Shown here: piece by piece, positions 1-64,000 of the stretch
How the letters are laid out: the number at the start of each line of letters is the position of its first letter
Numbering within the stretch: position 1 is the first letter of the stretch
NCBI GenBank assembly: GCA_965203555.1
Contig: CBDBCY010000004.1
Location: 777,434 to 841,433, forward strand
Length of the DNA stretch: 64,000 nt
Origin: Acidimicrobiia bacterium
GTDB taxonomy: Bacteria > Actinomycetota > Acidimicrobiia > Spongiisociales > ZC4RG35
Reading direction: 5' to 3'
Translations under genes and position numbers: made by a program
The notes under the pieces: generated by a model
What the model was told of the DNA's origin: nothing
What the model saw: the letters and a program-made list of their open reading frames with translations, nothing else
The model's database searches: none

Positions 1-1
1 T

Positions 2-169
2 TGCGGCACCGACCTGCGGGAAGCAATCAGGTCGGGGGCTTCCGACCGGCGCCTGCGGCGCATGATCGCGGGAGTGTGGTCGGAGCGGGTCGACCAGTAC
101 TCGGAGCTTCGCTCGGGGGAAACCGCTGGAATCGGCCAGAGGGTCGAAATGAGCTACATAGGGGGTTGA
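2..169 (+). CDS. moaA: 3' end of a gene entering from the left edge; probably GTP 3',8-cyclase (MoaA) C-terminus
   Basis: Frame +2 has no start in the window, so it is absent from the ORF track. It reads ...DLREAIRSGASDRRLRRMIAGVWSERVDQYSELRSGETAGIGQRVEMSYIGG* with TGA at 167-169. The terminal MSxIGG double-glycine tail is characteristic of MoaA (from memory). Confidence 0.5.
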   Translation, partial: CGTDLREAIRSGASDRRLRRMIAGVWSERVDQYSELRSGETAGIGQRVEMSYIGG

Positions 170-222
170 GTGGTGACCGCCAACCGGATACGCATCGCAA
201 CCGTAGGACCGACCAGGGAATC

Positions 223-522
223 ATGAGATCCAATAAAGAAGGAACCGGTGAATACAAGGTCTCCAACGGGTGGCGGGTGGGACACACGCCCCAAGAGTCC
301 ACCACCCGCTCGGGTTTGCTGGTGTCAACGGGCAGCAACGGCCAGAACGACGCTCTTGCACTGATCGACGTGGTCACCGGAAGGCACTTCTGGGCAGTCC
401 CGACCGGCGCCTGGCGTTTTCTGTGGCCGCCTACCGGAAAGCCGGTGGTGGCGGTTCGACAGTCGCAGATAATCGCCGAGGAAGAACCCGACCAACCACT
501 CGACGAGGGCCAGTATCTCTAG
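223..522 (+). CDS. hypothetical small protein (99 aa)
   Basis: Internal ATG of ORF 1..522 preceded by agggaa. The downstream part (ALALIDVVTGRHFWAVPTGAWRFLWPP...) looks protein-like, whereas the upstream part of that ORF is an R/G-rich out-of-frame read of the moaA tail. No recognisable family. Confidence 0.3.
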   Translation: MRSNKEGTGEYKVSNGWRVGHTPQESTTRSGLLVSTGSNGQNDALALIDVVTGRHFWAVPTGAWRFLWPPTGKPVVAVRQSQIIAEEEPDQPLDEGQYL

Positions 523-546
523 AGCCACGGCCCGCGGGGCGTCAAG

Positions 547-1890
547 ATGACCTATCAGCATCTGGGACGGGAGCGCCGTCGGCTCACCGCCACCGTGGAG
601 GACCTCGAGGTCTCCCGGCAGAAAGCCTTCCTGGTGGGGATCCAGTTCGGCAGAAACTCCGCCGCGGAGTTGGAACAGTCCCTGGAAGAACTGGCCCTTC
701 TCACCGACACCGCCGGATCTCTGCCGTCCGACCAAGCTGTGTTTCGCCGGTCCGCACCCGATCCCGGACTGTTGATCGGTAAGGGTCAGGCTGCCCACTT
801 GGCGGACCTCACCAAGAGTGAGGACATCGACGTGGTGGTTTTCGACCACTCTCTCACCCCCGCCCAGCAGCGCAATCTGCAGGCCATGTTCGAATGCGAC
901 GTGGTTGATCGGGAGGCGGTAATCCTGGACATATTCGCCCAACACGCCACCTCTCGGGAAGGATCACTGCAGGTGGAATTGGCGTTGCTCCGCTATCGGT
1001 TGCCACGTCTGCGGGGAAAGGGTGGAGCGCTGTCCCAACAGGCGGGCGGCATCGGAACCCGTGGACCGGGAGAAACCAGACTGGAAAGTGACCGCCGTCG
1101 CATCAGGCGACGCATCTCGGTCCTGGAAAAAGATCTCGCTGCCCTCCGCAAGCACAACCAGACCCGTCGCCGTGCCCGAATCCGAACCGGGGCTCCTACC
1201 GCCGCCCTGGTGGGGTACACCAACGCCGGGAAGAGCACCCTGCTGAACCAACTCACCGGGGCGGGGATCCTCACTGAGGACCGATTATTCACCACTTTGG
1301 ATCCCACCATCCGCCGACTCCGACTTCCAGGGGGGCGAGAGATGCTTCTGGCCGACACGGTGGGATTCGTGCGGCGGCTGCCCCATCGTCTGGTAGAGGC
1401 GTTCAAGTCCACCCTGGAAGAAGTAAAAGACGCCGACCTGATGCTGCATATGGTCAACGCCGCCGATCCCGACCCGGAGGGGCAGGTCGAAGCCGTCCGA
1501 GAGGTTCTGACCGAAATCGGAGCGGATACGGCTTCGACCATCACTGTGATCAACAAGATCGACGTGGCGCCAACCGCAGTTGTCAAACGCCTGCTGGGAC
1601 GCAGCGAAACGGCGGTGGCGGTTTCGGCGTTAACCGGAGAAGGCGCCACCGATCTGATCGAAGCATTGGTGAAATGGCTGAACTCCCGATCATCCACCAT
1701 CACCCTCTTGGTCCCCTACTCCCGGGGAGATGTGGTCGCCTCCCTCTACCGGATCGGAGAGGTCCTGACCACCGATGCGACCCCGGACGGGATGCGGATC
1801 GAAGTCCGGCTTCCCCCCCACCAGGCAGCGCACTTCGCAGCCTTTGCGGAAACGTCAGCCACGGACGAGGGGCAAATCGGAGGACGGTAA
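547..1890 (+). CDS. hflX: GTPase HflX
   Basis: 447 aa. HflX N-terminal domain followed by a G domain (GYTNAGKSTLLNQLTG, DTVGF, NKID). Confidence 0.95.
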   Translation: MTYQHLGRERRRLTATVEDLEVSRQKAFLVGIQFGRNSAAELEQSLEELALLTDTAGSLPSDQAVFRRSAPDPGLLIGKGQAAHLADLTKSEDIDVVVFDHSLTPAQQRNLQAMFECDVVDREAVILDIFAQHATSREGSLQVELALLRYRLPRLRGKGGALSQQAGGIGTRGPGETRLESDRRRIRRRISVLEKDLAALRKHNQTRRRARIRTGAPTAALVGYTNAGKSTLLNQLTGAGILTEDRLFTTLDPTIRRLRLPGGREMLLADTVGFVRRLPHRLVEAFKSTLEEVKDADLMLHMVNAADPDPEGQVEAVREVLTEIGADTASTITVINKIDVAPTAVVKRLLGRSETAVAVSALTGEGATDLIEALVKWLNSRSSTITLLVPYSRGDVVASLYRIGEVLTTDATPDGMRIEVRLPPHQAAHFAAFAETSATDEGQIGGR

Positions 1891-2065
1891 ACCCGGCCCG
1901 TCGTCATTAGAACGCCACCGCCGTGACTGACGAAATGGTCTGCGGCTTCCATCCCGGGTATTGTCTGTACCGCGGAAGATCGTCGCGGGGTCGGATGCCT
2001 CCACCGGTCCGTCCTCCCGTAGGCGAACACAAGGACAAGAACCCAGTTGAAGTCGGGGTCCAAGA

Positions 2066-2923
2066 GTGAAACATGTCAAACTGTCGAAGATCGGACTGAA
2101 AAAGAGGCCTGACCTGAGCGAACGTTGGGTGCAGAAGGTGCTGGAGGACGATCCCTCCCTTCTGGGTCTCGGCGACCTTGACGTGAGGGACATCGAACGC
2201 CGTCAACCCCGCGCCGGCCGATTGGACATGCTGCTCACAGACTCCGACGGTTCCACTCGGTACGAAGTCGAACTGCAGTTGGGCGCCACGGACGAATCGC
2301 ACATAATCCGCACCCTGGAATACTGGGACACCGAACGTCGTCGGTACCCCCAGTACGAGCATGTGGCCGTCATCGTGGCCGAGGAGATCACCAGTCGCTT
2401 CTTCAATGTGATAAGCCTGTTCAACGGGTTCATCCCGATCGTTGCCATCCAGATAACCGCCCTTGACATCAAGGACGAGGGCGTGGCCCTCGTCTTCACC
2501 AAAGTGATGGACCACTCGATCCTTGGAGAAGACGAGGATGACGTGGGTATCCCAACAGACCGCCACTATTGGGAGAAGAGATCGACGCCGGAGATCATGA
2601 AGCAGTTGGTGGACCAGATTCACAACGCGATCCGAGAGCAAGATTCCGGAGTGGATCTCAAGTACAACAAGCATTACATCGGTCTGGCCAAGAACGGAAT
2701 AGCGAACAACTATGTGGCAATGAAGCCGCGCAAAGGAAGGGTGGTGGCCGAGTTCCGCATCCAGCGCTCGGAAGAAGTGACCAACATGATCAACGAGGCC
2801 GGCATAGGCACCCTTCCTTACAAATGGGGTTGCTACCGGGTCGCCATCCCCAACACAAGAGCCCTGGAAGAACACAGCGAGTTGCTGCGGGATCTGATAC
2901 GGCGCAGCAAGGACGGAAAATGA
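2066..2923 (+). CDS. NucS/DUF91-like PD-(D/E)XK nuclease-fold protein with a DUF5655-like C-terminal half
   Basis: 285 aa, GTG start. N-terminal region ERWVQKVLEDDPSLLGLG...GRLDMLLTDSDGSTRYEVELQLG...IIRTLEYW matches the endonuclease-like D...E-x-K layout but has E-L-Q. C-terminal KHYIGLAKNG...NYVAMKPRKGRVVAEF resembles DUF5655. Solitary + strand gene between hflX and ppgK. Confidence 0.7.
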   Translation: MKHVKLSKIGLKKRPDLSERWVQKVLEDDPSLLGLGDLDVRDIERRQPRAGRLDMLLTDSDGSTRYEVELQLGATDESHIIRTLEYWDTERRRYPQYEHVAVIVAEEITSRFFNVISLFNGFIPIVAIQITALDIKDEGVALVFTKVMDHSILGEDEDDVGIPTDRHYWEKRSTPEIMKQLVDQIHNAIREQDSGVDLKYNKHYIGLAKNGIANNYVAMKPRKGRVVAEFRIQRSEEVTNMINEAGIGTLPYKWGCYRVAIPNTRALEEHSELLRDLIRRSKDGK

Positions 2924-3093
2924 GCCGGTGGGTTCGATTCCCGCCGGACATGCCCGTTGCCGGAGGGGGACATCATGATTCAGACCGGAACGTAGACATC
3001 ATCCGTAGCCTGGAGAGAATGCGACGCCTCAAAGCATCTTGTATCCCCCACAGACACGGGGGCATTCGGTGATCGTCAACAGCCGCGGTGGCT

Positions 3094-3882
3094 TTATTCG
3101 CCGTGCCGCAGGACTTCACCGCCGATCAGGTCCGGTCTGGCTGCTGCCAAGGCTGCCCCCACAATTCCCGCGTGGTTACCGAACCGGGCGGGTCTGAGTT
3201 CCACGGACACATCAAGATACCGGCTGTACTTGGCCCACTTGTTCACACCCCCGCCTCCGATCACTATCAAATCCGGGGCAAACAGGGCCACGACGTGACG
3301 TAGATAGCGATTGAGCCGCTTTCCCCACTTCTTCCAACTGAGGTCGCTCTGTTTGTAAACACGGTAAGCCACGCGATCCTCGATGGGACGGTGACCACCC
3401 AACTCCAGCATGCCCAGTTCGAAGTTGGGAATCAGCCGGCCGTCGTACAGCAGGCCGCTGCCGATCCCAGTTCCCAGAGTGATCATCAAAACCGCTCCGC
3501 GGCGACCCCGGGCCGACCCGAACCTCACTTCCGCCAGACCGGCCGCGTCGGCGTCATTGAGAACGGTGACCGGCGACCCGACGACCCCCGAGAAAGTTGT
3601 CACCACATCGGCGCCCAGCCAAACATCGTCCAGGTGGGTGGCGGTGCCGACGATTCCTGTTTTCACAACCCCGGGAAATCCGCACCCCACCGCCAGCAAC
3701 GGATCTTCCCAATCCTTGCGGAAGTGGGCGACGATCTCGGCCAAAACCCCCGCCACCTCGTTGATGGTGCCGGGACGGGGCGTAGGTATCCGAAGTCGCT
3801 TGGACAGGATCTCCCCCGTGGCGGTGTCCACAACGTTTCCCTTCATCCCGGACCCGCCGATGTCGACACCCAGAGCCAACAT
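3094..3882 (-). CDS. ppgK: polyphosphate glucokinase (ROK family)
   Basis: 262 aa. GVDIGGSGMK N-terminus, ITLGTGIGSGL, ROK fold without the zinc-Cys motif, as in actinobacterial PpgK. Confidence 0.88.
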   Translation of the reverse strand: MLALGVDIGGSGMKGNVVDTATGEILSKRLRIPTPRPGTINEVAGVLAEIVAHFRKDWEDPLLAVGCGFPGVVKTGIVGTATHLDDVWLGADVVTTFSGVVGSPVTVLNDADAAGLAEVRFGSARGRRGAVLMITLGTGIGSGLLYDGRLIPNFELGMLELGGHRPIEDRVAYRVYKQSDLSWKKWGKRLNRYLRHVVALFAPDLIVIGGGGVNKWAKYSRYLDVSVELRPARFGNHAGIVGAALAAARPDLIGGEVLRHGE

Positions 3883-3884
3883 AC

Positions 3885-5240
3885 CTAATCCTCCTCCCGG
3901 CCCACTCTCTTCAATACCCGGTCGATCTCTGCCAATCGCCTTCTGACCTCCGCTTCAAACCCGTTGTGGCTCGGGAAGAAAAACACTTGAGGACTCACTT
4001 CCGGTGGGAAATAGGACTGGCGAACGATGTGACCGGGACGATCGTGTGGGTAAACATAACCTTTCCCGTGCCCTATCCTATCCGCTCCACGATAGCCGGT
4101 GCTGCGCAAGTGGAGGGGCACTGAAGGGCTTGGTCCCTCCCGGACAGCCTCCCTGGCTCGACCAATGGCCGAAGTGACCGAATTGGATTTGGGGGACGTT
4201 GCCAAAAACAAAGTGGCATGGGCCAAGTGGTAGGCAGCCTCGGGCATCCCGACGTAGGAAAGGGCCTGGGCCGCCGAGGCCGCCACCGCCAGCGCCCAAC
4301 GGTCCGCCAAACCGATGTCCTCCGAAGCCAGGATCAACAGCCTCCGGGCGATGAACTCGGGATCCTCTCCGCCTTCCAGCATGAGAAACAACCAGTAGAG
4401 CGCCGCGTCCGGATCAGAACCGCGCACACTCTTGATGAAAGCCGAAATCACGTCGTAGTGACGATCTCCCGCCTTGTCGTATTGCACGATGCGCTGCCCC
4501 AGCGCCTCGGAGATGTCGTCGGTCTCAATGCAGACCGATCCCCGTCCCTTGGCGAGATGGGCCGCCACTTCCAAGACGTTCAGCAAGCCGCGGGCGTCTC
4601 CGCCCGACCTGGCGACGAGAGCTTCCACAGCAGGTTCCGCCATCCGCAGACGATCCCTGCCCAGTCCCCTCTTTTGGTCCGAGAGCGCCTCTTCCACCAA
4701 GGCGGTCAGAGCCTGGCCCGGAATGGGCTGGGTACGGAACAACACCAGCCTGCTCATGAGGGGGGTATTGATCTCGAAAAAGGGATTCTCGGTGGTGGCG
4801 CCGATCAGGATCAGGGTCCCATTTTCCACGCCCGGTAGGAGAGCATCCTGTTGGTTCTTGGAAAAGCGGTGAATCTCGTCGAGGAACAGAACGGTGCGGC
4901 GCCCATCACTTTCCAGTCGACGCTTGGCGGCCCCCAAGACCTCTCTGACCTGCTTCACGCCGGCGGAAGTGGCGCTGAGGGTGGCGAACGAACCCGAACA
5001 GTAGGAGGCCACCAGCCGCGCCAGGGTTGTCTTGCCGGTCCCCGGCGGACCCCACAACACCATCGAGACCGGGTTGCCTGACTCGACCAGGACCCGGAAG
5101 GCCGCCCCGGGACGCAGAAGGTGCGGGAGTCCCATCACCTCATCCAGATCGCGAGGCCGCATCCGCTCTGCCAGGGGGGCCACCTCCGCCAAGACCTCTG
5201 AACGCCGGGCGGCAAACAGGTCATCGGCAGGGTATGTCAT
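3885..5240 (-). CDS. rarA: replication-associated recombination protein A (AAA+ ATPase)
   Basis: 451 aa. Walker A WGPPGTGKTTLARLVA, Walker B LFLDEIHRF, MgsA C-terminal domain (YDVISAFIKSVRGSDPDAALYWL). Confidence 0.95.
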   Translation of the reverse strand: MTYPADDLFAARRSEVLAEVAPLAERMRPRDLDEVMGLPHLLRPGAAFRVLVESGNPVSMVLWGPPGTGKTTLARLVASYCSGSFATLSATSAGVKQVREVLGAAKRRLESDGRRTVLFLDEIHRFSKNQQDALLPGVENGTLILIGATTENPFFEINTPLMSRLVLFRTQPIPGQALTALVEEALSDQKRGLGRDRLRMAEPAVEALVARSGGDARGLLNVLEVAAHLAKGRGSVCIETDDISEALGQRIVQYDKAGDRHYDVISAFIKSVRGSDPDAALYWLFLMLEGGEDPEFIARRLLILASEDIGLADRWALAVAASAAQALSYVGMPEAAYHLAHATLFLATSPKSNSVTSAIGRAREAVREGPSPSVPLHLRSTGYRGADRIGHGKGYVYPHDRPGHIVRQSYFPPEVSPQVFFFPSHNGFEAEVRRRLAEIDRVLKRVGREED

Positions 5241-5246
5241 TTGTTC

Positions 5247-6998
5247 CTACCCCGGAGGCCTGGCTCTCGCCCTGCGTGGATCGACAACTATTCCCAACTC
5301 CGCCAACTGCCGGGGGTCCACCGTCGCCGGGCTGTGGCTGAGCGGCTCAGCCCCGGTCTGGGTCTTGGGAAAGGGAATTATCTCCCGGATGCTCGGGACT
5401 CCGCGAAGCACCGCCACCAGACGGTCAAACCCCACTGCGAAACCCGCATGGGGAGGGGCGCCGTACCTCAACGCCTTGATGAACCACCCGAACCGCTCCT
5501 CTGCCTCCTTCTCCGGAATGCCCATGATCTCAAAGACCCGCCGCTGGGTGTCGGGATCGTGAATCCGCACACTTCCCGAACCCAGTTCCACGCCGTTCAA
5601 GACCAGGTCATAGGACCGCGCCACCGCCTCCAGGGGACGATTCGTCATCTGTTCCACGTCGGTGGGAGAAGTGAAGGGATGGTGGAGGAAAGTGATCTCT
5701 CCATCCTTTTCCTCGAACATGGGAAAGTCCACCACCCACAGAAACTCCAAGGCATCCGGATCGTCCGGCGCGCCCAGGTCCAACCGGAGACGACCCAGGG
5801 TGTCGGCGGTGGTCTTCTCCGTATCGGCCACCAGCAACAGCACGTCGCCGGGCTCGCCCTCCAGATGGGCCACCACCCCGGTCAATTCAGCGTCCGACAG
5901 GAACTTGGCCACCGGGGACCTGGGAGGAGCCTCCGAACGGACCACCATCCAGACCAGGCCTCCCGCTCCCCATTGCCGGGCCTTGGCGATCATGGCGTCG
6001 GCCCGGGCCCGGCTCATCGCCATCTGCCCGGCGTTGATTCCCCGGACCACTCCTCCCGACCCCAGGACATTGGAGAACGCCCGGAAGCCGGTGCGGGAAA
6101 ACACATCCGACAGTTCGACTATCCGCATGCCGAAGCGCAGATCCGGTTTGTCCGTGCCGTAACGGGCCATGGCTTCGGAGTACGTGAGGCGCGGCAAAGG
6201 TGCGGGGACATCCTGGTCCGGCCGCAGCGCCGACGCCACCGCCCTCACCACCTTCTCCACCGTAGCCAGTACGTCCTCCTGATCCCAGAAGGAGCCCTCC
6301 AGATCGATCTGGGTGAACTCCAACTGCCGGTCGGCCCGGAAATCTTCGTCCCGGTAGCAGCGACACATCTGGTAGTAGCGGCTCACCCCCGACATCATCA
6401 GGAGTTGCTTGTAGATCTGGGGCGATTGGGGCAGGGCGTAGAAGGCGCCGGGATTGTGGCGGCTGGGCACCAGCAGGTCGCGGGCGCCCTCGGGGGTGGA
6501 ACGAATCAGGGTGGGGGTTTCCACTTCCCAGAACCCCATGTCCTCCAGCGTTCGCCGCACGGTTCGAAGCGCCATGGAACGAGCGCGAAGATTGCCGGCC
6601 ATCCGTGGGCGACGCAGATCCAGGTAGCGGTACTCGAGGCGCAGGAGTTCTTCGGCATCGGTCCGGTCCTCGATCAGGAAGGGAAGTTCCTCCGAGCGAC
6701 TCAGGATGGTCAGCTCATGCACGTCCATCTCGACCCTTCCACTGGACATCGCCGGATTCTCCGCTCCCTCCGGGCGCCGGCGGATCACTCCCTGCGCCTG
6801 CACGCAGAACTCCCGGCGCAACAGAACGGATTCCTCTATCCGTTCAGGTTCCATCACCACCTGCACCACCCCGGTATGATCGCGCAAGTCCACGAACACC
6901 ACCCCTCCGTGATGGCGCCTGCGGTCGACCCATCCCGCCAGGGTGACCCTCTCCCCCACTATTTCCAGGCCCACTTGCGAGGCGGTGTGACTTCTCAC
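5247..6998 (-). CDS. aspS: aspartate--tRNA ligase
   Basis: 583 aa. OB anticodon-binding N-terminus (GWVDRRRHHGGVVFVDLRDHTG) and class II motifs (FRADRQLEFTQID, GAPPHAGFAVGFDRL). Confidence 0.97.
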   Translation of the reverse strand: MRSHTASQVGLEIVGERVTLAGWVDRRRHHGGVVFVDLRDHTGVVQVVMEPERIEESVLLRREFCVQAQGVIRRRPEGAENPAMSSGRVEMDVHELTILSRSEELPFLIEDRTDAEELLRLEYRYLDLRRPRMAGNLRARSMALRTVRRTLEDMGFWEVETPTLIRSTPEGARDLLVPSRHNPGAFYALPQSPQIYKQLLMMSGVSRYYQMCRCYRDEDFRADRQLEFTQIDLEGSFWDQEDVLATVEKVVRAVASALRPDQDVPAPLPRLTYSEAMARYGTDKPDLRFGMRIVELSDVFSRTGFRAFSNVLGSGGVVRGINAGQMAMSRARADAMIAKARQWGAGGLVWMVVRSEAPPRSPVAKFLSDAELTGVVAHLEGEPGDVLLLVADTEKTTADTLGRLRLDLGAPDDPDALEFLWVVDFPMFEEKDGEITFLHHPFTSPTDVEQMTNRPLEAVARSYDLVLNGVELGSGSVRIHDPDTQRRVFEIMGIPEKEAEERFGWFIKALRYGAPPHAGFAVGFDRLVAVLRGVPSIREIIPFPKTQTGAEPLSHSPATVDPRQLAELGIVVDPRRARARPPG

Positions 6999-8221
6999 GA
7001 CCTTCCCTCCTTGATCGCCGCCTTTCTTGCCCAGTCTCCCACTCCCTCCCTGAACAGAGTCTCCCGATCATATCCTTCTCGCATTTCCATTCTTATCCCG
7101 CTCACGACCCCCACATACCTCGCCCCTGAACGGGTGGCGGCCCGGAACTGCGCTTTCACGCTGCGGCTTTCCAAGTCGAACCCCACCCTCAGTCCCTCTT
7201 CGCGAAGAGGGGCCGCCCATTCCATCAGATCGGTGGGAGTTACCGGCTTCTCTGCAACCAGGAAGACATCCAGAGCGGTCTCCGGCGCCGGCGAGGCGGC
7301 CATCAGGATCCTGTCGATCCCCGCGGCGAACCCCACTCCCGGAGCAGGCCTTCCACCCAATGACTCGGCCAGTCCGTCATATCGACCGCCCCCCAGCACC
7401 GTCGACTGGGTCGTCTCCAAGGTGGTGGAGACGAATTCAAAAGTGGTGCGGGAGTAGTAGTCGAGTCCCCGCACCAGGCGCGCCGAACGCCGGTACTCGA
7501 CGCCCAGACGATCCAAGCCCTCCCGGACTCGGCGGAAGTTGTCCCGGCACACCGAACACCAATAGGAGGCGATATCGGGCAGGACCGCCGCGTCCGGCCT
7601 GCATCTCGAGCAATCCAGGATGCGTAACGGGTTCAATTCAACCAACTCGAGATGGTTCACGCAGAGGTCGTCCCTGTTGCGTCCCAGCACCTCCCTCAGA
7701 TCCGCCAGGTACACCCCCCGGCACCTGGAATCTCCCAGGCTGTTGATCAGAAGCCGCGTCTGCACTCCCAATTTGGACAGGAAGGTGTCGGCCAGGGCTA
7801 TCACCTCGACGTCAGCCGCCTCCGAAGCCGAGCCGATGCACTCCACCCCAACCTGCCAGAACTGGCGCCTACGGCCCCCCTGAGGCTGTTCGTAGCGGAA
7901 CATGGGTCCCGAGTAGGCGACCTTCCACAACCCGGTCCCTCCCCTTTGCAGGTACGCCCTCATCACACCGGCGGTCCCCTCCGGGCGCAGACTCAACGAT
8001 CTTCCCCTCCGGTCCAAGAAGGTGTACATCTGTTTGGTCACCATCTCGTTGGTCTCTCCCACCCCCCGCTCGAACAGCTCGGTGAATTCGAAGATGGGAG
8101 TGATCACCAACTCGTATCCGTAGGATGCCGAAAGGTTTTCCCACATGGCCAGCGCCTTCCGCCATCGGGAGGATTGCGGCGGACCGATCACATCGGTCCC
8201 CTTGGGGAGGCGGATGACCAT
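6995..8221 (-). CDS. hisS: histidine--tRNA ligase
   Basis: 408 aa. YTFLDRRGRSLSLRPEGTAGVMRAY, RRRQFWQVGVE, GGGRYDGL. 4-nt overlap with aspS. Confidence 0.97.
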   Translation of the reverse strand: MVIRLPKGTDVIGPPQSSRWRKALAMWENLSASYGYELVITPIFEFTELFERGVGETNEMVTKQMYTFLDRRGRSLSLRPEGTAGVMRAYLQRGGTGLWKVAYSGPMFRYEQPQGGRRRQFWQVGVECIGSASEAADVEVIALADTFLSKLGVQTRLLINSLGDSRCRGVYLADLREVLGRNRDDLCVNHLELVELNPLRILDCSRCRPDAAVLPDIASYWCSVCRDNFRRVREGLDRLGVEYRRSARLVRGLDYYSRTTFEFVSTTLETTQSTVLGGGRYDGLAESLGGRPAPGVGFAAGIDRILMAASPAPETALDVFLVAEKPVTPTDLMEWAAPLREEGLRVGFDLESRSVKAQFRAATRSGARYVGVVSGIRMEMREGYDRETLFREGVGDWARKAAIKEGRS

Positions 8222-8224
8222 CGT

Positions 8225-8872
8225 CTAGATCAAGCTCAGCAAGTAGGGATTGAGGTTGCGTTCCAGCCCGAGGGTAGTGCTCTCCCCGTGTCCGGGCAGC
8301 ACGATCGTTTCGAACGGCAGGACAAGGATCTTGCGGCGCATGCTCTCCATCAAAGCGTCATAGTCACCCCCCGGCAGATCGGTGCGCCCGATGGAACCGC
8401 GGAACAACTGGTCTCCCGAGAACAGAATGCCTTGGTCCCGAAGATGGAAGCAACAATGGCCCGGGGTGTGTCCGGGTGTGTGCAGAACAGTCATCTCCAG
8501 TCCCGCCAGGTTCAGCACCTCCCCGTCCGACAGGTCCCGGCGGACGGCAGGAGGGCGGTAGTCACCCGCAGGGATGACGCCCATCAGGTTGAGCAGTTGT
8601 CGATGGGGGTCCAGCGTCAGAAAGTCATCATCGGGATGGATGTGGGAAACCACGCCCAATCGCTCCTCGGCGGCCCCGGCGCCTCCCATGTGATCGACGT
8701 GACCGTGGGTGAGAAGCAGCGCCACCGGCGCCAGGTCGTACTTGGCGCACAGAGCGGCCACCCCGCCGGGGTCGGGAGGGGCGTCCACCACTACGCAGGG
8801 CCCGCCCGCCTCCGGCGCAACCACATAGCAGTTGGTCTGGGTAAACCAGAGAGAAACACTGTCAACCAGCAT
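8225..8872 (-). CDS. MBL-fold metallo-hydrolase (glyoxalase II-like)
   Basis: 215 aa with LLTHGHVDHMGG and HTPGHTPGH motifs. Confidence 0.9.
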   Translation of the reverse strand: MLVDSVSLWFTQTNCYVVAPEAGGPCVVVDAPPDPGGVAALCAKYDLAPVALLLTHGHVDHMGGAGAAEERLGVVSHIHPDDDFLTLDPHRQLLNLMGVIPAGDYRPPAVRRDLSDGEVLNLAGLEMTVLHTPGHTPGHCCFHLRDQGILFSGDQLFRGSIGRTDLPGGDYDALMESMRRKILVLPFETIVLPGHGESTTLGLERNLNPYLLSLI

Positions 8873-8882
8873 CGGGGCCCGA

Positions 8883-11099
8883 TCAGTAAAGAAGGTCCGA
8901 CGTGATCCTGAAAGCCTTGAACACTCCGTCCACGCCCTTCAGATCCGACAGCATACGCTGCAACTGGCCGGCGTCGGAGAGCTCAACTTCATACTGGAAG
9001 ACTGCCACCAGGTCGTCCCCCACCGCCGAGGTGGCCGCAGTGATGTTGCCTCCGATCTCCGAAATCACCGCGGTCACATCCCGCAGCAACCGGGTTCGGT
9101 CCAGCGCCTCCACCTGCACCCAGACGGTGAAGGCGTTGATCCGATCCAGCGACCACGCCACCTCCACCATCCGGTCCATCCCCGGGGAGCGGTCGGTCAG
9201 GTTGGTGCACTCCGTCTGGTGCACCGAAACACCCCGACCCATGGTGACGTAGCCGATTATCTCATCCGAAGGAACAGGAGAGCAGCACCGGGCCAGGTTG
9301 ACCATGGTGTCGCCCATACCTTCCACCAGGATTCCCGGAGAGTCATCGTCGACTCTGCGGCGGCGCAGGGGAGAAGATAGCATATCCACCTTGTCCTGGG
9401 CTTCGGGAAGCGCAGGTTTCACAGCCCGTTCCAAGCGCAGGATCACGGTGCGGGGGGCAATATCCCCTTCTCCCAACGCCAGGAAGAGATGGTCCACCTC
9501 GCTTCTGCCCAGATCCTCGGCAATGGAAGCCAGTAGCCGATCCCGGGCAGCGGCAGTCAATCCCAGCCGTGCCTTGCGAAGCTCCGCCCACAGCAATTCC
9601 CGTCCTTCCGCCATGGATTGGGCCCGCCTCTCCTTGGAGAACCACTGTTTGATCTTGGTTCGGGCCCGAGAGGTCTTGACGGTCTTCAACCAGTCCCGGC
9701 TGGGCCCCACCCCCTGGGAACGGGAGGTAATGATTTCCACCACGTCACCCGAGGAGAGAGGCGTGGAGAGTGGCAGCAACCGCCCGTTTACCCTCGCTCC
9801 CACGCAGCGGTCCCCCACCTCGGTGTGGATTGAATAGGCAAAGTCCACCGGAGTGGCCCCCGCCGGAAACTGCTTGACCTCGCCCCGGGGGGTTATCACG
9901 AAGACCTCGTCACGGTAGAGATCCAGCTTGAGGTGATCCAGAAACTCTCGAGGATCCTCAAATTCCTCTCTCAATCCGCCCAGGTCGCCGACCCACTCCA
10001 GGTCCACCGCTCCGGGGCCTTCCTTGTAGCGCCAGTGGGCGGCGATGCCCCGCTCCGCCAGTTGGTGCATCTCTGCGGTACGGATCTGGATTTCTATGGC
10101 CTTGCCGTCGATCCCCACCACAGTGGTGTGCAGACTCTGATAGAGATTGGTCTTGGGCATCGCTATGAAGTCTTTGAACCGACCGCTGAGCGGCGGCCAA
10201 TGGGAGTGAATGTCCCCCAGGGCGGCATAGCAGTCCCGGATTCGGGGAACCACTACCCTGATGCCGATCAGGTCGTAGATTTCTTCGAATTGTTTGCCGG
10301 ATTCCACCATTTTCCGGTAAATGGAGTAGTGATGCTTGGGTCGTCCGCTCACCTCGGCGGAGATTCCCGCATCGGCCAGAATCCCCGACACCTCCTCGAT
10401 CATCTTGTCTATCGCCACTTGCCGTTCGGGCGCCAGCTCCAGCAACTTGTGATCGATCTCGGCGTAGGGCCCGGGGTACAGGATCGCCAGGCATCGGTCC
10501 TCGAGTTCGTGCTTGATCTCCTGTATTCCCAGCCGGTGGGCCAGGGGTGCATACACGTCCAGGGTCTCGGTGGCCACTGCCCTCTGCTTGACAGGCTGCA
10601 GGGCGCTGACTGTTCGCATGTTGTGCAGGCGGTCGCACAGCTTTATGACCAGTACCCGCACATCGCGGGCCATTGCCACCACCATCTTGCGAATAGTGGC
10701 CGCCTGGGCCTCCTCCCGGTTCGGATAGGAGATCCGATCCAGCTTGGTGACCCCATCGATCAAATCTGCTATCTCAATGCCGAATTGCTTCTTGACGTCC
10801 TTGTATGCGAGTTCAGTGTCTTCCAGCGTATCGTGCAGCAACCCGGCGGCCAGGGTGGCCACATCCATTCCCAGGTCGGCCAGTATGCGGGTTACGGTGA
10901 CCGGGTGAACGATGTAAGGGTCCCCTGACTTGCGCAACTGGCCCCGATGAGCCTCCTCCGCCACCGAATACGCCCGCCGCAGCAACGCCACGTCTTCCCC
11001 CGGGTGATGCTTGAGAAAACGCGATACCACCCTGGCCAACGGGTCGTCCGACCCGGGAGGGTGATAAGGAGTGGGGCGCCGCGCCGAGGTCTCGGCCAC
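8883..11099 (-). CDS. rel: bifunctional (p)ppGpp synthetase/hydrolase (RelA/SpoT homologue)
   Basis: HD hydrolase (HRGQLRKSGDPYIVHP), synthetase (YQSLHTTV), TGS and ACT regions. The ORF stays open to 11417, but that stretch overlaps secF and is P/R-rich. GTG at 11099 gives about 739 aa; the start is uncertain. Confidence 0.93.
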   Translation of the reverse strand: MAETSARRPTPYHPPGSDDPLARVVSRFLKHHPGEDVALLRRAYSVAEEAHRGQLRKSGDPYIVHPVTVTRILADLGMDVATLAAGLLHDTLEDTELAYKDVKKQFGIEIADLIDGVTKLDRISYPNREEAQAATIRKMVVAMARDVRVLVIKLCDRLHNMRTVSALQPVKQRAVATETLDVYAPLAHRLGIQEIKHELEDRCLAILYPGPYAEIDHKLLELAPERQVAIDKMIEEVSGILADAGISAEVSGRPKHHYSIYRKMVESGKQFEEIYDLIGIRVVVPRIRDCYAALGDIHSHWPPLSGRFKDFIAMPKTNLYQSLHTTVVGIDGKAIEIQIRTAEMHQLAERGIAAHWRYKEGPGAVDLEWVGDLGGLREEFEDPREFLDHLKLDLYRDEVFVITPRGEVKQFPAGATPVDFAYSIHTEVGDRCVGARVNGRLLPLSTPLSSGDVVEIITSRSQGVGPSRDWLKTVKTSRARTKIKQWFSKERRAQSMAEGRELLWAELRKARLGLTAAARDRLLASIAEDLGRSEVDHLFLALGEGDIAPRTVILRLERAVKPALPEAQDKVDMLSSPLRRRRVDDDSPGILVEGMGDTMVNLARCCSPVPSDEIIGYVTMGRGVSVHQTECTNLTDRSPGMDRMVEVAWSLDRINAFTVWVQVEALDRTRLLRDVTAVISEIGGNITAATSAVGDDLVAVFQYEVELSDAGQLQRMLSDLKGVDGVFKAFRITSDLLY

Positions 11100-11136
11100 G
11101 ACCCCAAGTGTAACTGCCCTCCGGTCCGACCGGGCC

Positions 11137-12222
11137 CTATCGGGGTCGGCGGCGACTGCGGCGACGCTTGGGCGGGCGGGGCGGCGCCGACCCTTCCATG
11201 GAGAAGAGTTCGGCGGAGGTGGGGGCCGGTTTGGGGGCCTCTTCGACTTCCGGGACTGCCTCGGGTTCGGCGCCGCTCCGCTTTCGGGCGACCCTGCGAC
11301 GCTGGTCCATCCAGGAGTATTCCCGCTCTCTCCAGACCGCCAACAGAGGAGAGGCCACGAAGATGGACGAGTAGGTCCCCGCCCCGATGCCCACGAACAA
11401 TGCCAGCGAGAAGTCACGCAGCGGGGCAGCGCCCAGGATCAGGGATCCCACGAACAGGATGCTTCCCACCGGTATCAAGGACGTGAGGGAAGTGTTTATG
11501 GACCGGGCCAGCACCATGTTCATGGACCGGTTAACTATCTCCGAGTAGGTCAGGACGTCTCCGTAGTCACTTTCCAACTCCCTCACCCGGTCGAATACCA
11601 CCACCGTGTCATAGAGCGAGTAACCCAAAACGGTGAGCGCCGCCACCACCGTGGCCGGGGTTACCTCGAAACGAGTGATGGCATAGATGCCGATGGTGAT
11701 CATCAGGTCGTGCAACAGGGCAACGATTCCCGACAGCGCCATTTTCCACTGCAGTCGGATGGAGATGAAGATCACCACCGCCCCCAGAAACACGCCCAGT
11801 GCCCACAGGGCACGACGGGCCACCAACGCGCCAAAGGTCGGACCCACTGCCTGGCGGTTGACATCCTCGGGCGGAGCGCCGACCAGGGCGGCCACGGTCG
11901 CCACCATCTCGTCCTCGATTTCGGAGGGTATCGGTCCGGTTTGAATCCGCAGGCTGCGGCCATCGTCTATCTCCTGGATGCGGGAATCAACCACCCCCAA
12001 ATCGGTCAGGGCGGCTTCCAGTTCACCGACGTTCACCCCGCTTCGATTGTCGGACTGCACCTGCACGCCGCCGGTGAATTCCAAGCCCAGATTCAGGCCG
12101 AAGATTCCCGCCGTCAATGCGGAGACAACCAGCAAGGCCGCCGAAACGTAGAACCACCGACGGCGAAGGCCGACAAAATCGATCTGGGTCTCGCCCCGGG
12201 AGATCTTCTGCCAGAGGTTCAT
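11137..12222 (-). CDS. secF: protein translocase subunit SecF
   Basis: Starts at MNLWQKISRGETQIDFVGLRRRW (ATG 12222, overlapping the secD stop). Multi-TM SecF pattern and a P/R/K-rich tail. Confidence 0.92.
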   Translation of the reverse strand: MNLWQKISRGETQIDFVGLRRRWFYVSAALLVVSALTAGIFGLNLGLEFTGGVQVQSDNRSGVNVGELEAALTDLGVVDSRIQEIDDGRSLRIQTGPIPSEIEDEMVATVAALVGAPPEDVNRQAVGPTFGALVARRALWALGVFLGAVVIFISIRLQWKMALSGIVALLHDLMITIGIYAITRFEVTPATVVAALTVLGYSLYDTVVVFDRVRELESDYGDVLTYSEIVNRSMNMVLARSINTSLTSLIPVGSILFVGSLILGAAPLRDFSLALFVGIGAGTYSSIFVASPLLAVWREREYSWMDQRRRVARKRSGAEPEAVPEVEEAPKPAPTSAELFSMEGSAPPRPPKRRRSRRRPR

Positions 12223-13724
12223 TGACGCTCTCCCGCCGCCGCCGGCAGGGAGAACCAGCCGGAGCGCCCCATTGGGGTGTGCGCCAGAATCCATGCCGCT
12301 CTACGGGTGAAGGATCGGGCTACGAAGATGTCCAGGACAGTGGCGATTCCCAGAGAGAGCGCGAATCCCTTCACGGCGCCCACCGTCAACATCCACAGCA
12401 GAGTCGCCCCCAGTATGGAGACCGTATCGGCGGTGAGGATGGTACGGAAGGCGGTGCGGAAACCTTGAGTGGCGGCGGAGGGCACGGTTCTTCCCGCCCG
12501 TAATTCGTCCTTGATCCGTTCGAAGTAGACGATGTAGGAGTCAGCCGTGATACCAATCGCCACGATTATCCCGGTCACCCCCGCCAGGGTGAGGGTCACC
12601 CCCTGGAAGTGGCCCAATAGCGCGTAGATTGCAATCAGCAGGGCCCCGAAGACCCCAATTCCCAGTACCGCCACCAGACCCAGCGCCCGGTAATAGAAGA
12701 GGAGCACCACCGCCACCAGGGCCAATCCCGCGATACCCGACACCAACCCGATCTGAAGGGAGTCCGAGCCCAGGGTGGCCGAGACCTTCTCCACCTGGCT
12801 CCGTTCAAAGGCGACGGGCAGCGAGCCGTAACGAAGGATCACCGCCAGATTCTGAGCCTGCTCCTCGGCCGTCGGATCGGCGCCCAGGGTTATCACCGCG
12901 TCTCCTCCGGTGATACCCACGCCGGCCGCCACATCCTCCGACACTTGCGGCGAGGCGATGATGCGACCGTCCAGAACAATGGCAATCTGGCGACGGGGAT
13001 CACCGACCGCATAGGCGGCCGCCTCCCCGGTGAGCCTGGCAAACAGATCCGACCCATCCGAAGTGAGGGAAAGATTCACAACCCATTGGGCGGAGGTGTT
13101 GTCGAAACCAGGCAACGCCGCAGAGACGTCCGAACCGGTCATCTCTGCCGGACCGAGCGTCAGCACCTCAGCGCCGAACAGCGTGAAACTGGGCAGGTAG
13201 GCGACCTGATCGGGGTCGTCCTCGACGGTGTACCCGGTGACCGGATCCACTCCATCGGGTACATCGGGCAGGGTGGTGGTAGTGGTGGTGATCACCACCG
13301 ATTCTTCGGACTCGCCCTCGACTTCTCCCGTTCCGGTTGGAACGGTGGTGGTGACCAGCGGACCCTCCAGGCCCGGAGTGGAATCCAGCACCGGACGGAA
13401 CGAAAGCCGCCCGGTCCGGCCGATGGCATCGAGCGCCTGCTGCTCGTTCTGGACGCCCGGTAGTTGGACCAGCACCGTCGTCCCTCCCGAAATCGAGATC
13501 TCCGGTTCTTGGACTCCGCCCACGTCTTCTATGCGGCGGCGCATGATGTCCACCGCGTACTCCATCACATCGGGATCGGTGTCATCGGGCGCAGTAAGTA
13601 TGACCGAGGTGCCGCCCTGCAGGTCCAGTCCCAGCTTTGGCTCAATGCCCAGCAGGTAGACGGAGACCAGACCACCCCAGGCGAACCCGACAACAATCAG
13701 CAGGCCGATGACCCGCCGAAGCAC
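12219..13724 (-). CDS. secD: protein translocase subunit SecD
   Basis: 501 aa. N-terminal TM, periplasmic domain (LGLDLQGGTSVIL), C-terminal six-TM SecD block. Confidence 0.95.
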   Translation of the reverse strand: MLRRVIGLLIVVGFAWGGLVSVYLLGIEPKLGLDLQGGTSVILTAPDDTDPDVMEYAVDIMRRRIEDVGGVQEPEISISGGTTVLVQLPGVQNEQQALDAIGRTGRLSFRPVLDSTPGLEGPLVTTTVPTGTGEVEGESEESVVITTTTTTLPDVPDGVDPVTGYTVEDDPDQVAYLPSFTLFGAEVLTLGPAEMTGSDVSAALPGFDNTSAQWVVNLSLTSDGSDLFARLTGEAAAYAVGDPRRQIAIVLDGRIIASPQVSEDVAAGVGITGGDAVITLGADPTAEEQAQNLAVILRYGSLPVAFERSQVEKVSATLGSDSLQIGLVSGIAGLALVAVVLLFYYRALGLVAVLGIGVFGALLIAIYALLGHFQGVTLTLAGVTGIIVAIGITADSYIVYFERIKDELRAGRTVPSAATQGFRTAFRTILTADTVSILGATLLWMLTVGAVKGFALSLGIATVLDIFVARSFTRRAAWILAHTPMGRSGWFSLPAAAGERQ

Positions 13725-13727
13725 AGA

Positions 13728-14015
13728 TCAGCCTTCCGAGACTCGTTTGGATGCAATGGCCTTCTTGGCGATCCGCAAAGACCCGTATTCAAGTTCTATC
13801 ACCACCGAATCATCCTCCACGCTGCGAACCGATCCCATGATTCCCCCTATGGTCTGAATCCGGTCTCCGATCTCCAGATTCGCTACCAGGTGCTGTTGCT
13901 GTTTGGCGCGTTTGCGCTGAGGCCTGATGAGCAGAAAGTAAAAGAACAAAAGAAAGCCGCCGAGAACCAACCATGTGAAGATCGGGCTCCCTGCCGACTC
14001 TTGAGCGAGGATCAT
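13728..14015 (-). CDS. yajC: preprotein translocase subunit YajC
   Basis: 95 aa. One TM followed by LIRPQRKRAKQQQHLVANLEIGDRIQTIGGIMG. Sits directly upstream of secD. Confidence 0.9.
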   Translation of the reverse strand: MILAQESAGSPIFTWLVLGGFLLFFYFLLIRPQRKRAKQQQHLVANLEIGDRIQTIGGIMGSVRSVEDDSVVIELEYGSLRIAKKAIASKRVSEG

Positions 14016-14052
14016 GAAATGACAACTCCTGTTATTCGGTCCGCTGAAACTA

Positions 14053-15177
14053 TCAGACTAGCGTCTCGTTCCCTGGTTGAGAAACTCCGCACTGGCGAAA
14101 ATGGCGGCGGTACCGACCGAACTTCCCCTCCAGGATCGCCTGGCGGGCCCCTGCCATCAACCCCGTGGCATGCGCCAGGTTGTGAATGGAGAGCAACCGC
14201 TGGGAGGTGAGTTCTCCCACTCTGAGGAGATGACGCAGGTAGGACCGGGTATACCGGCGACAGGCCAAGCACTCGCATCCGGGATCGAGAGGCCGGTCAT
14301 CTCGTGCATAGGCGCCGGCTCGGAGGTTGTAATCACCGGCCCAGCCGAGAACTTTCCCGTGTCGGGCGAGTCGGGTGGGCCAAACGCAGTCGAACATGTC
14401 CACTCCGCGGGCAATGGCGTCGAGCATGCCCACCGAGTCCCCCACCCCCATCAGGTAGCGAGGCCGGTGAAAAGGCAGTTCCGGTACGCAGGCCTCCAGG
14501 GCCAGGTTGCGCTCGGCGGCCGACTCTCCCACCGACAACCCGCCGATGCCAAAGCCCGCAAACCCCAGCGCTGCCGTGGCCCTGGCGCTGCGGCGGCGCA
14601 ATCGGGGATCGACACCACCCTGCACGATCCCGAACAGGGCCTGGTCGCTGCGCCGATGGGCCGCCAAGGCCCGCTCGGACCAGCGCAAGGTGCGCTCGGC
14701 GGCCTCCTCCAACTCCGGCAGAGGCGAAGGAAGGGCCAAGCAGATGTCCAGCACCATGGCGATGTCGGCCCCAAGGCGCTCCTGGTGACGCACCGCCTCC
14801 TCCGGGGTGAGGCTTATATGGGACCCGTCGTATATGGAACGGAACGCCGCACCTTCCTCGGTGATGGCAGGCTTGAGCGAAAACACCTGGTAACCCCCGG
14901 AGTCGGTGAGCACCGGTCGTCGCCAGGACATGAAACCGTGTAGCCCTCCCATACTCTCGATCAACTCCGATCCCGGCCGCAGCATCAGGTGGTAGGTATT
15001 GGCCAGCATGATCGACGCGCCCAACTCTTCCAGATCGGCGGCGTCCAACCCCTTCACAGAGGCGCGGGTCCCAACCGGCATGAACACCGGAGTGGCAACG
15101 TCGCCGTGGGGGGTGTGAAGCGTCCCGGCCCGGGCGGATCCATCCTGTGCCTGCGGGGTCCAGGAAACCGGGTTCAC
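14053..15177 (-). CDS. tgt: tRNA-guanine transglycosylase
   Basis: TPHGDVATPVFMPVGT, DSGGYQVFSL and zinc motif CECLACRRYTRSYLRHL. GTG at 15177 overlaps the queA stop (GTGA). The longer ORF reaching 15369 overlaps queA. Confidence 0.95.
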   Translation of the reverse strand: MNPVSWTPQAQDGSARAGTLHTPHGDVATPVFMPVGTRASVKGLDAADLEELGASIMLANTYHLMLRPGSELIESMGGLHGFMSWRRPVLTDSGGYQVFSLKPAITEEGAAFRSIYDGSHISLTPEEAVRHQERLGADIAMVLDICLALPSPLPELEEAAERTLRWSERALAAHRRSDQALFGIVQGGVDPRLRRRSARATAALGFAGFGIGGLSVGESAAERNLALEACVPELPFHRPRYLMGVGDSVGMLDAIARGVDMFDCVWPTRLARHGKVLGWAGDYNLRAGAYARDDRPLDPGCECLACRRYTRSYLRHLLRVGELTSQRLLSIHNLAHATGLMAGARQAILEGKFGRYRRHFRQCGVSQPGNETLV

Positions 15178-16202
15178 TGTTGCGCCGTCTCGGGGTCTCG
15201 TTCGGCCAGCATGGCGTCGCCGAAAGAGAGAAACCGATATCCTCGGGCCAGGGCGGTCCGGTACGCGTCCCGCCACTTTCGGCCCATGAAGGCCCAGACC
15301 AGCGCCACCAGACTGGATCGGGGAGCATGGAAGTTGGTGACCAGCATATCCACCACCCTGAACCGGCAACCCGGCGTCAGGTAGAGATCCGTCTCACCTT
15401 GTTGAGCGGTCACCAGACCGTCGGAAGCGGCTGCGGTCTCCAGGGTCCTCACCACGGTGGTGCCCACCGCCACCACCCGCCCTCCCCGCGCCCGGCAGCG
15501 CCTCACCTGTTGCTCGACCTCCTTCGAAATCCAGAACCGTTCCACACCCATGGGATGATCCTCCAGTCGCTCGACGCCGATCGGGCGGAAGGTGGCCCAG
15601 CTCACCTCCAGATCGATCTCGGCTCTCATCACGCCGCGGTGACGCAGAGCCTCCAGAATCGTCGGGGTGAAGTGCAGACCGGCGGTGGGAGCGGCAGCGG
15701 ATCCCAGCCGGGATGCGAATATTGTCTGGTAGCGCTCGGGGTCGGGCAACGACCGGCGGATGTAGGGAGGCAACGGCACCTCTCCCATCTCCTCCACCAA
15801 CTCCTCCACCTCCCCCTTCCCGGTCAATACCAACCGGGCCACTCCGTCAACCGGGTCGGAGACCAACTCGCCCCGAAGGGGACCGAACTCCACCACCACC
15901 CCGGCGCGGAGCCGTCGGGCGGGACGCACCAGCGCCTCCCAACGATCGGGAGAGAGACGACGGGCCAGCAAGGCCTCCACCCGTCCACCGGTTCCCGACT
16001 TGCGACCCACCAGCCGGGCAGCCCTTACCCTGGTCCGGTTTACCACCAGCAGATCCCCCGGCGCCAGAAGATGGGGCAGATCCGAAAATCGCCGATCCAA
16101 AAGAGTTCGGGTGTCGAGCAACCGGGAAGAGTGCCGTGGTTCGACCGGCGCTTGCGCCACCGATTCCTGGGGCAGGCAATAATCCAATTCAGCGGTGAGC
16201 AT
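15174..16202 (-). CDS. queA: S-adenosylmethionine:tRNA ribosyltransferase-isomerase
   Basis: 342 aa. LDYCLPQESVAQAPVEPR, LPPYI, GTTVVRTLE, FLSFGDAML. Confidence 0.95.
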   Translation of the reverse strand: MLTAELDYCLPQESVAQAPVEPRHSSRLLDTRTLLDRRFSDLPHLLAPGDLLVVNRTRVRAARLVGRKSGTGGRVEALLARRLSPDRWEALVRPARRLRAGVVVEFGPLRGELVSDPVDGVARLVLTGKGEVEELVEEMGEVPLPPYIRRSLPDPERYQTIFASRLGSAAAPTAGLHFTPTILEALRHRGVMRAEIDLEVSWATFRPIGVERLEDHPMGVERFWISKEVEQQVRRCRARGGRVVAVGTTVVRTLETAAASDGLVTAQQGETDLYLTPGCRFRVVDMLVTNFHAPRSSLVALVWAFMGRKWRDAYRTALARGYRFLSFGDAMLAERDPETAQQ

Positions 16203-16214
16203 ACCGATCCGGAA

Positions 16215-17237
16215 TCAGACCAAACGCAGTTGGGGGTCGGCAGGAGGTACCAGCCCCAGGTGCAGGTAAGTTCCCTCGGTGGCCAGCCGTCCCCGCGGGG
16301 TTCTTTGCAGAAGGCCTGCCTGCAGAAGGTAGGGCTCGTACGCCTCTTCCACCGTCTCCGGCTCTTCGCCGACCGCGATCGCCAGGGTGCTCAGACCCAC
16401 CGGACCACCCCCGAACTTGTGCACAACCGATTCAAGAATCGCCCGGTCAACCTTGTCCAACCCCAACTCATCCACTTCCAACAGGGCAAGGGCCCGGTTG
16501 GCCACCCGGGCCGTCACCTGCCCGTCGGCGCGGGCGATGGCGTAGTCGCGAACCCGGGCCAGTAACCGGTTGGCCACCCGGGCAGTACCGCGGCTACGGG
16601 TGGCGATCGTCTCGGCGCCAGCGCCGGTGATTCCCACTCCCAGAATCCCCGCCGACCTGACCACGATCTGCCGCAATTCATCGGATGTGTAATGGTCGAA
16701 CCGCTCGATGATCTGGAAGCGATCCCGCAGGGGAGAAGAGATCATGCCAAGCCGAGTGGTGGCCCCGATCAGAGTAAAGGGTTCAAGGTTCAGCCGGTAG
16801 GTGGTGGCGCCCACTCCCTTTCCCACCACGATGTCCAGTTCGAAGTCCTCCATCGCCGGATAGAGCACCTCTTCCACCATCCGTGAGAGCCGATGCAATT
16901 CGTCAACGAAGAAGACCTCACCCTTCTCGAGTCCTGAAAGGATAGAGGCGAGGTCTCCCGGCCGGTCCAGAGCCGGGCCGGAGGTTCGCCGCATCCGCAC
17001 TCCCAGTTCGTTGGCTATCACCCCCGCCATGGAGGTTTTTCCCAGCCCCGGAGGACCCGAGAACAGGACATGTCCCACGGGTGACCCCATTTTGGCGGCA
17101 GCCTCTATGGAGATCGTCAGCCGCTCCTGCAAGAGGGGCTGACCAATGAACTCTCCCAGCAACCGGGGCCGCAGGGAAGCTTCCAGTTCGGACTCGCCCG
17201 TAGCCGGTTCCTGGGCAACGACCCGTTCCTCTCTCAT
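16215..17237 (-). CDS. ruvB: Holliday junction helicase RuvB
   Basis: 340 aa. LRPRLLGEFIGQ, GPPGLGKTS, FVDELHRL, winged-helix C-terminus. Confidence 0.97.
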   Translation of the reverse strand: MREERVVAQEPATGESELEASLRPRLLGEFIGQPLLQERLTISIEAAAKMGSPVGHVLFSGPPGLGKTSMAGVIANELGVRMRRTSGPALDRPGDLASILSGLEKGEVFFVDELHRLSRMVEEVLYPAMEDFELDIVVGKGVGATTYRLNLEPFTLIGATTRLGMISSPLRDRFQIIERFDHYTSDELRQIVVRSAGILGVGITGAGAETIATRSRGTARVANRLLARVRDYAIARADGQVTARVANRALALLEVDELGLDKVDRAILESVVHKFGGGPVGLSTLAIAVGEEPETVEEAYEPYLLQAGLLQRTPRGRLATEGTYLHLGLVPPADPQLRLV

Positions 17238-17803
17238 TGCGCCAACTCCCGAAGCGCCGCCCGCAATTGTTCCTCAAAAGAGGCGCGAGGATCAACCACC
17301 GCCGCGGCGCTGCGAATCTCGTGGCTGCGATATCCCAATCCCGCCAATGCTCCCCACAGTTGCGAAGACCGGGATGAGCCTTTCAAGACGTTGGCCTCGG
17401 ACGCTTCCAGCTTTCCTTTCAGATCGAGGATCAGACGCTGGGCGGTCTTCTTTCCGACACCGCTTACCCTGGTGAAAGTGGTGACGTCTTCGGAACGCAC
17501 CGCCTCCCGAACCGCCTCCGACCCCAGGGTGGAGAGAATCGCCAGCCCCACCTTCGGACCCACGCCCTGGGCGGAGAGGAGCAACCGGAACAGATCCCGC
17601 TCGCCGCTGTCCCTGAAACCGTACAGTCGCATCCCTTCGCTCCACACCTGAAGATGGGTGCTGATCACTATCTCTCCCCGCTCTGAGGGCAGGCTTTCCA
17701 CGACCGAGGGTGACATTATCACCTCGTATCCAACTCCCCCCACATCAATGACGACCCCTTCCGGATTCCTTTCGGTTAGCGCCCCTCTCAATGAGCCTAT
17801 CAC
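17234..17803 (-). CDS. ruvA: Holliday junction DNA-binding protein RuvA
   Basis: VIGSLRGAL...VIDVGGVGYEV OB domain and HhH motifs (GVGPKVGLAILS, VSGVGKKTAQRL). GTG at 17803 overlaps the ruvC stop (GTGA). The ORF is open to 17839. Confidence 0.92.
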   Translation of the reverse strand: MIGSLRGALTERNPEGVVIDVGGVGYEVIMSPSVVESLPSERGEIVISTHLQVWSEGMRLYGFRDSGERDLFRLLLSAQGVGPKVGLAILSTLGSEAVREAVRSEDVTTFTRVSGVGKKTAQRLILDLKGKLEASEANVLKGSSRSSQLWGALAGLGYRSHEIRSAAAVVDPRASFEEQLRAALRELAQ

Positions 17804-18282
17804 GGCACGAGTTCCAAGTGGAGGTGACGCAGGTGGCAAATTGCCGCCGCAACCGCATCGAAGGCATCATGAGGCAAGCCCTCTTCCGAAAGGTTGAGCG
17901 TCTTGCGGAGTGTTCGCTGCACGGCGTCCTTGGTGGCGGCCCCGTCGCCGGTCACAATTTTCTTTACGGTGCTGGGGCTGTACTCGGTGACCGATATCCC
18001 TGCTTCTGCGGCGGTGAGCATCACGACGCCGGTGGCCCTCTCCACCGCCGAGGCCGCCGATCGGTTCCCCTTGATGTAGACCTTCTCCAGGGACATGGCG
18101 ACCGGTCCGTACCGCTTGATGACATCGGAGAGGTCGTTGGACAACTCTTGCAGACGTTCCTCGATGGGCCAACTTACGGGAGTGCTGATCATCCCCATTG
18201 CGATCACCCGGTGTGGGTTGCCTCTGCTGACCACCGCATAACCGGTGCGGGCCAATCCAGGATCTACTCCCAATACCAACAC
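17800..18282 (-). CDS. ruvC: crossover junction endodeoxyribonuclease RuvC
   Basis: 160 aa. MLVLGVDPGLARTGYAVV and C-terminal DAFDAVAAAICH. Confidence 0.95.
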   Translation of the reverse strand: MLVLGVDPGLARTGYAVVSRGNPHRVIAMGMISTPVSWPIEERLQELSNDLSDVIKRYGPVAMSLEKVYIKGNRSAASAVERATGVVMLTAAEAGISVTEYSPSTVKKIVTGDGAATKDAVQRTLRKTLNLSEEGLPHDAFDAVAAAICHLRHLHLELVP

Positions 18283-18352
18283 CTACAGGAAGTGTAAGTA
18301 AAGGGAGGGCTCTACACTGGCCTTTTGATCGTCAAGCCCCTCCGGTCGGAAG

Positions 18353-19096
18353 TCACCGGCCGGCCAGAGCCTCCAATATGTCGTCGCTGATCTCGAAGTT
18401 GGAATAGACGCTTTGCACATCATCCAGATCTTCCAAGGCATCCACCAACCGCAACACCCTGGGAGCGGTGCGACGATCGACCGGCACCTCCGTAATGGGC
18501 AGTTGCGTCACCTCCGCCGACTCGACGGCCAAACCCGACTCCTGCAGGGCGTCCCTCACACCCGTCATCTCACCCGGTGTGGTGATCACCTCCCAAGAAT
18601 CGCCCGTCTCCTTGATGTCCTCGGCGCCCGCCTCTAAGGCGGTAAGCAAGACGTCATCTTCTTCCCCGGCGGCGGCAATGACGCCCTTGGGCTGAAAGAG
18701 GTATCCCACCGATCCAGGTTCTCCCAAACTGCCCCCGTTGCGGGTGAAAACCGCCCGCACGTCAGAAGCTGCCCGCCGCCGGTTGTCAGTGAGCACCTGA
18801 ACGTACACCGCCACTCCCCCAGGCGCGTATCCCTCATACCAAAGCTCGTCGTAAGCCACCCCCCCTGTCTCTCCGGTGCCCCGCTTGATGGCTCGGCTGA
18901 TGTTGTCGTTGGGCATGGATGCCGCTTTGGCCTTGGCCACCGCCGCAGCCAGCGAATAGTTGGCGGCCGGGTCACCGCCACCCTTGCGCGCTTCCGATTC
19001 GATGGCCCTGGCCAATTTGGCAAACAGCTTCCCGCGGGCCGCATCCTGGCGTCCCTTGCGGTGTTTTATGTTCGCCCACTTGGAATGTCCCGCCAT
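18353..19096 (-). CDS. YebC/PmpR family transcriptional regulator
   Basis: 247 aa. MAGHSKWANIKHRKGRQDAARGKLFAKL. Confidence 0.95.
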   Translation of the reverse strand: MAGHSKWANIKHRKGRQDAARGKLFAKLARAIESEARKGGGDPAANYSLAAAVAKAKAASMPNDNISRAIKRGTGETGGVAYDELWYEGYAPGGVAVYVQVLTDNRRRAASDVRAVFTRNGGSLGEPGSVGYLFQPKGVIAAAGEEDDVLLTALEAGAEDIKETGDSWEVITTPGEMTGVRDALQESGLAVESAEVTQLPITEVPVDRRTAPRVLRLVDALEDLDDVQSVYSNFEISDDILEALAGR

Positions 19097-19102
19097 TTCG
19101 CC

Positions 19103-19684
19103 CTACTCCTCTCCGCCTTGCAACCACAGTCGGTGAATGCGGGAATCCTGCGTCAATTCCGGGTGAAACGAGGTGGCCGTCAAAGTCCTCGACCGCACCA
19201 TCACGGGATGTTTGCCGACCCGGGCCAGCACCTCCACCTCGCCGCCCACCTTCTCGACCCAGGGCGCCCTGATGAACACTGCGCGAAAGGGGTCTTCCAA
19301 TCCTTTCACTTCCAGGTCCATCTCAAAAGACTCGTTCTGTCGCCCGAAGGCGTTGCGCCGCACCACCACGTCCAAGACTCCCAGAAGCGGTTGATCTCCT
19401 TCTACGATGGAACCGGCCACCAGGATCATGCCCGCGCAGGTGGCCAGGGTGGGCAGACCGTCGAGCAGGGCGGCGCGCAGCGGCCGCAGCAGCCGGAACC
19501 GCTCCGCCAGACGACCGATGGTGGTTGACTCCCCTCCCGGAATCACCAAGCCGTCAATCCCCACCAGATCATCGGGGAGGCGCACCAGCCGGGTGGAGAC
19601 ATCCAGACGCTCAAGAGCCCACCGGTGCTCCCTGACATCCCCTTGCAGGGCCAGCACCCCTATGGTGGGCGGCATTATCACCAA
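19103..19684 (-). CDS. pdxT: pyridoxal 5'-phosphate synthase glutaminase subunit PdxT
   Basis: 193 aa. [31 protein letters not shown]. Confidence 0.95.
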
Positions 19685-20577
19685 CCCCGGGCGGCCAAAC
19701 GCTCAGCTGGTTCCAGGGTTCCTATCTCGATGCCCGCCATGGGCGCTCCCAGGCCTCGCGAGGCTTCAGCCACCATCTCCGGCCGATCCCAGAAGGTCGT
19801 GGCCTCCACGATGGCGGCGGCATAGGCGGCCGGGTCGGAGCTTTTGAATATCCCGCTGCCCACAAACACCCCGTCGCAACCCAGCGCCATCATCAACGCC
19901 GCGTCGGCGGGAGTGGCGAGCCCTCCGGCCGCGAAGTTCACCACCGGTAAACGCCCCAATTCCGCCACTTCCCCGACCAGTTCAACGGGAACTCGCATCT
20001 GTTGAGCCTGCCGGGCCATCTCCTCGTCGGACAGGTCGGCCAAACCTTCTATCTGGCTGGTAATGGCCCGCATGTGCCGTACCGCCTCCACCACATTCCC
20101 GGTGCCGGCTTCGCCCTTGGTTCGAATCATGGCTGCCCCCTCGGCGAGTCGCCGCAACCCCTCGCCAAGATCGCGGGCGCCACACACAAAGGGAGTGGTG
20201 AAGGGCCACTTGTCGACATGGTGTTCCTCATCGGCGGGAGTGAGTACCTCCGACTCGTCGATATAGTCCACCCCCAGAGTCTCCAATACCCTGGCTTCCA
20301 GGAAATGTCCGATCCGGCACTTCGCCATTACCGGTATGGTCACCGCGCCCATGATCTCGGTGACCTTGCCGGGATTGGCCATCCGAGCCACTCCCCCATC
20401 CTTGCGGATGTCGGAAGGAACCCGCTCCAGGGCCATCACCGCCACCGCACCCGCCTCTTCGGCGATCCGCGCCTGATCGGCGGTGACCACATCCATGATC
20501 ACCCCGCCCTTGAGCATGTCGGCCAGTCCCCGCTTCACCAACTCGGTCCCGGTCTTCATACCATTGCTCTGCTCCAT
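19678..20577 (-). CDS. pdxS: pyridoxal 5'-phosphate synthase lyase subunit PdxS
   Basis: From [30 protein letters not shown] to ...RLAARGW gives a canonical length of about 300 aa. The same frame stays open for 64 more codons up to a GTG at 20769 (see findings). Confidence 0.93.
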
Positions 20578-20810
20578 CCGCCATAGCGTACCAACCTCAC
20601 CGTCGCCCCCGTCCACAATACGTACTCCGACAAACCACGCCCTCTCTCCATTACCCCAGAAACCAACTCCGTCGGCCACCGCCAAGTCTCCCGTCAGAAC
20701 CCACCCATGTTCTGATTCCTGGTCCACCAAATCAAACCGGTTGTTGTACTTCCGAGCCACCTCCGCCACATAGAGGAGCGTGTACTGTCGCCGGTAGTGG
20801 TAGTGTCAAC

Positions 20811-21101
20811 CTATGAGGCCCGTTCGAGCGGTGACCAGATGGCCCTCGATGGTGTTGGTATGCACCATCCCGTCCGGCGCGTTTGTAGGCCTTGCCGGGG
20901 CTTCCTGCCGATATACGCCTCGTCCGCCTCCACAATGCCCTGTAGCAGTACCCTGCCTTGGCGGGTGGCCATCTCAGCCTGTATCCGAGCCTGCAAGTAC
21001 CATTCCGACTTCTGGTTCATGCCCCATGTCGCCCCCAAGCTGGTTACTCGACAGGCTTTCCTTGATAGAAACACGCCCCCTCTCCGATCGAGTCCTCCCA
21101 C
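20811..21101 (-). pseudogene. internal fragment of an IS1595-family (ISXO2-like) transposase, degraded
   Basis: 96-aa ORF contains ...LGATWGMNQKSEWYLQARIQAEM...LQGIVEADEAYIGRKPRQG. This matches the HTH-to-DDE junction of IS1595 transposases (VE-x-DETYIGGK motif). There is no zinc-ribbon N-terminus and no DDE core, and the frame breaks after the motif. Confidence 0.6.
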
Positions 21102-21240
21102 CGTGTTCTAGTGGCCACCGGCCCGAATCCTGACTGATTGCCCAAGGGGTGGTCCGGGTACAATGGGAGGTAGAGGGACAGGTTGGTCAAGTCGAGAAGC
21201 TACTTGTCCAAAAGGCGGAGCGCACAGGGGTGCAGATGCG

Positions 21241-22212
21241 ATGGGTGTTGGTGACACAGGTTTTGTTCCTACTTTGGCGGAGGCGGAACGCGCTGCCAAG
21301 GTGGTAGCTGGTGCGGGCGCCGGTCGGGTGTTGTTGTTCGGGTCGGTTGCCCGGGGCGAGGCTCACCGTCACAGTGACATCGACCTGATGGTGATTTACG
21401 ACGACCTTGATTACGGCGCTCGGCATCATCTCGCCATCGAACTGAAGCGTATGGCGCGTGCTGAGGTGGGCTGTTCTGTGGATGTTCATCTCACTGATCG
21501 TCCGGAGTGGAAGATGCGCACCGAACAGGTGGTCACATCTTTTGAGAACCGGGTCAAGAGCCAGGCGCTGTTGCTGGTGGACAAGAAACCTGGAAAGGTC
21601 GATTGGGACAAGGAGATGGTCATGCCGACAAGCGATTATGAAGAAGCGGTGGAGCGTCTCCACCAGGTAAGGAACGCGCTGATGACCATCTCGGCCAGCC
21701 TGGACCCGACCTCTTACCAACAACTCCTGGAGGAAACCGGCCAGGAGATAGAGGCATTCGCCGAATACGAACAGAGACTCGCCACGGGATGCGCGGCTGG
21801 GCACCTCACTGTGGAGACGGCCCTGAAGGCGCTGATCCATCTAACGGGTTCCCCAAAGGCTCAACCGTGGGGTCATAAGATCGACAAGCTGCTTTGTCAA
21901 CTCCCCGAACCGCACAGGAACGAGATCGATACGCGTCTAGCCGCTGTTGGAGTCACGGATCTTCAGAAGTGGCAGCAACAGGCCCGCTACGAACGATTTG
22001 TCAAACCCTCGCCCGAGGTGTTCACGGAGATAACCGAAGCGGCCTGCAGGGTGGCTCTATACACCGCCGACCAGTTCCCGCCGCACCTGGACATCGCCAC
22101 CAGCTTTTGGAGAAGGGTGTCTTACATAGAACAGGTGATCGCTAGTCGCGACCTCTACACAGGCCGAGACCGAGACGAGCGGGACGACCCGGGGCTTTCC
22201 TTCGATCTGTAG
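21241..22212 (+). CDS. fused minimal nucleotidyltransferase (MNT) + HEPN-domain protein
   Basis: N-terminal LLFGSVARGEAHRHSDIDLMV (the GS...DxD pol-beta NTase signature). C-terminal helical domain has AAGHLTVETALKALIHLTGSPKAQPWGHKIDKLLCQL (HEPN of the KNTase/PF05168 type). The ORF is open from 21163; ATG 21241 is chosen but the start is uncertain. Confidence 0.72.
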   Translation: MGVGDTGFVPTLAEAERAAKVVAGAGAGRVLLFGSVARGEAHRHSDIDLMVIYDDLDYGARHHLAIELKRMARAEVGCSVDVHLTDRPEWKMRTEQVVTSFENRVKSQALLLVDKKPGKVDWDKEMVMPTSDYEEAVERLHQVRNALMTISASLDPTSYQQLLEETGQEIEAFAEYEQRLATGCAAGHLTVETALKALIHLTGSPKAQPWGHKIDKLLCQLPEPHRNEIDTRLAAVGVTDLQKWQQQARYERFVKPSPEVFTEITEAACRVALYTADQFPPHLDIATSFWRRVSYIEQVIASRDLYTGRDRDERDDPGLSFDL

Positions 22213-22222
22213 TCTGGGAGGG

Positions 22223-22609
22223 ATGGCTGAGAGAAGCGCCGCCGAGAAAGTAATGATCCGCTGGCGACGGGCAAACAGTCCCGATACCCCACCGGCGGAG
22301 TTGGCAAGGTTGGCAACTGATCCCGACCCGTGGGTGCGGAGGGCTGTCGCGGAGAACCCGTCCACTCCGCCCGAGGTTCGGCAGCGGTTGAAGGAGGATC
22401 CCGACCCGAAAGTGCAGAAGGCAGCCACCATCGCCTGCCAGACCCAGGCGTGGGCTCTGGCCCAACCCGTAAAGCGGGTCACATTCGGATGGTTAGGACC
22501 CTGGTGGACAATCGCCACCGCGGTGGCGGTAGGAATGACCATCGGGGCAACGGTGGTGTGGCTCCTGCTGGGTGCCCTAATAGCTACGGCCTTAAATGGC
22601 ATCCTGTAG
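22223..22609 (+). CDS. small HEAT/LRV-repeat protein with C-terminal membrane anchor
   Basis: 128 aa. Two repeats (DPDPWVRRAVAENPSTPPEV / EDPDPKVQKAA) followed by a hydrophobic stretch WLGPWWTIATAVAVGMTIGATVVWLLLGALIATAL. Starts 10 nt after the preceding gene. Confidence 0.55.
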   Translation: MAERSAAEKVMIRWRRANSPDTPPAELARLATDPDPWVRRAVAENPSTPPEVRQRLKEDPDPKVQKAATIACQTQAWALAQPVKRVTFGWLGPWWTIATAVAVGMTIGATVVWLLLGALIATALNGIL

Positions 22610-22723
22610 CCGTTCTTAGTCCATATATCTGCTTTCTATACCGGCCTTCTCCGTGCCCGGTTTCCAAGCGGGGGTGGCGGCGCACGGTTCAAGCTAAACT
22701 CGTAGGAGAAGGGGGATTTCGGA

Positions 22724-23434
22724 GTGCAAACGAGGATAAGCCCGACACCGCTGCCGGTCGAGGAGACGTTTAGCGAGAAGACCAGGGCGTTCCTCGCTTA
22801 TGCGCGGAGTCTTCCCCCGATACCGCACGACGACGACCCGAACGGTTGGTTCTCGCAGATAGCCGCTCACTTGAAACGTTCCCCGAGACAACGACTGCAG
22901 CGGTGGGCGGCTTATGCTGATAGGTCGTTGCGGTTCGGTTGTGAACCCCGCGGGGAGGAGCATGTTCGGTTTGATCCTGTGCGGGTGTTGCGCACCCTTA
23001 CGGACCGGGGGGTTGATTTCGTGTTCGTGGGGATGGGCGCTGGGTATGTGCGGGGCGCTCCCTACCCCAGTTACAACACCGATATCACTCCCGGCATGGA
23101 GTCGGACAACTTGGCCCGGGTGGAAGAGGTGCTGGAGGTGTTGGAAGCGCGGCCGTTGGAGAGAGACGAGTGGGGGCCGGTCGAAGAACACACTCTTCCC
23201 GGGTACAGGCGGCTGATGACATCGGCGGGGATGGTAAACGTGGTGGATTCTCTTCCCGGGGTGGGCGGTTACGGGAGGGTCAAGACCAAAAGCGACATGG
23301 TGGAAGTTGCGGATGGGCTGTCGGTGCGGGTAGCAGCGATGGAGGACGTGATCTGCAGCAAGGAGGCAGTAGGCGAGTTGATCGTCGGGACACCACCCTA
23401 CGGCCGCATGATGGACGGTGTGGGCTTGTACTGA
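22724..23434 (+). CDS. nucleotidyltransferase-fold protein (toxin-antitoxin-like NTase family) with about 85-aa N-terminal extension
   Basis: 236 aa. GTG start with a strong SD (aggagaaggggg, 8-nt spacer). VLRTLTDRGVDFVFVGMGAGYVRGAPYPSYNTDITP...NLARVEEVLEVLEA...VRVAAMEDVICSKEAVG follows the (GG-x-A...HG...T-x-D-x-D-I...N...rL...AL) layout of an uncharacterised NTase family. The first acidic residue is replaced (NTD). Confidence 0.7.
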   Translation: MQTRISPTPLPVEETFSEKTRAFLAYARSLPPIPHDDDPNGWFSQIAAHLKRSPRQRLQRWAAYADRSLRFGCEPRGEEHVRFDPVRVLRTLTDRGVDFVFVGMGAGYVRGAPYPSYNTDITPGMESDNLARVEEVLEVLEARPLERDEWGPVEEHTLPGYRRLMTSAGMVNVVDSLPGVGGYGRVKTKSDMVEVADGLSVRVAAMEDVICSKEAVGELIVGTPPYGRMMDGVGLY

Positions 23435-23747
23435 TGTGCAAAGAGACTCTGGCGCTGAAGAACAAGTACGGCACAAAGTGGAACCTCTCGCCCGGATCTT
23501 AGAAACCTTCGCTGCCCACGGGGCGAACGTGGTAGTGATAGGAAACTACGGTGCTCTAATGCAGGGAGCGCGGGTGGAGACCGAGGACGCTGACATGGCT
23601 TATCAACGCACCGAGGAGAACCACCGGCCCACCTCACTCTCCGATGAACCCGGGGCGGTTCACCCGGAGTGGGGATTGTTTCCCAACCTTTCCCTCGCTT
23701 TCATGCTCTTACACCCCGAGGCGGCCTACGGCAACGACCAGATGTGA
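23418..23747 (+). pseudogene. truncated paralogue of the preceding NTase-fold gene
   Basis: ILETFAAHGANVVVIGNYGALMQGARVETEDADMAY repeats the N-terminal NTase motif of the 22724 gene and keeps DxD. The sequence then diverges and stops after about 45 more codons. No good SD, and it overlaps the upstream gene end. Confidence 0.35.
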
Positions 23748-23832
23748 TAGATCAAAACCACCGCATCCACAGGGCATGACGCCCATACCTTCTCCCCCGC
23801 TCCTATCGGAGGTGACGCCACTCGGACACGCC

Positions 23833-24873
23833 TCAGCTTCGGCTTATCGCCCGTTCGTAACATTCTCGATAGGCGGGACCCACCTGATCCCATGAGAACC
23901 GCGCGGCCCGCTCCTGCCCTGCCGCTGACAGGCTCTTTGCAAGCGAAGCATCTCCCAGCACGTCGGCTACCTGATCCACCATTGCCGGAACGCTTCCTGT
24001 GGCGAACAACCTGGCCGCCGGGCCCGCCACGTCCCGGAAGGAGGGAAGGTCGGAGGCGACCACGGCACAACCGGCGGTCATTGCCTCCACCAGCACGATC
24101 CCGAAACTCTCGCCTCCCAGGTTGGGCGCCACGTAAACCTCCGCAGACCTCAGGTTCCGCTCCTTTACCTCCTCGCTGACCCTGCCCAGGAAGACGACAC
24201 CTTCCGGAGGGTCCGGGCGGGCGGCGCCCATCACCACCAATTCGGCGTGGACGTGACGCACCTTTATCTGCGGCCAGGCCTCGAGCAACAGGTCCAGGCC
24301 CTTGCGAGGCTCATCCCGCCCCAGGAAGACCACCCGCCCCCTCCGCCGCTCCACCGCGTCCACGCCGAACGAGACATCAACTCCGTTGGGGATGATCCTC
24401 TCCGGACCCCATCCGGGTGCCAATGAACCGGCCGCCAGACGGCTCACCGCCGTCACCATGGTGTCCGGCCTCTGGAACGACCGTACCCACGGACCCAAGC
24501 CACGATACAACCTCCTCACCCAAGCGGGGGGGTCGGCATGAAAGGTCACGACCTTGGGGCCGGGGGCCCGCAAAGCGGCCACCCCCACCCTGGGCATCAG
24601 TGGTTCGTGTACGTGAGTCACCTCTCCCCATCTCATCGCCTCCGCCACCCGGCCCGCAACCCCCGTGGACAGAGAAATCGGCGCCACCGAACGGTTGGCC
24701 CGGACCCGGGTCACCCGCCCCACGGCGGCGCCCTGCTCCCCCGGAGGGAGCAACGGGGCGATCAATCGAACCTCATCCCCTCGGCTGCGCAGCCAGCCCG
24801 CCAGGCCCTGTACCTGTGCCTGGACGCCTCCGTCCCGGGTCAGGTCATAGGGCGATACCAGACAGACCCGCAT
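23833..24873 (-). CDS. pimA: GT4 glycosyltransferase, PimA-like (phosphatidylinositol mannosyltransferase)
   Basis: 346 aa. MRVCLVSPYDLTRDGGVQAQV, ESFGIVLVEAM. Position downstream of the PI-synthase and acyltransferase genes, as in mycobacteria. Confidence 0.85.
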   Translation of the reverse strand: MRVCLVSPYDLTRDGGVQAQVQGLAGWLRSRGDEVRLIAPLLPPGEQGAAVGRVTRVRANRSVAPISLSTGVAGRVAEAMRWGEVTHVHEPLMPRVGVAALRAPGPKVVTFHADPPAWVRRLYRGLGPWVRSFQRPDTMVTAVSRLAAGSLAPGWGPERIIPNGVDVSFGVDAVERRRGRVVFLGRDEPRKGLDLLLEAWPQIKVRHVHAELVVMGAARPDPPEGVVFLGRVSEEVKERNLRSAEVYVAPNLGGESFGIVLVEAMTAGCAVVASDLPSFRDVAGPAARLFATGSVPAMVDQVADVLGDASLAKSLSAAGQERAARFSWDQVGPAYRECYERAISRS

Positions 24874-24882
24874 GAACCGAGG

Positions 24883-25761
24883 TCAAATCCGGTCGGAGGG
24901 CCAGTTGGGCTGGAGGAGATGCCACTGCTCGGGCGCGACCCTGATCAGGTCCTCGAAAGCGTCGGCCATCAGTTGCGCGCCTGCGTGAAGCCTCTCCGAC
25001 AGGGGTCCTTCCCGGGGTATGGCCAGGGGAGGCTTCAGGACTGCCCGGTAGCGACTCTTCTTTTCGCAATAGACAGCGACCGGGATCACCGGGCGCCCCG
25101 AACGGATCCCCAGCACCAGCGGTCCGGCCGGAAGGGTGGTTTCTTCCCCGAAAAACTGCACCGGGATGCCCTTGCCGCTCAAGTCCCGGTCCGAAGGTAG
25201 GCAAACGGCGGTTCGACCGGCGAGTTTTCCCTGCAACTCGCCGAGAAGCCCCTTGCGAGCGAACACCACCTTAATTCCGGTCAAGGCCCTGACACGCGAA
25301 AACCAGTCCCTGATGTAGGAGTTGGCCAGATTCTCGGCCACGGCCACCACCTCGATGTTCATGCCCCATACCACCACACCGGCCATCTCCCAATTGCCGA
25401 GATGCGGAAGCACCACCACCACACCCCTTCCGTCCCTCAAAGCCCTCTCCAGTAACTCGAAACCCTCCAGGTCGAATCGGTCCGCTACCCGCTTCACATT
25501 GCGGGGTCCGGCCCACAGCGACTCACCCCAGTACCGCCCGTAGCTGGCGAACATCTTTCTCACCGCCTTGGATCGGCTCCCCAGCGCCATATCCAATCCG
25601 GTGCGATTGGCATGTCTTCCCGCCATACGCCGGTGACGGGGAAGAAGCATGGCGGCGATCACCCCGGCGGCGCCGCCGAATCGTTGCACAACCCACAGCG
25701 GCCAAACGTGCATGAACCCGGAAGCCGCTCTCACACCCCAGTAGGCGAGGCGTGCCCTCAC
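24883..25761 (-). CDS. lysophospholipid/lauroyl (HtrB-family) acyltransferase, PIM acyltransferase-like
   Basis: LPHLGNWEMAG (the HX4D-type region) and about 293 aa from GTG 25761, which overlaps the upstream stop (GTGA). The longer ORF reaching 26043 overlaps the phosphatidyltransferase gene. Confidence 0.85.
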   Translation of the reverse strand: MRARLAYWGVRAASGFMHVWPLWVVQRFGGAAGVIAAMLLPRHRRMAGRHANRTGLDMALGSRSKAVRKMFASYGRYWGESLWAGPRNVKRVADRFDLEGFELLERALRDGRGVVVVLPHLGNWEMAGVVVWGMNIEVVAVAENLANSYIRDWFSRVRALTGIKVVFARKGLLGELQGKLAGRTAVCLPSDRDLSGKGIPVQFFGEETTLPAGPLVLGIRSGRPVIPVAVYCEKKSRYRAVLKPPLAIPREGPLSERLHAGAQLMADAFEDLIRVAPEQWHLLQPNWPSDRI

Positions 25762-26330
25762 CGCTTCAGTTCTCTGTACGCAACCGAGAACCGGTGAAGG
25801 GCCGACATCCAGCACAGGACGGTCATCGCCCACAACATGGGCTCCACCCACCCGGTGAGCAATCCCAGCGCGAAAAGGATCACTCTCTCGGCGCGACCTA
25901 TTAGTCCCCCGGTTCCCTTCAATCCCTCCGCCTCGGCCCGGGCCCGCAGATACGGAATCATCAATGCGCCGCTCACCGACAGCACCACCAGCATTAGCAC
26001 CCGTGGTTCGCCGGCCCGGGCAACCGCCAACCCCGAAAAACAAGCCACCTCACCCAGCCGGTCCACCGAAGCGTCCAGAAACGCTCCCCGTTTTGTAACT
26101 TTGTCGGCCGCCCGGGCCAGCGTACCGTCCAGACCGTCGATCGCCGAACCTGCCAAAGCGATCAGCGACCCGACCACCAGATACTCAAGTGAAATGATCA
26201 CCGCTCCCACGATGGTGACCCCCAACCCGAACAGAGTGAGGGCGGCAGGACTGATCCCGCAGCGGTTCAAGAAGCGGCCGATGGGATCGAGCACCCTTCT
26301 CAGGTGAGGGCGTACCCAAATGTCGATCAC
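25758..26330 (-). CDS. pgsA: CDP-alcohol phosphatidyltransferase (PI-phosphate synthase-like)
   Basis: 190 aa. DGLDGTLAR...DASVDRLGE (the CDP-alcohol motif D-G-x2-A-R...D-x3-D), multi-TM. Confidence 0.9.
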   Translation of the reverse strand: MIDIWVRPHLRRVLDPIGRFLNRCGISPAALTLFGLGVTIVGAVIISLEYLVVGSLIALAGSAIDGLDGTLARAADKVTKRGAFLDASVDRLGEVACFSGLAVARAGEPRVLMLVVLSVSGALMIPYLRARAEAEGLKGTGGLIGRAERVILFALGLLTGWVEPMLWAMTVLCWMSALHRFSVAYRELKR

Positions 26331-26595
26331 GGTTCTATCACGCTAGCAATACCTACCTCTATTGGGGAATCATCATGCCGAACCGGTCAGCAAATTCCAC
26401 CCTCTTGAATTTAGGTGGAAGTCTGCGGCAAAGCCGACAACCTGCGGCCTCGCAACACCGACAGCCCGGCCCCGCCATTGTGGATCACCCGCCTGCGAGG
26501 CACAGAGCCGGACCCTGACGGCCTGGGCGGGAGGAAACGGTAGGCGCACGGTTCCGCTATCCTGAATTCACCTGTTAAATCTCGGAGGAAAGCGT

Positions 26596-28644
26596 TTGTC
26601 ACCCGATTCGATTCGCACCATTGCCCTGATCGGCCACGGAGGCAGTGGCAAGACTTCCCTGGCTGAAGCACTTCTCTACACCGCCGGGGTGACCACCCGA
26701 CTCGGTTCGGTGGACCAGGGCACCACCATCTTGGACCATGAGCCGGAGGAGGAGGAACGCAGGCAATCCTTGAACCTCTCGGTGGCCTCCTTCAAGTGGA
26801 ACGGATGCAAGATCAACCTGATCGATACTCCCGGATACGCCGACTTCTCAGGCGATGCCCGCTCCGCCATCCGGGTGGCGGACTTGGCACTCTTCGTGGT
26901 TTCGGGGGTCGACGGCGTGGAAGTTCAAACCGAGCTGATGTGGAAGGTGGCCGCCGACGAAGGGACTCCGCGCGCGGTGTTCGTCACCAAGCTCGACCGG
27001 GACCGATCCTCCCTCGACCGCACTCTCGCCGAGTTGCGGGACGCCTTTGGAACCGGAATCGCTCCCCTGGTGATCAACGTGGGACAAGAAGCGAACCTGA
27101 GGGGAGTGGCCCGGGTCAGTTCAGGACAGGCAGCACTCTACGAGGAGGGCAACCCCCGGGGCGTCATCGCCGCCGAGGCCCCCGAAGAAGTCGCTTCGGT
27201 CCTGGAAGAAGCCCACATGGAACTGGTGGAGTCGGTAGTCGAGACAGACGACGACCTGATGGACGCCTACTTCGAAGGGGAGGAGCCCAGCCAGGAAGTG
27301 ATCGTCTCCGTCATCCGGGAAGCCATGTTGACCGGAGAACTCTTCCCGGTGCTGGCCGGTTCGTCCAGCCGACTGATCGGAATAGATGTCCTGGCCGACT
27401 TCCTCAAAGTTTTTGCGCCTACCCCGCTGGAGCGATCCGCCCCGCCGCTCGCGGAGGGCGAAATACAGATATCGGGAGACGGCGGCGCCACTGCCTACGT
27501 ATTCAAGACGATCGGCGACCCGTACGTAGGGCGTATCTCCATTCTGAGAGTGTTCAGCGGATCTTTCAAAGCCGACGACCACCTGGAATTGGCCGGGGGG
27601 CCGACGGTCAGAGTGAGCAATCTGTTCTTCCTTCAGGGCCGCAACACCGATCCGGCCGCTGAGGTGTCCTGTGGAGATGTGGCGGCAGTGGCCAAGGTCG
27701 ACAGGGCCACTACCGGCGCCACCCTGCGGTCGGTGGGGAAAACCGCGGTGGTGCTCCCCGCGGTCTACCCGAAGCCGGTCATGGAATTGGCCATCTTCCC
27801 ACGGTCCACGCAGGATGAGGAGAAGCTCTCCACCGCCCTGCAGCGGGCTGTCGAGGAAGATCCCACCCTAGCGGTTGAACGCCGGTCTGAAACCGGTGAA
27901 ACCATCCTGGCAGGACTGGGCGACGTGCACCTGGACGTCACCTTGGCGCGCATCAAACGCAAGTACGGCGTGGAAGTGGAAACCGCCCTTCCCAGGATCG
28001 CCTATCGGGAAACGGTCAAGGGCCGGGCCGCGGCAGAGGGAAAGCACAAGAAACAGACCGGGGGACGCGGGCAATTCGGCGTGGCTTTCGTGCGTTTTGC
28101 TCCCAAGCCCCAGGGCGAAGGCTACGAGTTCATCGACTCCATCAAGGGAGGCGCCATCCCCCGCCAGTACATTCCGGCGGTCGACAAGGGGATCAGGGAG
28201 GCCTTCGCCCGCGGGATTCTGGCCGGTTTTCCGGTCATCGACGTGTCGGCCGAGGTCTACGACGGCAAGTATCATTCCGTCGACTCCGATGAGTTGTCTT
28301 TCCGCATGGCGGGAATCGCCGCCGTACGTTCTGCCGGGTCGGACCTGCGACCGGTCCTGCTGGAGCCCATCACCCGTCTATCGGTCAAAGTGCCCGAGGA
28401 GTACACCGGAGACGTAATAGGTGACATAAACGCAAAACGGGGCCGGGTGTACGGCATGGAGACGGATGGATCGCTTCGGGTTATTTCCGCAGAGGTCCCC
28501 ATGGCGGAGATCCAACGGTACGCGGTCGACCTTCGCTCGATGACCAGTGGACGCGGTACCTTCGAGGTGGCCTTCGACCACTATTCGGAGATTCCACATC
28601 AGGAAGCCCAGAAAGTGATCAGCGCATCCCGGAAGGAAGACTGA
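26596..28644 (+). CDS. elongation factor G-like GTPase (EF-G paralogue)
   Basis: 682 aa. TTG start with GGAGGA 5 nt upstream. G1 is GHGGSGKTS rather than AHIDAGKT; DTPGYADF; EF-G domains II-V are recognisable. Confidence 0.92.
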   Translation: MSPDSIRTIALIGHGGSGKTSLAEALLYTAGVTTRLGSVDQGTTILDHEPEEEERRQSLNLSVASFKWNGCKINLIDTPGYADFSGDARSAIRVADLALFVVSGVDGVEVQTELMWKVAADEGTPRAVFVTKLDRDRSSLDRTLAELRDAFGTGIAPLVINVGQEANLRGVARVSSGQAALYEEGNPRGVIAAEAPEEVASVLEEAHMELVESVVETDDDLMDAYFEGEEPSQEVIVSVIREAMLTGELFPVLAGSSSRLIGIDVLADFLKVFAPTPLERSAPPLAEGEIQISGDGGATAYVFKTIGDPYVGRISILRVFSGSFKADDHLELAGGPTVRVSNLFFLQGRNTDPAAEVSCGDVAAVAKVDRATTGATLRSVGKTAVVLPAVYPKPVMELAIFPRSTQDEEKLSTALQRAVEEDPTLAVERRSETGETILAGLGDVHLDVTLARIKRKYGVEVETALPRIAYRETVKGRAAAEGKHKKQTGGRGQFGVAFVRFAPKPQGEGYEFIDSIKGGAIPRQYIPAVDKGIREAFARGILAGFPVIDVSAEVYDGKYHSVDSDELSFRMAGIAAVRSAGSDLRPVLLEPITRLSVKVPEEYTGDVIGDINAKRGRVYGMETDGSLRVISAEVPMAEIQRYAVDLRSMTSGRGTFEVAFDHYSEIPHQEAQKVISASRKED

Positions 28645-29975
28645 TGCCTACCGAGGACGGCGCCCGACTACATTACCGAGGGCAGGAATTGGGACTACCC
28701 CTGGTGGCGCCGACCGTGGGAGACTGGGGCATTGACATCTCCCGGCTGAGGGCCGACTTGGGACTGATCACCGTGGACCGGGGATTCGGCAACACCTCGC
28801 AGAACCCCAGTTCGGTCAGCTTCGTCAACGGCGAACAGGGAACCTTGAGCTACCGGGGCTACCCGATCGAAGAGTTGGCCGGCCGGGTTGGTTTCTTGGA
28901 GGTGGCCTGGCTGCTCCTGTACGAGGACCTTCCCTCTCCCTCCCAACTCGACCGTTTCGAGGAGGAAATCCGGGACTTCTCCGACGTGGGCGATTACATG
29001 CAGAGCTTCCTGGAGGCCTTCCCGGAAGAGAGCACTCCCATGGCTACCCTGGCCGCCGGGGTGCTCAGCATGGTAGGCCGCCATCCCGAGGCCTCCCAGA
29101 CCAGCAAGCCCGAAATGTGGGAGAGAGCCACCCGCATTCTCCTCGCCGAAATGCCGGTGCTGGCCGCCCTGATAAACCGCCGATGCCTGGGACTGGACCC
29201 CATCGAGATAAGAACCGATCTGCCCTACACCGCTCGGTTCTATCACACCGCAGTGGCTGAGTCGGAGTCATCTCCTGCTCCCGATCCGCAACGCCTTGCC
29301 GTGCTGGAGATGCTGGAGCTTCTCCATAGCGACCACGGACAGAACTGCTCGTCCTCGGCGGTGCAGTTGGTCGGATCGGGCCGGGCCAGCATCTTCGCCT
29401 CGATAGCAGCGGGGATAAACGCCCTGTCGGGTCCTCTCCACGGCGGCGCCAACCAGAGGGTCCTGGGAATGCTGCAGGAGATCCAGATGGAAGGAGGAGA
29501 CGTGAGAAAGGCCCTGGATCGGGCAAAGGACCGTTCCGACCCGTTCCGACTCATGGGCTTTGGTCACCGGGTATACCGAAACTACGACCCGAGAGCAAGA
29601 ATCATCAAAGACGCGGCCGCCGAGGTGCTGGCCGGTCTGGGCACGGACGATCCCCTCCTGCAGTTGGCCCAGGAACTGGAGAATGCGGCATTGGCGGACG
29701 AGTACTTCGTAAAGCGCAAGCTTTATCCCAACGTCGACTTCTACTCCGGTTTTCTGTATCGGGCGCTGGGCTTTCCCACCCAAATGTTCACCGTGCTTTT
29801 TGCAATAGGCCGGTTGCCGGGTTGGCTTTCCCACTGGCGGGAGATGGCTTCCGACCCCAAGAGCCGCATTTTCCGCCCCCGCCAGGTCTATGTGGGCCGA
29901 ACCGAACGGAAACTGGAGGACCGCGGCGCAACGACCCGATCTCAGACGGCGGGCGCCTCCAGTTCCTCTATGTAA
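28644..29975 (+). CDS. gltA: citrate synthase
   Basis: 443 aa. GTLSYRGYPIEEL, HSDHGQNCSS, GPLHGGAN, MGFGHRVYRNYDPR. The start overlaps the EF-G-like stop (TGATG). Confidence 0.95.
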   Translation: MPTEDGARLHYRGQELGLPLVAPTVGDWGIDISRLRADLGLITVDRGFGNTSQNPSSVSFVNGEQGTLSYRGYPIEELAGRVGFLEVAWLLLYEDLPSPSQLDRFEEEIRDFSDVGDYMQSFLEAFPEESTPMATLAAGVLSMVGRHPEASQTSKPEMWERATRILLAEMPVLAALINRRCLGLDPIEIRTDLPYTARFYHTAVAESESSPAPDPQRLAVLEMLELLHSDHGQNCSSSAVQLVGSGRASIFASIAAGINALSGPLHGGANQRVLGMLQEIQMEGGDVRKALDRAKDRSDPFRLMGFGHRVYRNYDPRARIIKDAAAEVLAGLGTDDPLLQLAQELENAALADEYFVKRKLYPNVDFYSGFLYRALGFPTQMFTVLFAIGRLPGWLSHWREMASDPKSRIFRPRQVYVGRTERKLEDRGATTRSQTAGASSSSM

Positions 29976-30433
29976 ACCTCTGAGCACAGTTCACCGTCAG
30001 CCCCGTCAATCTCCACCAGGGCACGGCGCAGGGGCGGGCTTTCCGCAGAGTACAGGATCACCTGCCAGCGGGGCCGAGATCTGATCCCGGTAAAGCTGAC
30101 CGCCACGGAGGCGTGCCCCACCGCAAACGGCACCTCGCCCGCCGCCACTCTCAAAGCCCCGGCCTGATCGAGGGAGAGGGGCCACGACGCCCACCAGTGG
30201 TAGGCGGCCATCCCCGTCAACAGGACGACAGAGATCCACAGGCCCGGGGTGGAAAACGCCAATCCTCCCAAGACGACGGCCGTTCCCAGGTAAACCCACC
30301 CGGCCCAACTACGCCGGCGTGGATCCGGAAAGCGGTACGGCCCCACGGCCGCGGCGTCCAAATCGTCGGGGACCGCCTCGGCCCGGGCCAGGTCGTCCGG
30401 GATCACTATCCCGTCTTGTCCCTTGGCGCTCAT
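29942..30433 (-). CDS. hypothetical membrane protein (two predicted TM helices)
   Basis: 163 aa. WAGWVYLGTAVVLGGLAF / LWISVVLLTGMAAYHWW. Starts 7 nt after the thrS stop. Its 3' end overlaps the citrate synthase 3' end by 34 nt (convergent). Confidence 0.55.
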   Translation of the reverse strand: MSAKGQDGIVIPDDLARAEAVPDDLDAAAVGPYRFPDPRRRSWAGWVYLGTAVVLGGLAFSTPGLWISVVLLTGMAAYHWWASWPLSLDQAGALRVAAGEVPFAVGHASVAVSFTGIRSRPRWQVILYSAESPPLRRALVEIDGADGELCSEVYIEELEAPAV

Positions 30434-30439
30434 CGGAGA

Positions 30440-33331
30440 TCAGTCAAACGATCCGCTGGGAGGAAGAGCTTCCTCGGCCAGTGTCGCGGCGATCTCGACC
30501 AGGGGCACAGCTCTTTTCTCTTGCTTTTCTCCGAAGCGGCGCAGTCCCACGGTGTTGTTACTGACATCCTGATCGCCCACCACCATCACAACCGGGTGTT
30601 TGGCGGTCATTGCTCTCCGTATCTTCTCCCCCAGACGATCCGACGAAGCATCCACCCTGACCCGCAAACCCATTGACTGCAGCTTGTCCGCCACCTGTCG
30701 CGCATAGTCGAGGTGACGGTCGGCCACCGGGTTGACCGTGACTTGGATCGGCGCCAGCCACATGGGGAATGCTCCCGCATAGTGTTCCACCAGCACCCCG
30801 AAGAACCTTTCTATCGATCCCGCCTTGGCGCTGTGAATCATCACCGGTCTTCGAAAGACATTGTCGGCGCCGGCGTATTCGAGACCGAAGTTGTCGGGAA
30901 GGGCAAAGTCAACCTGGATGGTGGACATCTGCCAGCGTCTCCCGATGGCGTCCCTGACGTGAACGTCGATCTTGGGCCCGTAGAACGCTCCCTCGCCCTC
31001 TGCCACCCGGTGGGATACTTCTCCCTTCTGCAGAGACTCCAGGAGGGCCTCCTCGGCTACCTCCCACAACTGGGGATCTCCCACGAATTTGTCTGGTCGG
31101 GTGGAGAGATCCGCCTCGAATTCGGAAAACCCGAAGTCCTGCAACCAGCTGAGAACGAAGAGCAGATGCATGTCCAATTCAGCCGGCAACTGTTGACGGG
31201 TACAGAAGGTGTGGGAGTCGTCCTGGGTGAAACCTCGGGCACGCAACGCACCGTGAATCACTCCCGAACGTTCATAGCGATAAACCCCGCCCAATTCCGA
31301 CAGACGGATCGGCAGGTCCCGGTAGGAGCGACCCCGGCTGCGGTAGATCAGCACATGAAACGGGCAGTTCATGGGCTTTACCAGGTATTCATCACCGCCG
31401 TCCAGAACCATCGGCGGATACATGTTCTCTGAATAGAAGTCAAGGTGACCTGAGGTTTCCCAAAGTTGGCTACGAGCCAAGTGGGGAGAGAAAACAAACT
31501 CAAACCCGAAGCGTTGATGGAGTTGGCGGCTGTGATCTTCCATCAACTTCCTTACCATCCCCCCCTTGGAATGCCATACCATTAGTCCCGCCCCCAACTG
31601 CGGGGGGAAGGAAAACAAGTCCAATGCGGGTCCCAATCTGCGGTGATCCCGTCGCTCGGCTTCTTCCAGACGGTGCAGATACTCCTTCAAGGCGCGGGGG
31701 GACTCCCAAGCCGTTCCATAGATTCTCTGCAATTGCGGTCTGTTCTCATCGCCCCTCCAATAGGCGCCGGAAGACCGAAGCAGTTTTACAGCTTTGAGTC
31801 TTCCAGTGGAAGGTACATGCGGACCGAGACACAAATCAACGAAACCGTCATTTGAGTAAACAGTTACTTCCTCTCCTTCCGCCACTTCAGACGAATCGAC
31901 CGACTCGATGATCTCCAATTTGAAGGGATGTGACCGGAACACTTCCAACGCCTCGGCCCGGCTCATCGATCTGCGTATGAAAGGCTGATCAGCAGCAATC
32001 AACTGATCCATTCTCTCTTCCAGGCGGGACAGGTCTTCGGGCGAGAAAGGCTGATCGATCCCGAAGTCGTAATAGAAGCCGTCTTCAATGGGAGGGCCGA
32101 TCGCAAAGGTGGATCCGGGGAAGAGGTCCAGCACCGCCTGAGCGAGCACATGAGCAGCCGAGTGCCGCATTACGCGCCGACCTTCTTCGGTCCGGTCAGT
32201 GACTATCCGAAGTTTTCCGGACCTTCGAAGAGGTCGACCGAGATCCATCAACTCGCCATCAAGCTCGACAGCCACTGCCGCTCTGGCCAGCCCAGGCCCG
32301 ATCCGGCGGGCCAACTCCTGGCCCGTGATACCAGGTTCGCCCGTCCGGAGACTTCCGTCGGGCAATTCCCACCGAAGCGTCACGTCTCTTTCCTCAACTC
32401 GACGTAAAAGGGTACCCGCTCCCGCCGAACTCGAACGCTCATCCAGAGTCAGCAGATAGGAATGGTCGCTGTGATGATGCCGAAATCCCATGGACCGATA
32501 CATATTCAGGGCAGCCACATTCCCAGCGTCCACATAGAGAACGCAAGCTCGGGCGTGATGGTAGGTATGCATGTGTCTGATGCCCTCCAACAGCAACGCC
32601 TTACCCAGACCCATCCGCTGGTATCCCGGCACCACGCCGATCACATAAATCTCCCCGGCTCGGGGAGAAGGCACCTTGGTCCAACAGAATCCGGCCAGCA
32701 CCTCGCCGTCCCAGGCCATTCTCAAACCCTCCGAGGAGAACCAGGGACGCCTCCGGCGGCGGTCCAGATCATTCAACCTCCAATTCCCGTTCTCCGGGTG
32801 GCCGGAAAAGACCCGGTTGTTCCCCTCCAACCAGGCCTCCTCGTCAATCCCTTCCCGAAAACCCCTCACCTCTATACCAGGAGGAAACCGCGGTAATGCG
32901 ACCAGGGGAAGGGGGGCACGCATGTGATGCAACTCGCGTTCCAGGCCAAAGCCTGCCCGCTCAGCGGCGTCTGCCACCTGTGGAATATAAGCCCACAGGC
33001 GGATCCCCGACCCACCTCGGATCTTCACTTCGCGTCGCACGTTCTCCAAGAGTTCGTTAAGGACCGACTCCATCCGGTAGTCGGGATGCACCGCCGCTTC
33101 CACAGTCCACAATCCCTGGTCTTCCTCAATGAAAGCCAGATACGACACAATTCCGCCGTCACCCTCCGCCACCAGCCCTGCAGTCTCGGCGCCCATGTCG
33201 ACCGGAGGCTCCACCAGATAGAAGTGCTTTCGCTCTCCCAAAGCCGGGTGGAGATCGTGTTCCTCAATGTCGGCAATCAACTGGCGCAGAGCATCAAGAT
33301 CGGTCTGCAGATCTACGCTACGCAGGTTCAA
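30440..33331 (-). CDS. thrS: double-GNAT (mycothiol synthase MshD-like) module fused in frame to threonine--tRNA ligase
   Basis: 963-aa uninterrupted ORF. TTG start with AAAGGAGG 9 nt upstream. Residues 1 to about 300 form two GNAT halves (IYVIGVVPGYQRMGLGKALL, GNVAALNMYRSMGF). From about residue 312 on: TGS domain, editing-domain HSAAHVL, and class II core (HRRLG, FSPHLA, GGVYRYERSG, GSIERF). Confidence 0.93.
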   Translation of the reverse strand: MNLRSVDLQTDLDALRQLIADIEEHDLHPALGERKHFYLVEPPVDMGAETAGLVAEGDGGIVSYLAFIEEDQGLWTVEAAVHPDYRMESVLNELLENVRREVKIRGGSGIRLWAYIPQVADAAERAGFGLERELHHMRAPLPLVALPRFPPGIEVRGFREGIDEEAWLEGNNRVFSGHPENGNWRLNDLDRRRRRPWFSSEGLRMAWDGEVLAGFCWTKVPSPRAGEIYVIGVVPGYQRMGLGKALLLEGIRHMHTYHHARACVLYVDAGNVAALNMYRSMGFRHHHSDHSYLLTLDERSSSAGAGTLLRRVEERDVTLRWELPDGSLRTGEPGITGQELARRIGPGLARAAVAVELDGELMDLGRPLRRSGKLRIVTDRTEEGRRVMRHSAAHVLAQAVLDLFPGSTFAIGPPIEDGFYYDFGIDQPFSPEDLSRLEERMDQLIAADQPFIRRSMSRAEALEVFRSHPFKLEIIESVDSSEVAEGEEVTVYSNDGFVDLCLGPHVPSTGRLKAVKLLRSSGAYWRGDENRPQLQRIYGTAWESPRALKEYLHRLEEAERRDHRRLGPALDLFSFPPQLGAGLMVWHSKGGMVRKLMEDHSRQLHQRFGFEFVFSPHLARSQLWETSGHLDFYSENMYPPMVLDGGDEYLVKPMNCPFHVLIYRSRGRSYRDLPIRLSELGGVYRYERSGVIHGALRARGFTQDDSHTFCTRQQLPAELDMHLLFVLSWLQDFGFSEFEADLSTRPDKFVGDPQLWEVAEEALLESLQKGEVSHRVAEGEGAFYGPKIDVHVRDAIGRRWQMSTIQVDFALPDNFGLEYAGADNVFRRPVMIHSAKAGSIERFFGVLVEHYAGAFPMWLAPIQVTVNPVADRHLDYARQVADKLQSMGLRVRVDASSDRLGEKIRRAMTAKHPVVMVVGDQDVSNNTVGLRRFGEKQEKRAVPLVEIAATLAEEALPPSGSFD

Positions 33332-33433
33332 GAGTCATGACCTCCTTTGAATGGACCAATTGAATGGACCGAGCGCGGATTGAGCAGACCCTCCAATGGC
33401 AAACCCTGAACCATTCCGATCAGCAGGAAAAAG

Positions 33434-33505
33434 TGGGCGCTACTGGGATCGAACCAGTGACCTCTGCCGTGTGAAGGCAGCGCTCTCCCGCTGAGCTAAG
33501 CGCCC
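33434..33505 (-). tRNA. tRNA-Val (anticodon CAC)
   Basis: Reverse complement folds as a cloverleaf: acceptor GGGCGCT/AGCGCCC, D arm GCTC..GAGC, anticodon stem CTGCC/GGCAG with loop TTCACAC, T arm ACTGG-TTCGATC-CCAGT. 72 nt, CCA not encoded. Confidence 0.93.
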
Positions 33506-33540
33506 GCTTAAACAGAGAATGGTACCTTGATTACATTCCC

Positions 33541-33936
33541 TCAGGAACGGGTTCGGGCGATACCACTCTTGCTGAGCACGGCAGCAGCCACACCCATCTC
33601 CCGCCATGCCTTATAGGAAATACCCTTACGAGTGGAGTAAGACTTGGCCGCATTGACAAACTCTGCCTCCAGCGCATTGATATCACCCGGATCTTCCGCG
33701 CGACGTTTCTCAGCGTCGATCCGTTGTTGGATCAAGGCAAGTCTCTGTAACTGATCCGACTCGTTCTCAAGTTTCTCTTGCACTTCTTCCAGTTCCTTTT
33801 GAGGCGACTTCCGACGTCCTCGACGCCCTGCCGAGGAGTGCAGGGCCTCCAAATATGCACGCACAGCCTTCGTCTGGGCTCGGGCTGCGGCTCTCGCTGC
33901 CCGCACCTCTGGAGAAAGATTTCTCCGTTTATCCAT
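33541..33936 (-). CDS. hypothetical basic coiled-coil protein
   Basis: About 131 aa from MDKRRNLSPEVRAARAAARAQTKAVRAYLEAL.... Central charged helix (QKELEEVQEKLENESDQLQRLALIQQRIDAEKRRAE), C-terminal KGISYKAWREMGVAAAVLSKSGI. The DNA is visibly AT-richer. Lies between tRNA genes. Confidence 0.5.
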   Translation of the reverse strand: MDKRRNLSPEVRAARAAARAQTKAVRAYLEALHSSAGRRGRRKSPQKELEEVQEKLENESDQLQRLALIQQRIDAEKRRAEDPGDINALEAEFVNAAKSYSTRKGISYKAWREMGVAAAVLSKSGIARTRS

Positions 33937-34289
33937 CCACTCTCCCCTTTCGTTGCGAAATTGAGAAACAATAGTAGGTGCCTTGACAATCTGCTGCAAA
34001 CCGTTGGATATTGTTTTACAAGAGCAAGTAATAACCTGTGATCCACTATCTAGAGAATCTCGGCGGAGTTCTTCTTCCTTTTATGGATAAGTTTCAGAAA
34101 CCATCTAAGGTTTCCCAACCCTCGCCTTCGGAAAGCGGCAACCAAGTAACTTAGTGCGACACCAATACTCCAGTCGACACAAAGGCTGGTCCCAAGAATG
34201 CGGTGGTGCCGAGCGATGCCCGCTAGGACTTGACCTAACGAGGCCGGCGCGTCACCCGGTTCGTGGCATTACCGGGCGACAAGAAAGAG

Positions 34290-34361
34290 TGGGCCCTAGT
34301 GGAATTGAACCACTGACCTCTTCCGTGTCAAGGAAGCGCTCTTCCTCTGAGCTAAGGGCCC
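34290..34361 (-). tRNA. tRNA-Val (anticodon GAC)
   Basis: Reverse complement: acceptor GGGCCCT/AGGGCCC, anticodon stem CTTCC/GGAAG with loop TTGACAC, T arm AGTGG-TTCAATT-CCACT. 72 nt. Confidence 0.93.
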
Positions 34362-34382
34362 CATCGAAAACACCCTTTGCGG

Positions 34383-34454
34383 AGGCGACGTCCGGAATCG
34401 AACCGGAGTAACGGGTTTTGCAGACCCGTGCCTAATCCACTCGGCCACGTCGCC
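34383..34454 (-). tRNA. tRNA-Cys (anticodon GCA)
   Basis: Reverse complement: acceptor GGCGACG/CGTCGCC, D stem GCCG..AGGC (G13-A22 as in tRNA-Cys), anticodon stem CGGGT/ACCCG with loop CTGCAAA, T arm TCCGG-TTCGATT-CCGGA. 72 nt. Confidence 0.9.
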
Positions 34455-34487
34455 GCGCTCTTCCACATCAGCGGAAAAACCTGGAAG

Positions 34488-34560
34488 AGCGGAAGACGGG
34501 GCTTGAACCCGCGACCTCAACCTTGGCAAGGTTGCGCTCTACCAGCTGAGCTACTTCCGC
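34488..34560 (-). tRNA. tRNA-Gly (anticodon GCC)
   Basis: Reverse complement: acceptor GCGGAAG/CTTCCGC, anticodon stem CAACC/GGTTG with loop TTGCCAA, T arm GCGGG-TTCAAGC-CCCGT. 73 nt. Confidence 0.93.
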
Positions 34561-34585
34561 GGCTTGCGACCATTATAACTCGCTT

Positions 34586-35023
34586 TTACCATCCGGTGGA
34601 CCCGAATCCAGCTTCGCCGCGTTCGGATTCGCTCAAGCGGTCGACAGCAACCAGGCGGATCGCCGGCACAGCCACCACCATTAACTGGGCGATACGGTCG
34701 CCTCGGGCAAACCTCACGGTCTCCTGCGACAGATTGACCAGAATCACGGACACTTCCCCCCGGTATCCAGAATCTATCAATCCCGGACTGTTCACAACCC
34801 CGATACCAAGCCGGTCAGCCAAACCGCTGCGAGGCAGCACCAATCCCGCATATCCGTCGGGAATGGCCAGGGCCAAACCAGTCGGCAGCTTTTTGCGTTG
34901 CCCGGGCGCCAATTCCACGTCAACAGCGGTGGGAAGATCAAAAGCTGCATCACCCTTATAGGCAATGGTGGGCAAAAAGGCTTCACCTTCTATTTTTAGG
35001 ACGCTAATATTGAGGTTCTGCAT
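34586..35023 (-). CDS. dut: dUTP diphosphatase
   Basis: From MQNLNISVLK...: AYKGDAAFDL, VLPRSGLA, GLIDSGYRGEV, GDRIAQL, GFGSTG motifs. The ORF is open to 35050. Confidence 0.92.
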   Translation of the reverse strand: MQNLNISVLKIEGEAFLPTIAYKGDAAFDLPTAVDVELAPGQRKKLPTGLALAIPDGYAGLVLPRSGLADRLGIGVVNSPGLIDSGYRGEVSVILVNLSQETVRFARGDRIAQLMVVAVPAIRLVAVDRLSESERGEAGFGSTGW

Positions 35024-35055
35024 AGTGGATGTCGGGCGGACACCACCCAAAGTAG

Positions 35056-36294
35056 GTGCTGTTGCCCAACCTTGATTTTAGAGTCCAGCGGAGCAAGCCG
35101 CGGGGCAAGCATCTCATGCCCAGCAAGCAGCGACGGCCCCTCCCCCGCGTTCGGGAGCACAGCCGCAAGGCGAGTCACGGCCGTCACGCCACCCTTCTGA
35201 GTCCCGACCGCTCAGGACACACCGACCGTCAATCCGTCGATGACACACCCGACCCTAACCGTCTCACCGTCAATGACGTCACCACCCCCGTGGGTCCCAA
35301 GGCGCCTCGTTCCTCCGGAGTAAACGGGAATGACACCTCCGCCAACGGAACGGCCGGCCATCCTCTCACTGCCGCCCCTGACGTGGTTGTTCCCACCGCC
35401 AACGGCAGATACAAGGCAACCGAAGAAACCATCCATCACATGTGGCAGATATCGGAGTCCGCCTCCCCTCACCCCCGTCTACAGCCAAGCCCATTTCATT
35501 CGCTACGGCAGATAACCGCCCACCGGACACGTTCCGGCTTGTGGGCCACCCTGGGGTTGGTGGCTCTGGCGGCGGCAATCACCGTCGCTCTTGTGATGTC
35601 TGTAGGAGGTCCGGGACAGGACAACCCCGACGTACGCGCTGCGGTTGGGGACGCCGCCGCCGTAGCCGCCGGATCCGTGGAAGATAGCCTTGCAACTCTC
35701 GAATCCCTTCGAGCCGGAGATTCATTCACGCCAGATCTGGTTTCCTCCATCTCCGCCCTGGGAGATGCTTCCCGCAATCTGGTGGAGTCGGCTGCGGCCC
35801 TCCCCACCGATGATTCCTCTTTGGCCGAGACTCGCATGTTGGCCACCGCCCTTGCCGGTCGCGCCTCACGTCTGGGTGAAACCTTTGGAGCGGCTTTCTC
35901 GTATCGAGGGCAATTGGGACCGAATCTGACTTTCCCCGATTTGAACGCTCCACTGGAGATCTCCAACCTCTCCGAGAACACCACGCTCTTGACAGACTGG
36001 CAATTCCGCCTTGAACAGGCGGCCTCCTCTCAGCCCGGCCAACCGCGGCTCTTACAAAACCAGCAGGCCCTCGAAGCAACATTGCCATACATAGCGGTGC
36101 ATCGCCAGGCCTACTCCGACGCGGTGGGCAACGGTCAGTTGGAACAGGCCCAAGCAGCCCTGTTACAAATAGCCTCCCTGGTGTCGGCCATCGAACAGGA
36201 CTTCGACCGGGCTTACCTTGAGATCGCCGAGATCGCCGAAGCAGAAATAGCCTCCTTGACCGCCGACCTTCAGAATCTGATGACAGGGATGTGA
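35056..36294 (+). CDS. hypothetical single-pass membrane protein with alanine/leucine-rich helical ectodomain
   Basis: 412-aa ORF. TM segment LWATLGLVALAAAITVALVMSV at about residue 170, and a helical C-terminal half. The N-terminal third is basic and low-complexity, so the true start is unclear. Confidence 0.45.
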   Translation: MLLPNLDFRVQRSKPRGKHLMPSKQRRPLPRVREHSRKASHGRHATLLSPDRSGHTDRQSVDDTPDPNRLTVNDVTTPVGPKAPRSSGVNGNDTSANGTAGHPLTAAPDVVVPTANGRYKATEETIHHMWQISESASPHPRLQPSPFHSLRQITAHRTRSGLWATLGLVALAAAITVALVMSVGGPGQDNPDVRAAVGDAAAVAAGSVEDSLATLESLRAGDSFTPDLVSSISALGDASRNLVESAAALPTDDSSLAETRMLATALAGRASRLGETFGAAFSYRGQLGPNLTFPDLNAPLEISNLSENTTLLTDWQFRLEQAASSQPGQPRLLQNQQALEATLPYIAVHRQAYSDAVGNGQLEQAQAALLQIASLVSAIEQDFDRAYLEIAEIAEAEIASLTADLQNLMTGM

Positions 36295-36575
36295 AGTACC
36301 TGACCGGGTTTCAGGACCTTTGATTGCAACCCGTTCAGCTTTACAAATTCCCTGACCACGACCCGAAGGTCAGCGCTCTCGGGCGCAAACCGGTCAGCGA
36401 TTTCCCACAGTGTTTCACCGGGTTGAACCACCACCGATTGTATGTCACGCCTCCCCGGCGCGCTCACCGCCTCCTCCTGGAACAGAAGAAGGACTGCGCC
36501 GACGACCAACACCAAAAGGAACCCCAAAAGGAGGGCTCTTAGACCTCTCCGAGAATCTGAGTGAATCGAACGCAT
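36270..36575 (-). CDS. LysM-domain membrane protein (ChiZ/Rv2719c-like position, divergent from lexA)
   Basis: From MRSIHSDSRRG: TM LLLGFLLVLVVGAVLLLF, then LysM (VVVQPGETLWEIADRF...LKPGQVLHIP). Its start region carries a LexA box. Confidence 0.78.
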   Translation of the reverse strand: MRSIHSDSRRGLRALLLGFLLVLVVGAVLLLFQEEAVSAPGRRDIQSVVVQPGETLWEIADRFAPESADLRVVVREFVKLNGLQSKVLKPGQVLHIPVIRF

Positions 36576-36581
36576 GTTCGT
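36566..36581. promoter_or_regulatory. LexA (SOS) box 1
   Basis: TCGAAC-GCAT-GTTCGT matches the actinobacterial consensus TCGAAC-N4-GTTCGA at 11/12 positions. Overlaps the LysM gene start codon. Confidence 0.75.
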
Positions 36582-36588
36582 TATGGTA

Positions 36589-36604
36589 CAGAACATTTGT
36601 TCGA
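36589..36604. promoter_or_regulatory. LexA (SOS) box 2
   Basis: CAGAAC-ATTT-GTTCGA, 10/12 to consensus. Confidence 0.7.
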
Positions 36605-36612
36605 TTACCAAA

Positions 36613-36628
36613 TCGAACAAATGTTTGG
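36613..36628. promoter_or_regulatory. LexA (SOS) box 3
   Basis: TCGAAC-AAAT-GTTTGG, 10/12 to consensus, 35 nt upstream of the lexA ATG. Confidence 0.6.
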
Positions 36629-36662
36629 ATTACCGATCGGTTGAGAGTAGGGTGGTCCAATC

Positions 36663-37298
36663 ATGAACCGCCTAACTTCCCGACAGCGTCAAATACTGGA
36701 TCTCATCAAAGAACGGATTGCCGCCCGCGGTTATCCACCCACTGTGCGAGAGATCGGAGAGGCGGTGGGTCTGGCCTCGCCCTCCTCCGTTCACGCCCAG
36801 ATTTCAGCGCTGGTTAAGGCCGGCAGACTTCGTCGGGACCCCTCCAAACCGCGCGCCCTGGTTGTGGTCGAAAAAAGCCCTGCACCCTCTGCCCCGCTGT
36901 CTCCCGACCCCAAGGTCGGTCGATGGATACCCCTGCTGGGGACCATCGCCGCCGGGGACCCCACACTGGCCGAGGAAAACATCGAAGAGACCATGCATCT
37001 ACCTGCCCGGCTGGTGGGCAGCGGTGATCTGTTCATGCTGGAAGTGGAGGGAGAATCCATGACCGGCGCCGGAATACTCCCCGGCGATCTGGTGGTGGTG
37101 AGAAAGCAACCTTCCGTGGAGAACGGAGAGATAGCCGCGGTCTTGGTGGACGAGGCCGAAGCAACCGTCAAAAGGGTGCGTTACCGGTCGGACGGAGGAA
37201 TTGAACTGTGTTCCGAGAACCCCGACTTTCCGCCCTTCATTCCCGAGCATCCCCGGATTCTGGGCAGGGTGGTCACGGTGGTTCGCTCTCTCAGGTGA
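36663..37298 (+). CDS. lexA: LexA repressor
   Basis: 211 aa. LTSRQRQILDLIKERIAARGYPPTVREIGEAVGL, cleavage site AAGDP, S24 peptidase (GESM...VVVRK). Confidence 0.96.
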   Translation: MNRLTSRQRQILDLIKERIAARGYPPTVREIGEAVGLASPSSVHAQISALVKAGRLRRDPSKPRALVVVEKSPAPSAPLSPDPKVGRWIPLLGTIAAGDPTLAEENIEETMHLPARLVGSGDLFMLEVEGESMTGAGILPGDLVVVRKQPSVENGEIAAVLVDEAEATVKRVRYRSDGGIELCSENPDFPPFIPEHPRILGRVVTVVRSLR

Positions 37299-37419
37299 CC
37301 CGGCGCCTGCACCGATCGCACTCAACCGGTAACTCTTCCAACTCCGGCAGAACCTTCCTCATCTTTGAGCGCCCTCGCTCACCGCTGCCGCGTAGCCGGG
37401 AATACCTGTCCCAGGGAGA

Positions 37420-38166
37420 TCAACCCATCCACTCCCCGCGATACACCAACCGGGCAGGTCCGGTGATCCAAGACGTGCCATCCTCCAACTTCACCTGGGC
37501 CAGGCCACCCGCCAAACTGACCTCTACTTCGTCACGGGTGAGACCCTGGGCCAGACCCGCCGAGGCGGTGGCCACCGCACCGGTCCCGCATGCCGCGGTC
37601 TCTCCCACGCCCCTCTCCCACACCCGCATTGATATCCGGAGGGGAGAGTCCACCACTGCCATTTCTACATTGACGCCGGCTTCGAACTCCTCTTGCATCG
37701 CCTCGGCGGTATTCGCCAAAGCAATCCCATCCAGTGCGTCCACCCAGGTGACCGCATGGGGATTCCCCACCGACACCAGTTGATATGCCCGATCACCGAT
37801 CCAGCGTTGCTCCCCTACTTTCACCGGACCCAATTCAGCGGTCACATCGGCCCCTGATACCCGAACCCTGCGGGGACCCACCGGCGTATCCACTACGAAC
37901 TCCCGGCTGGTCACCATTCCAAGATCAGTGGCAAGCCGGGCGACACACCGCAAACCGTTACCGCACATCTCAGCCGCCGATCCGTCCGCGTTGAAATAGG
38001 TCATCTTGACCCGGTCGCCGGTCTTGGAAACCACCAGCACGCCGTCGGCGCCCACCCCTCTGCGCCGATCGCAAAGGGCCGCAATCCGGGGAGTGGAAAG
38101 CGAGCATGGTCCGGTAACCACCACAAAGTCGTTGCCCAATCCTTCCATTTTCCAGAATCTCATCAC
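37420..38166 (-). CDS. dapF: diaminopimelate epimerase
   Basis: 248 aa. FWKMEGLGNDFVVV, EMCGNGLRC, ETAACGTGA. Confidence 0.93.
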   Translation of the reverse strand: MMRFWKMEGLGNDFVVVTGPCSLSTPRIAALCDRRRGVGADGVLVVSKTGDRVKMTYFNADGSAAEMCGNGLRCVARLATDLGMVTSREFVVDTPVGPRRVRVSGADVTAELGPVKVGEQRWIGDRAYQLVSVGNPHAVTWVDALDGIALANTAEAMQEEFEAGVNVEMAVVDSPLRISMRVWERGVGETAACGTGAVATASAGLAQGLTRDEVEVSLAGGLAQVKLEDGTSWITGPARLVYRGEWMG

Positions 38167-38178
38167 TTAACTCCCTCT

Positions 38179-39066
38179 TCAAACTCCCGAAAACACACTC
38201 CAGGCTCTGGCTACCAGTTCATTGGGATCGGAGGACCAAGGCAGCCATTGAATGCGGGGATCGCGACGAAAGAAGGTCCGCTGTCTTTTGACCAAAGCCC
38301 TGGTGGCCCGTTCCACTTGATGAAAACCTTCCTCCTCGCCCATCTCACCCCTTACCACCGCCAGCAACTGACGATAGCCGACTGCCTGCGAGGCCGTGGG
38401 ACCCATTCGGTCGGCCAGGCCGGCTACCTCATCCAAGAATCCCTGCTGTCGCATCACTTCCAACCGGACCGAAATCCGGTCTCCGATCTCGTCTCCGGGA
38501 TCGAGTCCCACAGCCCGGAAGGGGATCATCGGACGGTAGTTCCGAACGTCGCCTCGGTCAGGTTCCGCAGCGCGTCGGGAAGGAGTCGCGCCAGTCAGGG
38601 CCAGCACTTCAAGGGCGCGGGCCACTCTCCGGGGATTAGCCAGATCCAGATGTCGCCCGGCCTGCCGATCGGCGCACAGGAGCCGGTGGCGGGCAACTTC
38701 GGGAGTCAGTTGATCCATCTCAGCGCGTATCGCCGGATCGTGGGGAGCAAATATGAGGGGATCTACCACTGACCGGAAGTGAAGGCCGGAACCGCCGCAC
38801 AGAATGAGAGGGACCGTGGAAGCGGCGATAATATTTCTTGCTCTTCTCTGGCACTGCGCCGCGGTAAAGATCCCTTCGGGATCCACCACGTCGATCAGGT
38901 GGTGGGGGACCCGAGCCAGCATTTCGGGCGACGGCTTGGCGGATCCGATGTCCATTTCCCGGTAGACCTGCACGGAGTCGACCGAGATGATCTCAGCCCC
39001 CAATCTCTCGGCCAACCCCATCGCTACATCGCTCTTGGCAGATGCGGTGGGGCCCACCACCGCCAT
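38179..39066 (-). CDS. miaA: tRNA dimethylallyltransferase
   Basis: 295 aa. VVGPTASAKS, SVDSVQVYREMDIGSAKP, HHLIDV, GGSGLHF. Confidence 0.94.
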   Translation of the reverse strand: MAVVGPTASAKSDVAMGLAERLGAEIISVDSVQVYREMDIGSAKPSPEMLARVPHHLIDVVDPEGIFTAAQCQRRARNIIAASTVPLILCGGSGLHFRSVVDPLIFAPHDPAIRAEMDQLTPEVARHRLLCADRQAGRHLDLANPRRVARALEVLALTGATPSRRAAEPDRGDVRNYRPMIPFRAVGLDPGDEIGDRISVRLEVMRQQGFLDEVAGLADRMGPTASQAVGYRQLLAVVRGEMGEEEGFHQVERATRALVKRQRTFFRRDPRIQWLPWSSDPNELVARAWSVFSGV

Positions 39067-39074
39067 CAGCAGGC

Positions 39075-40463
39075 TCAGTACAGCCTCCCCATCAAGTGGT
39101 GTCTTCTGGCTATGGTGACCTCCGCCTCCAGAAATGTGCCCGGAGGGAATTCGCCCTTCACATGCACGATCTTTCCTCCCCGCGTTCGCGACTTCACCAC
39201 TTTGGGGTCCTTGCGGGAAGGTCCTTCCACCAGTACTTCCAGCCGCTTTCCCACCATCTCGGCATTCTTCTCCTCGGAAATCCGGTTTTGAAGTTCCACC
39301 AATCTGCGGAAGCGCTGCTTGACGATGCCAGGCTCTATGAACAATTCCGTCATCCCGGCGGCGGCAGTTCCCGGACGGGGGGAGAAGATGAACATGAAGG
39401 CTTGGTCGAAACGAGCCTCAGCAACAACCTCGAGAGTCCTTTCGAAATCGGCTTCCGTCTCTCCGGGAAACCCCACGATGATGTCGGTCGACACGGTGAG
39501 GTCCGCGATGATGCGGCGCGCCATGGCCAGCCGGTCCAGAAAGCGCCTTGCGTTATAGCCTCTATGCATCCTGGCCAGAATCCGGTCGCTGCCGCTCTGC
39601 AGTGGAAGGTGCAACTGCTCGCACACCGCCTCGGTCTCCGCCATCGCCATCGCCACGTTCTCACGAAAATCGGCCGGATGGGGGCTGGTGAACCGGATAC
39701 GGCGGATGCCGTCCACCTCTCCGACACGTCTCAGCAACTCGGCGAAAATGGGGCGACGTCGTCCTCCCAAAGCCAGATCGCGCCCGTAGGTGTCGATGTT
39801 CTGACCCAGCAGGGTCACTTCCAGCACTCCCTCCGAAACCAGTTGTTCCACCTCTCTCACGATCTCTCCGGGCCTTCGACTCACCTCCGGACCCCGCACT
39901 GTGGGAACAATGCAAAAGGTGCAGGTGTTGTTGCATCCAAGCTGTACCGTCACCCAGGCCGAGTGCTCCACCTCCCGCCGGGTGGGTAGTTGAGAGGGCA
40001 TGTCATGCAGTGACTCGTAGATCTCCGTAACTCCGCCCCATTCCTGGGCATGATCCAGCAGGTCCAGTACCCGTCCCAGATTGTGGGTCCCCATCACCAC
40101 ATCCACCCACGGCGCTCTCTCACGGACAATCTGGCGGTCTTTCTGCGCGGCGCAACCTCCCACCACCAGCATCATGTCAGGCCGTCGGGCCTTGAGCGCC
40201 TTCAACTGTCCCAAGTTCCCGTACAGGCGGTTGTCGGCGTTCTCCCTAATGGTGCAGGTGTTTATGAAGATCACGTCAGCCTGGTCGAGTGAGGAGGCAG
40301 GGGCCATGCCATCAGATTCCAACAAGCCGGCGATACGTTCGGAATCATGCTCATTCATCTGGCACCCGAAAGTGCGGATGAAATAGACCTGCCCCTCTCT
40401 TTTGGGCATTCGGTCAGGCTGGTCAACCTTGCGGACCGGCCGGGAAAGCAAGACGGTGCTCAT
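39075..40463 (-). CDS. miaB: tRNA-2-methylthio-N6-dimethylallyladenosine synthase
   Basis: 462 aa. UPF0004 N-domain (TFGCQMNEHDSE), radical SAM CNNTCTFC, TRAM C-terminus. Confidence 0.95.
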   Translation of the reverse strand: MSTVLLSRPVRKVDQPDRMPKREGQVYFIRTFGCQMNEHDSERIAGLLESDGMAPASSLDQADVIFINTCTIRENADNRLYGNLGQLKALKARRPDMMLVVGGCAAQKDRQIVRERAPWVDVVMGTHNLGRVLDLLDHAQEWGGVTEIYESLHDMPSQLPTRREVEHSAWVTVQLGCNNTCTFCIVPTVRGPEVSRRPGEIVREVEQLVSEGVLEVTLLGQNIDTYGRDLALGGRRRPIFAELLRRVGEVDGIRRIRFTSPHPADFRENVAMAMAETEAVCEQLHLPLQSGSDRILARMHRGYNARRFLDRLAMARRIIADLTVSTDIIVGFPGETEADFERTLEVVAEARFDQAFMFIFSPRPGTAAAGMTELFIEPGIVKQRFRRLVELQNRISEEKNAEMVGKRLEVLVEGPSRKDPKVVKSRTRGGKIVHVKGEFPPGTFLEAEVTIARRHHLMGRLY

Positions 40464-41998
40464 CGGGCGTAGTCGGTGTAGCGACTCTCCCTGATGACGG
40501 TCACCTCGATTTTGCCCGGATATTGCATCTCCTTTTCGACCCTCCGGGCAATCTGTCGAGCCAGAGCGCCGGCAGTCAGATCGTCCACCCGCCGCGGGTT
40601 GACCAGGACCCTCACCTCCCTGCCCGCCTGGAAGGCATAGGCCTTTGCGACACCATCGTAGGAGGCCGCAATTCTCTCCAGGTTCTCCAGCTTCTGGGTG
40701 TATTGCTCGAACGATTCACGCCGCGCCCCGGGCCGAGCGGCCGACAAGGCATCGGCGGCTTGCACCAACACCGCCAAAACAGTGCGCGGGGCCACCTCAT
40801 TGTGGTGAGCCTCTATCCCGTGCACCACCTCGGGATCCTCTCCCAGCCGCCGGGCTATCTCGGCGCCGACATGGGCATGGGACCCCTCCAACTTGTGGCT
40901 GACCGCCTTGCCGATGTCATGCAGGAGAGCGGCCCGCTTGATCGGAACCGGGTCAACTCCCAGTTCGCTGGCCAGGAGACCGGCGGCGTGGGCGGACTCT
41001 ATCAAGTGGTCGAGGACATTCTGACCGTAGGAAGTCCGGTAGCGAAGCTGCCCCAGCAGTTCGATCAGTTCCGGACGCATCTTGCTCAGGTTGACTTCCA
41101 GAAGGGCCGCCTCCCCCGCATCCCGGATGGAGTGGGAGACCTCGGATTCGGCTTTTGCCACCGCCTCCTCTATGGCGGTCGGGTTGAGACGACCGTCGAC
41201 TATCAACTTCTCCAAAGCCAACCGGGCCACCTCCCGGCGTATCGGATCGTAGCTATTGAGCATCACCGCTTCGGGAAGCTTGTCGTCGATGATCAAGCTG
41301 ACTCCGGTAACGGCCTCGAAGGCACGGATATTGCGGCCCTCCCGGCCGATTATCCGGCCCTTCATATGCTCGCTCGGCAGATTGATCACCGTGGAGGTGG
41401 CATCCTTCACCACTTGGTGAGACAGGCGCTGCACCACTCCCGCCAGTATTCTCCGTGACCGCCACTCTGCCTCCTCCCGAGATCTTATCTCGATGTCCCG
41501 GATCAACATCATCGCATCGCGCCGCGCTTCATGTTCGACTTTTTCCATGATCTGCTTCCGGGCTTCCGCCCGATCGAGCCCGGCCAGACGAGTCAGATCA
41601 CTCCAAGCCTGATCCTCCACTTCCTGGGCTTCGACTCTCAGCCTCTTGGCTTCGACCTCTCTCTCTATGAGGAGACGTTCCCGCTCCTCCAGGTTGGCCG
41701 ACTGCTGATCGAGTCTTTCCTCCCGTTGCATGACTCGCCTCGTGCGAGCTTCTATCGACTCCCTCTGCCGGGACATCGCCTCTTCTTCGACGGCCCTCCT
41801 TTCCTCGGAGCGAACCCGGGACTCCTCTTCGGCCCTGGCCAGGATTCGCTGCGCTTCCAAACGAGCTTCGGCAACCTTGTCCTCCACGTTGGCGGCGCCG
41901 CCCACCCGCACCCTGATCAGGGCAATTATCAACCCGACAATCACCACCACCACTGTGACCGCCAAGGCCACGATCAGAGCAACTTGACTTACAGGCAT
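40460..41998 (-). CDS. rny: ribonuclease Y
   Basis: 512 aa. N-terminal TM, long charged coiled coil, KH (MKGRIIGREGRNIRAFE), HD domain (LLHDIGKA). Confidence 0.94.
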   Translation of the reverse strand: MPVSQVALIVALAVTVVVVIVGLIIALIRVRVGGAANVEDKVAEARLEAQRILARAEEESRVRSEERRAVEEEAMSRQRESIEARTRRVMQREERLDQQSANLEERERLLIEREVEAKRLRVEAQEVEDQAWSDLTRLAGLDRAEARKQIMEKVEHEARRDAMMLIRDIEIRSREEAEWRSRRILAGVVQRLSHQVVKDATSTVINLPSEHMKGRIIGREGRNIRAFEAVTGVSLIIDDKLPEAVMLNSYDPIRREVARLALEKLIVDGRLNPTAIEEAVAKAESEVSHSIRDAGEAALLEVNLSKMRPELIELLGQLRYRTSYGQNVLDHLIESAHAAGLLASELGVDPVPIKRAALLHDIGKAVSHKLEGSHAHVGAEIARRLGEDPEVVHGIEAHHNEVAPRTVLAVLVQAADALSAARPGARRESFEQYTQKLENLERIAASYDGVAKAYAFQAGREVRVLVNPRRVDDLTAGALARQIARRVEKEMQYPGKIEVTVIRESRYTDYAR

Positions 41999-42153
41999 TT
42001 ATCAGACGAGTTTTCAGAGCCCGAGTTATTGGACAGAGAGCCCCCGAAGGGCAACCCCCCGTATCTCGGCATGCATTGCGAATAGATCTGCCTCCCATTG
42101 TAGAGGGCCGTTCCGCCTGCACAGACCAATTAGCGGTGCATGTCGTAATCGGA

Positions 42154-43206
42154 TCAGGAGGCTGCCGGACTCCCCATCGCATCCAACACGGCCCGGACCT
42201 CGCGATCCGACTCCAGGCCCGGGAGAGTGAACCCGACCTTTTCGTAGACCTTGGCCTGCAACTGCATGGCGATCTCGGGGTTTTCGCAAAGGAACTGTTT
42301 GACGTTTTCCCTGCCCTGTCCAAGCTGGTCATCGCCCAATGAGAACCACGAACCACTCTTTCGCACCAACCCCATATCCAAGGCGACATCCAAAAGGCTT
42401 CCTTCCCGGGAAATGCCCTTTCCGAACATGATGTCGAACTCGGCCTTGCGGAAGGGGGGCGCCATCTTGTTCTTGACCACCTTCGCTCTGATCCGGTTAC
42501 CCACTTCCTGGCCACGGTGCTTGATCGAACCGATACGACGGACATCAACCCGCACCGAGGCGAAGAACTTGAGCGCTCGACCCCCGGGCGTGGTCTCCGG
42601 CGAACCGAACATGACGCCGATTTTCTCTCGTAATTGATTGATAAAGATGGCGGTGGTCCGGGAACGATTCAACGTTCCGGCCAGCTTTCGCAGCGCCTGT
42701 GACATCAGGCGAGCCTGAAGACCGACATGCTTGTCCCCCATTTCACCCTCGATCTCCGCCCTGGGAACCAGCGCCGCCACCGAGTCGATCACCAGCACAT
42801 CCAAGGCGCCGGATCGGATCAGCATGTCGGCGATCTCCAGAGCCTGCTCCCCGGTGTCGGGCTGTGAAATCAGCAACTCGTCCACATCCACTCCCAGGAC
42901 ACCGGCATAGGAGGGATCCAGGCAATGTTCGGCGTCGATGAAAGCCGCTATTCCCCCGTTTCGCTGCGCCTCGGCTACCACATGTAGGGCCAGAGTCGTC
43001 TTACCCGAACTTTCGGGGCCGTATATTTCGACCACCCTTCCCCTGGGCATGCCGCCTATCCCCAGTGCGACGTCCAAGGACAAGGCGCCGGTGGAGATCA
43101 CCTCAGGCCTTTGCTGGGCCGACTCCCCCATACGCATCACCGCCCCTTTCCCGTACTGTTTGGTGATCTGGCCTACCGCCATCTCCAAAGCTTTTTCCCT
43201 GTCCAT
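42154..43206 (-). CDS. recA: recombinase RecA
   Basis: 350 aa. [37 protein letters not shown], no intein. Confidence 0.98.
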
Positions 43207-43330
43207 AGGTTGTTCCTTTCTAGTGAACGGCTATAGAACAAAGCTATAGAACCGCTGTGACAAAACTATATAAACGTGCTTCGAATGCGAGAGCTTTTCA
43301 AATGGTTCGGACCTGATATTTTCCCAAACA

Positions 43331-43360
43331 ATGATAAACGAACATGTGTTCGATATCCAA
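43331..43360 (-). promoter_or_regulatory. putative recA promoter (TTGGAT-N18-TATCAT) enclosing the SOS box
   Basis: Hexamers read on the minus strand. AT-rich context. No experimental support. Confidence 0.4.
43338..43353. promoter_or_regulatory. LexA (SOS) box upstream of recA
   Basis: ACGAAC-ATGT-GTTCGA, 11/12 to consensus, 132-147 nt upstream of the recA ATG. Read on the recA strand it lies between a TTGGAT (-35-like) and a TATCAT (-10-like) hexamer spaced 18 nt apart. Confidence 0.8.
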
Positions 43361-43405
43361 GTATTATGCGCAAACGGTCTGCCGCTTCCCTCAATCGCCC
43401 GCTCC

Positions 43406-43966
43406 TCAACCCAGAAAAACCCGCTCCATCACCTCATAGCGAGGAGGTCCTCCGCCCAAATGACTCCGAAACACCGTCACCTCGCTGACCGTCATCTCCA
43501 CCTCCGCCGACGGCGCCGAGGCCACCATGGCTCGCAAATCCTGCGGAGGACGGAGCCGGGAGAGGGTCAGGTGCGCCGAGAAAGGACGCTCCGGCAATCG
43601 CAATCCGGCGCCTTTCACCGCTTCTGCCACCCCGGCGGCCAAGGCCGAAAGCGATTCGGCGCCCCTTGACACCCCCACCCATAACACTGACGCCCTACTG
43701 GCGCGTGGGAAGGTTCCCAGCCTTCCGAACCGGCAACGGAAGGCATCTCCCAGCGGCGCCTCGGTGAGACGGTGCAACATCACTTCAAACCTGTCTGTGG
43801 GGGTATCCCCCAGAAACCACAGGGTCATGTGCCAATTCCGGGGAGGTGTGATGCGACCCGGCAGTTTGGCGCCGCCCGCCATTCTCATCACCCGGCGGCT
43901 CAGAATCTGCCGAGCCTCGGACGTGAGATCCACCGCCAGGAAGATCCGGCCTACCGATTCCACCAT
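43406..43966 (-). CDS. thpR: RNA 2',3'-cyclic phosphodiesterase (2H family, ThpR/LigT)
   Basis: 186 aa with two H-x-T/S-x motifs (WHMTLWFLG and AHLTLSRL). Confidence 0.88.
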   Translation of the reverse strand: MVESVGRIFLAVDLTSEARQILSRRVMRMAGGAKLPGRITPPRNWHMTLWFLGDTPTDRFEVMLHRLTEAPLGDAFRCRFGRLGTFPRASRASVLWVGVSRGAESLSALAAGVAEAVKGAGLRLPERPFSAHLTLSRLRPPQDLRAMVASAPSAEVEMTVSEVTVFRSHLGGGPPRYEVMERVFLG

Positions 43967-45195
43967 TTCCCACTTATGCCGAGGCGCGCCAGATGGAGGG
44001 CGGCGGTGGTGGCGTAAGTGCGCACCCTTTCCCGGTCGCCAGGCATCCGGAGTCTGCGGGTGGCCGCTGCATCGGGGGTGGCCACTCCCACATAAACCAC
44101 TCCCACCGGTTCTTCGGTCGGCGCCGGTCCGGCGGATCCGGTTATTCCCACTCCCACATCCACCCCCAAGGCGCGGCAGGCGCCCTCCGCCATCTCCCGG
44201 GCCGTGGAGGCGGACACCACCCCGTCGGCCAGCACATCGGCGCCCACCCCCAGCAGTTCTTTCTTGAGATCGGTTGCGTAACTCACCACCGACCCTCGGA
44301 ACACCCGAGAGGCGCCCGGGGTGGAGGTGATCCGGGCGGCCACCATACCGGCGGTCATGGACTCGGCGGTTCCGATAGTCCAGTTCCGCTCTTCCAGCAT
44401 CTCAAGCAAACGGCGCTCTATGGTCTGATCATCGAAACCGAACACCGCCCACCCCAAGCGCCGGCAAACCTCCTGGCTGACAGGTGCGATCATCCTCTCC
44501 GCGGTCGCTTCGTCGGCCGCCTTGGCGGTGATTCGGACCTTGATCTCCCCCGAGGAGGCAAGATAGGCCAGACTGGGATTCTCCGAGCCATGGTACAGGT
44601 CCTCCAACAATTCGGCGGTTCGCGACTCCGACCTTCCCCAGGTCCTGACCACCCTGCTGACCAGCGTCTCCGAGACTCCCGATGCTTGTCTGAGCCGGGG
44701 AATCACCTCACCGGTGACCAGTCCCACCATCTCCATGGGCACCCCGGGCACAGCAAAAATCCACTTGCCGTGGTGAGAGAGAGCCAGACCGGGAGCGGTT
44801 CCCTTCGGGTTGTGGATCAGTTCCGCGCCCTGCGGATACTCTGCCTGACGCAGGTTGCTGACCGGCATCTCCCACCCCCTTTCTGCGAACCGTGCCCTCA
44901 GGATCTCCGCCCACTCATCGCTGTACCGCATGGGTCGCCCCGTCACTGCGCAAATCGCCTCCCGGGTGATATCATCAGGAGTCGGCCCGATTCCCCCCGT
45001 GATGATCACCGCATCGGCCCTTGTCAACGCCGCGGCGATCGCCGCCTCCATTCTCTGCGGATTGTCACCCACGGTCACCTGGTAATGGGCGTCGTGTCCC
45101 TCCGCGGCCAGGATCTCTCCGATGGTGGCCGCGTTGCCATTGACGATCTGTCCCAAAAGCAATTCGGTTCCCACCGTTATCACTTCCACGATCAT
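43951..45195 (-). CDS. cinA: competence/damage-inducible protein CinA (MoCF-like + nicotinamide-nucleotide amidohydrolase domains)
   Basis: MIVEVITVGTELLLGQIVNGNA..., ITGGIGPTPDDIT, C-terminal ESMTAGMV...GITGSAGP. ATG 45195 overlaps the upstream stop (ATGA). Confidence 0.93.
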   Translation of the reverse strand: MIVEVITVGTELLLGQIVNGNAATIGEILAAEGHDAHYQVTVGDNPQRMEAAIAAALTRADAVIITGGIGPTPDDITREAICAVTGRPMRYSDEWAEILRARFAERGWEMPVSNLRQAEYPQGAELIHNPKGTAPGLALSHHGKWIFAVPGVPMEMVGLVTGEVIPRLRQASGVSETLVSRVVRTWGRSESRTAELLEDLYHGSENPSLAYLASSGEIKVRITAKAADEATAERMIAPVSQEVCRRLGWAVFGFDDQTIERRLLEMLEERNWTIGTAESMTAGMVAARITSTPGASRVFRGSVVSYATDLKKELLGVGADVLADGVVSASTAREMAEGACRALGVDVGVGITGSAGPAPTEEPVGVVYVGVATPDAAATRRLRMPGDRERVRTYATTAALHLARLGISGKWWNR

Positions 45196-46106
45196 CGGCG
45201 GCACCCCTCCCGGACGGCGCCGGGAAGCGGGACTGGGTGAGGATTGCCCCGAAGGCCCAAGTGTGTCCGGTATCCGGCCGCCCGGGCGGCGTCCACCACT
45301 TCAGCTCTTCCCCAGGCCACCTCACCGACTCGGTGACCGTCACTGGCCAGGGTGACCGGTATTCCCGCCTGTCGGAACATCTGCAGGAAAGCGGGAGACG
45401 GATAGACCTCTCGGGCCGGGTTGCGCAAGCCCTGGCTGGAAATCTCCACCGCCCAGCCTCGGGCGGCAGCCGCCTCCACCACCTTCCGATAGAGGTGGAG
45501 AGGCTCTCGGGCAGGCCGGTACCCGTATTTCTTGCACAGATCGACATGGGCCACCACATCGGCAATCCCCGATCCGATCATCTCGACCACCAACTCCAAA
45601 TACTGTTCCCAGGACTCCTCAACCCCTCTTCGCTCGAACTCCCCGGCGCATTCGGAAGTGTCGATCGCCCAACTGCCCACCCAGTGGACCGCTCCGAGAA
45701 GAAAGTCCCAGGGATAGGGCGACAGCAACTCGGCGACGGCTTCCTCGGTCCCCGGTATGAAATCCACCTCCAGCCCCAGCAGCACCGGCATCCCCTGCTC
45801 CTTGGCGGCCAGTACGGCCTCCACATATTGCTCGATCCGAAAGACCCGGTCAAGTTCCACCATCCGGGCTGTAAAGTCGGCAAGCCCGGCGGGGGCTGCG
45901 GCGGTCGGGTCGGATTCCCAGAACCGGCCCAGGACCGGTTCGGACTCCTTGAATCGATAAAGATGCTCGGTGAATCCCAACTCCGACACACCCCGAGCCG
46001 CTCCCGCCTCGCAGTACCGGTCTATCCGCTGCAGAGGAAAACCATCGGGAATCGGATCCGAGGCATTTTGACGATGGGGATAGAGGTGCAAGTGATAATC
46101 AGACAT
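45192..46106 (-). CDS. PHP-domain phosphatase (histidinol-phosphatase HisJ family)
   Basis: MSDYHLHLYPH..., GFTEHLY, AVHWV, HVDL, SDGH metal-ligand pattern of the PHP/HisJ family. Confidence 0.85.
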   Translation of the reverse strand: MSDYHLHLYPHRQNASDPIPDGFPLQRIDRYCEAGAARGVSELGFTEHLYRFKESEPVLGRFWESDPTAAAPAGLADFTARMVELDRVFRIEQYVEAVLAAKEQGMPVLLGLEVDFIPGTEEAVAELLSPYPWDFLLGAVHWVGSWAIDTSECAGEFERRGVEESWEQYLELVVEMIGSGIADVVAHVDLCKKYGYRPAREPLHLYRKVVEAAAARGWAVEISSQGLRNPAREVYPSPAFLQMFRQAGIPVTLASDGHRVGEVAWGRAEVVDAARAAGYRTHLGLRGNPHPVPLPGAVREGCRR

Positions 46107-46132
46107 GAGCGACCACCCGCGGAGCAAGCGCC

Positions 46133-46414
46133 CTAATGTCGGACTGCCTCCACCAATGCCTGTAGCGGACCGGGTCCCACCGCATCAGCCAGATGGCTCC
46201 ACACCCCGTCGGGGATCGGCTCATCCCGCTCCAACATTCCGGCGGCCAGGTCCACCGCATCGGCCAAACCAACATAGATCCCGGTCTGATCCCTGTCCAA
46301 AGCGGTGGAAACCGCCATTCGGGCAGAGACGGGATCGCCCCTTCCCAGCGCTTCGATAGCCCGCTCCGCAGCAGTCAGCGCCTGGCGCTGCAGCCGTCCG
46401 GGGTTTCGCATCAC
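46133..46414 (-). CDS. hypothetical protein (93 aa, helical)
   Basis: ORF with 4-nt overlap to the upstream GAPDH-like gene. No recognisable motif. Confidence 0.5.
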   Translation of the reverse strand: MMRNPGRLQRQALTAAERAIEALGRGDPVSARMAVSTALDRDQTGIYVGLADAVDLAAGMLERDEPIPDGVWSHLADAVGPGPLQALVEAVRH

Positions 46415-47475
46415 ACTTCCCGGAACAGGTACGGTCGCAACACGTCCATGCGCCGCTCGATCTCGTCGGGATACAGATACCAGAGCATGGCGGCCACGGT
46501 GGACAGCAGGGGGTTGCCGTCCTGGGGAGTGAATGCAAAGCCCACTACCTGCACCCCGTCCCGGACGGTCAAGGTCGGCGCCGCCACCACCGCGTGAGAA
46601 AGAATCCTGCCATAGTATCCGTGGTCCCTGCCGAAAGAGAACACCTGGTTCGCCGAACTGCGGTAGGTCACCGCCACCCGGGAGTTGGCGTGGAAGCGAT
46701 CCATTACTTCTTCCCTGGTGATCTCCCTGTCCAAAGTGATGGAGAAATGCAGGGTGTGCATGTATTGCGTGTTGAGTTTTATCGCCGATGAATGCAGGCG
46801 CAGATCATGTCCGAGGGTGGAGAACAGCTTGTGCGCGTCACGGGCGTGGTGAGTGCCGAACCTGCCATCCCTGTGGGCGTCCACGGTGGGACTGGCCACG
46901 AATCTGCGATCCTGGCTGATGTCGTTGGCCCTGCGGATGCACAGGAACTCGCCGTTGTCGAGGTGGGAACGGCCATCGGGGTCCATGGCCAGACTTTGGA
47001 TCATGGCCGAGATGTTGTGGGTGTTGCAGGAGACGATGTGGAGGTACCGGTCCCGTTCGGGGTTCAAGACGGCGTCGTTGATCCCCCGGGCATACATCTT
47101 TCCAAACCCGAATTCCGACCCTTGTGCCAGAAACCCGCGGGGGCCTGACAGGGACTCGTAGAACTCGGTTTTGTTCTGGTTGCCGGCCGGGGTGCAGTCG
47201 ATCACCACCGAAGCCCGTTCCAAGGCTTCCAGCTTCTCATATTTGGGACTGTGACCCAGAGCCTGGAACTCGAGGCGACGGTCTTCATCCACGGCCAGCA
47301 TGGCGCCTCTGCGGACCAGATCATCAACCTTGCCGCGTTCGGCCAGCATGGGGGTCCGCTTGTGGAAGGTCACTTCATCCAGACCAAAAGCTTCCCGATT
47401 GTCCGCCAACAAACCGATCAGGGGCTCGCCGATCGTGCCGGTGCCCACTACATGGGCGATCATGCTCTCTGCCAA
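46411..47475 (-). CDS. type II (archaeal-type) glyceraldehyde-3-phosphate dehydrogenase homologue
   Basis: 354 aa. GTGTIG Rossmann N-terminus, VVIDCTP, active-site VSCNTHN (archaeal GAPDH has SCNTT), IRRAND, THHARD. Collinear with archaeal phosphorylating GAPDH as I remember it. Confidence 0.75.
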
Positions 47476-47614
47476 GAATCTCTCCTCGAAGCGCCGTCAT
47501 GTCAAGGGTAACCCGTCAGTTCTGCTTTCCCCGGAGGAAAACCTCGACCCGCCGGTTCACGTCCGAAGTCGACCGTTCCACTATCCTTCGGTATCGCCTC
47601 ACCCACCGGAGTAC

Positions 47615-49030
47615 ATGACCGCCCCCCAGACCCTTTTCGAAAAAGTGTGGAACCGCCATTTGGTGAGGGAGACCGAAGGCGAGCCGGCCCTGCTTTACAT
47701 CGACCTGCACCTGGTGCATGAGGTCACCTCTCCACAGGCTTTCGACGGTCTCCGCTTGGCCGGTCGGTCGGTGAGAAGGCCGGATTTGACACTGGCCACC
47801 ATCGATCACGGGGTGCCCACCACCGGTCGCGCTCTGGGAATCCGAGACCCTCTCTCAAAAAAGCAGATCGACGCCCTGGTCGCCAATTGCGCCGAATTCG
47901 GTATCACGCTGTATGGATTGGAGGATCCCCGCCAGGGCATAGTGCACGTGATCGGTCCCGAACAGGGCGTAACCCAGCCGGGAATGACCATCGTATGTGG
48001 AGACTCCCATACGTCCACCCATGGCGCCTTCGGAGCGCTGGCTTTCGGGATCGGGACTTCCGAAGTGGAACATGTCCTCGCCACCCAGAGTCTCCCCCAG
48101 CCCCGACCGCGTTCGATGGCCATCACCATCGAGGGAGACCTTCCGGTCGGCGTGACCGCCAAGGACATAATCCTGGGGATCATCGCCAGGATCGGAACGG
48201 CAGGCGGCCAGGGTCATGTCGTCGAGTACCGGGGATCGGCCATAGAGGGACTCTCCATGGAGGGACGGATGACCGTGTGCAACATGTCCATCGAGGCCGG
48301 CGCCCGGGCCGGGATGATCGCCCCCGACGACGTCACCTTCTCCTACCTGCAGGGGCGTCCCCACGCCCCTCGCGGAGCACTCTGGGAGAGGGCACTGGAG
48401 GAGTGGAGATCGCTGCCGACCGATCCGGGCGCGGAGTTCGACACCGAGGTGAGGATCGAGGCGGCGGACCTGCGACCTTATGTCTCCTGGGGCACCAACC
48501 CCGGACAGACCTCGGCGGTCACCGATCAAATCCCCTCTCCCGACGACTTTGAAGACCCGCTGGAACGGGACTCCACTATGAGGGCCCTTGCCTACATGGA
48601 CCTGCAACCCGGCACCCCCATTACCGAGATCACCATCGACCGGGTCTTTTTGGGATCCTGCACGAACGCCCGCATCGAGGATCTCCGCACCGCCGCCGCC
48701 ATTGTCTCCGGCAACAGGGTTCATCCCAATGTCTCCGCCATGGTCGTTCCGGGGTCAGGACTGGTCAAGCAACAAGCCGAGACCGAGGGTCTGGACCTCA
48801 TCTTCAGGGACGCCGGATTCGAGTGGCGCGACGCCGGGTGCTCAATGTGCCTGGGTATGAATCCCGATATCCTGATGCCGGGCGAACGCTGCGCCTCGAC
48901 CTCCAATCGCAATTTCGAAGGCCGCCAGGGACAGGGTGGGCGGACCCACCTGGTCTCTCCGGCTATGGCCGCGGCGGCAGCGGTGTCGGGCAGGTTCGTC
49001 GACATCCGGGAGTGGGAGACCGGCGGATGA
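47615..49030 (+). CDS. leuC: 3-isopropylmalate dehydratase large subunit
   Basis: From [17 protein letters not shown]: [38 protein letters not shown]. The upstream part of ORF 47300.. is antisense to the GAPDH-like gene. Confidence 0.95.
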
Positions 49031-49632
49031 AATCTGTTTCCGTAATAACCGGCGCCATGCTTCCCCTGCCACGCGCCAACGTGGACACCGATCAAATCAT
49101 GCCCAAGCAATTCCTCAAGCGGGTGGAACGGACCGGATACGGACAGTACCTGTTCTGGGACTGGAAGCGGACTCCCGGTGGGGATCCGGATCCGCAGTTT
49201 CCCCTCAATCAGCCCCAGTACGCCAAAGCGAAAGTCCTGGTGGCCGGACCCAACTTCGGCTGCGGATCCTCGCGGGAACACGCTCCCTGGGGATTGCAGG
49301 ACTGGGGCTTCGAGGCAGTGATCGCTCCGTCCCTGGCCGACATTTTCCGCACCAATTGCACCAAGATCGGACTGTTGCCCATTCAGCTACCGTCCCCGGA
49401 GATTGAGACTTTGACTACCCTCGCCCAACGCCACCCCGACAGCCTGGTCACCATCGACCTGGAGGATCAGACAGTCGAGGCGCCCGGCGTCTCCGCCCAC
49501 TTCGACATGGATCCCTTTACCAAGTGGCGAATGCTCAACGGCTATGACGACATCGGACTCACTCTCCGCCACACCGCCGACATTGACGCATTCGAGCGCA
49601 GCCGGCCCTCCCACCTGCCCTCACTCCGGTAA
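49027..49632 (+). CDS. leuD: 3-isopropylmalate dehydratase small subunit
   Basis: [31 protein letters not shown]..., [18 protein letters not shown] overlaps the leuC stop (ATGA). Confidence 0.94.
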
Positions 49633-49636
49633 GGCC

Positions 49637-50197
49637 GTGGAAGAGCTGCGCAAGAGAATCCTGGAGGCCGGGAGGGTCGAGTCCCAGTTGGTGATCGTGG
49701 ACAGTTTCCTCAATCACCGCACCGACCCCGAGCTGATGACCAAGGTGGGGTATTGGTTGGCTGAACGACTGGGAGACTTCGATGTGGCGGTCACCGCCGA
49801 AGCATCCGGGATTCCGGCGGCTTTTGCCACCGCCCGGGCGGCGGGAAAGCATTTCATCTATGCCAAGAAACAAAACCGTCGGCTCGATCCGCAATTGCAC
49901 CTGATCCGGCAGATCAGTTCCCCCACCAAGGGTGGTACGACCTGGATCACCATTCGCAAGGAACTGCTGGGACAGGGAAAGAACGTGGTGATTGTGGACG
50001 ATTTTCTTTCCCGGGGACGTACCGCCGAGGCTCTCGGTTCCATGATCGAAGAGTCCGGAAACCGGTTGAAGGGGTTCGGCTTCGTAATAGAGAAGACCTT
50101 CACCGGCGGGCGGTCCCTGCTTGAAGAGAATGGATGGAAGGTCGAGTCGGCCGCCATCATCGATTCGATCGAGGACAACCGGATCATCGTTCGGTGA
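49637..50197 (+). CDS. xpt: xanthine phosphoribosyltransferase
   Basis: VEELRKRILEAGRV...VDSFLNHRTDPELM..., PRPP motif VVIVDDFLSRGRTA. Collinear with Bacillus Xpt. GTG start 5 nt after the leuD stop. Confidence 0.88.
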   Translation: MEELRKRILEAGRVESQLVIVDSFLNHRTDPELMTKVGYWLAERLGDFDVAVTAEASGIPAAFATARAAGKHFIYAKKQNRRLDPQLHLIRQISSPTKGGTTWITIRKELLGQGKNVVIVDDFLSRGRTAEALGSMIEESGNRLKGFGFVIEKTFTGGRSLLEENGWKVESAAIIDSIEDNRIIVR

Positions 50198-50260
50198 TTG
50201 CCGATAGAAACTGAAAAGCACTAGCCTCAACTTCACGTACTCATTGCAAGGGAGCCCTCA

Positions 50261-50647
50261 ATGGCAGTGAAATTCCTAAGCCCTGAATGGCTGGCAGAAG
50301 TAACCACCGCCCTGGAAAACCACCAAGGTTTCCAAGACGCGGCCCGAGGCATAGAAATGGGTATCCAGTTCAATGTGCTGGACGCACCCTTCGGTGACAC
50401 CGGTTATCACCTGGTGATCACCCCGCAGGCTGTCACCATCGCCCTCGGCCTCCGTGAAGATCTCGATATCACCATCAACCAGAACTACGAGACCGCCACG
50501 GCCATCATGAGGGGAGACCTCAATGTTCAGGCGGCGTTTATCACCGGCAAGATCAAGGTGTCGGGCAATCTGGCCAAACTCATGGTCCATCGGGCCGGAG
50601 TGGAGCAGTGGCTGGAGGCAGTGAGCCATATAGAGGTCGACTACTAG
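50261..50647 (+). CDS. SCP2 sterol-binding-domain protein
   Basis: 128 aa. LSPEWLAEV..., ...TATAIMRGDLNVQAAFITGKIKVSGNLAKLM. Confidence 0.8.
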   Translation: MAVKFLSPEWLAEVTTALENHQGFQDAARGIEMGIQFNVLDAPFGDTGYHLVITPQAVTIALGLREDLDITINQNYETATAIMRGDLNVQAAFITGKIKVSGNLAKLMVHRAGVEQWLEAVSHIEVDY

Positions 50648-50698
50648 AGGACTCCGACCCTGTCCTGCTGATCTTTCTCCCGGCTATCACCGGGTTGC

Positions 50699-51685
50699 TC
50701 AGACCATCCCCATTTCGACGACGGTGTCACGCTCTTTCACCAGTTCCGCGATCGACCGGTCGATCCTCTCCCGCGAAAAGTCGCCGTGCTCCAGTCCTTG
50801 CACGATCTCCCACTTTCCGTCCCGGGTCCGGCAGGGAAAGGAAGCGCACAATCCCTCGGGTACCCCGTAGGACCCGTCGGAGATCACCGCCATGCTCACC
50901 CAGTCATCGGCCGCAGTCCCCAACACCCAGTCGTGGATGTGGCCGACCGCCGCGTTGGCGGCCGAGGCAGCCGATGACTTGCCCCGGGCCTTGATGATGG
51001 CAGTGCCCCGTCCGGCCACCGTTGGGATAAAATTGTTCTCCACCCAGTCGTGATTTCCCACTACCTCGTAGGCGTTGCGGCCGCCTATTTCGGCGTGAAA
51101 GAGATCGGGATACTGCGTGGCGGAGTGATTCCCCCACACACTCATTTTCTTCACCATGCTGAAAGGTTGGCCTACCCGGTTGGCCACTTTGGCGATCGCC
51201 CGGTTGTGGTCGAGGCGAGTCATAGCGGTGATCTGGGCAGGGTCGATGTTCTTGGCGTTGGCGGCAGTGATGAAAGCGTTGGTGTTGGCCGGGTTACCGA
51301 CCACCAGCACCTTCACATCGGGATCGGCGGCTTCCGATATCGCACGCCCCTGCTGAGAGAAGATCCGGCCGTTGGCCTCCAACAGATCGGCCCTTTGCAT
51401 GTGCGCCATTCGCGGCATGGCGCCCACCAGCAACGCCACATCGGTGTCTGCGAAAGCCTGCTCTACGTCGGTGGTCAGCACCATGCCCTTCAGCAGGGGA
51501 AAAGCGCAGTCCTCCAACTCCATCGCCACGCCCTCCAAGGCCGGAAATCCGGGCACGATCTCCAGAAGCTGCAAGATCACCGGCTGGTCCGGTCCCAGCA
51601 TCTCGCCGGCGGCTATCCGGAACAACAAGCTGTACCCGATCTGGCCGGCGGCGCCCGTTACGGTTACCCGTTGCGGTCGACTCAT
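50699..51685 (-). CDS. mdh: malate dehydrogenase
   Basis: 328 aa. [44 protein letters not shown]. Confidence 0.95.
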
Positions 51686-51843
51686 GAATCAATTCCCTTC
51701 TCGATAACCGGCTGACTGCCAGCACCAATGCTAAATGAAATCCGGCCGGGTAATCAATCCGCGGTGGGTTTTGATAGGCGAGGTCAAGTGGCCGGTTTCA
51801 ATGGTGTGCTGTCTCTATCCTCGTCATTTCCGCGAGCGCGCTT

Positions 51844-53301
51844 TCAGGTGGAAAGCCTGGACAGGGCGTCCCTCAACCTTTCCAATGTCCTGTCTTTTCC
51901 CAAAGCAGCCAGTGACTCGAAGAGAGGAGGGCTGATAGAGGATCCGGTGACCGCCACCCGGACCGGTTGGAACCCTTTCCCGGCGCTGATCCCCATCTCG
52001 CTGATCAGATTACGCAGAGTCTGCTCCACGGTTTCGGTCCGCCAATCACCCAACGTCGCCAATGCGCCGATCGCCCCGGCAAGCACGTCACCTACCCCCT
52101 GCTTTCTCATTACCCTGCGCCACGACCGCGGGTGGTATTCGATCTGGTCCGACAACAGAAAACCAAGTTGGGGACCCACCTCCGACAGCAGTTTCACCCT
52201 CTCCTGGACGAGCGGGAGCACCGGACCGGTCTTCTCCCAGACCGCATCCGGAAGCGGGGCTCTCACGAATTCCTCGGCATAGGGCCGGGCGCGTGCTGAG
52301 AACTCGGATGTGGTGATACGGTTCCGTATGTACTCGCCGTTCATCCATTCCAGCTTCACCGGATCGAACACGGCAGGACTGGAAGAAACATCCGCCAGGT
52401 CGAATGCTTCCACTGCCTCCCGGGGACTGAAGATGGTGACCTCCGGACCGATCGACCATCCCAGCAGCGACAGATAGTTGAACAGGGCCTCGGGCAGGAA
52501 TCCCTTGCGCCGGTATTCACCCACATCGGTGGCGCCGTGACGCTTGGAGAGCTTGCGGCCATCCTGGCCGTGGAGGAGCGGAAGGTGGGCGTAGACCGGC
52601 TCGGGCGCCGACATCGCCCTGGTCAGCTGGATGTGGCGGGGCGTGGAGGGAAGGATGTCCTCCCCACGCGCCACGTGGGTTATCTCATAGTCCACGTCGT
52701 CCACGGTGGACGCCAGGTGGTAGGTGGGAGATCCGTCGCTTCGTAGAATGATAAAGTCGTCGATCACCCGGTGGTCGAAGCGAACCTCCCCTCTCACCAT
52801 ATCGGTGAAGACCGTCACCCCCGGGCGCGGCATACGGAATCTGATTACATGCCGTTCCCCCCTTGCAAGACGTTGCTCGACCTCCCCGGCTTCCAAAGAC
52901 CTGCACCGTCCGTCGTATCCTGGCGGACGTCCCGCCCTCTGAGCCTCTTTTCGGCGCTCCGCCAGTTCTTCGGGGCTGCAAAAGCACCGGTAGGCGGTTC
53001 CATCTTCCACCAGTCGAGCCGCCACTTCCCGGTAGCGACCGAAGCGTCCGCTCTGCCGATACCGGCCGTGCGCACCGCCCACTTCCACTCCCTCATCCCA
53101 GTCGAGCCCCAGCCATCGAAGACCCTCCAGGATCTTTGCTTCGAATTCGGAAGTGGAACGTCGCCGGTCGGTGTCATCCACCCGTACGATGAAAACACCC
53201 TCGTGGCGGCGGGCATAGAGCCAGTTGAACAGGGCGGCGCGGGCGGTGCCGACATGCAGCAGTCCGGTCGGAGAGGGCGCCACCCGCAGACGGGGAGTCA
53301 T
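51844..53301 (-). CDS. gltX: glutamate--tRNA ligase
   Basis: 485 aa. RVAPSPTGLLHVGTARAALFNW (HIGH) and KLSKRHG (KMSKS). Confidence 0.96.
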   Translation of the reverse strand: MTPRLRVAPSPTGLLHVGTARAALFNWLYARRHEGVFIVRVDDTDRRRSTSEFEAKILEGLRWLGLDWDEGVEVGGAHGRYRQSGRFGRYREVAARLVEDGTAYRCFCSPEELAERRKEAQRAGRPPGYDGRCRSLEAGEVEQRLARGERHVIRFRMPRPGVTVFTDMVRGEVRFDHRVIDDFIILRSDGSPTYHLASTVDDVDYEITHVARGEDILPSTPRHIQLTRAMSAPEPVYAHLPLLHGQDGRKLSKRHGATDVGEYRRKGFLPEALFNYLSLLGWSIGPEVTIFSPREAVEAFDLADVSSSPAVFDPVKLEWMNGEYIRNRITTSEFSARARPYAEEFVRAPLPDAVWEKTGPVLPLVQERVKLLSEVGPQLGFLLSDQIEYHPRSWRRVMRKQGVGDVLAGAIGALATLGDWRTETVEQTLRNLISEMGISAGKGFQPVRVAVTGSSISPPLFESLAALGKDRTLERLRDALSRLST

Positions 53302-54050
53302 TCTCTCACCACCGGATTCACCAGCGCCCCGATCCCCTCGATCCGCACCTCCATGATCTCCCCCGGGTATGCAGGTCCTCCACCGTTGGTGGTGCCCGTC
53401 AGGATCACATCCCCGGGAAGGAGAGTCATCACGGAAGAGACGTAGGAGACGAGTTCACCCGGACCGTAAACCATCTCGGAAGAAAATGCCGACTGTCGCA
53501 GGTCATCATCGATCAGGCACTCCACCGGATGCTGCTCCAGCGGATCGAATTCGGTCTCGATCATCGGTCCCAGCGGGCAAAAGGTGTCGAATCCCTTGGC
53601 GCGCGTCAAGTGCTCGGGTCCGCCCATCAGATCAGGCAACCCAACATCGTTGGCGGCCGTGTAACCCAGAATGTAGGCGCCGGCATCCTCCACCCTGACG
53701 TGACGGGCGATCCGGCCGATAATCACCGCCAACTCGGCTTCATAGCTCACCGCCGAGGTCATCGCAGGCACAACTACCCCGGCGCCGGGACCCACCAGGG
53801 AAGTAGTGGGCTTCAAGAACAGATAGGGCTCGACAGGCTGATAGTCGTCCGGGTCGGCGTGGTTGCCGCCCACCCCGATCACCTTGGTGGGCAGCACCGG
53901 CGACAACACCCTTATCTCATCCCAGCCCAGCATCACTTCGGTGGGCTCCCAGACCACAAACGGAGAACCTTCGTACAGGGTGACTCCTTCGATCTCGGCC
54001 ACACCGTAGGCGATGTCGTCTCCGTAGCGAAACCGGACGATCTTTACCAA
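53298..54050 (-). CDS. fumarylacetoacetate hydrolase (FAH) family protein
   Basis: 250 aa. FLKPTTSL, YEAELAVIIG, AANDVGLPD, GTTNGGGP. Confidence 0.88.
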   Translation of the reverse strand: MVKIVRFRYGDDIAYGVAEIEGVTLYEGSPFVVWEPTEVMLGWDEIRVLSPVLPTKVIGVGGNHADPDDYQPVEPYLFLKPTTSLVGPGAGVVVPAMTSAVSYEAELAVIIGRIARHVRVEDAGAYILGYTAANDVGLPDLMGGPEHLTRAKGFDTFCPLGPMIETEFDPLEQHPVECLIDDDLRQSAFSSEMVYGPGELVSYVSSVMTLLPGDVILTGTTNGGGPAYPGEIMEVRIEGIGALVNPVVRE

Positions 54051-54056
54051 GGAGAT

Positions 54057-54536
54057 TCAGTCCAGGTCGGCAATCGCAGACCGCGCAGCACCCGGTGACA
54101 GGCCGAGAAGTTCGTCGCCGATCTCCTCCGCCGCGGCGGCCCCGGGCACCGGCTCATGTCGTGACTTCTTGAGCCAGCGACGACGGCGCTGGCTCGCGGG
54201 ACCTGAGGCTGCGTCCTCGAACCCCAACAGGATCCGCGCCACCTCCAAGTCCTCCGGAACCGGCGCCCGTCCGAACAGGGAAGCCCGGGCAGACATCAGG
54301 GTCACCAACACCGGTTCGGCCTGACTCTCCTCTTCAGAAAGGCCGACCTGCCGGACAATCCGGTACGCCCAACCGGTGTCCGGCCCCGGGCGCCCGAACA
54401 GACCCCCGGGGGATACCTGATGGGGAGCGGTGATCATTCCCGGCCGGTCGGGACGCCATCGAGCCGGCGCCGCCGGGGTCAGAACCGCGCGTGGAAGGTC
54501 CTGGTCAGGTGGATCTATGTTGGGCTGGCGAGTCAT
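54057..54536 (-). CDS. hypothetical protein
   Basis: 159-aa ORF in an operon-like position upstream of the FAH gene. No motif recognised. Confidence 0.5.
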   Translation of the reverse strand: MTRQPNIDPPDQDLPRAVLTPAAPARWRPDRPGMITAPHQVSPGGLFGRPGPDTGWAYRIVRQVGLSEEESQAEPVLVTLMSARASLFGRAPVPEDLEVARILLGFEDAASGPASQRRRRWLKKSRHEPVPGAAAAEEIGDELLGLSPGAARSAIADLD

Positions 54537-54561
54537 CTACGCAGAAGCAGCCGTCGGCCAC

Positions 54562-55476
54562 TTACACATATTCGAGCCAGTGTTCCAACTCCGCATCCCT
54601 CCCGGAAACAAGGCGCTGGAACAGTTCCTGGGCCCGACGGGTGACCGGCCCCGGACGACCGGCCCCTATTGGACGGCTATCGATCTCTCGTACCGGAGTC
54701 ACCTCCGCCGCGGTTCCGGTGAAAAACACCTCATCTGCATTGAAAAGATCACCCCTGGTGAGAGTTGCCTCCCGGATTTCCACACCGTCGCGGGTCAGCA
54801 GGGTCATCACCGTGTCTCTGGTGATTCCATCCAGTATTCCGGAGGCCACCGGGGGTGTGAAGACCACCCCGTCCCGTACCACGAACACGTTCTCGCCGCT
54901 GCCCTCGGAGACGTTTCCATCGGAGTTGAGCAACAGGGCCTCCTCGTATCCGTTGCTGATCGCCTCCATCTTGGCCATCACGCTGTTGAGGTATTGCCCG
55001 CAACCCTTGGCCACCGGAACGAATGCCGCCGAACTGATCCGTCGCCACGAAGACACTCCCACCCGGATTCCGTTCAATACTCCTTCCTCTCCCAGATATG
55101 CACCCCATCTCCAAGCCGCAATGGCCGTGTGCGGGGTGGCGCCGGACGGATTGAGGCCGATGGCGCCCAGCCCGTAGTAGGAGATGGGACGGATGTATCC
55201 AGACTCCAGCCCATTGTCTCTCATTACTGTCTTGCAGGCGTCTACCAATTCTTCCACCGAGTATTCGAGGGGGACGCGGTAGGCCCGGGCGGAACGGTGG
55301 AGCCGCTCAATGTGCTCCGTAAGCCGGAAGACAGCCGTTCCTTTATCGGTCTCATACGCCCGGATTCCCTCGAACACTCCGGTTCCGTAATGAAGGGAGT
55401 TGCTCAGCACGTGAACGGTGGCATCGTCCCAAGCGACGAGTTCCCCGTCCATCCATATATAAAGTGAGGGTTCCAT
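54562..55476 (-). CDS. ilvE: branched-chain amino acid aminotransferase (class IV)
   Basis: From MEPSLYIWMDGELVAWDDATVHV: FEGIRAY, EGSGENVF, GITRDTV, FFTGTAAEVTPV. The ORF is open to 55539. Confidence 0.92.
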   Translation of the reverse strand: MEPSLYIWMDGELVAWDDATVHVLSNSLHYGTGVFEGIRAYETDKGTAVFRLTEHIERLHRSARAYRVPLEYSVEELVDACKTVMRDNGLESGYIRPISYYGLGAIGLNPSGATPHTAIAAWRWGAYLGEEGVLNGIRVGVSSWRRISSAAFVPVAKGCGQYLNSVMAKMEAISNGYEEALLLNSDGNVSEGSGENVFVVRDGVVFTPPVASGILDGITRDTVMTLLTRDGVEIREATLTRGDLFNADEVFFTGTAAEVTPVREIDSRPIGAGRPGPVTRRAQELFQRLVSGRDAELEHWLEYV

Positions 55477-55574
55477 CGCCCCTAGTTTGGCACATTCGGC
55501 GCTGCGTTTATCCGCACATTCCCCCAAAGGCCCTCCCATTTTGATGATATAGGAGCTCGGTACGCTTCACACAG

Positions 55575-56018
55575 ATGCGAAAACGGATTGCCTCCCTGTT
55601 CGGAGTGGGTCTCTTCCTGAACAGAATGCGGGGCTCCGACTCGGGATCGGGCACATTGGGAGCAGCGGTAGGACTGGCTGCAGCCTTGGCGGTCGGGGTA
55701 CTGGGATGGGAGGCGCAGGCCTTGCTGGCCACGGCTGCGGCAGGGGTTTCCGTCTGGAGTTCGCACCCTTTCACCGATGATCCGGGCTGGGTAGTCATCG
55801 ACGAAGCAGCCGGCGCGGCGCTGGCGGTCATCGGACTGGATCTCCCCGGGGCCGTGGCGGGATGGGTGATGTTCCGGCTTGTGGACATCTACAAGATCTT
55901 TCCCGGGATGAAATGGGCCGAACGTCTCCCGGGAGGGTGGGGCGTCACCGGCGACGACCTGGTAGCGGGAGGATACGGCTTGGCGGTTGGTTGGATCGTC
56001 CAACTCTGGCTGGGCTGA
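55575..56018 (+). CDS. pgpA: phosphatidylglycerophosphatase A
   Basis: 147 aa. GSGTLGAAVG..., VVIDEAAG, FRLVDIYKIFP, GWGVTGDDLVAGGY. Confidence 0.9.
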   Translation: MRKRIASLFGVGLFLNRMRGSDSGSGTLGAAVGLAAALAVGVLGWEAQALLATAAAGVSVWSSHPFTDDPGWVVIDEAAGAALAVIGLDLPGAVAGWVMFRLVDIYKIFPGMKWAERLPGGWGVTGDDLVAGGYGLAVGWIVQLWLG

Positions 56019-56023
56019 TCGCA
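55977..56023 (+). repeat. direct repeat copy A (functional 3' end of pgpA)
   Basis: ggcttggcggttggttggatcgtccaactctggctgggctgatcgca. 39/47 identical, ungapped, to 57764-57810. Confidence 0.85.
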
Positions 56024-57763
56024 GTCTGTCATCCCAACCCCGTACCCACTTGCGGACGAGGTCGCGATATTTTTCTTTGAGAAATCGTTGTGTAATGGTT
56101 GAAGTCTGTCTCAGGCCCGGTGCATATTGAATAGACAAACATGATTGCGGTCCGGACCGTGGTCATCAGATCGGTCTTGTTCTTGGTCGAGACGCTGGTT
56201 TGACAGTGTCCCCGAGGGCGGACTATCTAGCCGACAACTGATTATGTTTCGGGTTCGGACAGGCCTGCGCCTGTTCGCGCCTTTTGTGACGGTCAGGAGG
56301 CGGCGGGTCGGGAGGGGAAACCCAAAATAGGAGGGTGATGCCGCGGGGCAAGAGTGGGAAAACCGGATGGCAGGGGACCGGTGGCGGGTGGAGGATGGCG
56401 TCCCGGGTGGGAAGAGTCGGGGGAAGTGGTCTGTTTATTTTCGTTGTTTTATGGTGGGTCGGCGTTTGCGGGAGTAGCGGCTGTTGGGTCGGCGTTTGCG
56501 GGGGTAGCGGTGGGAGGTGTTTTGGCGGGATGGGCGTCCCCATTGGGTGGGTGGTCGGCGGAGGGTGTATCTTCCTGCTGGTGACTGGTGTACTGTCCAG
56601 TCGTTGTCGTGTACTTTGTGGTGGCATCTGCTGCACAGCAGGACGAGGTTGTCGATGTTGGTGGGGCCTCCGTCGGCCCAGTGGATGATGTGATGCGCCT
56701 GGCACCAGGCGGCTTTCGCTCCGCACCCGACACAGTGTTTGTCCCGGGCGATGAGCGCGGCGCGTTGGGCCGGGTTGGCTTTGCGTCGGGCCCGTCCCAG
56801 ATCCAGGGGTATCGAAGACCCCGAGAAGATGGCGGGCAGGACCTGCGCGTCACACGCCAGGTGGCGCAATGCCCGGGCGGGGATGGGGGTTCCATCGGAC
56901 AGACGGGCATTTTTCAGTTGTTGACCGATAGTGTCGTAATCGGCGATCAGCAACAACCGCACATCCTGGGAACGGCCGTCTTTTCCCTCCCGAGTAAGAA
57001 GTTTGGATAGGGCGTCGGCCATTCTCTGTCCCGATGTGGCCCGGTTCCGGGGGTCTTCTTTGTGCCATAGTTGTTTCATCATGTGTGACACGGCCGTTTC
57101 GACCCGAGCGCCGGTGACCGGATCGAACCTCCCGTAAAGGACGGTCATCCCGTCGTCTTGGTCGGTGGTGATCCTGGCGAACCGCCGCGACCGCTGATGC
57201 TCTAACTTCGACACACCATCATCTCGGGCACGCTGTTGTTCGTGTTTGCGGACCGTCGCCGCGAACTTGTCAGGAGACTGGGAACGAGCATCGTCCAGCA
57301 GTTCGTCTTCTGCTATGGTTCCCCGCTGGTTGGCACCGGCGATGATCCGCGCGTTGTCGTGGGAGATCTCACCTTTGCGTAACCCTTTTCGCGTTTTTGG
57401 TAGTTCTTCCAATGCTTTGGCGGTTTCTACTTCTGACCGTGCTTTCCGACGGCCCAGCAGACCGTCGGTTTGCAACACCGTTTCTACCACCTCGGTGCCT
57501 TCCCGGCGGCGCAACTCCGACACAATCTCGGCGCGGATCGCCGCTGCCTGGTTCTGAACGCGGACAGTGGACTTCAACCGCTGGCGCAACTGCTCCAACG
57601 AAGCCTCCGAAACCGGCAAAGAAGGCACCAACAAACGCACCCGGTTGGTCACGGATGTTCCGTTCACGTCTTTTCTGTTCATAGATACCAGTATGCACCA
57701 GGGGTGTGACAAACAATGCCATATATCACTAAGTTGTTAAAAGAAACACTATATGGGAAGGTC
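56024..57763 (-). mobile_element. candidate inserted element carrying a DUF222/HNH endonuclease gene
   Basis: The segment is bounded by the two 47-nt direct repeats. It contains one large gene (HNH) plus about 410 bp of apparently non-coding DNA and an AT-rich upstream stretch. It interrupts an otherwise direct pgpA-thioesterase junction. Confidence 0.55.
56435..57682 (-). CDS. HNH endonuclease with DUF222 N-terminal domain (REP13E12-like family)
   Basis: DUF222-type helical region followed by RDKHCVGCGAKAAWCQAHHIIHWADGGPTNIDNLVLLCSRCHHKVH. Basic R/K/P-rich tail. ATG 57682 is chosen; the ORF is open to a TTG at 57712. Confidence 0.9.
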   Translation of the reverse strand: MNRKDVNGTSVTNRVRLLVPSLPVSEASLEQLRQRLKSTVRVQNQAAAIRAEIVSELRRREGTEVVETVLQTDGLLGRRKARSEVETAKALEELPKTRKGLRKGEISHDNARIIAGANQRGTIAEDELLDDARSQSPDKFAATVRKHEQQRARDDGVSKLEHQRSRRFARITTDQDDGMTVLYGRFDPVTGARVETAVSHMMKQLWHKEDPRNRATSGQRMADALSKLLTREGKDGRSQDVRLLLIADYDTIGQQLKNARLSDGTPIPARALRHLACDAQVLPAIFSGSSIPLDLGRARRKANPAQRAALIARDKHCVGCGAKAAWCQAHHIIHWADGGPTNIDNLVLLCSRCHHKVHDNDWTVHQSPAGRYTLRRPPTQWGRPSRQNTSHRYPRKRRPNSRYSRKRRPTIKQRK

Positions 57764-57810
57764 AGCTTGGCGGTTGGATGGATCGCCCGACTTCGGCTAG
57801 TCTGATCGCA
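57764..57810 (+). repeat. direct repeat copy B (relic pgpA 3' end)
   Basis: agcttggcggttggatggatcgcccgacttcggctagtctgatcgca. In the pgpA register it reads SLAVGWIARLRLV* versus GLAVGWIVQLWLG* for copy A, with TGA at the same offset. Confidence 0.85.
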
Positions 57811-57846
57811 AGCCACCGGGCAACCAAGCTTCCACGGAGAGCGACG

Positions 57847-58647
57847 ATGACCGACTACCTATTCGATGCCGACACCCGTCACGCCTTGACTTCGGTCGGC
57901 GCCGGCGAGTTCACCGCCAAGGTCAGTTCCCACTGGAACATAGGAGGAGTGCCCAACGGTGGATTCTCGATGGCCCTGTGTCTCGCCGCTGCCATTCGGG
58001 AAGTCCCCCATACCGATCCCCTCTCCATGAGCACTCACTTCCTGGGGAAGACCATACCTGGCGAGGCAGCCATTCGGTGTCGGGTACTCAAGCGAGGTCG
58101 CAGTCTCTCGGTGACAGCGGTTGATCTCGTCCAGGGCGAACGGGTAACCATCAACTCTGTTATCACCTGGGGGGATCTGTCCAAGTTCACAGGACCCGAC
58201 GGACCGCCCCTACCGCCGCCGGACCTTCCGGCCGAAGCGGACATGCGCAGGGGTTTCCAAATGACGCCGGATTCGTCTTTCACCGAGAAATTCGACTATC
58301 TGATGCCCCACGACATAGCTCAGGGGGCCTCGGGCAGACCCACCGGCAGGGCACAGGCGAAGGGTCGGATGCGATTTGCGGACGGCCGCCCACCGGACCT
58401 GCTTTCCATGCCGCTGATCGCCGATGGTTTCCCGCCCGCCATCTTCCAACTCGGACACTACGGATGGGCGCCCACCCTAGAACTCACCATCCACTTCCGC
58501 GCCCGCCCGTGCCCGGGCTGGCTGACCGTCGATCAACGCGCCCGCCACCTCGTGAACGGCACCTTCGAAGAGGATTGCAACATCTGGGACTCCGACGGCA
58601 ACCTGGTCGCCATGTCCCGCCAACTAGGCCGAACTCTGACCGGATAA
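57847..58647 (+). CDS. acyl-CoA thioesterase (double hot-dog, TesB-like)
   Basis: From MTDYLFDADT...: WNIGGVPNGGFSMALCL. GGAGAG SD 5 nt upstream of the ATG. The upstream part of ORF 57778.. runs through repeat copy B. Confidence 0.82.
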   Translation: MTDYLFDADTRHALTSVGAGEFTAKVSSHWNIGGVPNGGFSMALCLAAAIREVPHTDPLSMSTHFLGKTIPGEAAIRCRVLKRGRSLSVTAVDLVQGERVTINSVITWGDLSKFTGPDGPPLPPPDLPAEADMRRGFQMTPDSSFTEKFDYLMPHDIAQGASGRPTGRAQAKGRMRFADGRPPDLLSMPLIADGFPPAIFQLGHYGWAPTLELTIHFRARPCPGWLTVDQRARHLVNGTFEEDCNIWDSDGNLVAMSRQLGRTLTG

Positions 58648-58710
58648 GACCAAGGGGATTCAAAGAGCGGGTTTTCACACCTTTTGTCTCCTACTGCTTA
58701 CAATGGCCTC

Positions 58711-59844
58711 ATGTTCAGGGAAAAGATCACGGAGCATGGACGGCGGGTTGAGACATTGCTCAAGGACTTTCCGGAAATCAAAAAACTCGAGGCCGCCACC
58801 AAAAACAGTCTGATCGAACCTCTTCTCCGGTGTCTTGGCTATGACACCGGCCATCCTCAACAGGTTGCACTGGAGGCGCTCACGGAACTTGGCGAAAGAA
58901 TCGATTATGTGCTGACCGGAGAGGCAAACGTCAAGATTGCAGTCGAAGCGAAGAAAGCCGGAAATCCGCTGTCCGTAAAGGAGACAAACCAACTGCGGTC
59001 TTACTTCACCTTCTCTGAAGCAGTGGCAGGCGTTCTGACCAACGGCATCGACGTCTGGCTCTTCACTGATCTGGACAAGGCCAACGTGATGGACGCCGAG
59101 CCCTATCTAATGGTGGACACCCGCAATGTCACTGATAACGACACATTCCATCTGGAAACGCTGACAAGAAGCCAAGTGAGCCAAACTGCTATTCACGAAC
59201 AGGCTCAGAGGGAGCGGTACAGAATACTGATCAACAAGATTGTGACCCAAGAGTTGGGCACCCCTTCCCAAGAATTTCTCAGGATGGTCGGCAAGAAGGC
59301 CGAGATAAAGCCACTTACCAAAGCCACCCTTGAGTCTATAAAACCTCTGGTAGCCGAAGCTATCGACCAAAGCCGGGGAGTCACCATCCCTTCCAACACA
59401 AAACCATCGCCGCCTGCAGGGCTAGATCCCAAACCTCCATCCCCCACTCCGCCAGCCTCCCCTCCTGCTAAGGACCCTCCCGAACTCGGACCTGGGAAAA
59501 GCCTACTTAACACTGTCCAGATTCAAAGAGCGACGCTGTTCGGGGAGGTTCTTCCTGCGAAGAGCTACAGACAGATGCTGCTAGCCGTGGTTGCCGAACT
59601 CCAGGCACGGCATCCAAACGAATTCCCGGACCGAGTCCGCAATAAGGACTTCAAGGGAAGACAATGGTGGTTCATTAGTAGGGATCAGAGCGACCTTAGC
59701 CCAAAACTCTCGAAAGCCAAGGTGGGTGAGTATTACGTTAATACAAATTTCAGCAGACTAGGATCGATTAAGCAGGCCCACCGATTCCTGATCGCCTTTG
59801 GCTACGGTGTCAAAGCGTTAGAAATCCGGACATCTGACGACTGA
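58711..59844 (+). CDS. HsdR-N-like PD-(D/E)XK nuclease-fold protein with proline-rich linker and uncharacterised C-terminal domain
   Basis: N-terminal SLIEPLLRCLGYD...GERIDYVLTGEANVKIAVEAKKAG (D...E-A-K motif, type I restriction enzyme R N-terminal-like). Linker PSPPAGLDPKPPSPTPPASPPAKDPP. C-terminal about 110 aa (QWWFISRDQSDL...GEYYVNTNFS) unassigned. AT-richer than its neighbours. The ORF is open from a TTG at 58684. Confidence 0.7.
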   Translation: MFREKITEHGRRVETLLKDFPEIKKLEAATKNSLIEPLLRCLGYDTGHPQQVALEALTELGERIDYVLTGEANVKIAVEAKKAGNPLSVKETNQLRSYFTFSEAVAGVLTNGIDVWLFTDLDKANVMDAEPYLMVDTRNVTDNDTFHLETLTRSQVSQTAIHEQAQRERYRILINKIVTQELGTPSQEFLRMVGKKAEIKPLTKATLESIKPLVAEAIDQSRGVTIPSNTKPSPPAGLDPKPPSPTPPASPPAKDPPELGPGKSLLNTVQIQRATLFGEVLPAKSYRQMLLAVVAELQARHPNEFPDRVRNKDFKGRQWWFISRDQSDLSPKLSKAKVGEYYVNTNFSRLGSIKQAHRFLIAFGYGVKALEIRTSDD

Positions 59845-59856
59845 TCCACCAGACCG

Positions 59857-61050
59857 CTAGCCAACGTATCTTGAGGCTTCGGTGGCTGGATCACCGATTG
59901 GCCTCCAGGCAAAAGCCTCCAGATAGGGGTTAGGGGTTCCTTCGATTGCATCTGCAATCAGACCGCCCAAGACGGGACCGAACTTGAAGCCGTGGCCGCT
60001 GCCGCCGCTGGCAACCGTCAAACCTTCAACCTCGGGATGTTGGCTGATCAGGAAGTTTCCGTCCCAGGTGTCCGTGTAGACACACATCTTCAGGGCATGA
60101 AGCGGGGCATCCGCCAGAACTGGCAGGGAGTGCGACAGAAAGTCCCGGCAATGGGCGACGTCTTCATCTCCGGGCGGAACGCGCGGTGCGTCCGCAGACA
60201 CAGAATACCCGGGCCCATGGACGCCGATCTTGACTACCCCCTCCCGGTTGGCGGGGAAACCGTACCAGCCGGTGGTGGCGATGTCTGCACCCCAGGGCGG
60301 AAATAGAGGAGGTCGGAAAGGCTCCGGGTCGGCCGGCTCGAAATAGAGGATCGGCTGGCCGGACAGTCGAAGGAAACCGTTCAGCTCCGGAAGAAGCGAG
60401 GGAGTCCACACTCCGGCCGCCACTACCACATGATCAGCCTTGATCTCCGTCCCGTCCTCGGTGACCACCCCCGAGACACCCCCACTTCCCACACTTATCG
60501 ACGACACCACCGCCGTCCTCAAACCGATTCCCCTAGCCGTGGCATCCCGTGCCAACAGGGCAACTACCGATCCTGCCTCCGCCCACCCTCCCCTCTGATT
60601 GAAATAGCCGTCGACGTAGTAGTCGGAATTCCATCCGGGATACCGGGAAGCTATCTCCGGTGACCCCAGCCTCTGCAACGAAAAACCCTCCTCGGAGAGA
60701 GTACGGTAGGAGTCACCCTCGAATCCCTCCTCCTCCAACGGCCTGCTACTAAGGAATAAAAGACCGTCCTGGTGATACAGGTCCCGTCCCCAGTGCGCAT
60801 TCCACCGGCGCCAACCGTCAATGGCTTCATTGGCCAGACGACAGTGCAACCGATCGTTCCCGTAGTCCGTCCTTACCATCCGGCTCACGTCATTGGAAGC
60901 CGCCGAGGGATGCGGTATGGGACCGGCGTTGACTACGGTGACCTGGTATCCCCTATCCGCCAACTCCAATGCCCCGGCCAGGCCAAAGATGCCCGCGCCG
61001 ACCATGACAACCGTTCGTCCACGAGCGGTAATCGAGGAAGAGTATCCCAT
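59857..61050 (-). CDS. FAD-dependent oxidoreductase (DAO family; sarcosine/N-methyl amino acid oxidase-like)
   Basis: 397 aa. VVMVGAGIFGLAGALELADRGYQVTVV dinucleotide-binding fold, C-terminal GGSGHGFKF. Confidence 0.85.
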   Translation of the reverse strand: MGYSSSITARGRTVVMVGAGIFGLAGALELADRGYQVTVVNAGPIPHPSAASNDVSRMVRTDYGNDRLHCRLANEAIDGWRRWNAHWGRDLYHQDGLLFLSSRPLEEEGFEGDSYRTLSEEGFSLQRLGSPEIASRYPGWNSDYYVDGYFNQRGGWAEAGSVVALLARDATARGIGLRTAVVSSISVGSGGVSGVVTEDGTEIKADHVVVAAGVWTPSLLPELNGFLRLSGQPILYFEPADPEPFRPPLFPPWGADIATTGWYGFPANREGVVKIGVHGPGYSVSADAPRVPPGDEDVAHCRDFLSHSLPVLADAPLHALKMCVYTDTWDGNFLISQHPEVEGLTVASGGSGHGFKFGPVLGGLIADAIEGTPNPYLEAFAWRPIGDPATEASRYVG

Positions 61051-61052
61051 GG

Positions 61053-62507
61053 CTAGGACCAGGTAATCATGGCCACGGCAGTGGTGCTGGCATACAGAAC
61101 CCGGCCTTCACCGGCGGCGCTGAGGAACATCCCGTTGGCGACTCTCGACCCGGTCGCCACCCTGTCGAGCAAGGCGCCGCTGGCAATGTCCACCACCACC
61201 AAGTCGTCAGATGGGGGGCCTCCCTCGGCGCTCACGTGGAAGTCGTTTATGACCAACTCGCCGGACTCGGGATAGACCACCGGTTGCATGGACGGTCTCA
61301 CATCAAGGTGCCATGCAACTTTCATGTCAGTGCCGCCGTTCCGGGAAGAGCACTCGATACCCGCCAAACCACCGTTCACCGAGTCCCAGGCTATAGCCAT
61401 ATCCAATCCCGGCTTGACCTGTGGTACGTGGACCGGAGGTGCGATAATGCCTCCCCCCGGCGTACCGAACGGCTCAATCGCTCCCCAGTCCTGGTCAGAA
61501 GTGAGGCTCACTCGGAACAAGCGCTGCGCTCCCGACCATGGCGCGGGGCGCCGCCACGAGAGTCTTCTGCCCGGAGAGACGCTGAACCGGCCGTTGGGCT
61601 CGGTGCCGTGAATGGCCCGGACGGACTCGATGTCCCCGCAATCCATGATCCAGCAGTGACCCGCAGAGAGACAACAATCCCAGGAAAGACCGAACTCACC
61701 GTTGAGCCGGCGGTAACGCGGCCGCCAAGTGCGGTCAATCTCCAGACCGCACCCACTGCCGTAGCCCAAAGAGCCGGCACCGTTGAAGTCAGCCACGACC
61801 AACCGCCAGACGTGCTCGGTCCCGGGGACGTAAATCAACTCCGTCTGCACACCGTCGATCTCAACCAGGTCGGCTGCGATCCGGCCCATCGATCCCTCCG
61901 GCAGCACCAGTGGTTCGCCCACCAACTCGAGCGACTCCGGTTCCAGCCGGGTGAGAGTGGTGCCTCCCTGTCCTTCCAGCCGCAGGTCCTTGGTGACTAT
62001 GGTTCCATCCCGCAGCGCCAGCATTCCGTTGTGCGAGCGGTCGACGGGAAGCCGACGCTCAGCCAAGACCGACAGGTCGAGGGGGTCGAGCTTGTGCAGG
62101 TAAGAGCCGTTGACGCTGTAGATGGCACCGTTGGCGTGGGCCAGTATCGATCCGCACCACACATGACTCCCGCAGGGAAGCCGAGGCGATACAGCTTCCG
62201 GCTCAAGCGCATCGACACCGGACCCACCCTCGCTCAGGTCGAGACGCTCCACCCACCCGTGGGGCTCGGGACCGCTGAAGGCCGGCATCGTCCCGCCCAG
62301 GTACCATTCACCCGGCGCCCGCTCCACGAACATCACGTTCCAGCGACCGTTCAGCCGAGTCACTACCGAAGCGGACCGGGAAGCGGCATCCAAACGTCCC
62401 ACGGCAGCCTTTTGCCGCCGGTTCCCGCCGCATTCCGCCGGCCATGGAGATGGCCAGTAGCCATCCCGCCCACCCGGTCGCCCTTCCAGGCGGTCCAGGG
62501 CCGTCAC
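61053..62507 (-). CDS. hypothetical 484-aa protein, probably all-beta (propeller-like), no family recognised
   Basis: Long ORF ending 3 nt before the oxidoreductase start. Rich in G/W/S/V with repeated short beta-strand-like segments (LYSVNGSYLHKLD, IVTKDLRLEG, LIYVPGTEHVWRLVV). No signal peptide is evident. Confidence 0.65.
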   Translation of the reverse strand: MTALDRLEGRPGGRDGYWPSPWPAECGGNRRQKAAVGRLDAASRSASVVTRLNGRWNVMFVERAPGEWYLGGTMPAFSGPEPHGWVERLDLSEGGSGVDALEPEAVSPRLPCGSHVWCGSILAHANGAIYSVNGSYLHKLDPLDLSVLAERRLPVDRSHNGMLALRDGTIVTKDLRLEGQGGTTLTRLEPESLELVGEPLVLPEGSMGRIAADLVEIDGVQTELIYVPGTEHVWRLVVADFNGAGSLGYGSGCGLEIDRTWRPRYRRLNGEFGLSWDCCLSAGHCWIMDCGDIESVRAIHGTEPNGRFSVSPGRRLSWRRPAPWSGAQRLFRVSLTSDQDWGAIEPFGTPGGGIIAPPVHVPQVKPGLDMAIAWDSVNGGLAGIECSSRNGGTDMKVAWHLDVRPSMQPVVYPESGELVINDFHVSAEGGPPSDDLVVVDIASGALLDRVATGSRVANGMFLSAAGEGRVLYASTTAVAMITWS

Positions 62508-62624
62508 CGTTCCATAGCCTCCTGTCTGACGGTCATCGCAAGTCCAGGCTACCCGCCGGTGGCGGAACTCCGTTCCACCGCCCCCTTCCGGAGGTCGATC
62601 CCGTGCCGAAGCGGACCCTTGTGT

Positions 62625-63524
62625 TCAGGCTGTTGTTGCCGGAACACCGTCCTGCAGTTGTTTCTTTTTCTTCTTCTTGGTCCTTGACCCCGGCTGGGGG
62701 ACATATAGATCGGGAACGAAGGCCTGTTCGGTGATGGGCGGACGGATGTATTCATCGCCGCTCTGTCGAGCCGGCAGGCTGAGTTCCGGAACTTCCACAT
62801 TGTGATAGGGGATGCTGCTCAGCAGATGGCTGATGCAGTTGAGCCGTGCCCGGCGTTTGTCGTCGGCATTCACCACGTTCCAGCGACAATCGATGATGTC
62901 GGTGTGTACGAACATGTCGTCCTTCGCCCTGGAATAGTCGATCCAGCGCTTCCTTGACTCCAGGTCCATCGGGCTCAGCTTCCACCGCCGCCGGGGATCC
63001 GTGAGCCGGGCTTGAAAACGGCTCTCCTGCTCCTCGTCGCTCACGGAGAACCAGTACTTGATGATCTGGATGCCGGAACGGATCAGCATACGTTCGAACT
63101 GTGGGCAGGACACCAGGAACTCCTGATACTCCTGCTCGGTACAGAATCCCATCACCCGCTCCACGCCGGCCCGGTTGTACCAGCTGCGGTCGAAGAGCAC
63201 CATCTCGCCCGCAGCGGGCAAGTGTGTCACATAGCGCTGGAAATACCACTGGGTCTTCTCACGCTCGGTGGGCACCCCGAGAGCCACCACCCGACAAACA
63301 CGGGGATTCAGTCTCTCAACGATCCGCTTTATCACTCCCCCCTTGCCGGCCGCGTCCCGACCCTCGCAAATCACCAGGACTTTGAGTCCCCGGTTGACAA
63401 TCCATCTTTGAAGCATCGCCAACTCTTCCTGCAGTCTGCGCAACTCTCGTTCGTAATACCTCCGCTCGAGCCTTCCCTTTGCTGTGTAGTTGGGTGGGCT
63501 CACTGAGGAATACATCCCGTTCAT
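62625..63524 (-). CDS. ppk2: polyphosphate kinase 2 (PPK2)
   Basis: 299 aa. VLVICEGRDAAGKGGVIKRI (Walker A), FDRSWYNRAGVERVMGF, RWKLSPMD. C-terminal KKKKKK tail. GAGAGGAGAG SD. Confidence 0.93.
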   Translation of the reverse strand: MNGMYSSVSPPNYTAKGRLERRYYERELRRLQEELAMLQRWIVNRGLKVLVICEGRDAAGKGGVIKRIVERLNPRVCRVVALGVPTEREKTQWYFQRYVTHLPAAGEMVLFDRSWYNRAGVERVMGFCTEQEYQEFLVSCPQFERMLIRSGIQIIKYWFSVSDEEQESRFQARLTDPRRRWKLSPMDLESRKRWIDYSRAKDDMFVHTDIIDCRWNVVNADDKRRARLNCISHLLSSIPYHNVEVPELSLPARQSGDEYIRPPITEQAFVPDLYVPQPGSRTKKKKKKQLQDGVPATTA

Positions 63525-63673
63525 TCTTCTCTCCTCTCGCCGGCTGCGTCGTCTCCCGTCGGCTAGAAGGGGGCTTTACCTGTCGCTGTCGGAGAGTAAC
63601 ACCAGGCGGCACTTCAACCTGCCGGGACGGGGGTTTTTTTGACGAGCCGGTTACAGCACGAATCCATGGCCTT

Positions 63674-64000
63674 CTATGGATCCGTGATCTCCAATCCCCA
63701 GCTAATCCACCCATCGGCGTTCGTGCGGGCGAACAACTCGATCTTGCTCTGCGAAGGAAACATTTCTTCGATCCTGCTCCGGACTTCCTCGGGCTTCTGC
63801 GAGTGCGGGCCTCGTGCGCTGCGAACCATCTGACGAACATTTCTCGCCCCCCGAGGCGTCGGGATTCGACCCTTCTTGAAAACCAGGCAGAGTTCACATT
63901 GGCTGAGGGTGTAGAAACCCGGGTTCACTCTTACCTTGTCCCATACGAAGGCAACCGTCGCCCACTTGAACCCCCAGGACTTTCCCAGTTCCACAGCCTG
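63674..64000 (-). CDS. MT-A70 family N6-adenine methyltransferase, C-terminal part (5' end beyond the window)
   Basis: ...WGFKWATVAFVWDK...CELCLVFKKGR...GPHSQKPEEVRSRIEEMFP...KIELFARTNADGWISWGLE matches the MT-A70 C-terminal layout (HS-x-KP, ELFAR, GW-x-WGNE). The catalytic DPPW would lie outside the window. Confidence 0.8.
   Translation of the reverse strand, partial: QAVELGKSWGFKWATVAFVWDKVRVNPGFYTLSQCELCLVFKKGRIPTPRGARNVRQMVRSARGPHSQKPEEVRSRIEEMFPSQSKIELFARTNADGWISWGLEITDP

Follow-up and report, generated by a model that had tools for sequence, protein, structure and literature searches.

Gene content and boundaries of the interval

The DNA analysed is a stretch of 64 kb (the window) from an Acidimicrobiia chromosome of sponge type, in which an accessory interval of ~3.25 kb, about 20580-23832, is bordered on its left edge by pdxS and on its right edge by PIM-lipid genes. 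The gene set proposed for it in a first-pass annotation, a relic of an IS1595 transposase and four plus-strand open reading frames lying between pdxS and the PIM genes, proved real, and most of its coordinates were retained, with four corrections: to the start of ORF1 (previously 21163), the C-terminus of ORF3, the start of ORF4 and the extent of pdxS. The features of the region are:

19678..20577, minus strand: pdxS, left core flank (NCBIfam PdxS E 1e-150, residues 69-363 matched)
20811-21101, minus strand: IS1595-family transposase N-terminal relic (NCBIfam transpos_IS1595 E 9.5e-8)
21127..21240, plus strand: leader of the ORF1 module (blastn homology to the ORF1 loci of L001)
21241-22212, plus strand: ORF1, an intact 323-aa MNT + HEPN-like fusion (Polbeta/NTP_transf_2 E 6e-9)
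22223-22609, plus strand: LRV/HEAT-repeat protein, 128 aa (LRV_2 40.3 bits, cut-off 27)
22615..22641, plus strand: junction motif, CTTAGTCCATATATCTGC plus TTTCTATAC (occurs once in the 64 kb)
22724..23502, plus strand: ORF3, a predicted catalytically dead NTase paralogue of the MenT1/TM1012 type, a pseudogene here (family of 49 clusters, alignments, AlphaFold fold search)
23478..23627, plus strand: what is left of ORF4, codons 1-50 of an NTase with a full length of 167-172 aa (72-74% identity to L002, residues 1-50)
23833..24873, minus strand: GT4 glycosyltransferase (PimA-like), right core flank (Pfam Glyco_trans_1_4 + Glycos_transf_1)

The pdxS reading frame as originally listed extends to 20769. 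As the match to the PdxS model begins only at residue 69, this frame is over-extended and its true start is likely to lie near 20577 or 20559, for which reason the interval is taken as about 20580-23832. The left flank has a PdxT/PdxS gene content, and beyond the GT4 gene follow a PIM acyltransferase (NCBIfam E 1.3e-54) and a PIP synthase (E 1e-33). The G+C content of the interval is 0.57-0.60 compared to 0.62-0.70 in the flanks, the GC skew flips sign within it, and contigs of other strains diverge from the window right of 20540. The synteny of the pdxS-GT4 region is known in actinobacteria, and the reading of the interval as a probable insertion rests on this synteny, on the composition and on the strand switch. 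The 13 related loci examined for these genes (L001-L013) contain neither pdxS nor GT4. An accessory, mobile-element-like character of the interval is supported.

The interval consists of three independent modules, the IS1595 relic, ORF1 (with the LRV gene) and ORF3-ORF4, and is probably a degenerate piece of the cargo region of a family of mobile elements that occurs in sponge-associated Acidimicrobiia. The earlier view of the four genes as a single combination was not upheld, as no other locus has all four and ORF1 (a multi-copy family of 323 clusters) is usually solitary. The true sub-associations are ORF3 with ORF4, ORF3-ORF4 followed by the LRV gene in each of the five other contigs with an LRV gene (L093-L097), and ORF1 within 3 kb of the ORF3-ORF4 pair in 6 of ~20 loci. 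The transposase fragment, already described as decayed, covers only positions 21-89 of the 215 in the profile, with ~60 matching residues. A DDE domain was not found in it (Pfam DDE_Tnp_IS1595 reaches only E 0.033), and a search for terminal or inverted repeats flanking the relic retrieved none, so that it does not represent a complete IS1595 insertion sequence.

ORF1 and the adjacent LRV gene

The start of ORF1 is placed at ATG 21241, since this codon is also the start of the database entry and of the homologues. In blastn comparisons with L001, homology starts at window position 21127, corresponding to L001 12149 and 6928, and in L001 the junction motif (at 12126-12143 and 6905-6922) ends ~8 nt to the left of the start of this homology. 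The ORF1 leader in the window has no such motif, the junction with the IS relic standing in its place.

The MNT core of ORF1 (GSVARG...SDIDL, with FGSVARGEAHRHSDIDL invariant across the family) has the pattern GS-x9-13-DxD of type VII MNT proteins and matches the structures 1wot (9e-9 for the family profile), MntA 5yep and HI0073. The match to the MntA model (E 5e-9, 36 bits) stays below its cut-off of 60. Of the domains anticipated by the first-pass annotation, the nucleotidyltransferase was recovered in Pfam, while the HEPN match is weak (E 1.8e-3; 18.9 bits versus a cut-off of 22), although the PF05168 signatures E-x3-K-A-L-I-H and ARY are present and the family profile matches the HEPN protein TT1696 (5e-3). 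No conserved Rx4-6H RNase motif was found in a 43-sequence alignment of the family, the invariant residues being R139, R179, E192, K196, H200 and H212. With its HEPN-like domain fused to the MNT domain in one polypeptide and this motif not conserved, ORF1 was rejected as a type VII HepT-MntA system. The two-domain architecture is likewise similar to that of KNTase-like enzymes, and the ORF1 model resembles LinB, ANT(4'), AadA and AAD(9). ORF1 differs from both the MNT-HEPN and the KNTase groups in scoring under every curated equivalog cut-off, and its nearest relatives (Acidimicrobiia records) add a disordered C-terminal GLSFDL tail, which in ORF1 itself reads PGLSFDL and is followed by the stop codon.

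The LRV gene follows ORF1 after a gap of 10 nt and, as had been proposed, encodes a repeat protein with a predicted membrane anchor. It contains two 26-residue LRV repeats, reflected in a DNA repeat period of 78 nt (internal repeat family D1), and belongs to the LRV family of Pfam also by the LRV model (37.6 bits versus a cut-off of 21.6, in two stretches). A conserved hydrophobic C-terminal segment (FGWLGPWWTIATAVAVG...; Kyte-Doolittle 19-residue mean 2.1) is predicted to form a transmembrane helix. Only three clusters of this protein were found among 5.8 billion database proteins, and PADLOC, NCBIfam and PHROGs gave no match.

The close spacing of the two genes invites comparison to the Hailong defence system, in which case ORF1 would be a HalB-like, signal-making NTase that restrains a membrane effector, the LRV protein. 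ORF1 does match NCBIfam HalB (E 1.1e-7) and HalB structures, and also the PADLOC candidate models PDC-S09 and PDC-M05A (about 1e-11), and the LRV gene encodes a transmembrane helix. However, the HalB match spans 44 residues of the NTase core and reaches 31.7 bits versus a cut-off of 190, and the LRV protein, in which one transmembrane helix is predicted, matches no defence family. Moreover, the expected neighbourhood of MNT-HEPN and LRV genes dissolves outside the window, where the LRV gene follows ORF4 and the other examined ORF1 copies lack it. Membership in Hailong (HalA-HalB) was rejected on these grounds, and a Hailong-like role of the two genes appears very improbable.

ORF1 aligns end to end with its homologues at 73-79% identity, with a dN/dS of 0.18-0.21 (versus three homologues), and the LRV gene has a dN/dS of 0.26-0.37. 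These values suggest that both genes are probably still under purifying selection, and they are predicted to be functional.

The ORF3-ORF4 pair and its probable inactivation in the window

ORF3 and ORF4 constitute a conserved gene pair, present at ~20 other loci and the sole conserved multi-gene unit of the interval. ORF3 is located 5' of ORF4 in every locus, with an overlap of 14-25 nt in most, and genes of the ORF3 branch (~15 clusters at 50% identity, 49 at 90%) always have an ORF4-type gene or its remnant next downstream. The pair is patchy in distribution, multi-copy within single genomes and often pseudogenised, and adjoins IS elements, AbiE and a Xer-like recombinase.

The AlphaFold model of ORF3 (pLDDT 84.8) has a helical N-terminal domain of 85 aa, followed from ~residue 85 by an NTase domain. 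Among PDB structures the model comes closest to MenT1 (8an5_B, E 1e-5, probability 1.0), TM1012 and ANT(2'')-Ia, the similarity to MenT1 being one of fold only (17-18% identity, TM-scores 0.39-0.48). The fold of MenT1 and TM1012 is shared with the antibiotic nucleotidyltransferases ANT(2'') and LnuA. ORF3 has no match in Pfam. It has Asn in place of the first and the third catalytic Asp and has lost the RxKD motif (alignment A7). The ORF4-type proteins retain the full NTase signature (G..G, T-x-D-x-D, G-D-x-D, SK...R-x-K-D), with motifs I and II of pol-beta-type NTases in the form GNYGA...T-E-D-A-D and G-D-V-D. The suggestion that ORF4 is a truncated paralogue of ORF3 was borne out, as ORF4 aligns with the ORF3 C-domain in hhalign (98.7%, E 1.7e-16) and, by tblastn, at 30-36% identity over 134-149 aa.

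In the window both genes are damaged. The open frame of ORF3 as read covers 22724-23434, and the ancestral intact frame would reach 23502; the lesion is a 2-nt insertion at 23422-23423, by which the C-terminus is frameshifted and the last 24 residues are lost. The frameshift is real, since an independent contig of 11,967 nt, identical over 21495-24100, carries it too and the two nucleotides are absent from a related strain, whose intact allele reads MDGVHVLMCKE. This intact allele and a dN/dS of 0.13-0.22 indicate that the lesion is recent. ORF4 starts at GTG 23478 and retains GNYG...TEDADM, that is motifs I and II only. Its open frame runs on to 23747 without homology; past codon 50 no ORF4 homology was found in any reading frame, the remainder having been deleted, and homology in the X3 strain likewise stops at 23635. 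From these lesions the pair is judged to be probably inactivated in the window. Among the related loci both genes are intact in 11, only ORF4 is broken in 7 and only ORF3 in none, an asymmetry biased by the fact that most loci were found via ORF3, so that loci lacking it are under-sampled. This asymmetry is the one indirect hint of a putative toxicity of ORF4 and its neutralisation by ORF3.

Such decay raises the question whether the whole interval is functionless, its four ORFs being remnants with no present activity. The frameshift in ORF3, the truncation of ORF4 and the relic state of the transposase are in line with this, as are the lack of any integrase or AbiE genes in the window and a promoter signal not above chance. 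Still, the decay that the first-pass annotation named as grounds for abandoning its reading has come about in part, in ORF3-ORF4, while ORF1 and the LRV gene are full length with low dN/dS, the values for all four plus-strand genes falling within 0.13-0.37. Given also the recent origin of the ORF3 lesion, an interval altogether devoid of function is unlikely.

Proposed function of ORF3-ORF4

To judge from its sequence and modelled fold, the pair looks like an undescribed toxin-antitoxin-like pair of the MenAT type, composed of a putatively active NTase and a dead copy of it. Key residues of MenT1 are T39, D41, D43, K137 and D152 (PMC10435456, PMC11375011), and in ORF4 T35-x-D37-x-D39 and K136 are placed much like T39, D41, D43 and K137, while an acidic motif further along is placed much like D149/D152. 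ORF4 would accordingly resemble MenT1 in being a toxin that nucleotidylates an RNA of the cell, with tRNA 3' ends as the likeliest target, and ORF3 would be its cognate neutraliser, which as a dead paralogue may either sequester ORF4 or occupy its substrate. Of all structures, that of MenT1 from MenAT1 (Rv0078B-Rv0078A) agrees best with the ORF3 model, and the arrangement is also that of MenT and AbiEii systems, the partner gene ORF3 lying directly upstream of, co-directional with and tightly coupled to the NTase gene. A patchy, multi-copy distribution next to genuine AbiEi/AbiEii pairs is a further similarity. However, the kind of partner is unlike MenA or AbiEi: MenA1 is a 68-aa peptide and AbiEi/MenA3 are wHTH proteins, whereas ORF3 is a 250-aa dead NTase paralogue with a novel N-terminal domain. 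Nor do ORF3, ORF4 or their homologues match PF08843 (DUF1814), even at E up to 5, or ORF3 and ORF4 the AbiE models of PADLOC, and the SK...RxKD of ORF4 is equivalent to DUF1814 motifs III and IV by position only. In the window, the ORF4 toxin may have been lost first, by truncation, whereupon ORF3, useless once the toxin was gone, would have gained its frameshift.

The nearest relatives of ORF4 at the sequence level are proteins of the TM1012/DUF6036/DUF2204 type. The ORF4 profile gives weak matches to TM1012 (PDB 4hx0, E 0.026) and to DUF2204/DUF6036 (E 0.009-0.08), and also to ANT(2''). The ORF3 profile recovers 391 clusters (E below 1e-10) of proteins of 160-175 aa, with the consensus T-x-D-x-D-I-T-P ... 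SKEA-x-RPKDR, some of which exceed the DUF6036 threshold or come near it; for this family, no published function was retrieved from the literature under DUF6036. These relatives consist of one active-looking domain or have an Xre-type HTH fused to it, unlike ORF3, whose branch is set apart from TM1012/DUF6036 by the Asp-to-Asn changes and the constant ORF4-type neighbour.

Alternatively, ORF3-ORF4 could be a heteromeric nucleotidyltransferase of small molecules (an antibiotic or metabolite, such as a compound of the sponge holobiont) and no toxin-antitoxin pair, with ORF4 as the catalytic and ORF3 as the regulatory or substrate-binding subunit, and ORF1 as a KNTase-like resistance enzyme. This would agree with the matches of the ORF3 model to ANT(2'')-Ia, LnuA and JHP933, with the resemblance of ORF1 to two-domain antibiotic enzymes noted above, and with weak matches of ORF4 to Pfam Aminoglyc_resit. 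Yet these matches (E 1e-3 to 1e-2) fall under the family cut-offs, and NCBIfam ANT models reach 14-15 bits versus cut-offs of 193-350. Multi-copy, pseudogenised arrays next to AbiE, IS and recombinase genes fit addiction or defence cargo better, and it is ORF4 that gets lost, although a useful enzyme would be expected to keep its catalytic subunit. A small-molecule function is therefore considered quite unlikely. The toxin-antitoxin- or defence-like cargo with three NTase-fold modules first suggested for the interval is supported, and its lack of correspondence to any named system was confirmed, PADLOC, NCBIfam and PHROGs returning nothing for ORF3 or full-length ORF4, as for the LRV protein.

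Junction motif, tandem arrays and mobile context

A conserved motif of ~27 bp follows the shared GLSFDL-stop tail and joins modules in related elements. It occurs once in the 64-kb window, where no match is expected by chance. Its 19 instances in related loci have mosaic left and right flanks, from which we infer that these flanks exchange freely through recombination at the motif. In related loci, ORF1 and ORF3-ORF4 modules form tandem arrays with the motif between them, and four arrays end in the order motif, leader of ~110 nt and gene for a Xer-like tyrosine recombinase. Neighbouring genes in these loci encode transposases, AbiEi/AbiEii, ParA, DnaB and a tyrosine recombinase. On balance, the interval is best read as probably a decaying cargo fragment of a mobile toxin-antitoxin or defence element, of which the toxin-antitoxin-like pair ORF3-ORF4 would be an inactivated part.

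Tandem modules, a repeated ~27 bp motif and a tyrosine recombinase at the end of the array are reminiscent of integrons. However, the motif lacks an imperfect palindrome of the attC kind and the window, which keeps one motif, contains no recombinase gene, so that, together with the low scores against integron integrases, an integron identity was rejected. The array recombinase is, furthermore, co-directional with the array and scores far under the integron-integrase models (19-34 bits versus a cut-off of 265 for those of L111 and L112), both of these recombinases matching Xer-type models best.

Genomic context of the islet

The genes that flank the islet are core genes on the minus strand, as the first-pass annotation had claimed, and the switch of strand is evident in the ORF list: four ORFs on the plus strand and one short ORF on the minus strand lie between them.

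18353-20769, minus strand, genes for YebC, PdxT and PdxS (NCBIfam and Pfam)
20811-21101, minus strand, IS1595 relic (IS1595 transposase model positions 21-89 of 215, E 9.5e-8)
21241-22212, plus strand, ORF1, MNT plus HEPN-like fusion
22223-22609, plus strand, LRV, LRV/HEAT-repeat membrane protein gene
22724-23434, plus strand, ORF3, NTase paralogue (ancestral frame to 23502)
from GTG 23478, plus strand, ORF4, stump of a MenT1/TM1012-type NTase gene
23833-26330, minus strand, genes for GT4, PIM acyltransferase and PIP synthase (NCBIfam and Pfam)

The gene order in the window, with RuvB and RuvA, then YebC-PdxT-PdxS, and the PimA-like GT4, the acyltransferase and the PI(P) synthase, agrees with the conserved actinobacterial arrangement, with Rv2592c-Rv2612c as the M. 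tuberculosis counterpart. The islet is placed at about 20580-23832, since the PdxS models start at residue 69 of the 363-aa pdxS ORF and the contigs of other strains part from the window sequence right of 20540. Its G+C content is 0.57-0.60, compared to 0.62-0.70 in the flanks, and the sign of the GC skew flips. The 5' extension of the pdxS ORF (20578-20769, minus strand), about 64 codons outside PdxS, shows faint matches (E ~0.01) to acyl-CoA ligases in their C-terminal region and may be the relic of another gene at the islet's left margin. The IS1595 relic lacks both the DDE domain and terminal repeats, and neither direct nor inverted repeats bound the 3-kb interval. An Rfam scan of 20500-24000 returned no family at E up to 1, and promoter and terminator scans gave no signal beyond shuffled controls.

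ORF3 and ORF4 are paralogues

The ORF3 family comprises 49 clusters and ORF3 matches nothing in Pfam, NCBIfam, PADLOC or PHROGs. When the PDB was searched by sequence, neither ORF3 itself nor its profile returned anything but noise (for example PhnK and NDUFA5), and only the fold search was informative: the ORF3 model (pLDDT 84.8) matches, in order, M. tuberculosis MenT1 (8an5_B, E 1e-5), TM1012, ANT(2'')-Ia, JHP933 and LnuA. Profile-profile comparison relates ORF3 to ORF4 (probability 98.7%, E 1.7e-16). A profile search over 1.84 billion representative proteins reaches 2437 relatives (clusters at 50% identity), of which just about 15 clusters are of the genuine ORF3 type, the remainder being single-domain NTases of 160-175 aa or fusions to an Xre-type HTH. 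The signals of DUF6036, DUF2204 and ANT(2'') among them are weak. It is quite improbable that the pair (ORF3-ORF4) acts as a small-molecule nucleotidyltransferase.

A joint alignment gives the clan consensus T-x-D-x-D-I-T-P ... G-x-x-D ... SKEA-x-RPKDR, all of which is retained in ORF4-type proteins. ORF3-type proteins instead read N-T-D-I-T-P and G-M-V-N, so that carboxylates 1 and 3 are Asn, near-invariantly in the family, and the RPKDR is missing. In ORF4, residues T35, D37, D39 and K136 are positioned close to T39, D41, D43 and K137 of MenT1, the roles of which are documented (PMC10435456, PMC11375011). ORF3 further carries a helical N-terminal domain of 85 aa with a 'SPxER(L/M)' helix common to the HTH-fused relatives. 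Three of the NTase-domain relatives with an N-terminal Xre-type HTH (P0197, P0202 and P0203) have a 'SPExRL' linker helix in common with ORF3, and because of this shared helix the N-terminal domain of ORF3 may be derived from a degenerate DNA-binding, antitoxin-like module.

State of the pair in the window

In the window both genes of the pair are broken. A public run, assembled independently, yielded an 11,967-nt contig with the same sequence as the window across 21495-24100, and the assembly of the window is therefore not at fault. A 2-nt insertion in ORF3 replaces the last 24 residues; in a related strain from another run (~95% identity) the 2 nt at 23422 are absent and T23426A is present, giving ...MMDGVHVLMCKETLAL..., which is the family consensus. 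As the related strain without those 2 nt restores the consensus, the insertion is genuine, and the pairwise dN/dS of ORF3 (0.13-0.22) indicates that the lesion is recent. ORF4 matches its family of 167-172 aa over the first 50 codons alone, from GTG 23478. Intact alleles of ORF4 are found, for example, at L008 4069-4584 and L002 8747-9250. No ORF4 homology was found past 23627 in any frame, and the homology of the related strain to the GT4-proximal flank begins at 23635; the ORF4 break is a deletion endpoint and not a frameshift. Cloning of 21163-23747, as the first-pass annotation proposed, would assay a frameshifted ORF3 and a 50-codon ORF4 stump, since the pair is already dead here. The locus is a decayed copy that is of value because it points to the intact family and the cassette-like arrays.

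Genes that travel together

Gene neighbourhoods were compared at 13 loci found via ORF3, five via LRV and three more. ORF4 or a remnant of it follows ORF3 in most loci, with an overlap of usually 14-25 nt. The pair is fully intact at 11 loci and at a further seven ORF3 is intact with ORF4 frameshifted, truncated or absent; an intact ORF4 with a broken ORF3 occurs at none, and both genes are broken in the window and in the second copy in L013, an asymmetry which fits a toxin that can be freely lost and an antitoxin that cannot go first, in a count biased by sampling through ORF3. The single four-gene cassette proposed earlier was not recovered, as none of the loci holds all four genes, and neither pdxS nor the GT4 gene is present at the 13 related loci L001-L013. 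The pair-bearing loci are from Acidimicrobiia MAGs, and several genomes have the pair in two or three copies (two in OY762464.1, three in MAG bin76, MPNA01). At least one of these MAGs, bin76, belongs to a symbiont of the sponge Aplysina aerophoba; the study it comes from reported that sponge symbionts are enriched in genes for toxin-antitoxin and restriction-modification systems (PMC5649159).

Tandem ORF3-ORF4 duplications are seen in L112 (1-3340, both ORF4 copies frameshifted) and L013 (4400-6866, both genes of the second copy broken). The module-bearing contigs L111 (1-20742), L110, L112 and L001 hold ParA, DnaB helicase, GmrSD_C, an SbcCD-like pair and AbiEi/AbiEii, as well as IS110, IS605/TnpB, ISL3 and a Cas1 fragment, and look like plasmids or integrative elements. 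L001 and L111 are from the same sample and have identical AbiEi.

A proposed toxin-antitoxin model of the pair

The analyses demonstrate the anatomy, paralogy, catalytic-residue loss, gene coupling, mobility and asymmetric decay of the pair. In the mechanism proposed, ORF4 would be a MenT1-like toxic NTase, most likely extending or blocking tRNA 3' ends, and ORF3, the dead paralogue, would neutralise it either through a heterodimer with ORF4 or through competition for the ORF4 substrate. The window copy would have lost the toxin first, by deletion, and the decay of ORF3 would have begun afterwards. The descriptive part of this explanation is very probable and the composite is somewhat better than even, and the toxin-antitoxin mechanism of the pair falls slightly short of even. 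In its presumed working the pair is nearest to MenAT1 and AbiE, but it falls outside DUF1814 by sequence and its type of partner is unprecedented. If the pair behaves as proposed, MenT/AbiE NTase toxins would gain a new neutralisation logic with a pseudo-enzyme paralogue as antitoxin, and the pair would give a first clue to function for a large clan of small NTases that lacks annotation and is related to DUF6036 and TM1012 (2437 clusters at 50% identity reached by the profile).

A shared tail, a junction motif and a recombinase

The C-terminus [GE]L[SA]F[DG]L is found in 21 of the 120 ORF1 family members listed (the closest relatives of ORF1) and in about half of the full-length ORF4 proteins, and is absent from 49 ORF3 proteins and 147 broader NTases. 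Two unrelated NTase families thereby share the disordered ending PGLSFDL plus stop. Copies of this tail are located as follows.

22192-22212, window
13211-13231, L001
9230-9250, L002
4564-4584, L008
7874-7894, 9198-9218 and 10265-10285, L006

The tail is conserved in DNA as well, and is followed 6-9 nt later by CTTA[CG]TCCNNATATCT[AG]C and about nine semi-conserved bases (yWTnTATcc). This junction motif of ~27 bp occurs in the window at 22615-22641 and in 18 further instances in L001, L003, L006, L008, L095, L096 and L110-L112. It marks boundaries between modules, with flanks that are mosaic across the 19 instances: to the left lies the tail in 11, the end of LRV in three and other sequence in five, and to the right an ORF1 leader (two types), an ORF3 leader, or a leader of ~110 nt ahead of a gene for a Xer-like tyrosine recombinase. 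The recombinase-type leader is present in four instances, followed by the recombinase gene or a remnant in L111, L110 and L006, with none detected in L001. The ~110-nt leader contains an inverted copy of the motif core. The array in L112 reads [ORF3-ORF4]-motif-[ORF3-ORF4]-motif-[ORF1], then, ~600 nt on and with no motif, a recombinase gene, and after that AbiE. In the window the sole motif copy, at 22615, has LRV before it and an ORF3-type leader after it; the homology of the ORF1 leader to other loci begins ~8 nt right of the expected motif end, exactly where the leader meets the IS relic.

Read most simply, the motif is a junction between modules, and possibly the site of the Xer-like recombinase. 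A recombination core overlapping the 3' end of the upstream gene would explain the same GLSFDL-stop tail on unrelated proteins. The tail resembles the hexapeptide beta-clamp-binding motif QLSLPL; it may in part be translated recombination-site sequence and not a docking peptide. Derivation of the motif from phage was rejected because the 12 matches in a scan of viral contigs equal chance expectation, their flanks being unrelated and without related proteins. A structured-RNA or attC-like motif was likewise discarded, as short flanking inverted repeats are present in L006 and the window and absent in L001 and L003; no Rfam family matches the motif.

A wider reading is that the pair is a new NTase toxin-antitoxin class, in which the toxin is neutralised by a catalytically dead duplicate of itself that has Asn for Asp at two metal ligands and carries a new, fused N-terminal domain, and that these modules and the MNT-HEPN and LRV genes are shuffled as cassettes by the Xer-like recombinase at the ~27 bp core. 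In its entirety this is doubtful; if true, sponge-associated Acidimicrobiia would have a cassette system of their own that resembles integrons. The junction motif and recombinase suggest a route by which sponge symbionts may assemble their excess of toxin-antitoxin and defence genes (PMC5649159).

ORF1 and LRV

Homologues and a database entry place the ORF1 start at ATG 21241, giving 323 aa. The NTase core GS...SDIDL is invariant in the family alignment, and the helical C-terminal domain bears the PF05168-type signatures VETALKALIHL...WGH...ARY. The family profile matches the MNT structure 1wot (9e-9), MntA, HalB and the HEPN protein TT1696 (5e-3), and the ORF1 model (pLDDT 90) shows a weak likeness to the two-domain enzymes LinB, ANT(4') and AadA. 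ORF1 thus resembles MNT-HEPN and KNTase-like proteins, but lacks the RNase motif (no conserved Rx4-6H motif in the family) and falls under every curated cut-off. The family encompasses 323 clusters, with several copies per genome, including two further members on the window's own 3.14-Mb contig; distant members are solitary and in unrelated contexts, and six of about 20 loci have ORF1 no more than 3 kb away from the pair. Exact-protein look-ups of the window ORF1 and ORF3 and of the two ORF1 paralogues of the same genome gave no matches.

The LRV protein exceeds the thresholds of LRV_2 and LRV, and a conserved transmembrane helix lies at its C-terminus. Besides that of the window, only two LRV clusters exist in 5.8 billion proteins, and in all five of their contigs LRV comes after ORF3-ORF4, its start codon immediately behind the stop of ORF4. 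The coupling of MNT-HEPN and LRV suggested earlier is not borne out by these neighbourhoods, on the basis of which a Hailong-like system of ORF1 and LRV was rejected as highly improbable. ORF1 and LRV look like living genes given their pairwise dN/dS (0.18-0.21 and 0.26-0.37, respectively), and it is unlikely that the islet is pure junk.

The LRV gene is bounded by the stop codon of the tail and by the junction motif in two different contexts, behind ORF1 in the window (22213-22609) and behind ORF4 in L093 (5185-5550) and L095 (2516-2908). Its end, CCTGTAG, mimics the GATCTGTAG end of the tail, and the window copy has gained 10 nt with a GGGAGGG ribosome-binding site; the gene behaves like a mini-cassette inserted at CTGTAG. 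One low-depth contig of the public run X1 joins 22360 to 23121, skipping 760 nt, with merely 22 nt on one side of the joint. This is probably an assembly artefact, and could be a deletion variant without the 3' end of LRV and the 5' half of ORF3.

Follow-up and report, generated by a model that had tools for sequence, protein, structure and literature searches.

MshD catalyses the acetyl-CoA-dependent acetylation of Cys-GlcN-Ins, and ThrRS charges tRNA-Thr. The MshD of Mycobacterium tuberculosis, Rv0819 (PDB entries 1OZP, 1P0H and 2C27; NCBIfam TIGR03448), is a double GNAT protein of about 300 aa. GNAT-like folds also occur in aminoacyl-tRNA-dependent transferases. A union of an aminoacyl-tRNA synthetase with a transferase, LysX, is conserved across mycobacteria. 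In M. tuberculosis, LysX (Rv1640c) contains an MprF-type lysyl-transferase fused to lysyl-tRNA synthetase (PMC2713425), and the synthetase hands its product to the fused transferase. The window analysed here, a 64-kb stretch of Acidimicrobiia DNA, shows an MshD-type module and a ThrRS in a single reading frame (Table 1). Residues 1-297 share the double GNAT arrangement of Rv0819, match TIGR03448 end to end and would have the same acetyltransferase role, but the mshD of the window has no stop of its own and continues into thrS. Its ThrRS shares the full architecture of ThrS (TIGR00418) but has its start codon inside a longer ORF, so that an N-terminally extended form with MshD may also be made. 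Like LysX, the ORF unites an actinobacterial synthetase and a transferase domain in one polypeptide; unlike LysX, it shows no sign of a substrate link between them, the fusion is a singleton, and the GNAT part is a predicted acetyl-CoA-dependent MshD orthologue. We place this fusion with translationally coupled neighbours whose stop and start overlap (xTGA type) and with sporadic fusions of adjacent genes by stop loss or frameshift; from relatives with such overlaps the window differs only by the frame of the mshD tail, which removes the stop.

Table 1. Features of the mshD-thrS locus in the 64-kb window.
Feature	Coordinates	Strand	Description and basis
963-codon ORF	30440-33331	(-)	Uninterrupted; TTG start 33329-33331, stop 30440-30442; mshD and thrS in frame; ORF lister and sequence
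tRNA-Val(CAC)	33433-33505	(-)	101 nt 5' of the mshD start, same strand; ARAGORN; Rfam tRNA 68 bits
Shine-Dalgarno of mshD, AGGAGG	33341-33346	(-)	9 nt 5' of TTG; sequence
MshD module, residues 1-297	32441-33331	(-)	Mycothiol synthase-type double GNAT; conserved end ...HHSDHSYLLTLD
19-codon "linker" ERSSSAGAGTLLRRVEERD	32384-32440	(-)	In relatives, variable mshD tail and thrS 5' leader; protein tails, DNA alignments, frame/stop table
GGTACCCTT block	32408-32416	(-)	TACCCT invariant in 17/17 lineages; DNA alignment
Shine-Dalgarno of thrS, GAGGAA	32390-32395	(-)	GAGG core invariant across relatives
GTG, conserved thrS start codon position	32381-32383	(-)	In frame with mshD here; 6 nt (agagac) after GAGGAA
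Complete bacterial ThrRS, residues 317-963	30440-32383	(-)	647 aa and a stop codon; TGS, editing, class II core and anticodon-binding domains

An earlier note on this DNA had described a single ORF without a stop between the modules, an MshD-type double GNAT in about the first 300 residues and a complete ThrRS after the junction, and all three descriptions are borne out. The ORF lister and the sequence show no internal stop in the 963-aa frame. With TIGR03448 (mycothiol synthase MshD, NCBIfam; curated cutoff 163.1 bits) residues 11-292 score 198.4 bits, and residues 1-312 scanned alone reach 202.3 bits; the match runs end to end (model positions 9/10-294 of 294). The M. tuberculosis MshD structures 2C27/1OZP match with E = 2.5e-28 (query residues 59-295, chain 59-311). 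In Pfam only the C-terminal GNAT half, which contains the QRMGLGKA motif, is detected (Acetyltransf_1, 189-283), and the evidence for the N-terminal half is the end-to-end match to TIGR03448 together with that to 2C27/1OZP. As judged from these profiles, the module has the two-GNAT, ~300-aa architecture of MshD, and the columns without variation in the alignment of 31 MshD sequences are conserved in it too. Orthologues start at the same MNLR... position, and over the full alignment the module is 61-82% identical to separate proteins of 297-322 aa in relatives. Close relatives of this part carry the name mycothiol synthase in NCBI and JGI.

In the synthetase part, residues 389-953 match TIGR00418 thrS with 647.4 bits (cutoff 383.65), and four Pfam domains are over their gathering cutoffs: TGS (323-378), tRNA_SAD (489-538), the class II core tRNA-synt_2b (645-851) and the anticodon-binding HGTP_anticodon (863-953). 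It is 82-93% identical to the stand-alone ThrRS proteins (639-663 aa) of relatives, with the start at the same position. The best ThrRS match is 91% identical in the protein collection and 93% by tblastn among the fetched loci, and the best locus of the genome collection is 78% identical in MshD. The tRNA-Val(CAC) gene is the upstream boundary of the mshD-thrS unit. Among the 20 ORFs of the 64-kb window that were scanned for mshA, mshB and mshC, none reaches an Msh cutoff; a GT4 protein (23833-24873) shows 35.9 bits against the MshA cutoff of 462.5. The assembly of the window looks clean: its coding density is about 91%, with 60 long ORFs, and in each of the 11 housekeeping genes scanned the match covers most or all of the model.

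The earlier note had raised the question of a fusion shared by orthologous thrS loci, and the survey answers it in the negative: mshD and thrS are separate genes in 16 of 16 related Acidimicrobiia lineages, whose junctions were read as DNA, with the gene order unchanged, so the junction of the window is strain-specific. The fused architecture recurs in none of these 16 lineages and in none of 30 aligned orthologue clusters, all of which terminate MshD with a stop. L001-L003 show the order dUTPase, a 133-aa gene, the GNAT gene (311-322 aa), thrS (646-663 aa), a 163-aa gene, citrate synthase and EF-G. The two genes are likewise split in L004-L008 and in 12 GTDB species (L009-L020), where they are adjacent. 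In more distant Acidimicrobiia the matches to mshD and thrS are about 1.1-1.4 kb apart, so linkage of the two genes is not obligatory; in L021 this gap contains a 247-aa ORF on the opposite strand.

Conservation of MshD fades out near residue 297 in the alignment of 30 orthologues. Past this residue the tails vary in length and frame (LDAS, GTLPVELRxxx, VPFLSS and GTLRCRVEERS, each followed by its stop), and these differences in length, frame and stop position arise because the tail runs into the thrS leader. In this clade the thrS start follows the conserved part of the MshD domain after 46-66 nt, and the stretch equivalent to the linker is indel-rich, with mshD stops at differing positions and frames: most relatives examined have the stop inside the stretch, the others at the thrS start. 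In L001, L004 and L010-L012 the mshD TGA overlaps the thrS start as GTGA; in these and in L019 the TGA overlaps the start or lies a few nt past it, and in L020 a TAG abuts the ATG. Of the 17 lineages, three have thrS and mshD in the same frame (offset 0), seven have an offset of 1 and seven an offset of 2. The two genes are in frame and one stop codon apart in L003 (TGA) and L020 (TAG), and in 10 of the 16 relatives no stop interrupts the thrS frame between the end of the MshD domain and the thrS start, so that one indel in the tail could fuse them. By these alignments, the fused state is one mutation away in many lineages: a single stop-codon change or, plausibly, a single indel in the tail would fuse the genes in 12 of the 16 relatives.

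Three elements of the junction do not vary among the 17 lineages, whatever the mshD frame, and all are present in the window: TACCCT, GAGG and the start codon. The thrS start of relatives is the codon of the window GTG or the next one (GTG, GTG-ATG, TTG-ATG or ATG), and the ThrRS N-terminus xTLRWELPDG is conserved among them. The earlier note had placed GAGGAA, 6 nt and GTG at this junction, and the positions are exact on the minus strand with the GTG in frame; the stand-alone ThrRS that it proposed from this codon, of about 648 aa, would be 647 aa long, and the codon lies at the conserved thrS initiation site. Since TACCCT is invariant in whichever frame mshD reads it, it is best described from the alignment as a DNA/RNA-level element of the thrS leader. 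A search of Rfam over 32000-33700 (E <= 5) shows only the upstream tRNA-Val, and a T-box, or any further RNA element of known type, was therefore rejected for the junction. A hairpin sequestering the Shine-Dalgarno is not supported either: RNAalifold predicts a 4-bp helix (CCUU:GAGG) without covariation in the leader, and the predicted fold of the window leader is no more stable than those of shuffled sequences (z = +0.53).

The junction DNA of the window (within 32375-32450) is GAGCGTTCGAGTTCGGCGGGAGCGGGTACCCTTTTACGTCGAGTTGAGGAAAGAGACGTG, and the corresponding peptide of the 963-aa chimera is ...SYLLTLDERSSSAGAGTLLRRVEERDVTLRWELPDGSLR.... The spacer contains a first segment of 27 nt, a length common to the window, L001 and L004, and a second segment of 24 nt, with TTTT or TTT, whose length is common to the window, L005 and L008. 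Compared in this way, neither segment looks aberrant by itself.

Searches for other fused proteins showed none among their best hits. With the full-length protein as query against 5.8 billion clusters, the 120 best hits are all 617-685 aa long and cover at most 69% of the query, and with MshD as query against the same clusters the 120 best hits are all 212-356 aa long. In an exhaustive HMMER search with residues 1-420 against 1.84 billion representatives, none of the 150 best hits spans MshD and TGS; 148 align over one stretch only. A literature search on an MshD-ThrRS or GNAT-ThrRS fusion family gave nothing relevant; such a family was rejected, since neither the protein nor the literature searches show a member. 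The junction pattern GGTACCCTTN{3,5}GTCGAGTTGAGGA was found in the JGI metagenomes only in MKWU01001593.1, which is L005. A second assembly of the same species was not found in the protein and genome collections or in the JGI metagenome scan.

The reading we favour, and consider probable, is that two independent neighbouring genes have drifted into one reading frame in this lineage, giving a sporadic junction without a stop. MshD has no conserved C-terminal tail, and past about residue 297 the ribosome would read the thrS leader up to some stop. Indels in the tail would have shifted this stop repeatedly; it lies just after the domain, within the Shine-Dalgarno, or as a TGA overlapping the thrS start. 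The 27 + 24 nt spacer of the window puts mshD in the thrS frame, where by chance there is no stop. The lost stop codon proposed by the earlier note thus holds in that no in-frame stop is present, but the change is more exactly an indel-driven change of frame in a variable tail. ThrRS would still be initiated at its own GAGGAA-N6-GTG, as conservation of the initiation site suggests, and since this internal site coincides with that of all relatives, the stand-alone enzyme of 647 aa is most likely the main product. Ribosomes started at mshD would go on to make the 963-aa MshD-linker-ThrRS chimera, which may thus also be produced and is probably tolerated by the cell, because the 19-residue linker is rich in Ser, Gly, Ala, Arg and Glu and joins the TGS domain, which is N-terminal and peripheral. 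The reading calls for no new chemistry.

That the stop-less junction is a true allele is itself fairly likely. The competing account, in which mshD and thrS are separate in the real genome and an erroneous indel of one base within the 57-nt spacer merged their frames, is the less probable of the two. In its favour, the fused state occurs only once in the 17 lineages and more than 30 orthologue clusters compared, removal of one tail base restores the GTGA overlap of L001, L004 and L010-L012, the spacer contains a T4 run (CCCTTTTAC), and the names of related contigs (ptg..., ctg..., and chromosome-level OZ/OY records) suggest long-read assemblies. However, the T4 run and the 24-nt second segment are common to L005, and L008 shows an equal length with T3; the first segment has the length found in L001 and L004 and homopolymers of at most 3; the spacer differs from that of every relative by several substitutions plus indels, not by one clean indel; and the rest of the window shows no gene breaks of the frameshift type. 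A single homopolymer-type error was set aside as the sole account, since the lengths of the two segments are common to different relatives, which neither establishes nor refutes an error. As the fused state is seen in one sequence only (1 of 17 lineages) and the species is represented by one assembly, a true allele and a single-base assembly error are indistinguishable by the present sequences. A state so accessible by mutation and yet found in one of 17 lineages could be mildly deleterious; if so, an artefact or a mutation of very recent date would be the likelier source.

An adaptive bifunctional protein, in which for example the dosage or location of MshD is tied to ThrRS without new chemistry, would suit the adjacency of mshD and thrS conserved in 12 GTDB species, the frequent stop/start overlaps that suggest translational coupling among them, and the integrity of both modules; it is very improbable, given that the fused architecture recurs in no search, that the linker is unconstrained leader sequence, read in three frames across relatives and conserved at the nucleotide level only, that an independent thrS initiation site is kept, and that the genes lie apart in more distant Acidimicrobiia. 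Scarcely credible is the speculative alternative of the earlier note, an acyl or aminoacyl transfer coupled to Thr-AMP or Thr-tRNA, in which the GNAT module would work on a ThrRS product; FemX, MprF and L/F-transferase are the models for such an activity. It can draw on the GNAT-like folds of aminoacyl-tRNA-dependent transferases and on LysX as a genuine synthetase-transferase fusion, but the module is an orthologue of stand-alone MshD, over the TIGR03448 cutoff and close to the separate proteins of relatives, and the fusion is unconserved. At E <= 0.1 the N-terminal part of the fusion matches in Pfam solely acetyl-CoA GNAT families (Acetyltransf_1/7/9/10 and FR47), and the whole 963-aa protein shows no match to the profiles of FemXAB, the MprF/LysX C-terminal domain or L/F-transferase; with two genes in all relatives examined, a dedicated fusion is not supported. 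Also highly improbable is the boldest reading, in which a true allele and a chimera made in the cell would capture, as a natural snapshot, how an aminoacyl-tRNA synthetase begins to accrete domains, at the extreme with a tethered GNAT acting on ThrRS or its product, and in which, separately, the TACCCT block would be an undescribed translational control element of thrS in Acidimicrobiia.

The favoured reading, a chance fusion of frames, opens no new biochemical question at the mshD-thrS junction, and its meaning is mainly a caution: an eye-catching "fusion" of a GNAT and an aminoacyl-tRNA synthetase can be a frame accident in the labile tail and leader between two coupled genes, and surveys of domain architecture in metagenome-assembled genomes will collect such singletons. 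If the allele is real, it would be a small natural case of how easily adjacent, translationally coupled genes fuse; since initiation of the downstream gene at its own site can persist, such a fusion need not cost the cell its essential ThrRS.

The mshD-thrS locus of the window is best explained as a sporadic in-frame run-on of two ordinary, independently functional genes. Each detail observed in the earlier note, namely a single ORF with MshD-type and ThrRS modules and a Shine-Dalgarno sequence and GTG at the junction (gttGAGGAAagagacGTG), is upheld by the ORF listing, the NCBIfam and Pfam scans and the sequence. The HMM search of the N-terminal residues that it had proposed reaches TIGR03448 (mycothiol synthase MshD; curated cutoff, 163.1 bits) with 198.4 bits over residues 11-292 of the fused protein and 202.3 bits for residues 1-312 by themselves, and the M. 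tuberculosis MshD structures 2C27 and 1OZP match the N-terminal part (E = 2.5e-28). Residues 389-953 match TIGR00418 (threonine-tRNA ligase) with 647.4 bits (cutoff, 383.65). Pfam shows Acetyltransf_1 at residues 189-283 and TGS at residues 323-378, followed by tRNA_SAD, tRNA-synt_2b and HGTP_anticodon. The MshD module retains all columns invariant among 31 aligned sequences, and the testable membership characters of MshD and ThrRS are present in the N-terminal and C-terminal modules, respectively. By these sequence comparisons, each module is an intact orthologue of a stand-alone protein.

The full 963-aa query against 5.8 billion protein clusters shows only stand-alone ThrRS of 617-685 aa among its best 120 matches, the top one with 91% identity, and query coverage does not exceed 69% in any of the 120. 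The best 120 matches of the MshD part are all 212-356 aa long, and several carry the NCBI or JGI name mycothiol synthase. In an exhaustive HMMER search of 1.84 billion representatives with residues 1-420 (MshD, linker and TGS), no protein among the best 150 spans the MshD and TGS parts, and 148 of them match the query in one stretch; a protein with both parts, if present, should be among these 150. The literature search found no description of a GNAT-ThrRS fusion. Three relatives' contigs obtained from protein-cluster matches (L001-L003) show the same gene order as the window: dUTPase, a 133-aa gene, a GNAT gene, thrS, a 163-aa gene, citrate synthase and EF-G. In all three, the gene calls separate thrS (646-663 aa) from the GNAT gene (311-322 aa), and mshD and thrS are likewise two genes in the contigs L004-L008. 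All orthologues examined are thus two genes, an outcome that the earlier note had itself named as a refutation, and the functional fusion on which it speculated is unsupported.

Among genomes representing the GTDB species, one for each, 12 Acidimicrobiia species (L009-L020) show 61-78% MshD identity, and in these thrS starts 46-66 nt past the end of the MshD alignment. Some bear isolate names (Plut_, RHO1/RHO3, SB0665) that look like those of sponge- or coral-derived bins. The mshD-thrS adjacency is kept in these 12 GTDB species, which belong to a single Acidimicrobiia clade. In a second tier, with about 40% MshD identity, about 1.1-1.4 kb separates the mshD match from the thrS match; this holds for about 13 Acidimicrobiia loci that are more distant, and in L021 an oppositely oriented ORF of 247 aa lies in the gap. 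In loci outside both tiers, thrS was not found within 3.5 kb.

The 30 aligned MshD orthologues are conserved as far as ...HHSDHSYLLTLD, at about residue 297, and the tails past it are unrelated in sequence and length (LDAS*, GTLPVELRxxx*, VPFLSS*, GTLRCRVEERS*). These tails diverge because one nucleotide stretch is read in different frames: DNA alignments show ...GGTACCCTTnnnGTCGAGTTGAGGAG...xTG read in all three frames, lineage by lineage. None of the 17 lineages compared (the window and 16 related Acidimicrobiia) departs from TACCCT, from the GAGG core of the Shine-Dalgarno sequence or from the position of the start codon. What is constrained is thus the nucleic acid of the thrS leader and not the protein sequence of the MshD tail. 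Aligned in this way, the thrS initiation region of the window is recognizable as the conserved one, intact, and the "linker" of the fused ORF as leader sequence. Relative to mshD, thrS is in frame (offset 0) in three lineages, offset by 1 in seven others and by 2 in the remaining seven. The mshD stop is located directly past the domain in L005 and L008 (TAG), and also in L014 and L016-L018; it is a TGA within the Shine-Dalgarno region in L002 and L015, and lies just upstream of this region in L003. In L001, L004 and L010-L012 a TGA overlaps the thrS start, in L019 it is a few nucleotides beyond the start, and in L020 the stop abuts it (TAG-ATG). L003 and L020 have mshD and thrS in a shared frame, parted by one stop codon. 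The thrS frame is open back to the end of the MshD domain in 10 of the 16 relatives, in a scan that left out the TAG of L020 at the start position, this stop being taken from the frame and stop table. The first spacer segment of the window has 27 nt, as in L001 and L004, and the second has 24 nt, as in L005 and L008, which together give offset 0; this frame lacks any stop, the sole such case among the 17 lineages.

TACCCT is invariant in the close lineages irrespective of mshD frame or stop position. At the DNA level, GGGTACCC/AGGGTACCCT is palindromic, and base pairing of CCUU with GAGG of the Shine-Dalgarno sequence is conceivable. The fold of the thrS leader is not significant and shows no covariation, and the block has no Rfam match. 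The block may be a thrS control element. More distant Acidimicrobiia (L023-L038) also show TACCC-containing motifs, 40-60 nt ahead of a thrS that follows another gene, not mshD.

Features of the mshD-thrS locus and neighbouring genes in the window
Feature	Position	Strand	Remarks
Fused ORF	30440-33331	-	963 aa, TTG start, no internal stop (ORF listing)
AGGAGG	9 nt 5' of the TTG of the fused ORF	-	Sequence
GAGGAA	32390-32395	-	Sequence; position as in the earlier note
GTG	32381-32383	-	Sequence; position as in the earlier note
(G)GTACCCT(T) block	32408-32416	-	24-33 nt upstream of thrS start; also in L001-L020
tRNA-Val(CAC)	33433-33505	-	Directly upstream of mshD
tRNA-Val(GAC)/Cys(GCA)/Gly(GCC) cluster	34289-34560	-	Between a 152-aa ORF and the dUTPase-sized ORF
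dUTPase-sized ORF	34586-35050		
163-aa ORF	29942-30433	-	Convergent with citrate synthase ORF; 3' ends overlap 34 nt
Citrate synthase ORF	28644-29975	+	443 aa vs 413-428 aa in relatives
682-aa ORF	26596-28644		EF-G counterpart of relatives by position and size; final stop-codon base overlapped by the citrate synthase start
GT4 glycosyltransferase and phosphatidylinositol-mannoside acyltransferase homologue	23833-26043	-	Adjoining
PdxS ORF	19678-20769	-	363 aa as listed; model match from residue 69

The thrS starts of the relatives disagree among gene callers, and the called products range from 646 to 663 aa. In L001 (4001-5992) the call of 663 aa has its start 48 nt before the conserved one and shares 52 nt with mshD. 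L005 (3948-5891) and L006 (3924-5891) align identically to the MshD and ThrRS of the window, but the thrS products called for the two differ (647 vs 655 aa). The thrS frame stays open 5' of the true start and so invites such over-extended calls. From the position of tRNA-Val(CAC), the mshD-thrS unit begins right past a tRNA gene. The GT4 glycosyltransferase is not an mshA (MshA, 35.9 bits vs cutoff 462.5; BshA is also far below cutoff); the adjacent acyltransferase homologue matches NF005919 with 185 bits (cutoff, 209), and the two genes look like a PIM-type lipid glycosylation pair. The N-terminus of PdxS is probably over-extended by the first-start rule; the late onset of the match is not due to a frameshift.

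The stop-less junction is probably a real allele. An assembly artefact, which we consider rather unlikely, is suggested by the singleton status of the fused state, by the T4 run in the spacer, and by the fact that a tail one base shorter would reproduce the common GTGA overlap. However, the T4 run and the length of the second segment are common to L005 and L008, the other segment shows no homopolymer longer than 3, and the spacer departs from each relative by several substitutions plus indels. The window as a whole also looks accurate: its coding density is about 91%, and 11 housekeeping proteins (HflX, PdxS, MiaA, MiaB, RNase Y, RecA, CinA, malate dehydrogenase, SecD, polyphosphate glucokinase and PIM acyltransferase) are matched by NCBIfam models along most or all of each model. 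A second assembly of this species was not found in the protein clusters, GTDB-species genomes or JGI metagenomes searched.

With the locus read as a run-on of two genes, ThrRS initiation would continue at GAGGAA-N6-GTG, and ribosomes arriving from mshD would fail to terminate, giving a 963-aa chimera. This chimera would be tolerated by the cell because a flexible 19-residue linker joins the peripheral N-terminal TGS domain. No finding points to new chemistry. The GNAT part has acetyl-CoA-type families as its sole Pfam matches and retains its invariant columns; an expressed chimera representing a snapshot of domain accretion, or having a coupled activity, is highly improbable. The whole ORF does not resemble a conserved multidomain fusion: its architecture does not recur in the relatives or among the database matches examined, and its linker shows no constraint. 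The LysX fusion is generally regarded as conserved across mycobacteria. In LysX of M. tuberculosis, an aaRS is truly fused to a transferase which uses its product (PMC2713425), and the likeness of the present mshD-thrS locus to it is only superficial. The locus belongs to the category of adjacent, translationally coupled genes fused via a frame change and a missing stop, and the event, which is of a known kind, is probably ephemeral.

Follow-up and report, generated by a model that had tools for sequence, protein, structure and literature searches.

A REP13E12-like DUF222-HNH unit inserted at the 3' end of pgpA in an Acidimicrobiia genome: boundaries, age and a probable long target-site duplication

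Background

Genes of the REP13E12 type, which encode a DUF222 domain together with an HNH nuclease domain, rank with the commonest multi-copy genes of Actinomycetota that lack an explanation. The family is found in mycobacteria and other Actinomycetota as units of approximately 1.4-1.7 kb, with several dispersed copies per genome. Frequent gene conversion has been reported among REP13E12 copies, and those of M. tuberculosis provide the attachment site of phiRv1-type prophages (PMC13061034). As of 2026 no biological function has been defined for these genes (PMC13061034), and neither a function nor a mobility mechanism of REP13E12 was defined in the literature searched.

The locus described here lies in a 64-kb stretch of Acidimicrobiia DNA, the whole of which is referred to as the window. 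Its single DUF222-HNH gene encodes the two Pfam domains of REP13E12 in unchanged order, in a unit of similar size that is likewise dispersed in several copies, among which gene conversion again appears to be frequent. The insert is thus a REP13E12-like member whose boundaries are newly explicit. It differs from the described family in its host, a sponge-associated-type Acidimicrobiia lineage, in a conserved 3' non-coding module of approximately 270 nt present in its subfamily, and in having an explicit empty site together with a flanking duplication of 46-47 bp. Considered jointly with the mode of insertion proposed below, it is rather probable that the 1,787-bp interval represents an ancient DUF222-HNH unit of this kind inserted in the 3' end region of pgpA.

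Layout of the locus

The pgpA gene (55575..56018, plus strand; 147 aa) is intact and matches Pfam PF04608 over profile positions 2-140 of 141 (E value 9.8e-22). A preliminary description of this DNA had proposed that the 3' end of pgpA is duplicated as 47-nt direct repeats on either side of the HNH gene, one copy being the real gene end and the other a relic, and the present analysis agrees on both points. Copy A (55977..56023, plus strand) comprises the final 13 codons of pgpA, the TGA and 5 nt (TCGCA). Copy B (57764..57810, plus strand), whose start is 1787 nt from that of copy A, aligns with it without gaps at 39 of 47 positions; a repeat search called the pair as 46 nt at 85% identity. The repeats are sharp-edged, similarity falling to background immediately beyond each boundary, and their local alignment score of 57 compares with a maximum of 26 among 100 shuffles (z = 19; BLAST E value 1.4e-5 in a local search space). 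In a comparison of the 2-kb region with the 64-kb window, this pair was the sole match apart from the self-match, and the 47-mer is therefore not the dispersed repeat, unrelated to pgpA, that had been contemplated earlier.

In the same register, pgpA ends with ...GLAVGWIVQLWLG in copy A while copy B gives ...SLAVGWIARLRLV, with the TGA at an identical offset. Copy A differs from the ancestral-like sequences of empty sites by synonymous changes only; copy B carries five non-synonymous changes. On this comparison copy A is the functional, working end of pgpA and copy B a decaying relic. The ancestral spacer between pgpA and the acyl-CoA thioesterase gene (57847-58647; assigned by Pfam) runs on directly from copy B (57811..57846, plus strand), and aligns with the spacer of empty sites.

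Empty sites and age of the insertion

The pgpA-thioesterase junction is empty, with a single 47-mer, in nine related Acidimicrobiia genomes (L031, L005, L042, L019, L064, L026, L022, L060 and L037), in all of which pgpA is followed by approximately 65 nt and then by the ATG of the thioesterase gene. The insertion postulated in the preliminary description is thus genuine, and these empty sites carry one repeat copy, not both.

The genome L081 has the insertion at the identical site with both repeat copies, and is collinear with the window from 59360 to 53470. Flank identity between the window and L081 is 82.5%, versus 75-77% between each of them and the empty-site genomes, which identifies the two as sister lineages; since the insertion is common to both, the event predates their split. 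The relic B of L081 is more decayed, with 29 of 47 positions (62%) still matching copy A of that genome. The B copies of the window and L081 have a derived CT->TC change in common, and their A copies a derived TA->TG change. When the ancestral copies were reconstructed, A and B differed at only about 3 of 47 positions, each of them resembling the outgroup host sequence. These alignments demonstrate that the duplicated sequence is of host origin and that the insertion is old, not recent.

The DUF222-HNH gene

The gene (56435..57682, minus strand) encodes a protein of 415 aa with a DUF222 domain at residues 51-324 (PF02720; E value 1.5e-22, 80.8 bits versus a cut-off of 24.4) and a C-terminal HNH domain (PF01844; E value 2.2e-11). 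Its reading frame is open from TTG 57712, and the likely start codon is ATG 57682, from which the product begins MNRKDVNG in agreement with the family consensus. Nine residues (C327, C330, H340, H341, N355, C360, C363, H364 and H368) do not vary among 34 homologues, and correspond to the HNH catalytic and zinc positions, CxxC...HH...N...CxxC-H. Relative to the L081 orthologues, dN/dS is 0.18 for the HNH gene, 0.15 for pgpA and 0.19 for the thioesterase gene, comparable values which indicate purifying selection on the HNH gene; it is thereby maintained, not decaying.

No recombinase is encoded between the repeats, where Pfam finds DUF222 and HNH only and no other ORF is conserved. Likewise, none of the known transposase folds (DDE, HUH, serine, tyrosine) was found with Pfam, NCBIfam, PHROGs or PADLOC, which matched DUF222/HNH only. 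The best NCBIfam match of the HNH domain is guided_IscB, restricted to the HNH part and scoring 35 bits versus a cut-off of 175, and among its sequence matches in the PDB are IscB, Cas9 and the maturase of a group II intron. The AlphaFold model is too poor (pLDDT 63) to identify DUF222 by structure and had no Foldseek match in the PDB at E<=0.001, although it gave weak hints of ParB/Noc-like and Cas9/IscB folds.

Ends of the unit and the non-coding module

From 5' to 3', the unit comprises a promoter-like leader, the DUF222-HNH gene, and a non-coding 3' region of approximately 370 nt with a conserved module of 267 nt. Its conserved 5' end (57683..57753, minus strand), in which TAGTGTTTcTTTTAACAACTTAGTGATATATGG...TTTGTCACACCCC..GCATACTGGTAT is found, includes a leader that stops a few nt short of the ATG, and corresponds to the AT-rich stretch upstream of the HNH gene. 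A canonical sigma-70 match was looked for in this leader and none was found; we infer nonetheless that it may act as the promoter. When 41 copies were aligned at their 5' ends, conservation began abruptly at TAGTG (window position 57751), and 10 copies show conservation of the unit's 3' end. At unrelated loci, the copies L075 and L077 align with 57751-56061 of the window, over approximately 1.7 kb, at 84% and 76% identity, respectively. The gene is therefore part of a multi-copy unit, as had been supposed, whose ends can be defined, and the locus, its empty sites and the L081 orthologue together place the termini of one subfamily of DUF222-HNH units exactly.

Between these conserved ends and the repeats lie spacers of 12 and 37 nt, which are probably subfamily-specific ends. 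At the 5' side, a short subfamily-specific leader joins copy B to TAGTG (57754..57763, minus strand); in gene orientation, together with 57752-57753, it reads GACCTTCCCATA, and the pattern CCTTC-N4-5-TAGTG also occurs in L075 and L076. These ten positions probably belong to the unit, in which case repeat B would abut the unit end. At the other side, the terminal segment of 37 nt (56024..56060, minus strand) extends from copy A to the conserved module end ...ATATCGCGAC; it is conserved with the positional orthologue in L081, its similarity to L075 and L077 being weak. A terminator-like hairpin with a T run (56050-56067, plus strand) lies directly 3' of pgpA and partly inside this segment. The sequence CTGCGATCA at the 3' boundary is common to the window and L075, and receives no explanation from the insertion model.

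The conserved 3' module (56061..56327, minus strand; nhmmer E value 6.6e-64) has the right end (A/T)TTCGCGAC and is separated from the HNH stop codon by the rest of the 3' untranslated region (56328..56434, minus strand), which is conserved with L075 and L077. Of ten full-length copies found, six follow an HNH gene directly and four stand alone. The locus draws attention to this conserved non-coding partner region of the DUF222-HNH gene. In agreement with the preliminary description, which had seen no convincing ORF in approximately 410 bp, the 411 nt at 56024-56434 hold no ORF conserved between copies. A small protein encoded by the module was rejected, its reading frames differing between copies. 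Thermodynamic RNA structure of the 411-nt region was also rejected, both strands behaving like shuffled sequences. A consensus structure of the module showed little covariation on the HNH-sense strand and local hairpins only on the opposite strand. One of these hairpins, followed by a T run (56256..56287, plus strand, i.e., opposite to the HNH gene), is kept in the 10 copies with some compensatory changes; this terminator-like site could terminate a candidate antisense RNA of approximately 150 nt starting near 56137.

A degenerate inverted copy of the unit's 5' region is found within the module at 56061..56129, its partner in the repeat search being 57689-57753. The similarity is significant in four of six module-carrying copies (z = 6.3 in the window, 5.9 in L075, 9.3 in L083 and 4.0 in L089) and not in L077 and L081. 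Imperfect and approximately 65 nt long, it might represent terminal inverted repeats, but it is subterminal and can also be read as a duplicated promoter region.

The IscB/OMEGA systems of the IS200-IS605 group resemble the unit in their HNH domain, for which guided_IscB is the best match, and in a conserved non-coding region at one unit end. In contrast to them, the unit has no RuvC domain, no TnpA-type gene, no omega-RNA or other Rfam match (no hit at E<=5 in a search of the insert), and no module segment matching its flanks. An idea of a guide or bridge RNA was rejected, as no segment of the module fits its own flanks better than those of other copies.

Copies at other loci

Relatives of the host carry multiple DUF222-HNH loci, i.e., 11 in CBDFJY010000002.1 and 8 in OZ253443.1, and at least 11 DUF222-HNH protein clusters are encoded on one contig of 3.14 Mb; the window itself has one copy. 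An exact-pattern scan of metagenomes with the subfamily 5' end gave no match. The copies are old, have diverged (70-90%) and in this do not resemble active insertion sequences. In the window's lineage, copies at different loci are 78-90% alike versus 71-73% for positional orthologues, and copies at different loci therefore appear to exchange sequence.

The pgpA-like 47-mer is absent from the unit copies at the other loci L075, L077, L083 and L089. At least one other copy is nevertheless flanked by a duplication of its own: at L002, a 33-nt repeat, 93% identical and unrelated in sequence to the pgpA 47-mer, includes the stop codon of a gene that converges on the HNH gene, in the same geometry as at pgpA. 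Among 46 loci, flanking repeats were detected at two insertions (the site common to the window and L081, and L002), along with one weak case, L080/L082 (z ~4). The screen is blind to old repeats, having missed the 62% identical pair of L081, and with so few detected, the generality of the flanking duplication is unproven. The two repeats also differ in length, 47 versus 33 nt, which counts against a simple target duplication.

Several further loci were considered. For an old insertion present in seven genomes ("site 2"), the left flanks were too variable for relic repeats to be read, and in the reciprocal filled/empty pair L012/L033 divergence was too great to read a duplication. A 400-bp duplication at L078 was rejected: the HNH gene is flanked there by two F420H2_quin_red genes, 74% identical, for which tandem paralogues are the simpler account. 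"Local hopping" was rejected as well, coincidences of genes at different nearby positions not exceeding a rough chance expectation once ascertainment was considered. Folds of the repeat sequences were unremarkable, and a hairpin or cruciform target was rejected.

It is very unlikely, in our estimation, that the pgpA end was duplicated first, by slippage or an unrelated repair, and that the unit landed or recombined between the two copies later; the repeat would then be uninformative on how the unit inserts. Such a sequence of events would agree with the lack of a flanking repeat at most other copies, and arrival by recombination is conceivable because copies of the family, REP13E12 included (PMC13061034), exchange sequence by gene conversion. 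Against it, all nine empty-site genomes have an unduplicated 47-mer, the unit occupies precisely the space between the copies, and a like arrangement occurs at another gene end, that of L002.

Mode of insertion

Long target-site duplication is the reading which fits the flanking repeats best. One junction lies 5 bp past the pgpA stop codon and the other 13 codons before the stop, so that the 46-47 bp between the junctions would have come to stand on both sides of the unit. The target would have been opened by two single-strand cuts approximately 46 nt apart, plausibly by the HNH nuclease; the unit would then have been joined in, and host repair would have filled the long overhangs. Copy A, attached to the gene body, would have been kept by selection, while copy B became a decaying pseudo-end. 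Afterwards the unit was presumably passed on vertically, its gene staying functional and its sequence being exchanged with that of sister copies. The cutting agent, the geometry of the staggered cuts, the joining step and the unit's movement are all matters of inference.

In its discrete one-gene organization and target duplication at the junctions, and perhaps in the imperfect inverted similarity of its ends, the unit resembles insertion sequences. It differs from them in that its protein has no recombinase domain of the DDE, HUH, serine or tyrosine type, in the age and divergence of its copies and the purifying selection acting on them, and in that the duplication is variable (33-47 bp), whereas target duplications of known DNA transposons measure 2-15 bp. 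A short duplication of fixed length was not found, the two insertions showing 47 and 33 nt and the remaining copies none that is detectable, old ones being invisible. HNH nucleases are not known to serve as transposases.

Tyrosine and serine integrases classically leave repeats of 30-60 bp by which the 3' end of a gene is restored. The preliminary description had favored site-specific integration between attL/attR-like sites, with the replacement gene end supplied by the element. On a reading of this kind the integrase would be encoded elsewhere, or a larger element would have been reduced to the HNH unit, as in a CIME. The likeness to such elements is real, in that the direct repeats measure tens of bp, contain the pgpA stop codon and do not disrupt the gene; moreover, the 12- and 37-nt spacers part the repeats from the unit's most conserved ends, and the identity of A and B cannot by itself distinguish att sites from a target duplication. 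The unit differs from integrative elements of this type in having no integrase between its repeats, and in that sites and repeat sequences vary by copy, its copies lying at many different sites with no pgpA-like end elsewhere. The L002 repeat is unrelated and yet again encloses the HNH unit only, so that two independent remnants would have to have been reduced alike by coincidence. In addition, conservation of the spacers extends to the orthologue and, in part, to paralogues, and the reconstructed ancestral A and B are both host-like. The att interpretation found no support in this form, and we regard it as improbable.

Much the same low probability attaches to a free-standing homing endonuclease gene that would spread among related genomes by cleaving the empty locus and being copied via homologous flanks, with the repeat as a by-product of one imprecise repair. 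The encoded nuclease is of the group II intron, IscB and Cas9 type, the pgpA locus exists both filled and empty, copies at different loci are more alike than positional orthologues, and the gene occupies differing nearby positions in several neighbourhoods. A lone HNH gene between conserved genes, with presence/absence polymorphism at the locus, is also what is seen with the mob genes of phage T4. The present unit differs from these in being chromosomal (cellular), in occupying at least 8-11 unrelated loci per genome, and in having a flanking duplication and an extra DUF222 domain. Repeats are not a normal outcome of homing, which also cannot account for the spread to many unrelated loci. Furthermore, the filled state tracks the phylogeny of the flanks, the window and L081 being sisters, so that vertical descent is sufficient at the pgpA locus, and the different-position coincidences do not exceed a rough estimate of chance.

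Returning to target-site duplication, a broader proposal would be that DUF222-HNH units form a distinct class of self-mobilising element in which the HNH nuclease makes widely staggered cuts (33-47 nt). These would then be the longest target duplications known for DNA elements, and the preferred targets would be genes converging on the HNH gene, at their 3' ends; the 3' module, as an inverted promoter copy plus a terminator, would give rise to an antisense small RNA for control or mobility; and the nuclease would drive gene conversion among copies. Taken as a whole this is speculative and unlikely, and the pgpA locus alone does not reveal a new mechanism. The pgpA junction nevertheless offers a concrete 47-bp candidate target for the HNH nuclease, at which nicks are predicted near the two repeat boundaries, one strand being cut just past TGATCGCA and the other just ahead of GGCTTGG.

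The flanking repeat and the empty site

Two direct repeats of 47 nt, copy A (55977–56023) and copy B (57764–57810), are identical at 39/47 positions without gaps and are spaced 1787 nt apart, with identity dropping abruptly to background level at both edges. The local alignment scores 57, whereas shuffled sequences reach 26 at most (z = 19), and the BLAST E value is 1.4e-5 in the local search space. The match is thus far above chance, which confirms the repeat noted in the preliminary description; no further copy of the 47-mer is present elsewhere in the 64-kb window. The genuine pgpA end is copy A, which reads GLAVGWIVQLWLG followed by the stop codon, and the Pfam PgpA profile is matched in this gene up to position 140/141. 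Copy B, in the register of copy A, reads SLAVGWIARLRLV with the TGA at the identical offset. The interval between them consists of 411 nt without a conserved ORF, the minus-strand DUF222+HNH gene and an AT-rich leader.

Relatives of the HNH protein were collected from a scan of one genome per species. The resulting 74 loci are nearly all from uncultured Acidimicrobiia, including many sponge-associated MAGs, and nine (L031, L005, L042, L019, L064, L026, L022, L060 and L037) include the pgpA-thioesterase pair. All nine are empty sites, in which pgpA ends in GWIVQLW(L/V)G and stop, followed by ~65 nt and the thioesterase ATG, with one 47-mer each. The window sequence preceding copy A aligns to the pgpA body of these sites, and the window spacer 3' of copy B to their ancestral spacer. 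The proposed insertion into the pgpA-thioesterase junction is therefore upheld, as is the view of copy B as a relic pgpA end: copy B has five derived non-synonymous changes, while copy A differs from ancestral-like sequences only synonymously. Judged from these substitutions, the pattern is that expected of a gene end under selection (A) and a relic (B).

The metagenome contig L081 is collinear with window 59360–53470 (77% identity over 5.9 kb) and has the HNH unit at the same position; it possesses both repeat copies, of which B is more decayed (29/47 identity) than in the window. The B copies of the window and L081 have in common a derived CT->TC change (TGG->CGG), and their A copies a derived TA->TG change. 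Based on flank identity (82.5%, versus 75–77% to the empty-site genomes), the window and L081 are sisters. Because site, derived changes and flanks all agree, the simplest history is a single insertion that created the duplication before the window and L081 diverged, and vertical descent thereafter.

Several minor features adjoin the junction. An in-frame ATG within copy B would extend the thioesterase gene by 23 codons (57778–57846); this extension is probably unused, since homologues begin at the MTDYLFD position (57847). The octamer TGATCGCA (in gene orientation TGCGATCA) is identical in both repeat copies (56016–56023 and 57803–57810) and recurs in L075, a copy at another locus, where that unit has its 3' boundary (about 6633–6641); the copy in L077 has TGCGTGCA at this boundary. 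Chance, a preferred target or a terminal sequence could account for the octamer. The thioesterase gene is followed by a gene whose N-terminal domain is type I restriction HSDR_N-like (58711–59844). This gene is present in L026, L005, L022, L081 and L042 and absent from L031, L019, L064 and L060, so the neighbourhood is variable.

Structure and ends of the repeat unit

Sequence comparison with dispersed copies shows that the insert is a discrete repeat unit. Window 57751–56061 aligns at 84% to L075, an unrelated locus (enolase...FhuF / PALP), and at 76% to L077, another locus (Thy1 / 4HBT), while L076 has the leader and the gene in common with it and not the 3' region. At the 5' end, conservation sets in abruptly at TAGTGTTTGTTTTACCAACTTAGTGATAT...TTTTGTCACACCCC...CATACTGGTA..ATG in 41 copies (window 57751 downward, minus strand). 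A subfamily-specific short leader, CCTTC-N4-5, precedes this motif in the window, L075 and L076, and in the window it abuts copy B. The spacing of the motif to the ATG suggests a leaderless HNH transcript; a sigma-70 scan gave no canonical site. At the 3' end, ten copies of a module terminate at (A/T)TTCGCGAC, corresponding to window 56061, and the 37 nt that separate this point from copy A show conservation in L081, with weaker conservation in L075 and L077. The boundaries and candidate target anticipated in the preliminary description are usable, and experiments on this long-unexplained gene family now have defined ends, an empty site and a 47-bp substrate to work with.

The relatives have 8–11 HNH loci per genome, and one 3.14-Mb contig encodes at least 11 of the family's protein clusters. 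Since both domains, their order and the multi-copy dispersal were all found, the locus belongs to the DUF222-HNH (REP13E12-like) repeat family, to which it adds a new host lineage and an extra 3' module. A literature search found no description of termini, target or mechanism for this family. The locus is not an integrase-type island, a classical insertion sequence or an IscB element, as defining features of each were looked for and not found.

The 3' module

The module is ~270 nt long and non-coding, and ten copies were found (window copy, 56061–56327). It lies directly 3' of the HNH gene in the window, L075, L077, L081, L083/84 and L089. Solo copies, without an HNH gene adjoining in the standard arrangement, occur in L008 (7649–7913), L049 (2825–3087), L010 (3535–3800, minus strand) and L054 (5212–5461, minus strand). 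L010 and L054 are orthologous, yet they differ in the side of the HNH gene on which the module lies. The module is an independent, conserved non-coding unit.

Its outer ~110 nt, in inverted orientation, resemble the promoter and start region at the 5' end of the unit itself (z = 6.3 in the window, 5.9 in L075, 9.3 in L083 and 4.0 in L089; not significant in L077 and L081). On the plus strand, opposite to the HNH gene, the module contains a promoter-like stretch (about 56100–56135), then a ~150-nt stretch with the palindrome GGTCCGGACC, and a hairpin with a T run (56256–56287), which is kept in 10/10 copies with some compensatory changes; an invariant block reads GGCGGGTCGGGAGGG on the same strand. 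The module could encode an antisense small RNA, for which it is a candidate, or provide a pair of protein-binding ends; it could also do both. It has no Rfam match, no strong overall covariation and no conserved ORF. No module segment is complementary to the flanks of its own copy, which leaves a guide- or bridge-RNA role unsupported.

The DUF222-HNH protein

The gene product matches DUF222 (E value 1.5e-22) and HNH (E value 2.2e-11) in Pfam. The start codon is assigned to ATG 57682, giving a protein of 415 aa, because this position fits both the MNxxxxNG consensus of the family and the conserved leader. The cysteine pairs and H-N-H residues are invariant among 34 homologues, and by sequence the HNH domain is nearest to those of group II intron maturase, IscB and Cas9. 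The best NCBIfam match is guided_IscB, at 35 bits against a cut-off of 175, and the comparison revealed no RuvC domain. PADLOC and PHROGs gave nothing beyond generic HNH matches, and for DUF222 Foldseek returned no match at E<=0.001, the AlphaFold model being poor (pLDDT 63). A 30-nt tandem duplication (56452–56510, 93% identical) in the 3' coding end doubles a basic 10-residue segment (SHRYPRKRRP / NSRYSRKRRP) and thereby makes the C-terminal tail longer than in most homologues.

Between the window and L081, dN/dS is 0.18 for the HNH gene (dS about 1), 0.15 for pgpA and 0.19 for the thioesterase gene; the value of 0.18 between positional orthologues indicates that the HNH gene has been kept functional since insertion. 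Identity of the HNH gene is 71–73% in the positional orthologue pairs window/L081, L075/L083 and L077/L089, whose flanks are about 80–82% identical. Within the window's lineage, the copies at separate loci (window, L075, L076 and L077, the last three assigned to it from sequence similarities and not from a shared assembly) are 78–90% identical to one another. Because they are more alike than positional orthologues, sequence exchange among dispersed copies is indicated, which suggests gene conversion. This pattern matches that of the REP13E12 loci of M. tuberculosis, among which gene conversion is reported to be frequent and whose repeats are said to "lack defined biological function" (preprint PMC13061034).

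Origin of the repeat

In 46 loci we screened the region downstream of the HNH gene for a second occurrence of the sequence immediately preceding the 5' motif. Two strong cases were obtained, the window (z = 19) and L002 (z = 12). The L002 repeat (3912–3941 and 5294–5323) is 33 nt long with 93% identity, and its sequence is unrelated to that of the pgpA repeat. It covers the final codons and the stop of an aminotransferase-like gene transcribed convergently to the HNH gene, and, as in the window, the intact gene end is on the unit's 3' side. L080/L082, with z about 4, may be a third, decayed case. The screen is blind to old repeats: it missed the 62% identical pair of L081, and missing repeats at the other, mostly ancient loci are therefore uninformative.

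The preliminary description had proposed an att-like element which supplies a replacement gene end. That part was not supported, as the insert has no recombinase, copies of the same subfamily elsewhere have no pgpA-like sequence and insertion sites vary between copies. Reconstructed ancestral A and B differ at about 3/47 positions and both resemble outgroup host sequence. Three rival explanations were considered: the repeats might be att sites, either of an integrase working in trans or of a larger element since reduced; a local duplication of the pgpA end might have pre-existed the unit; or homing plus one imprecise repair event might have made the repeat. We read the repeat as a long target-site duplication. 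In the inferred mechanism, the target would be opened by single-strand cuts at two points about 46 nt apart, the unit would be joined into it, and filling-in of the overhangs would place host sequence on both sides; the element's own HNH nuclease is the obvious candidate cutter. Duplications of 33 and 47 nt lie well outside the lengths of known DNA transposons, and transposase activity is not known for any HNH protein.

Other arrangements were recorded among the relatives. The L092 intergenic region (2780–4720), orthologous to that of L002, has an HNH unit in opposite orientation, without a repeat. In L078 the HNH gene lies exactly between two 137-aa F420H2_quin_red genes with 74% identical DNA (3405–3818 and 5335–5748), which are probably tandem paralogues, the alternative being a very long old duplication. 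In one 5-kb neighbourhood (window 57811–61325 compared with L026, L005, L022, L031, L019, L064, L060 and L042), the HNH unit occurs at three positions in three lineages with constant orientation: between pgpA and the thioesterase gene, between the thioesterase 3' end and the next gene, and upstream of the FAD oxidoreductase. By a rough estimate this coincidence is not above chance; for the other two positions the window is itself an empty site. Elsewhere in the window, a cluster of four tRNA genes is located on the minus strand (33434–34560).
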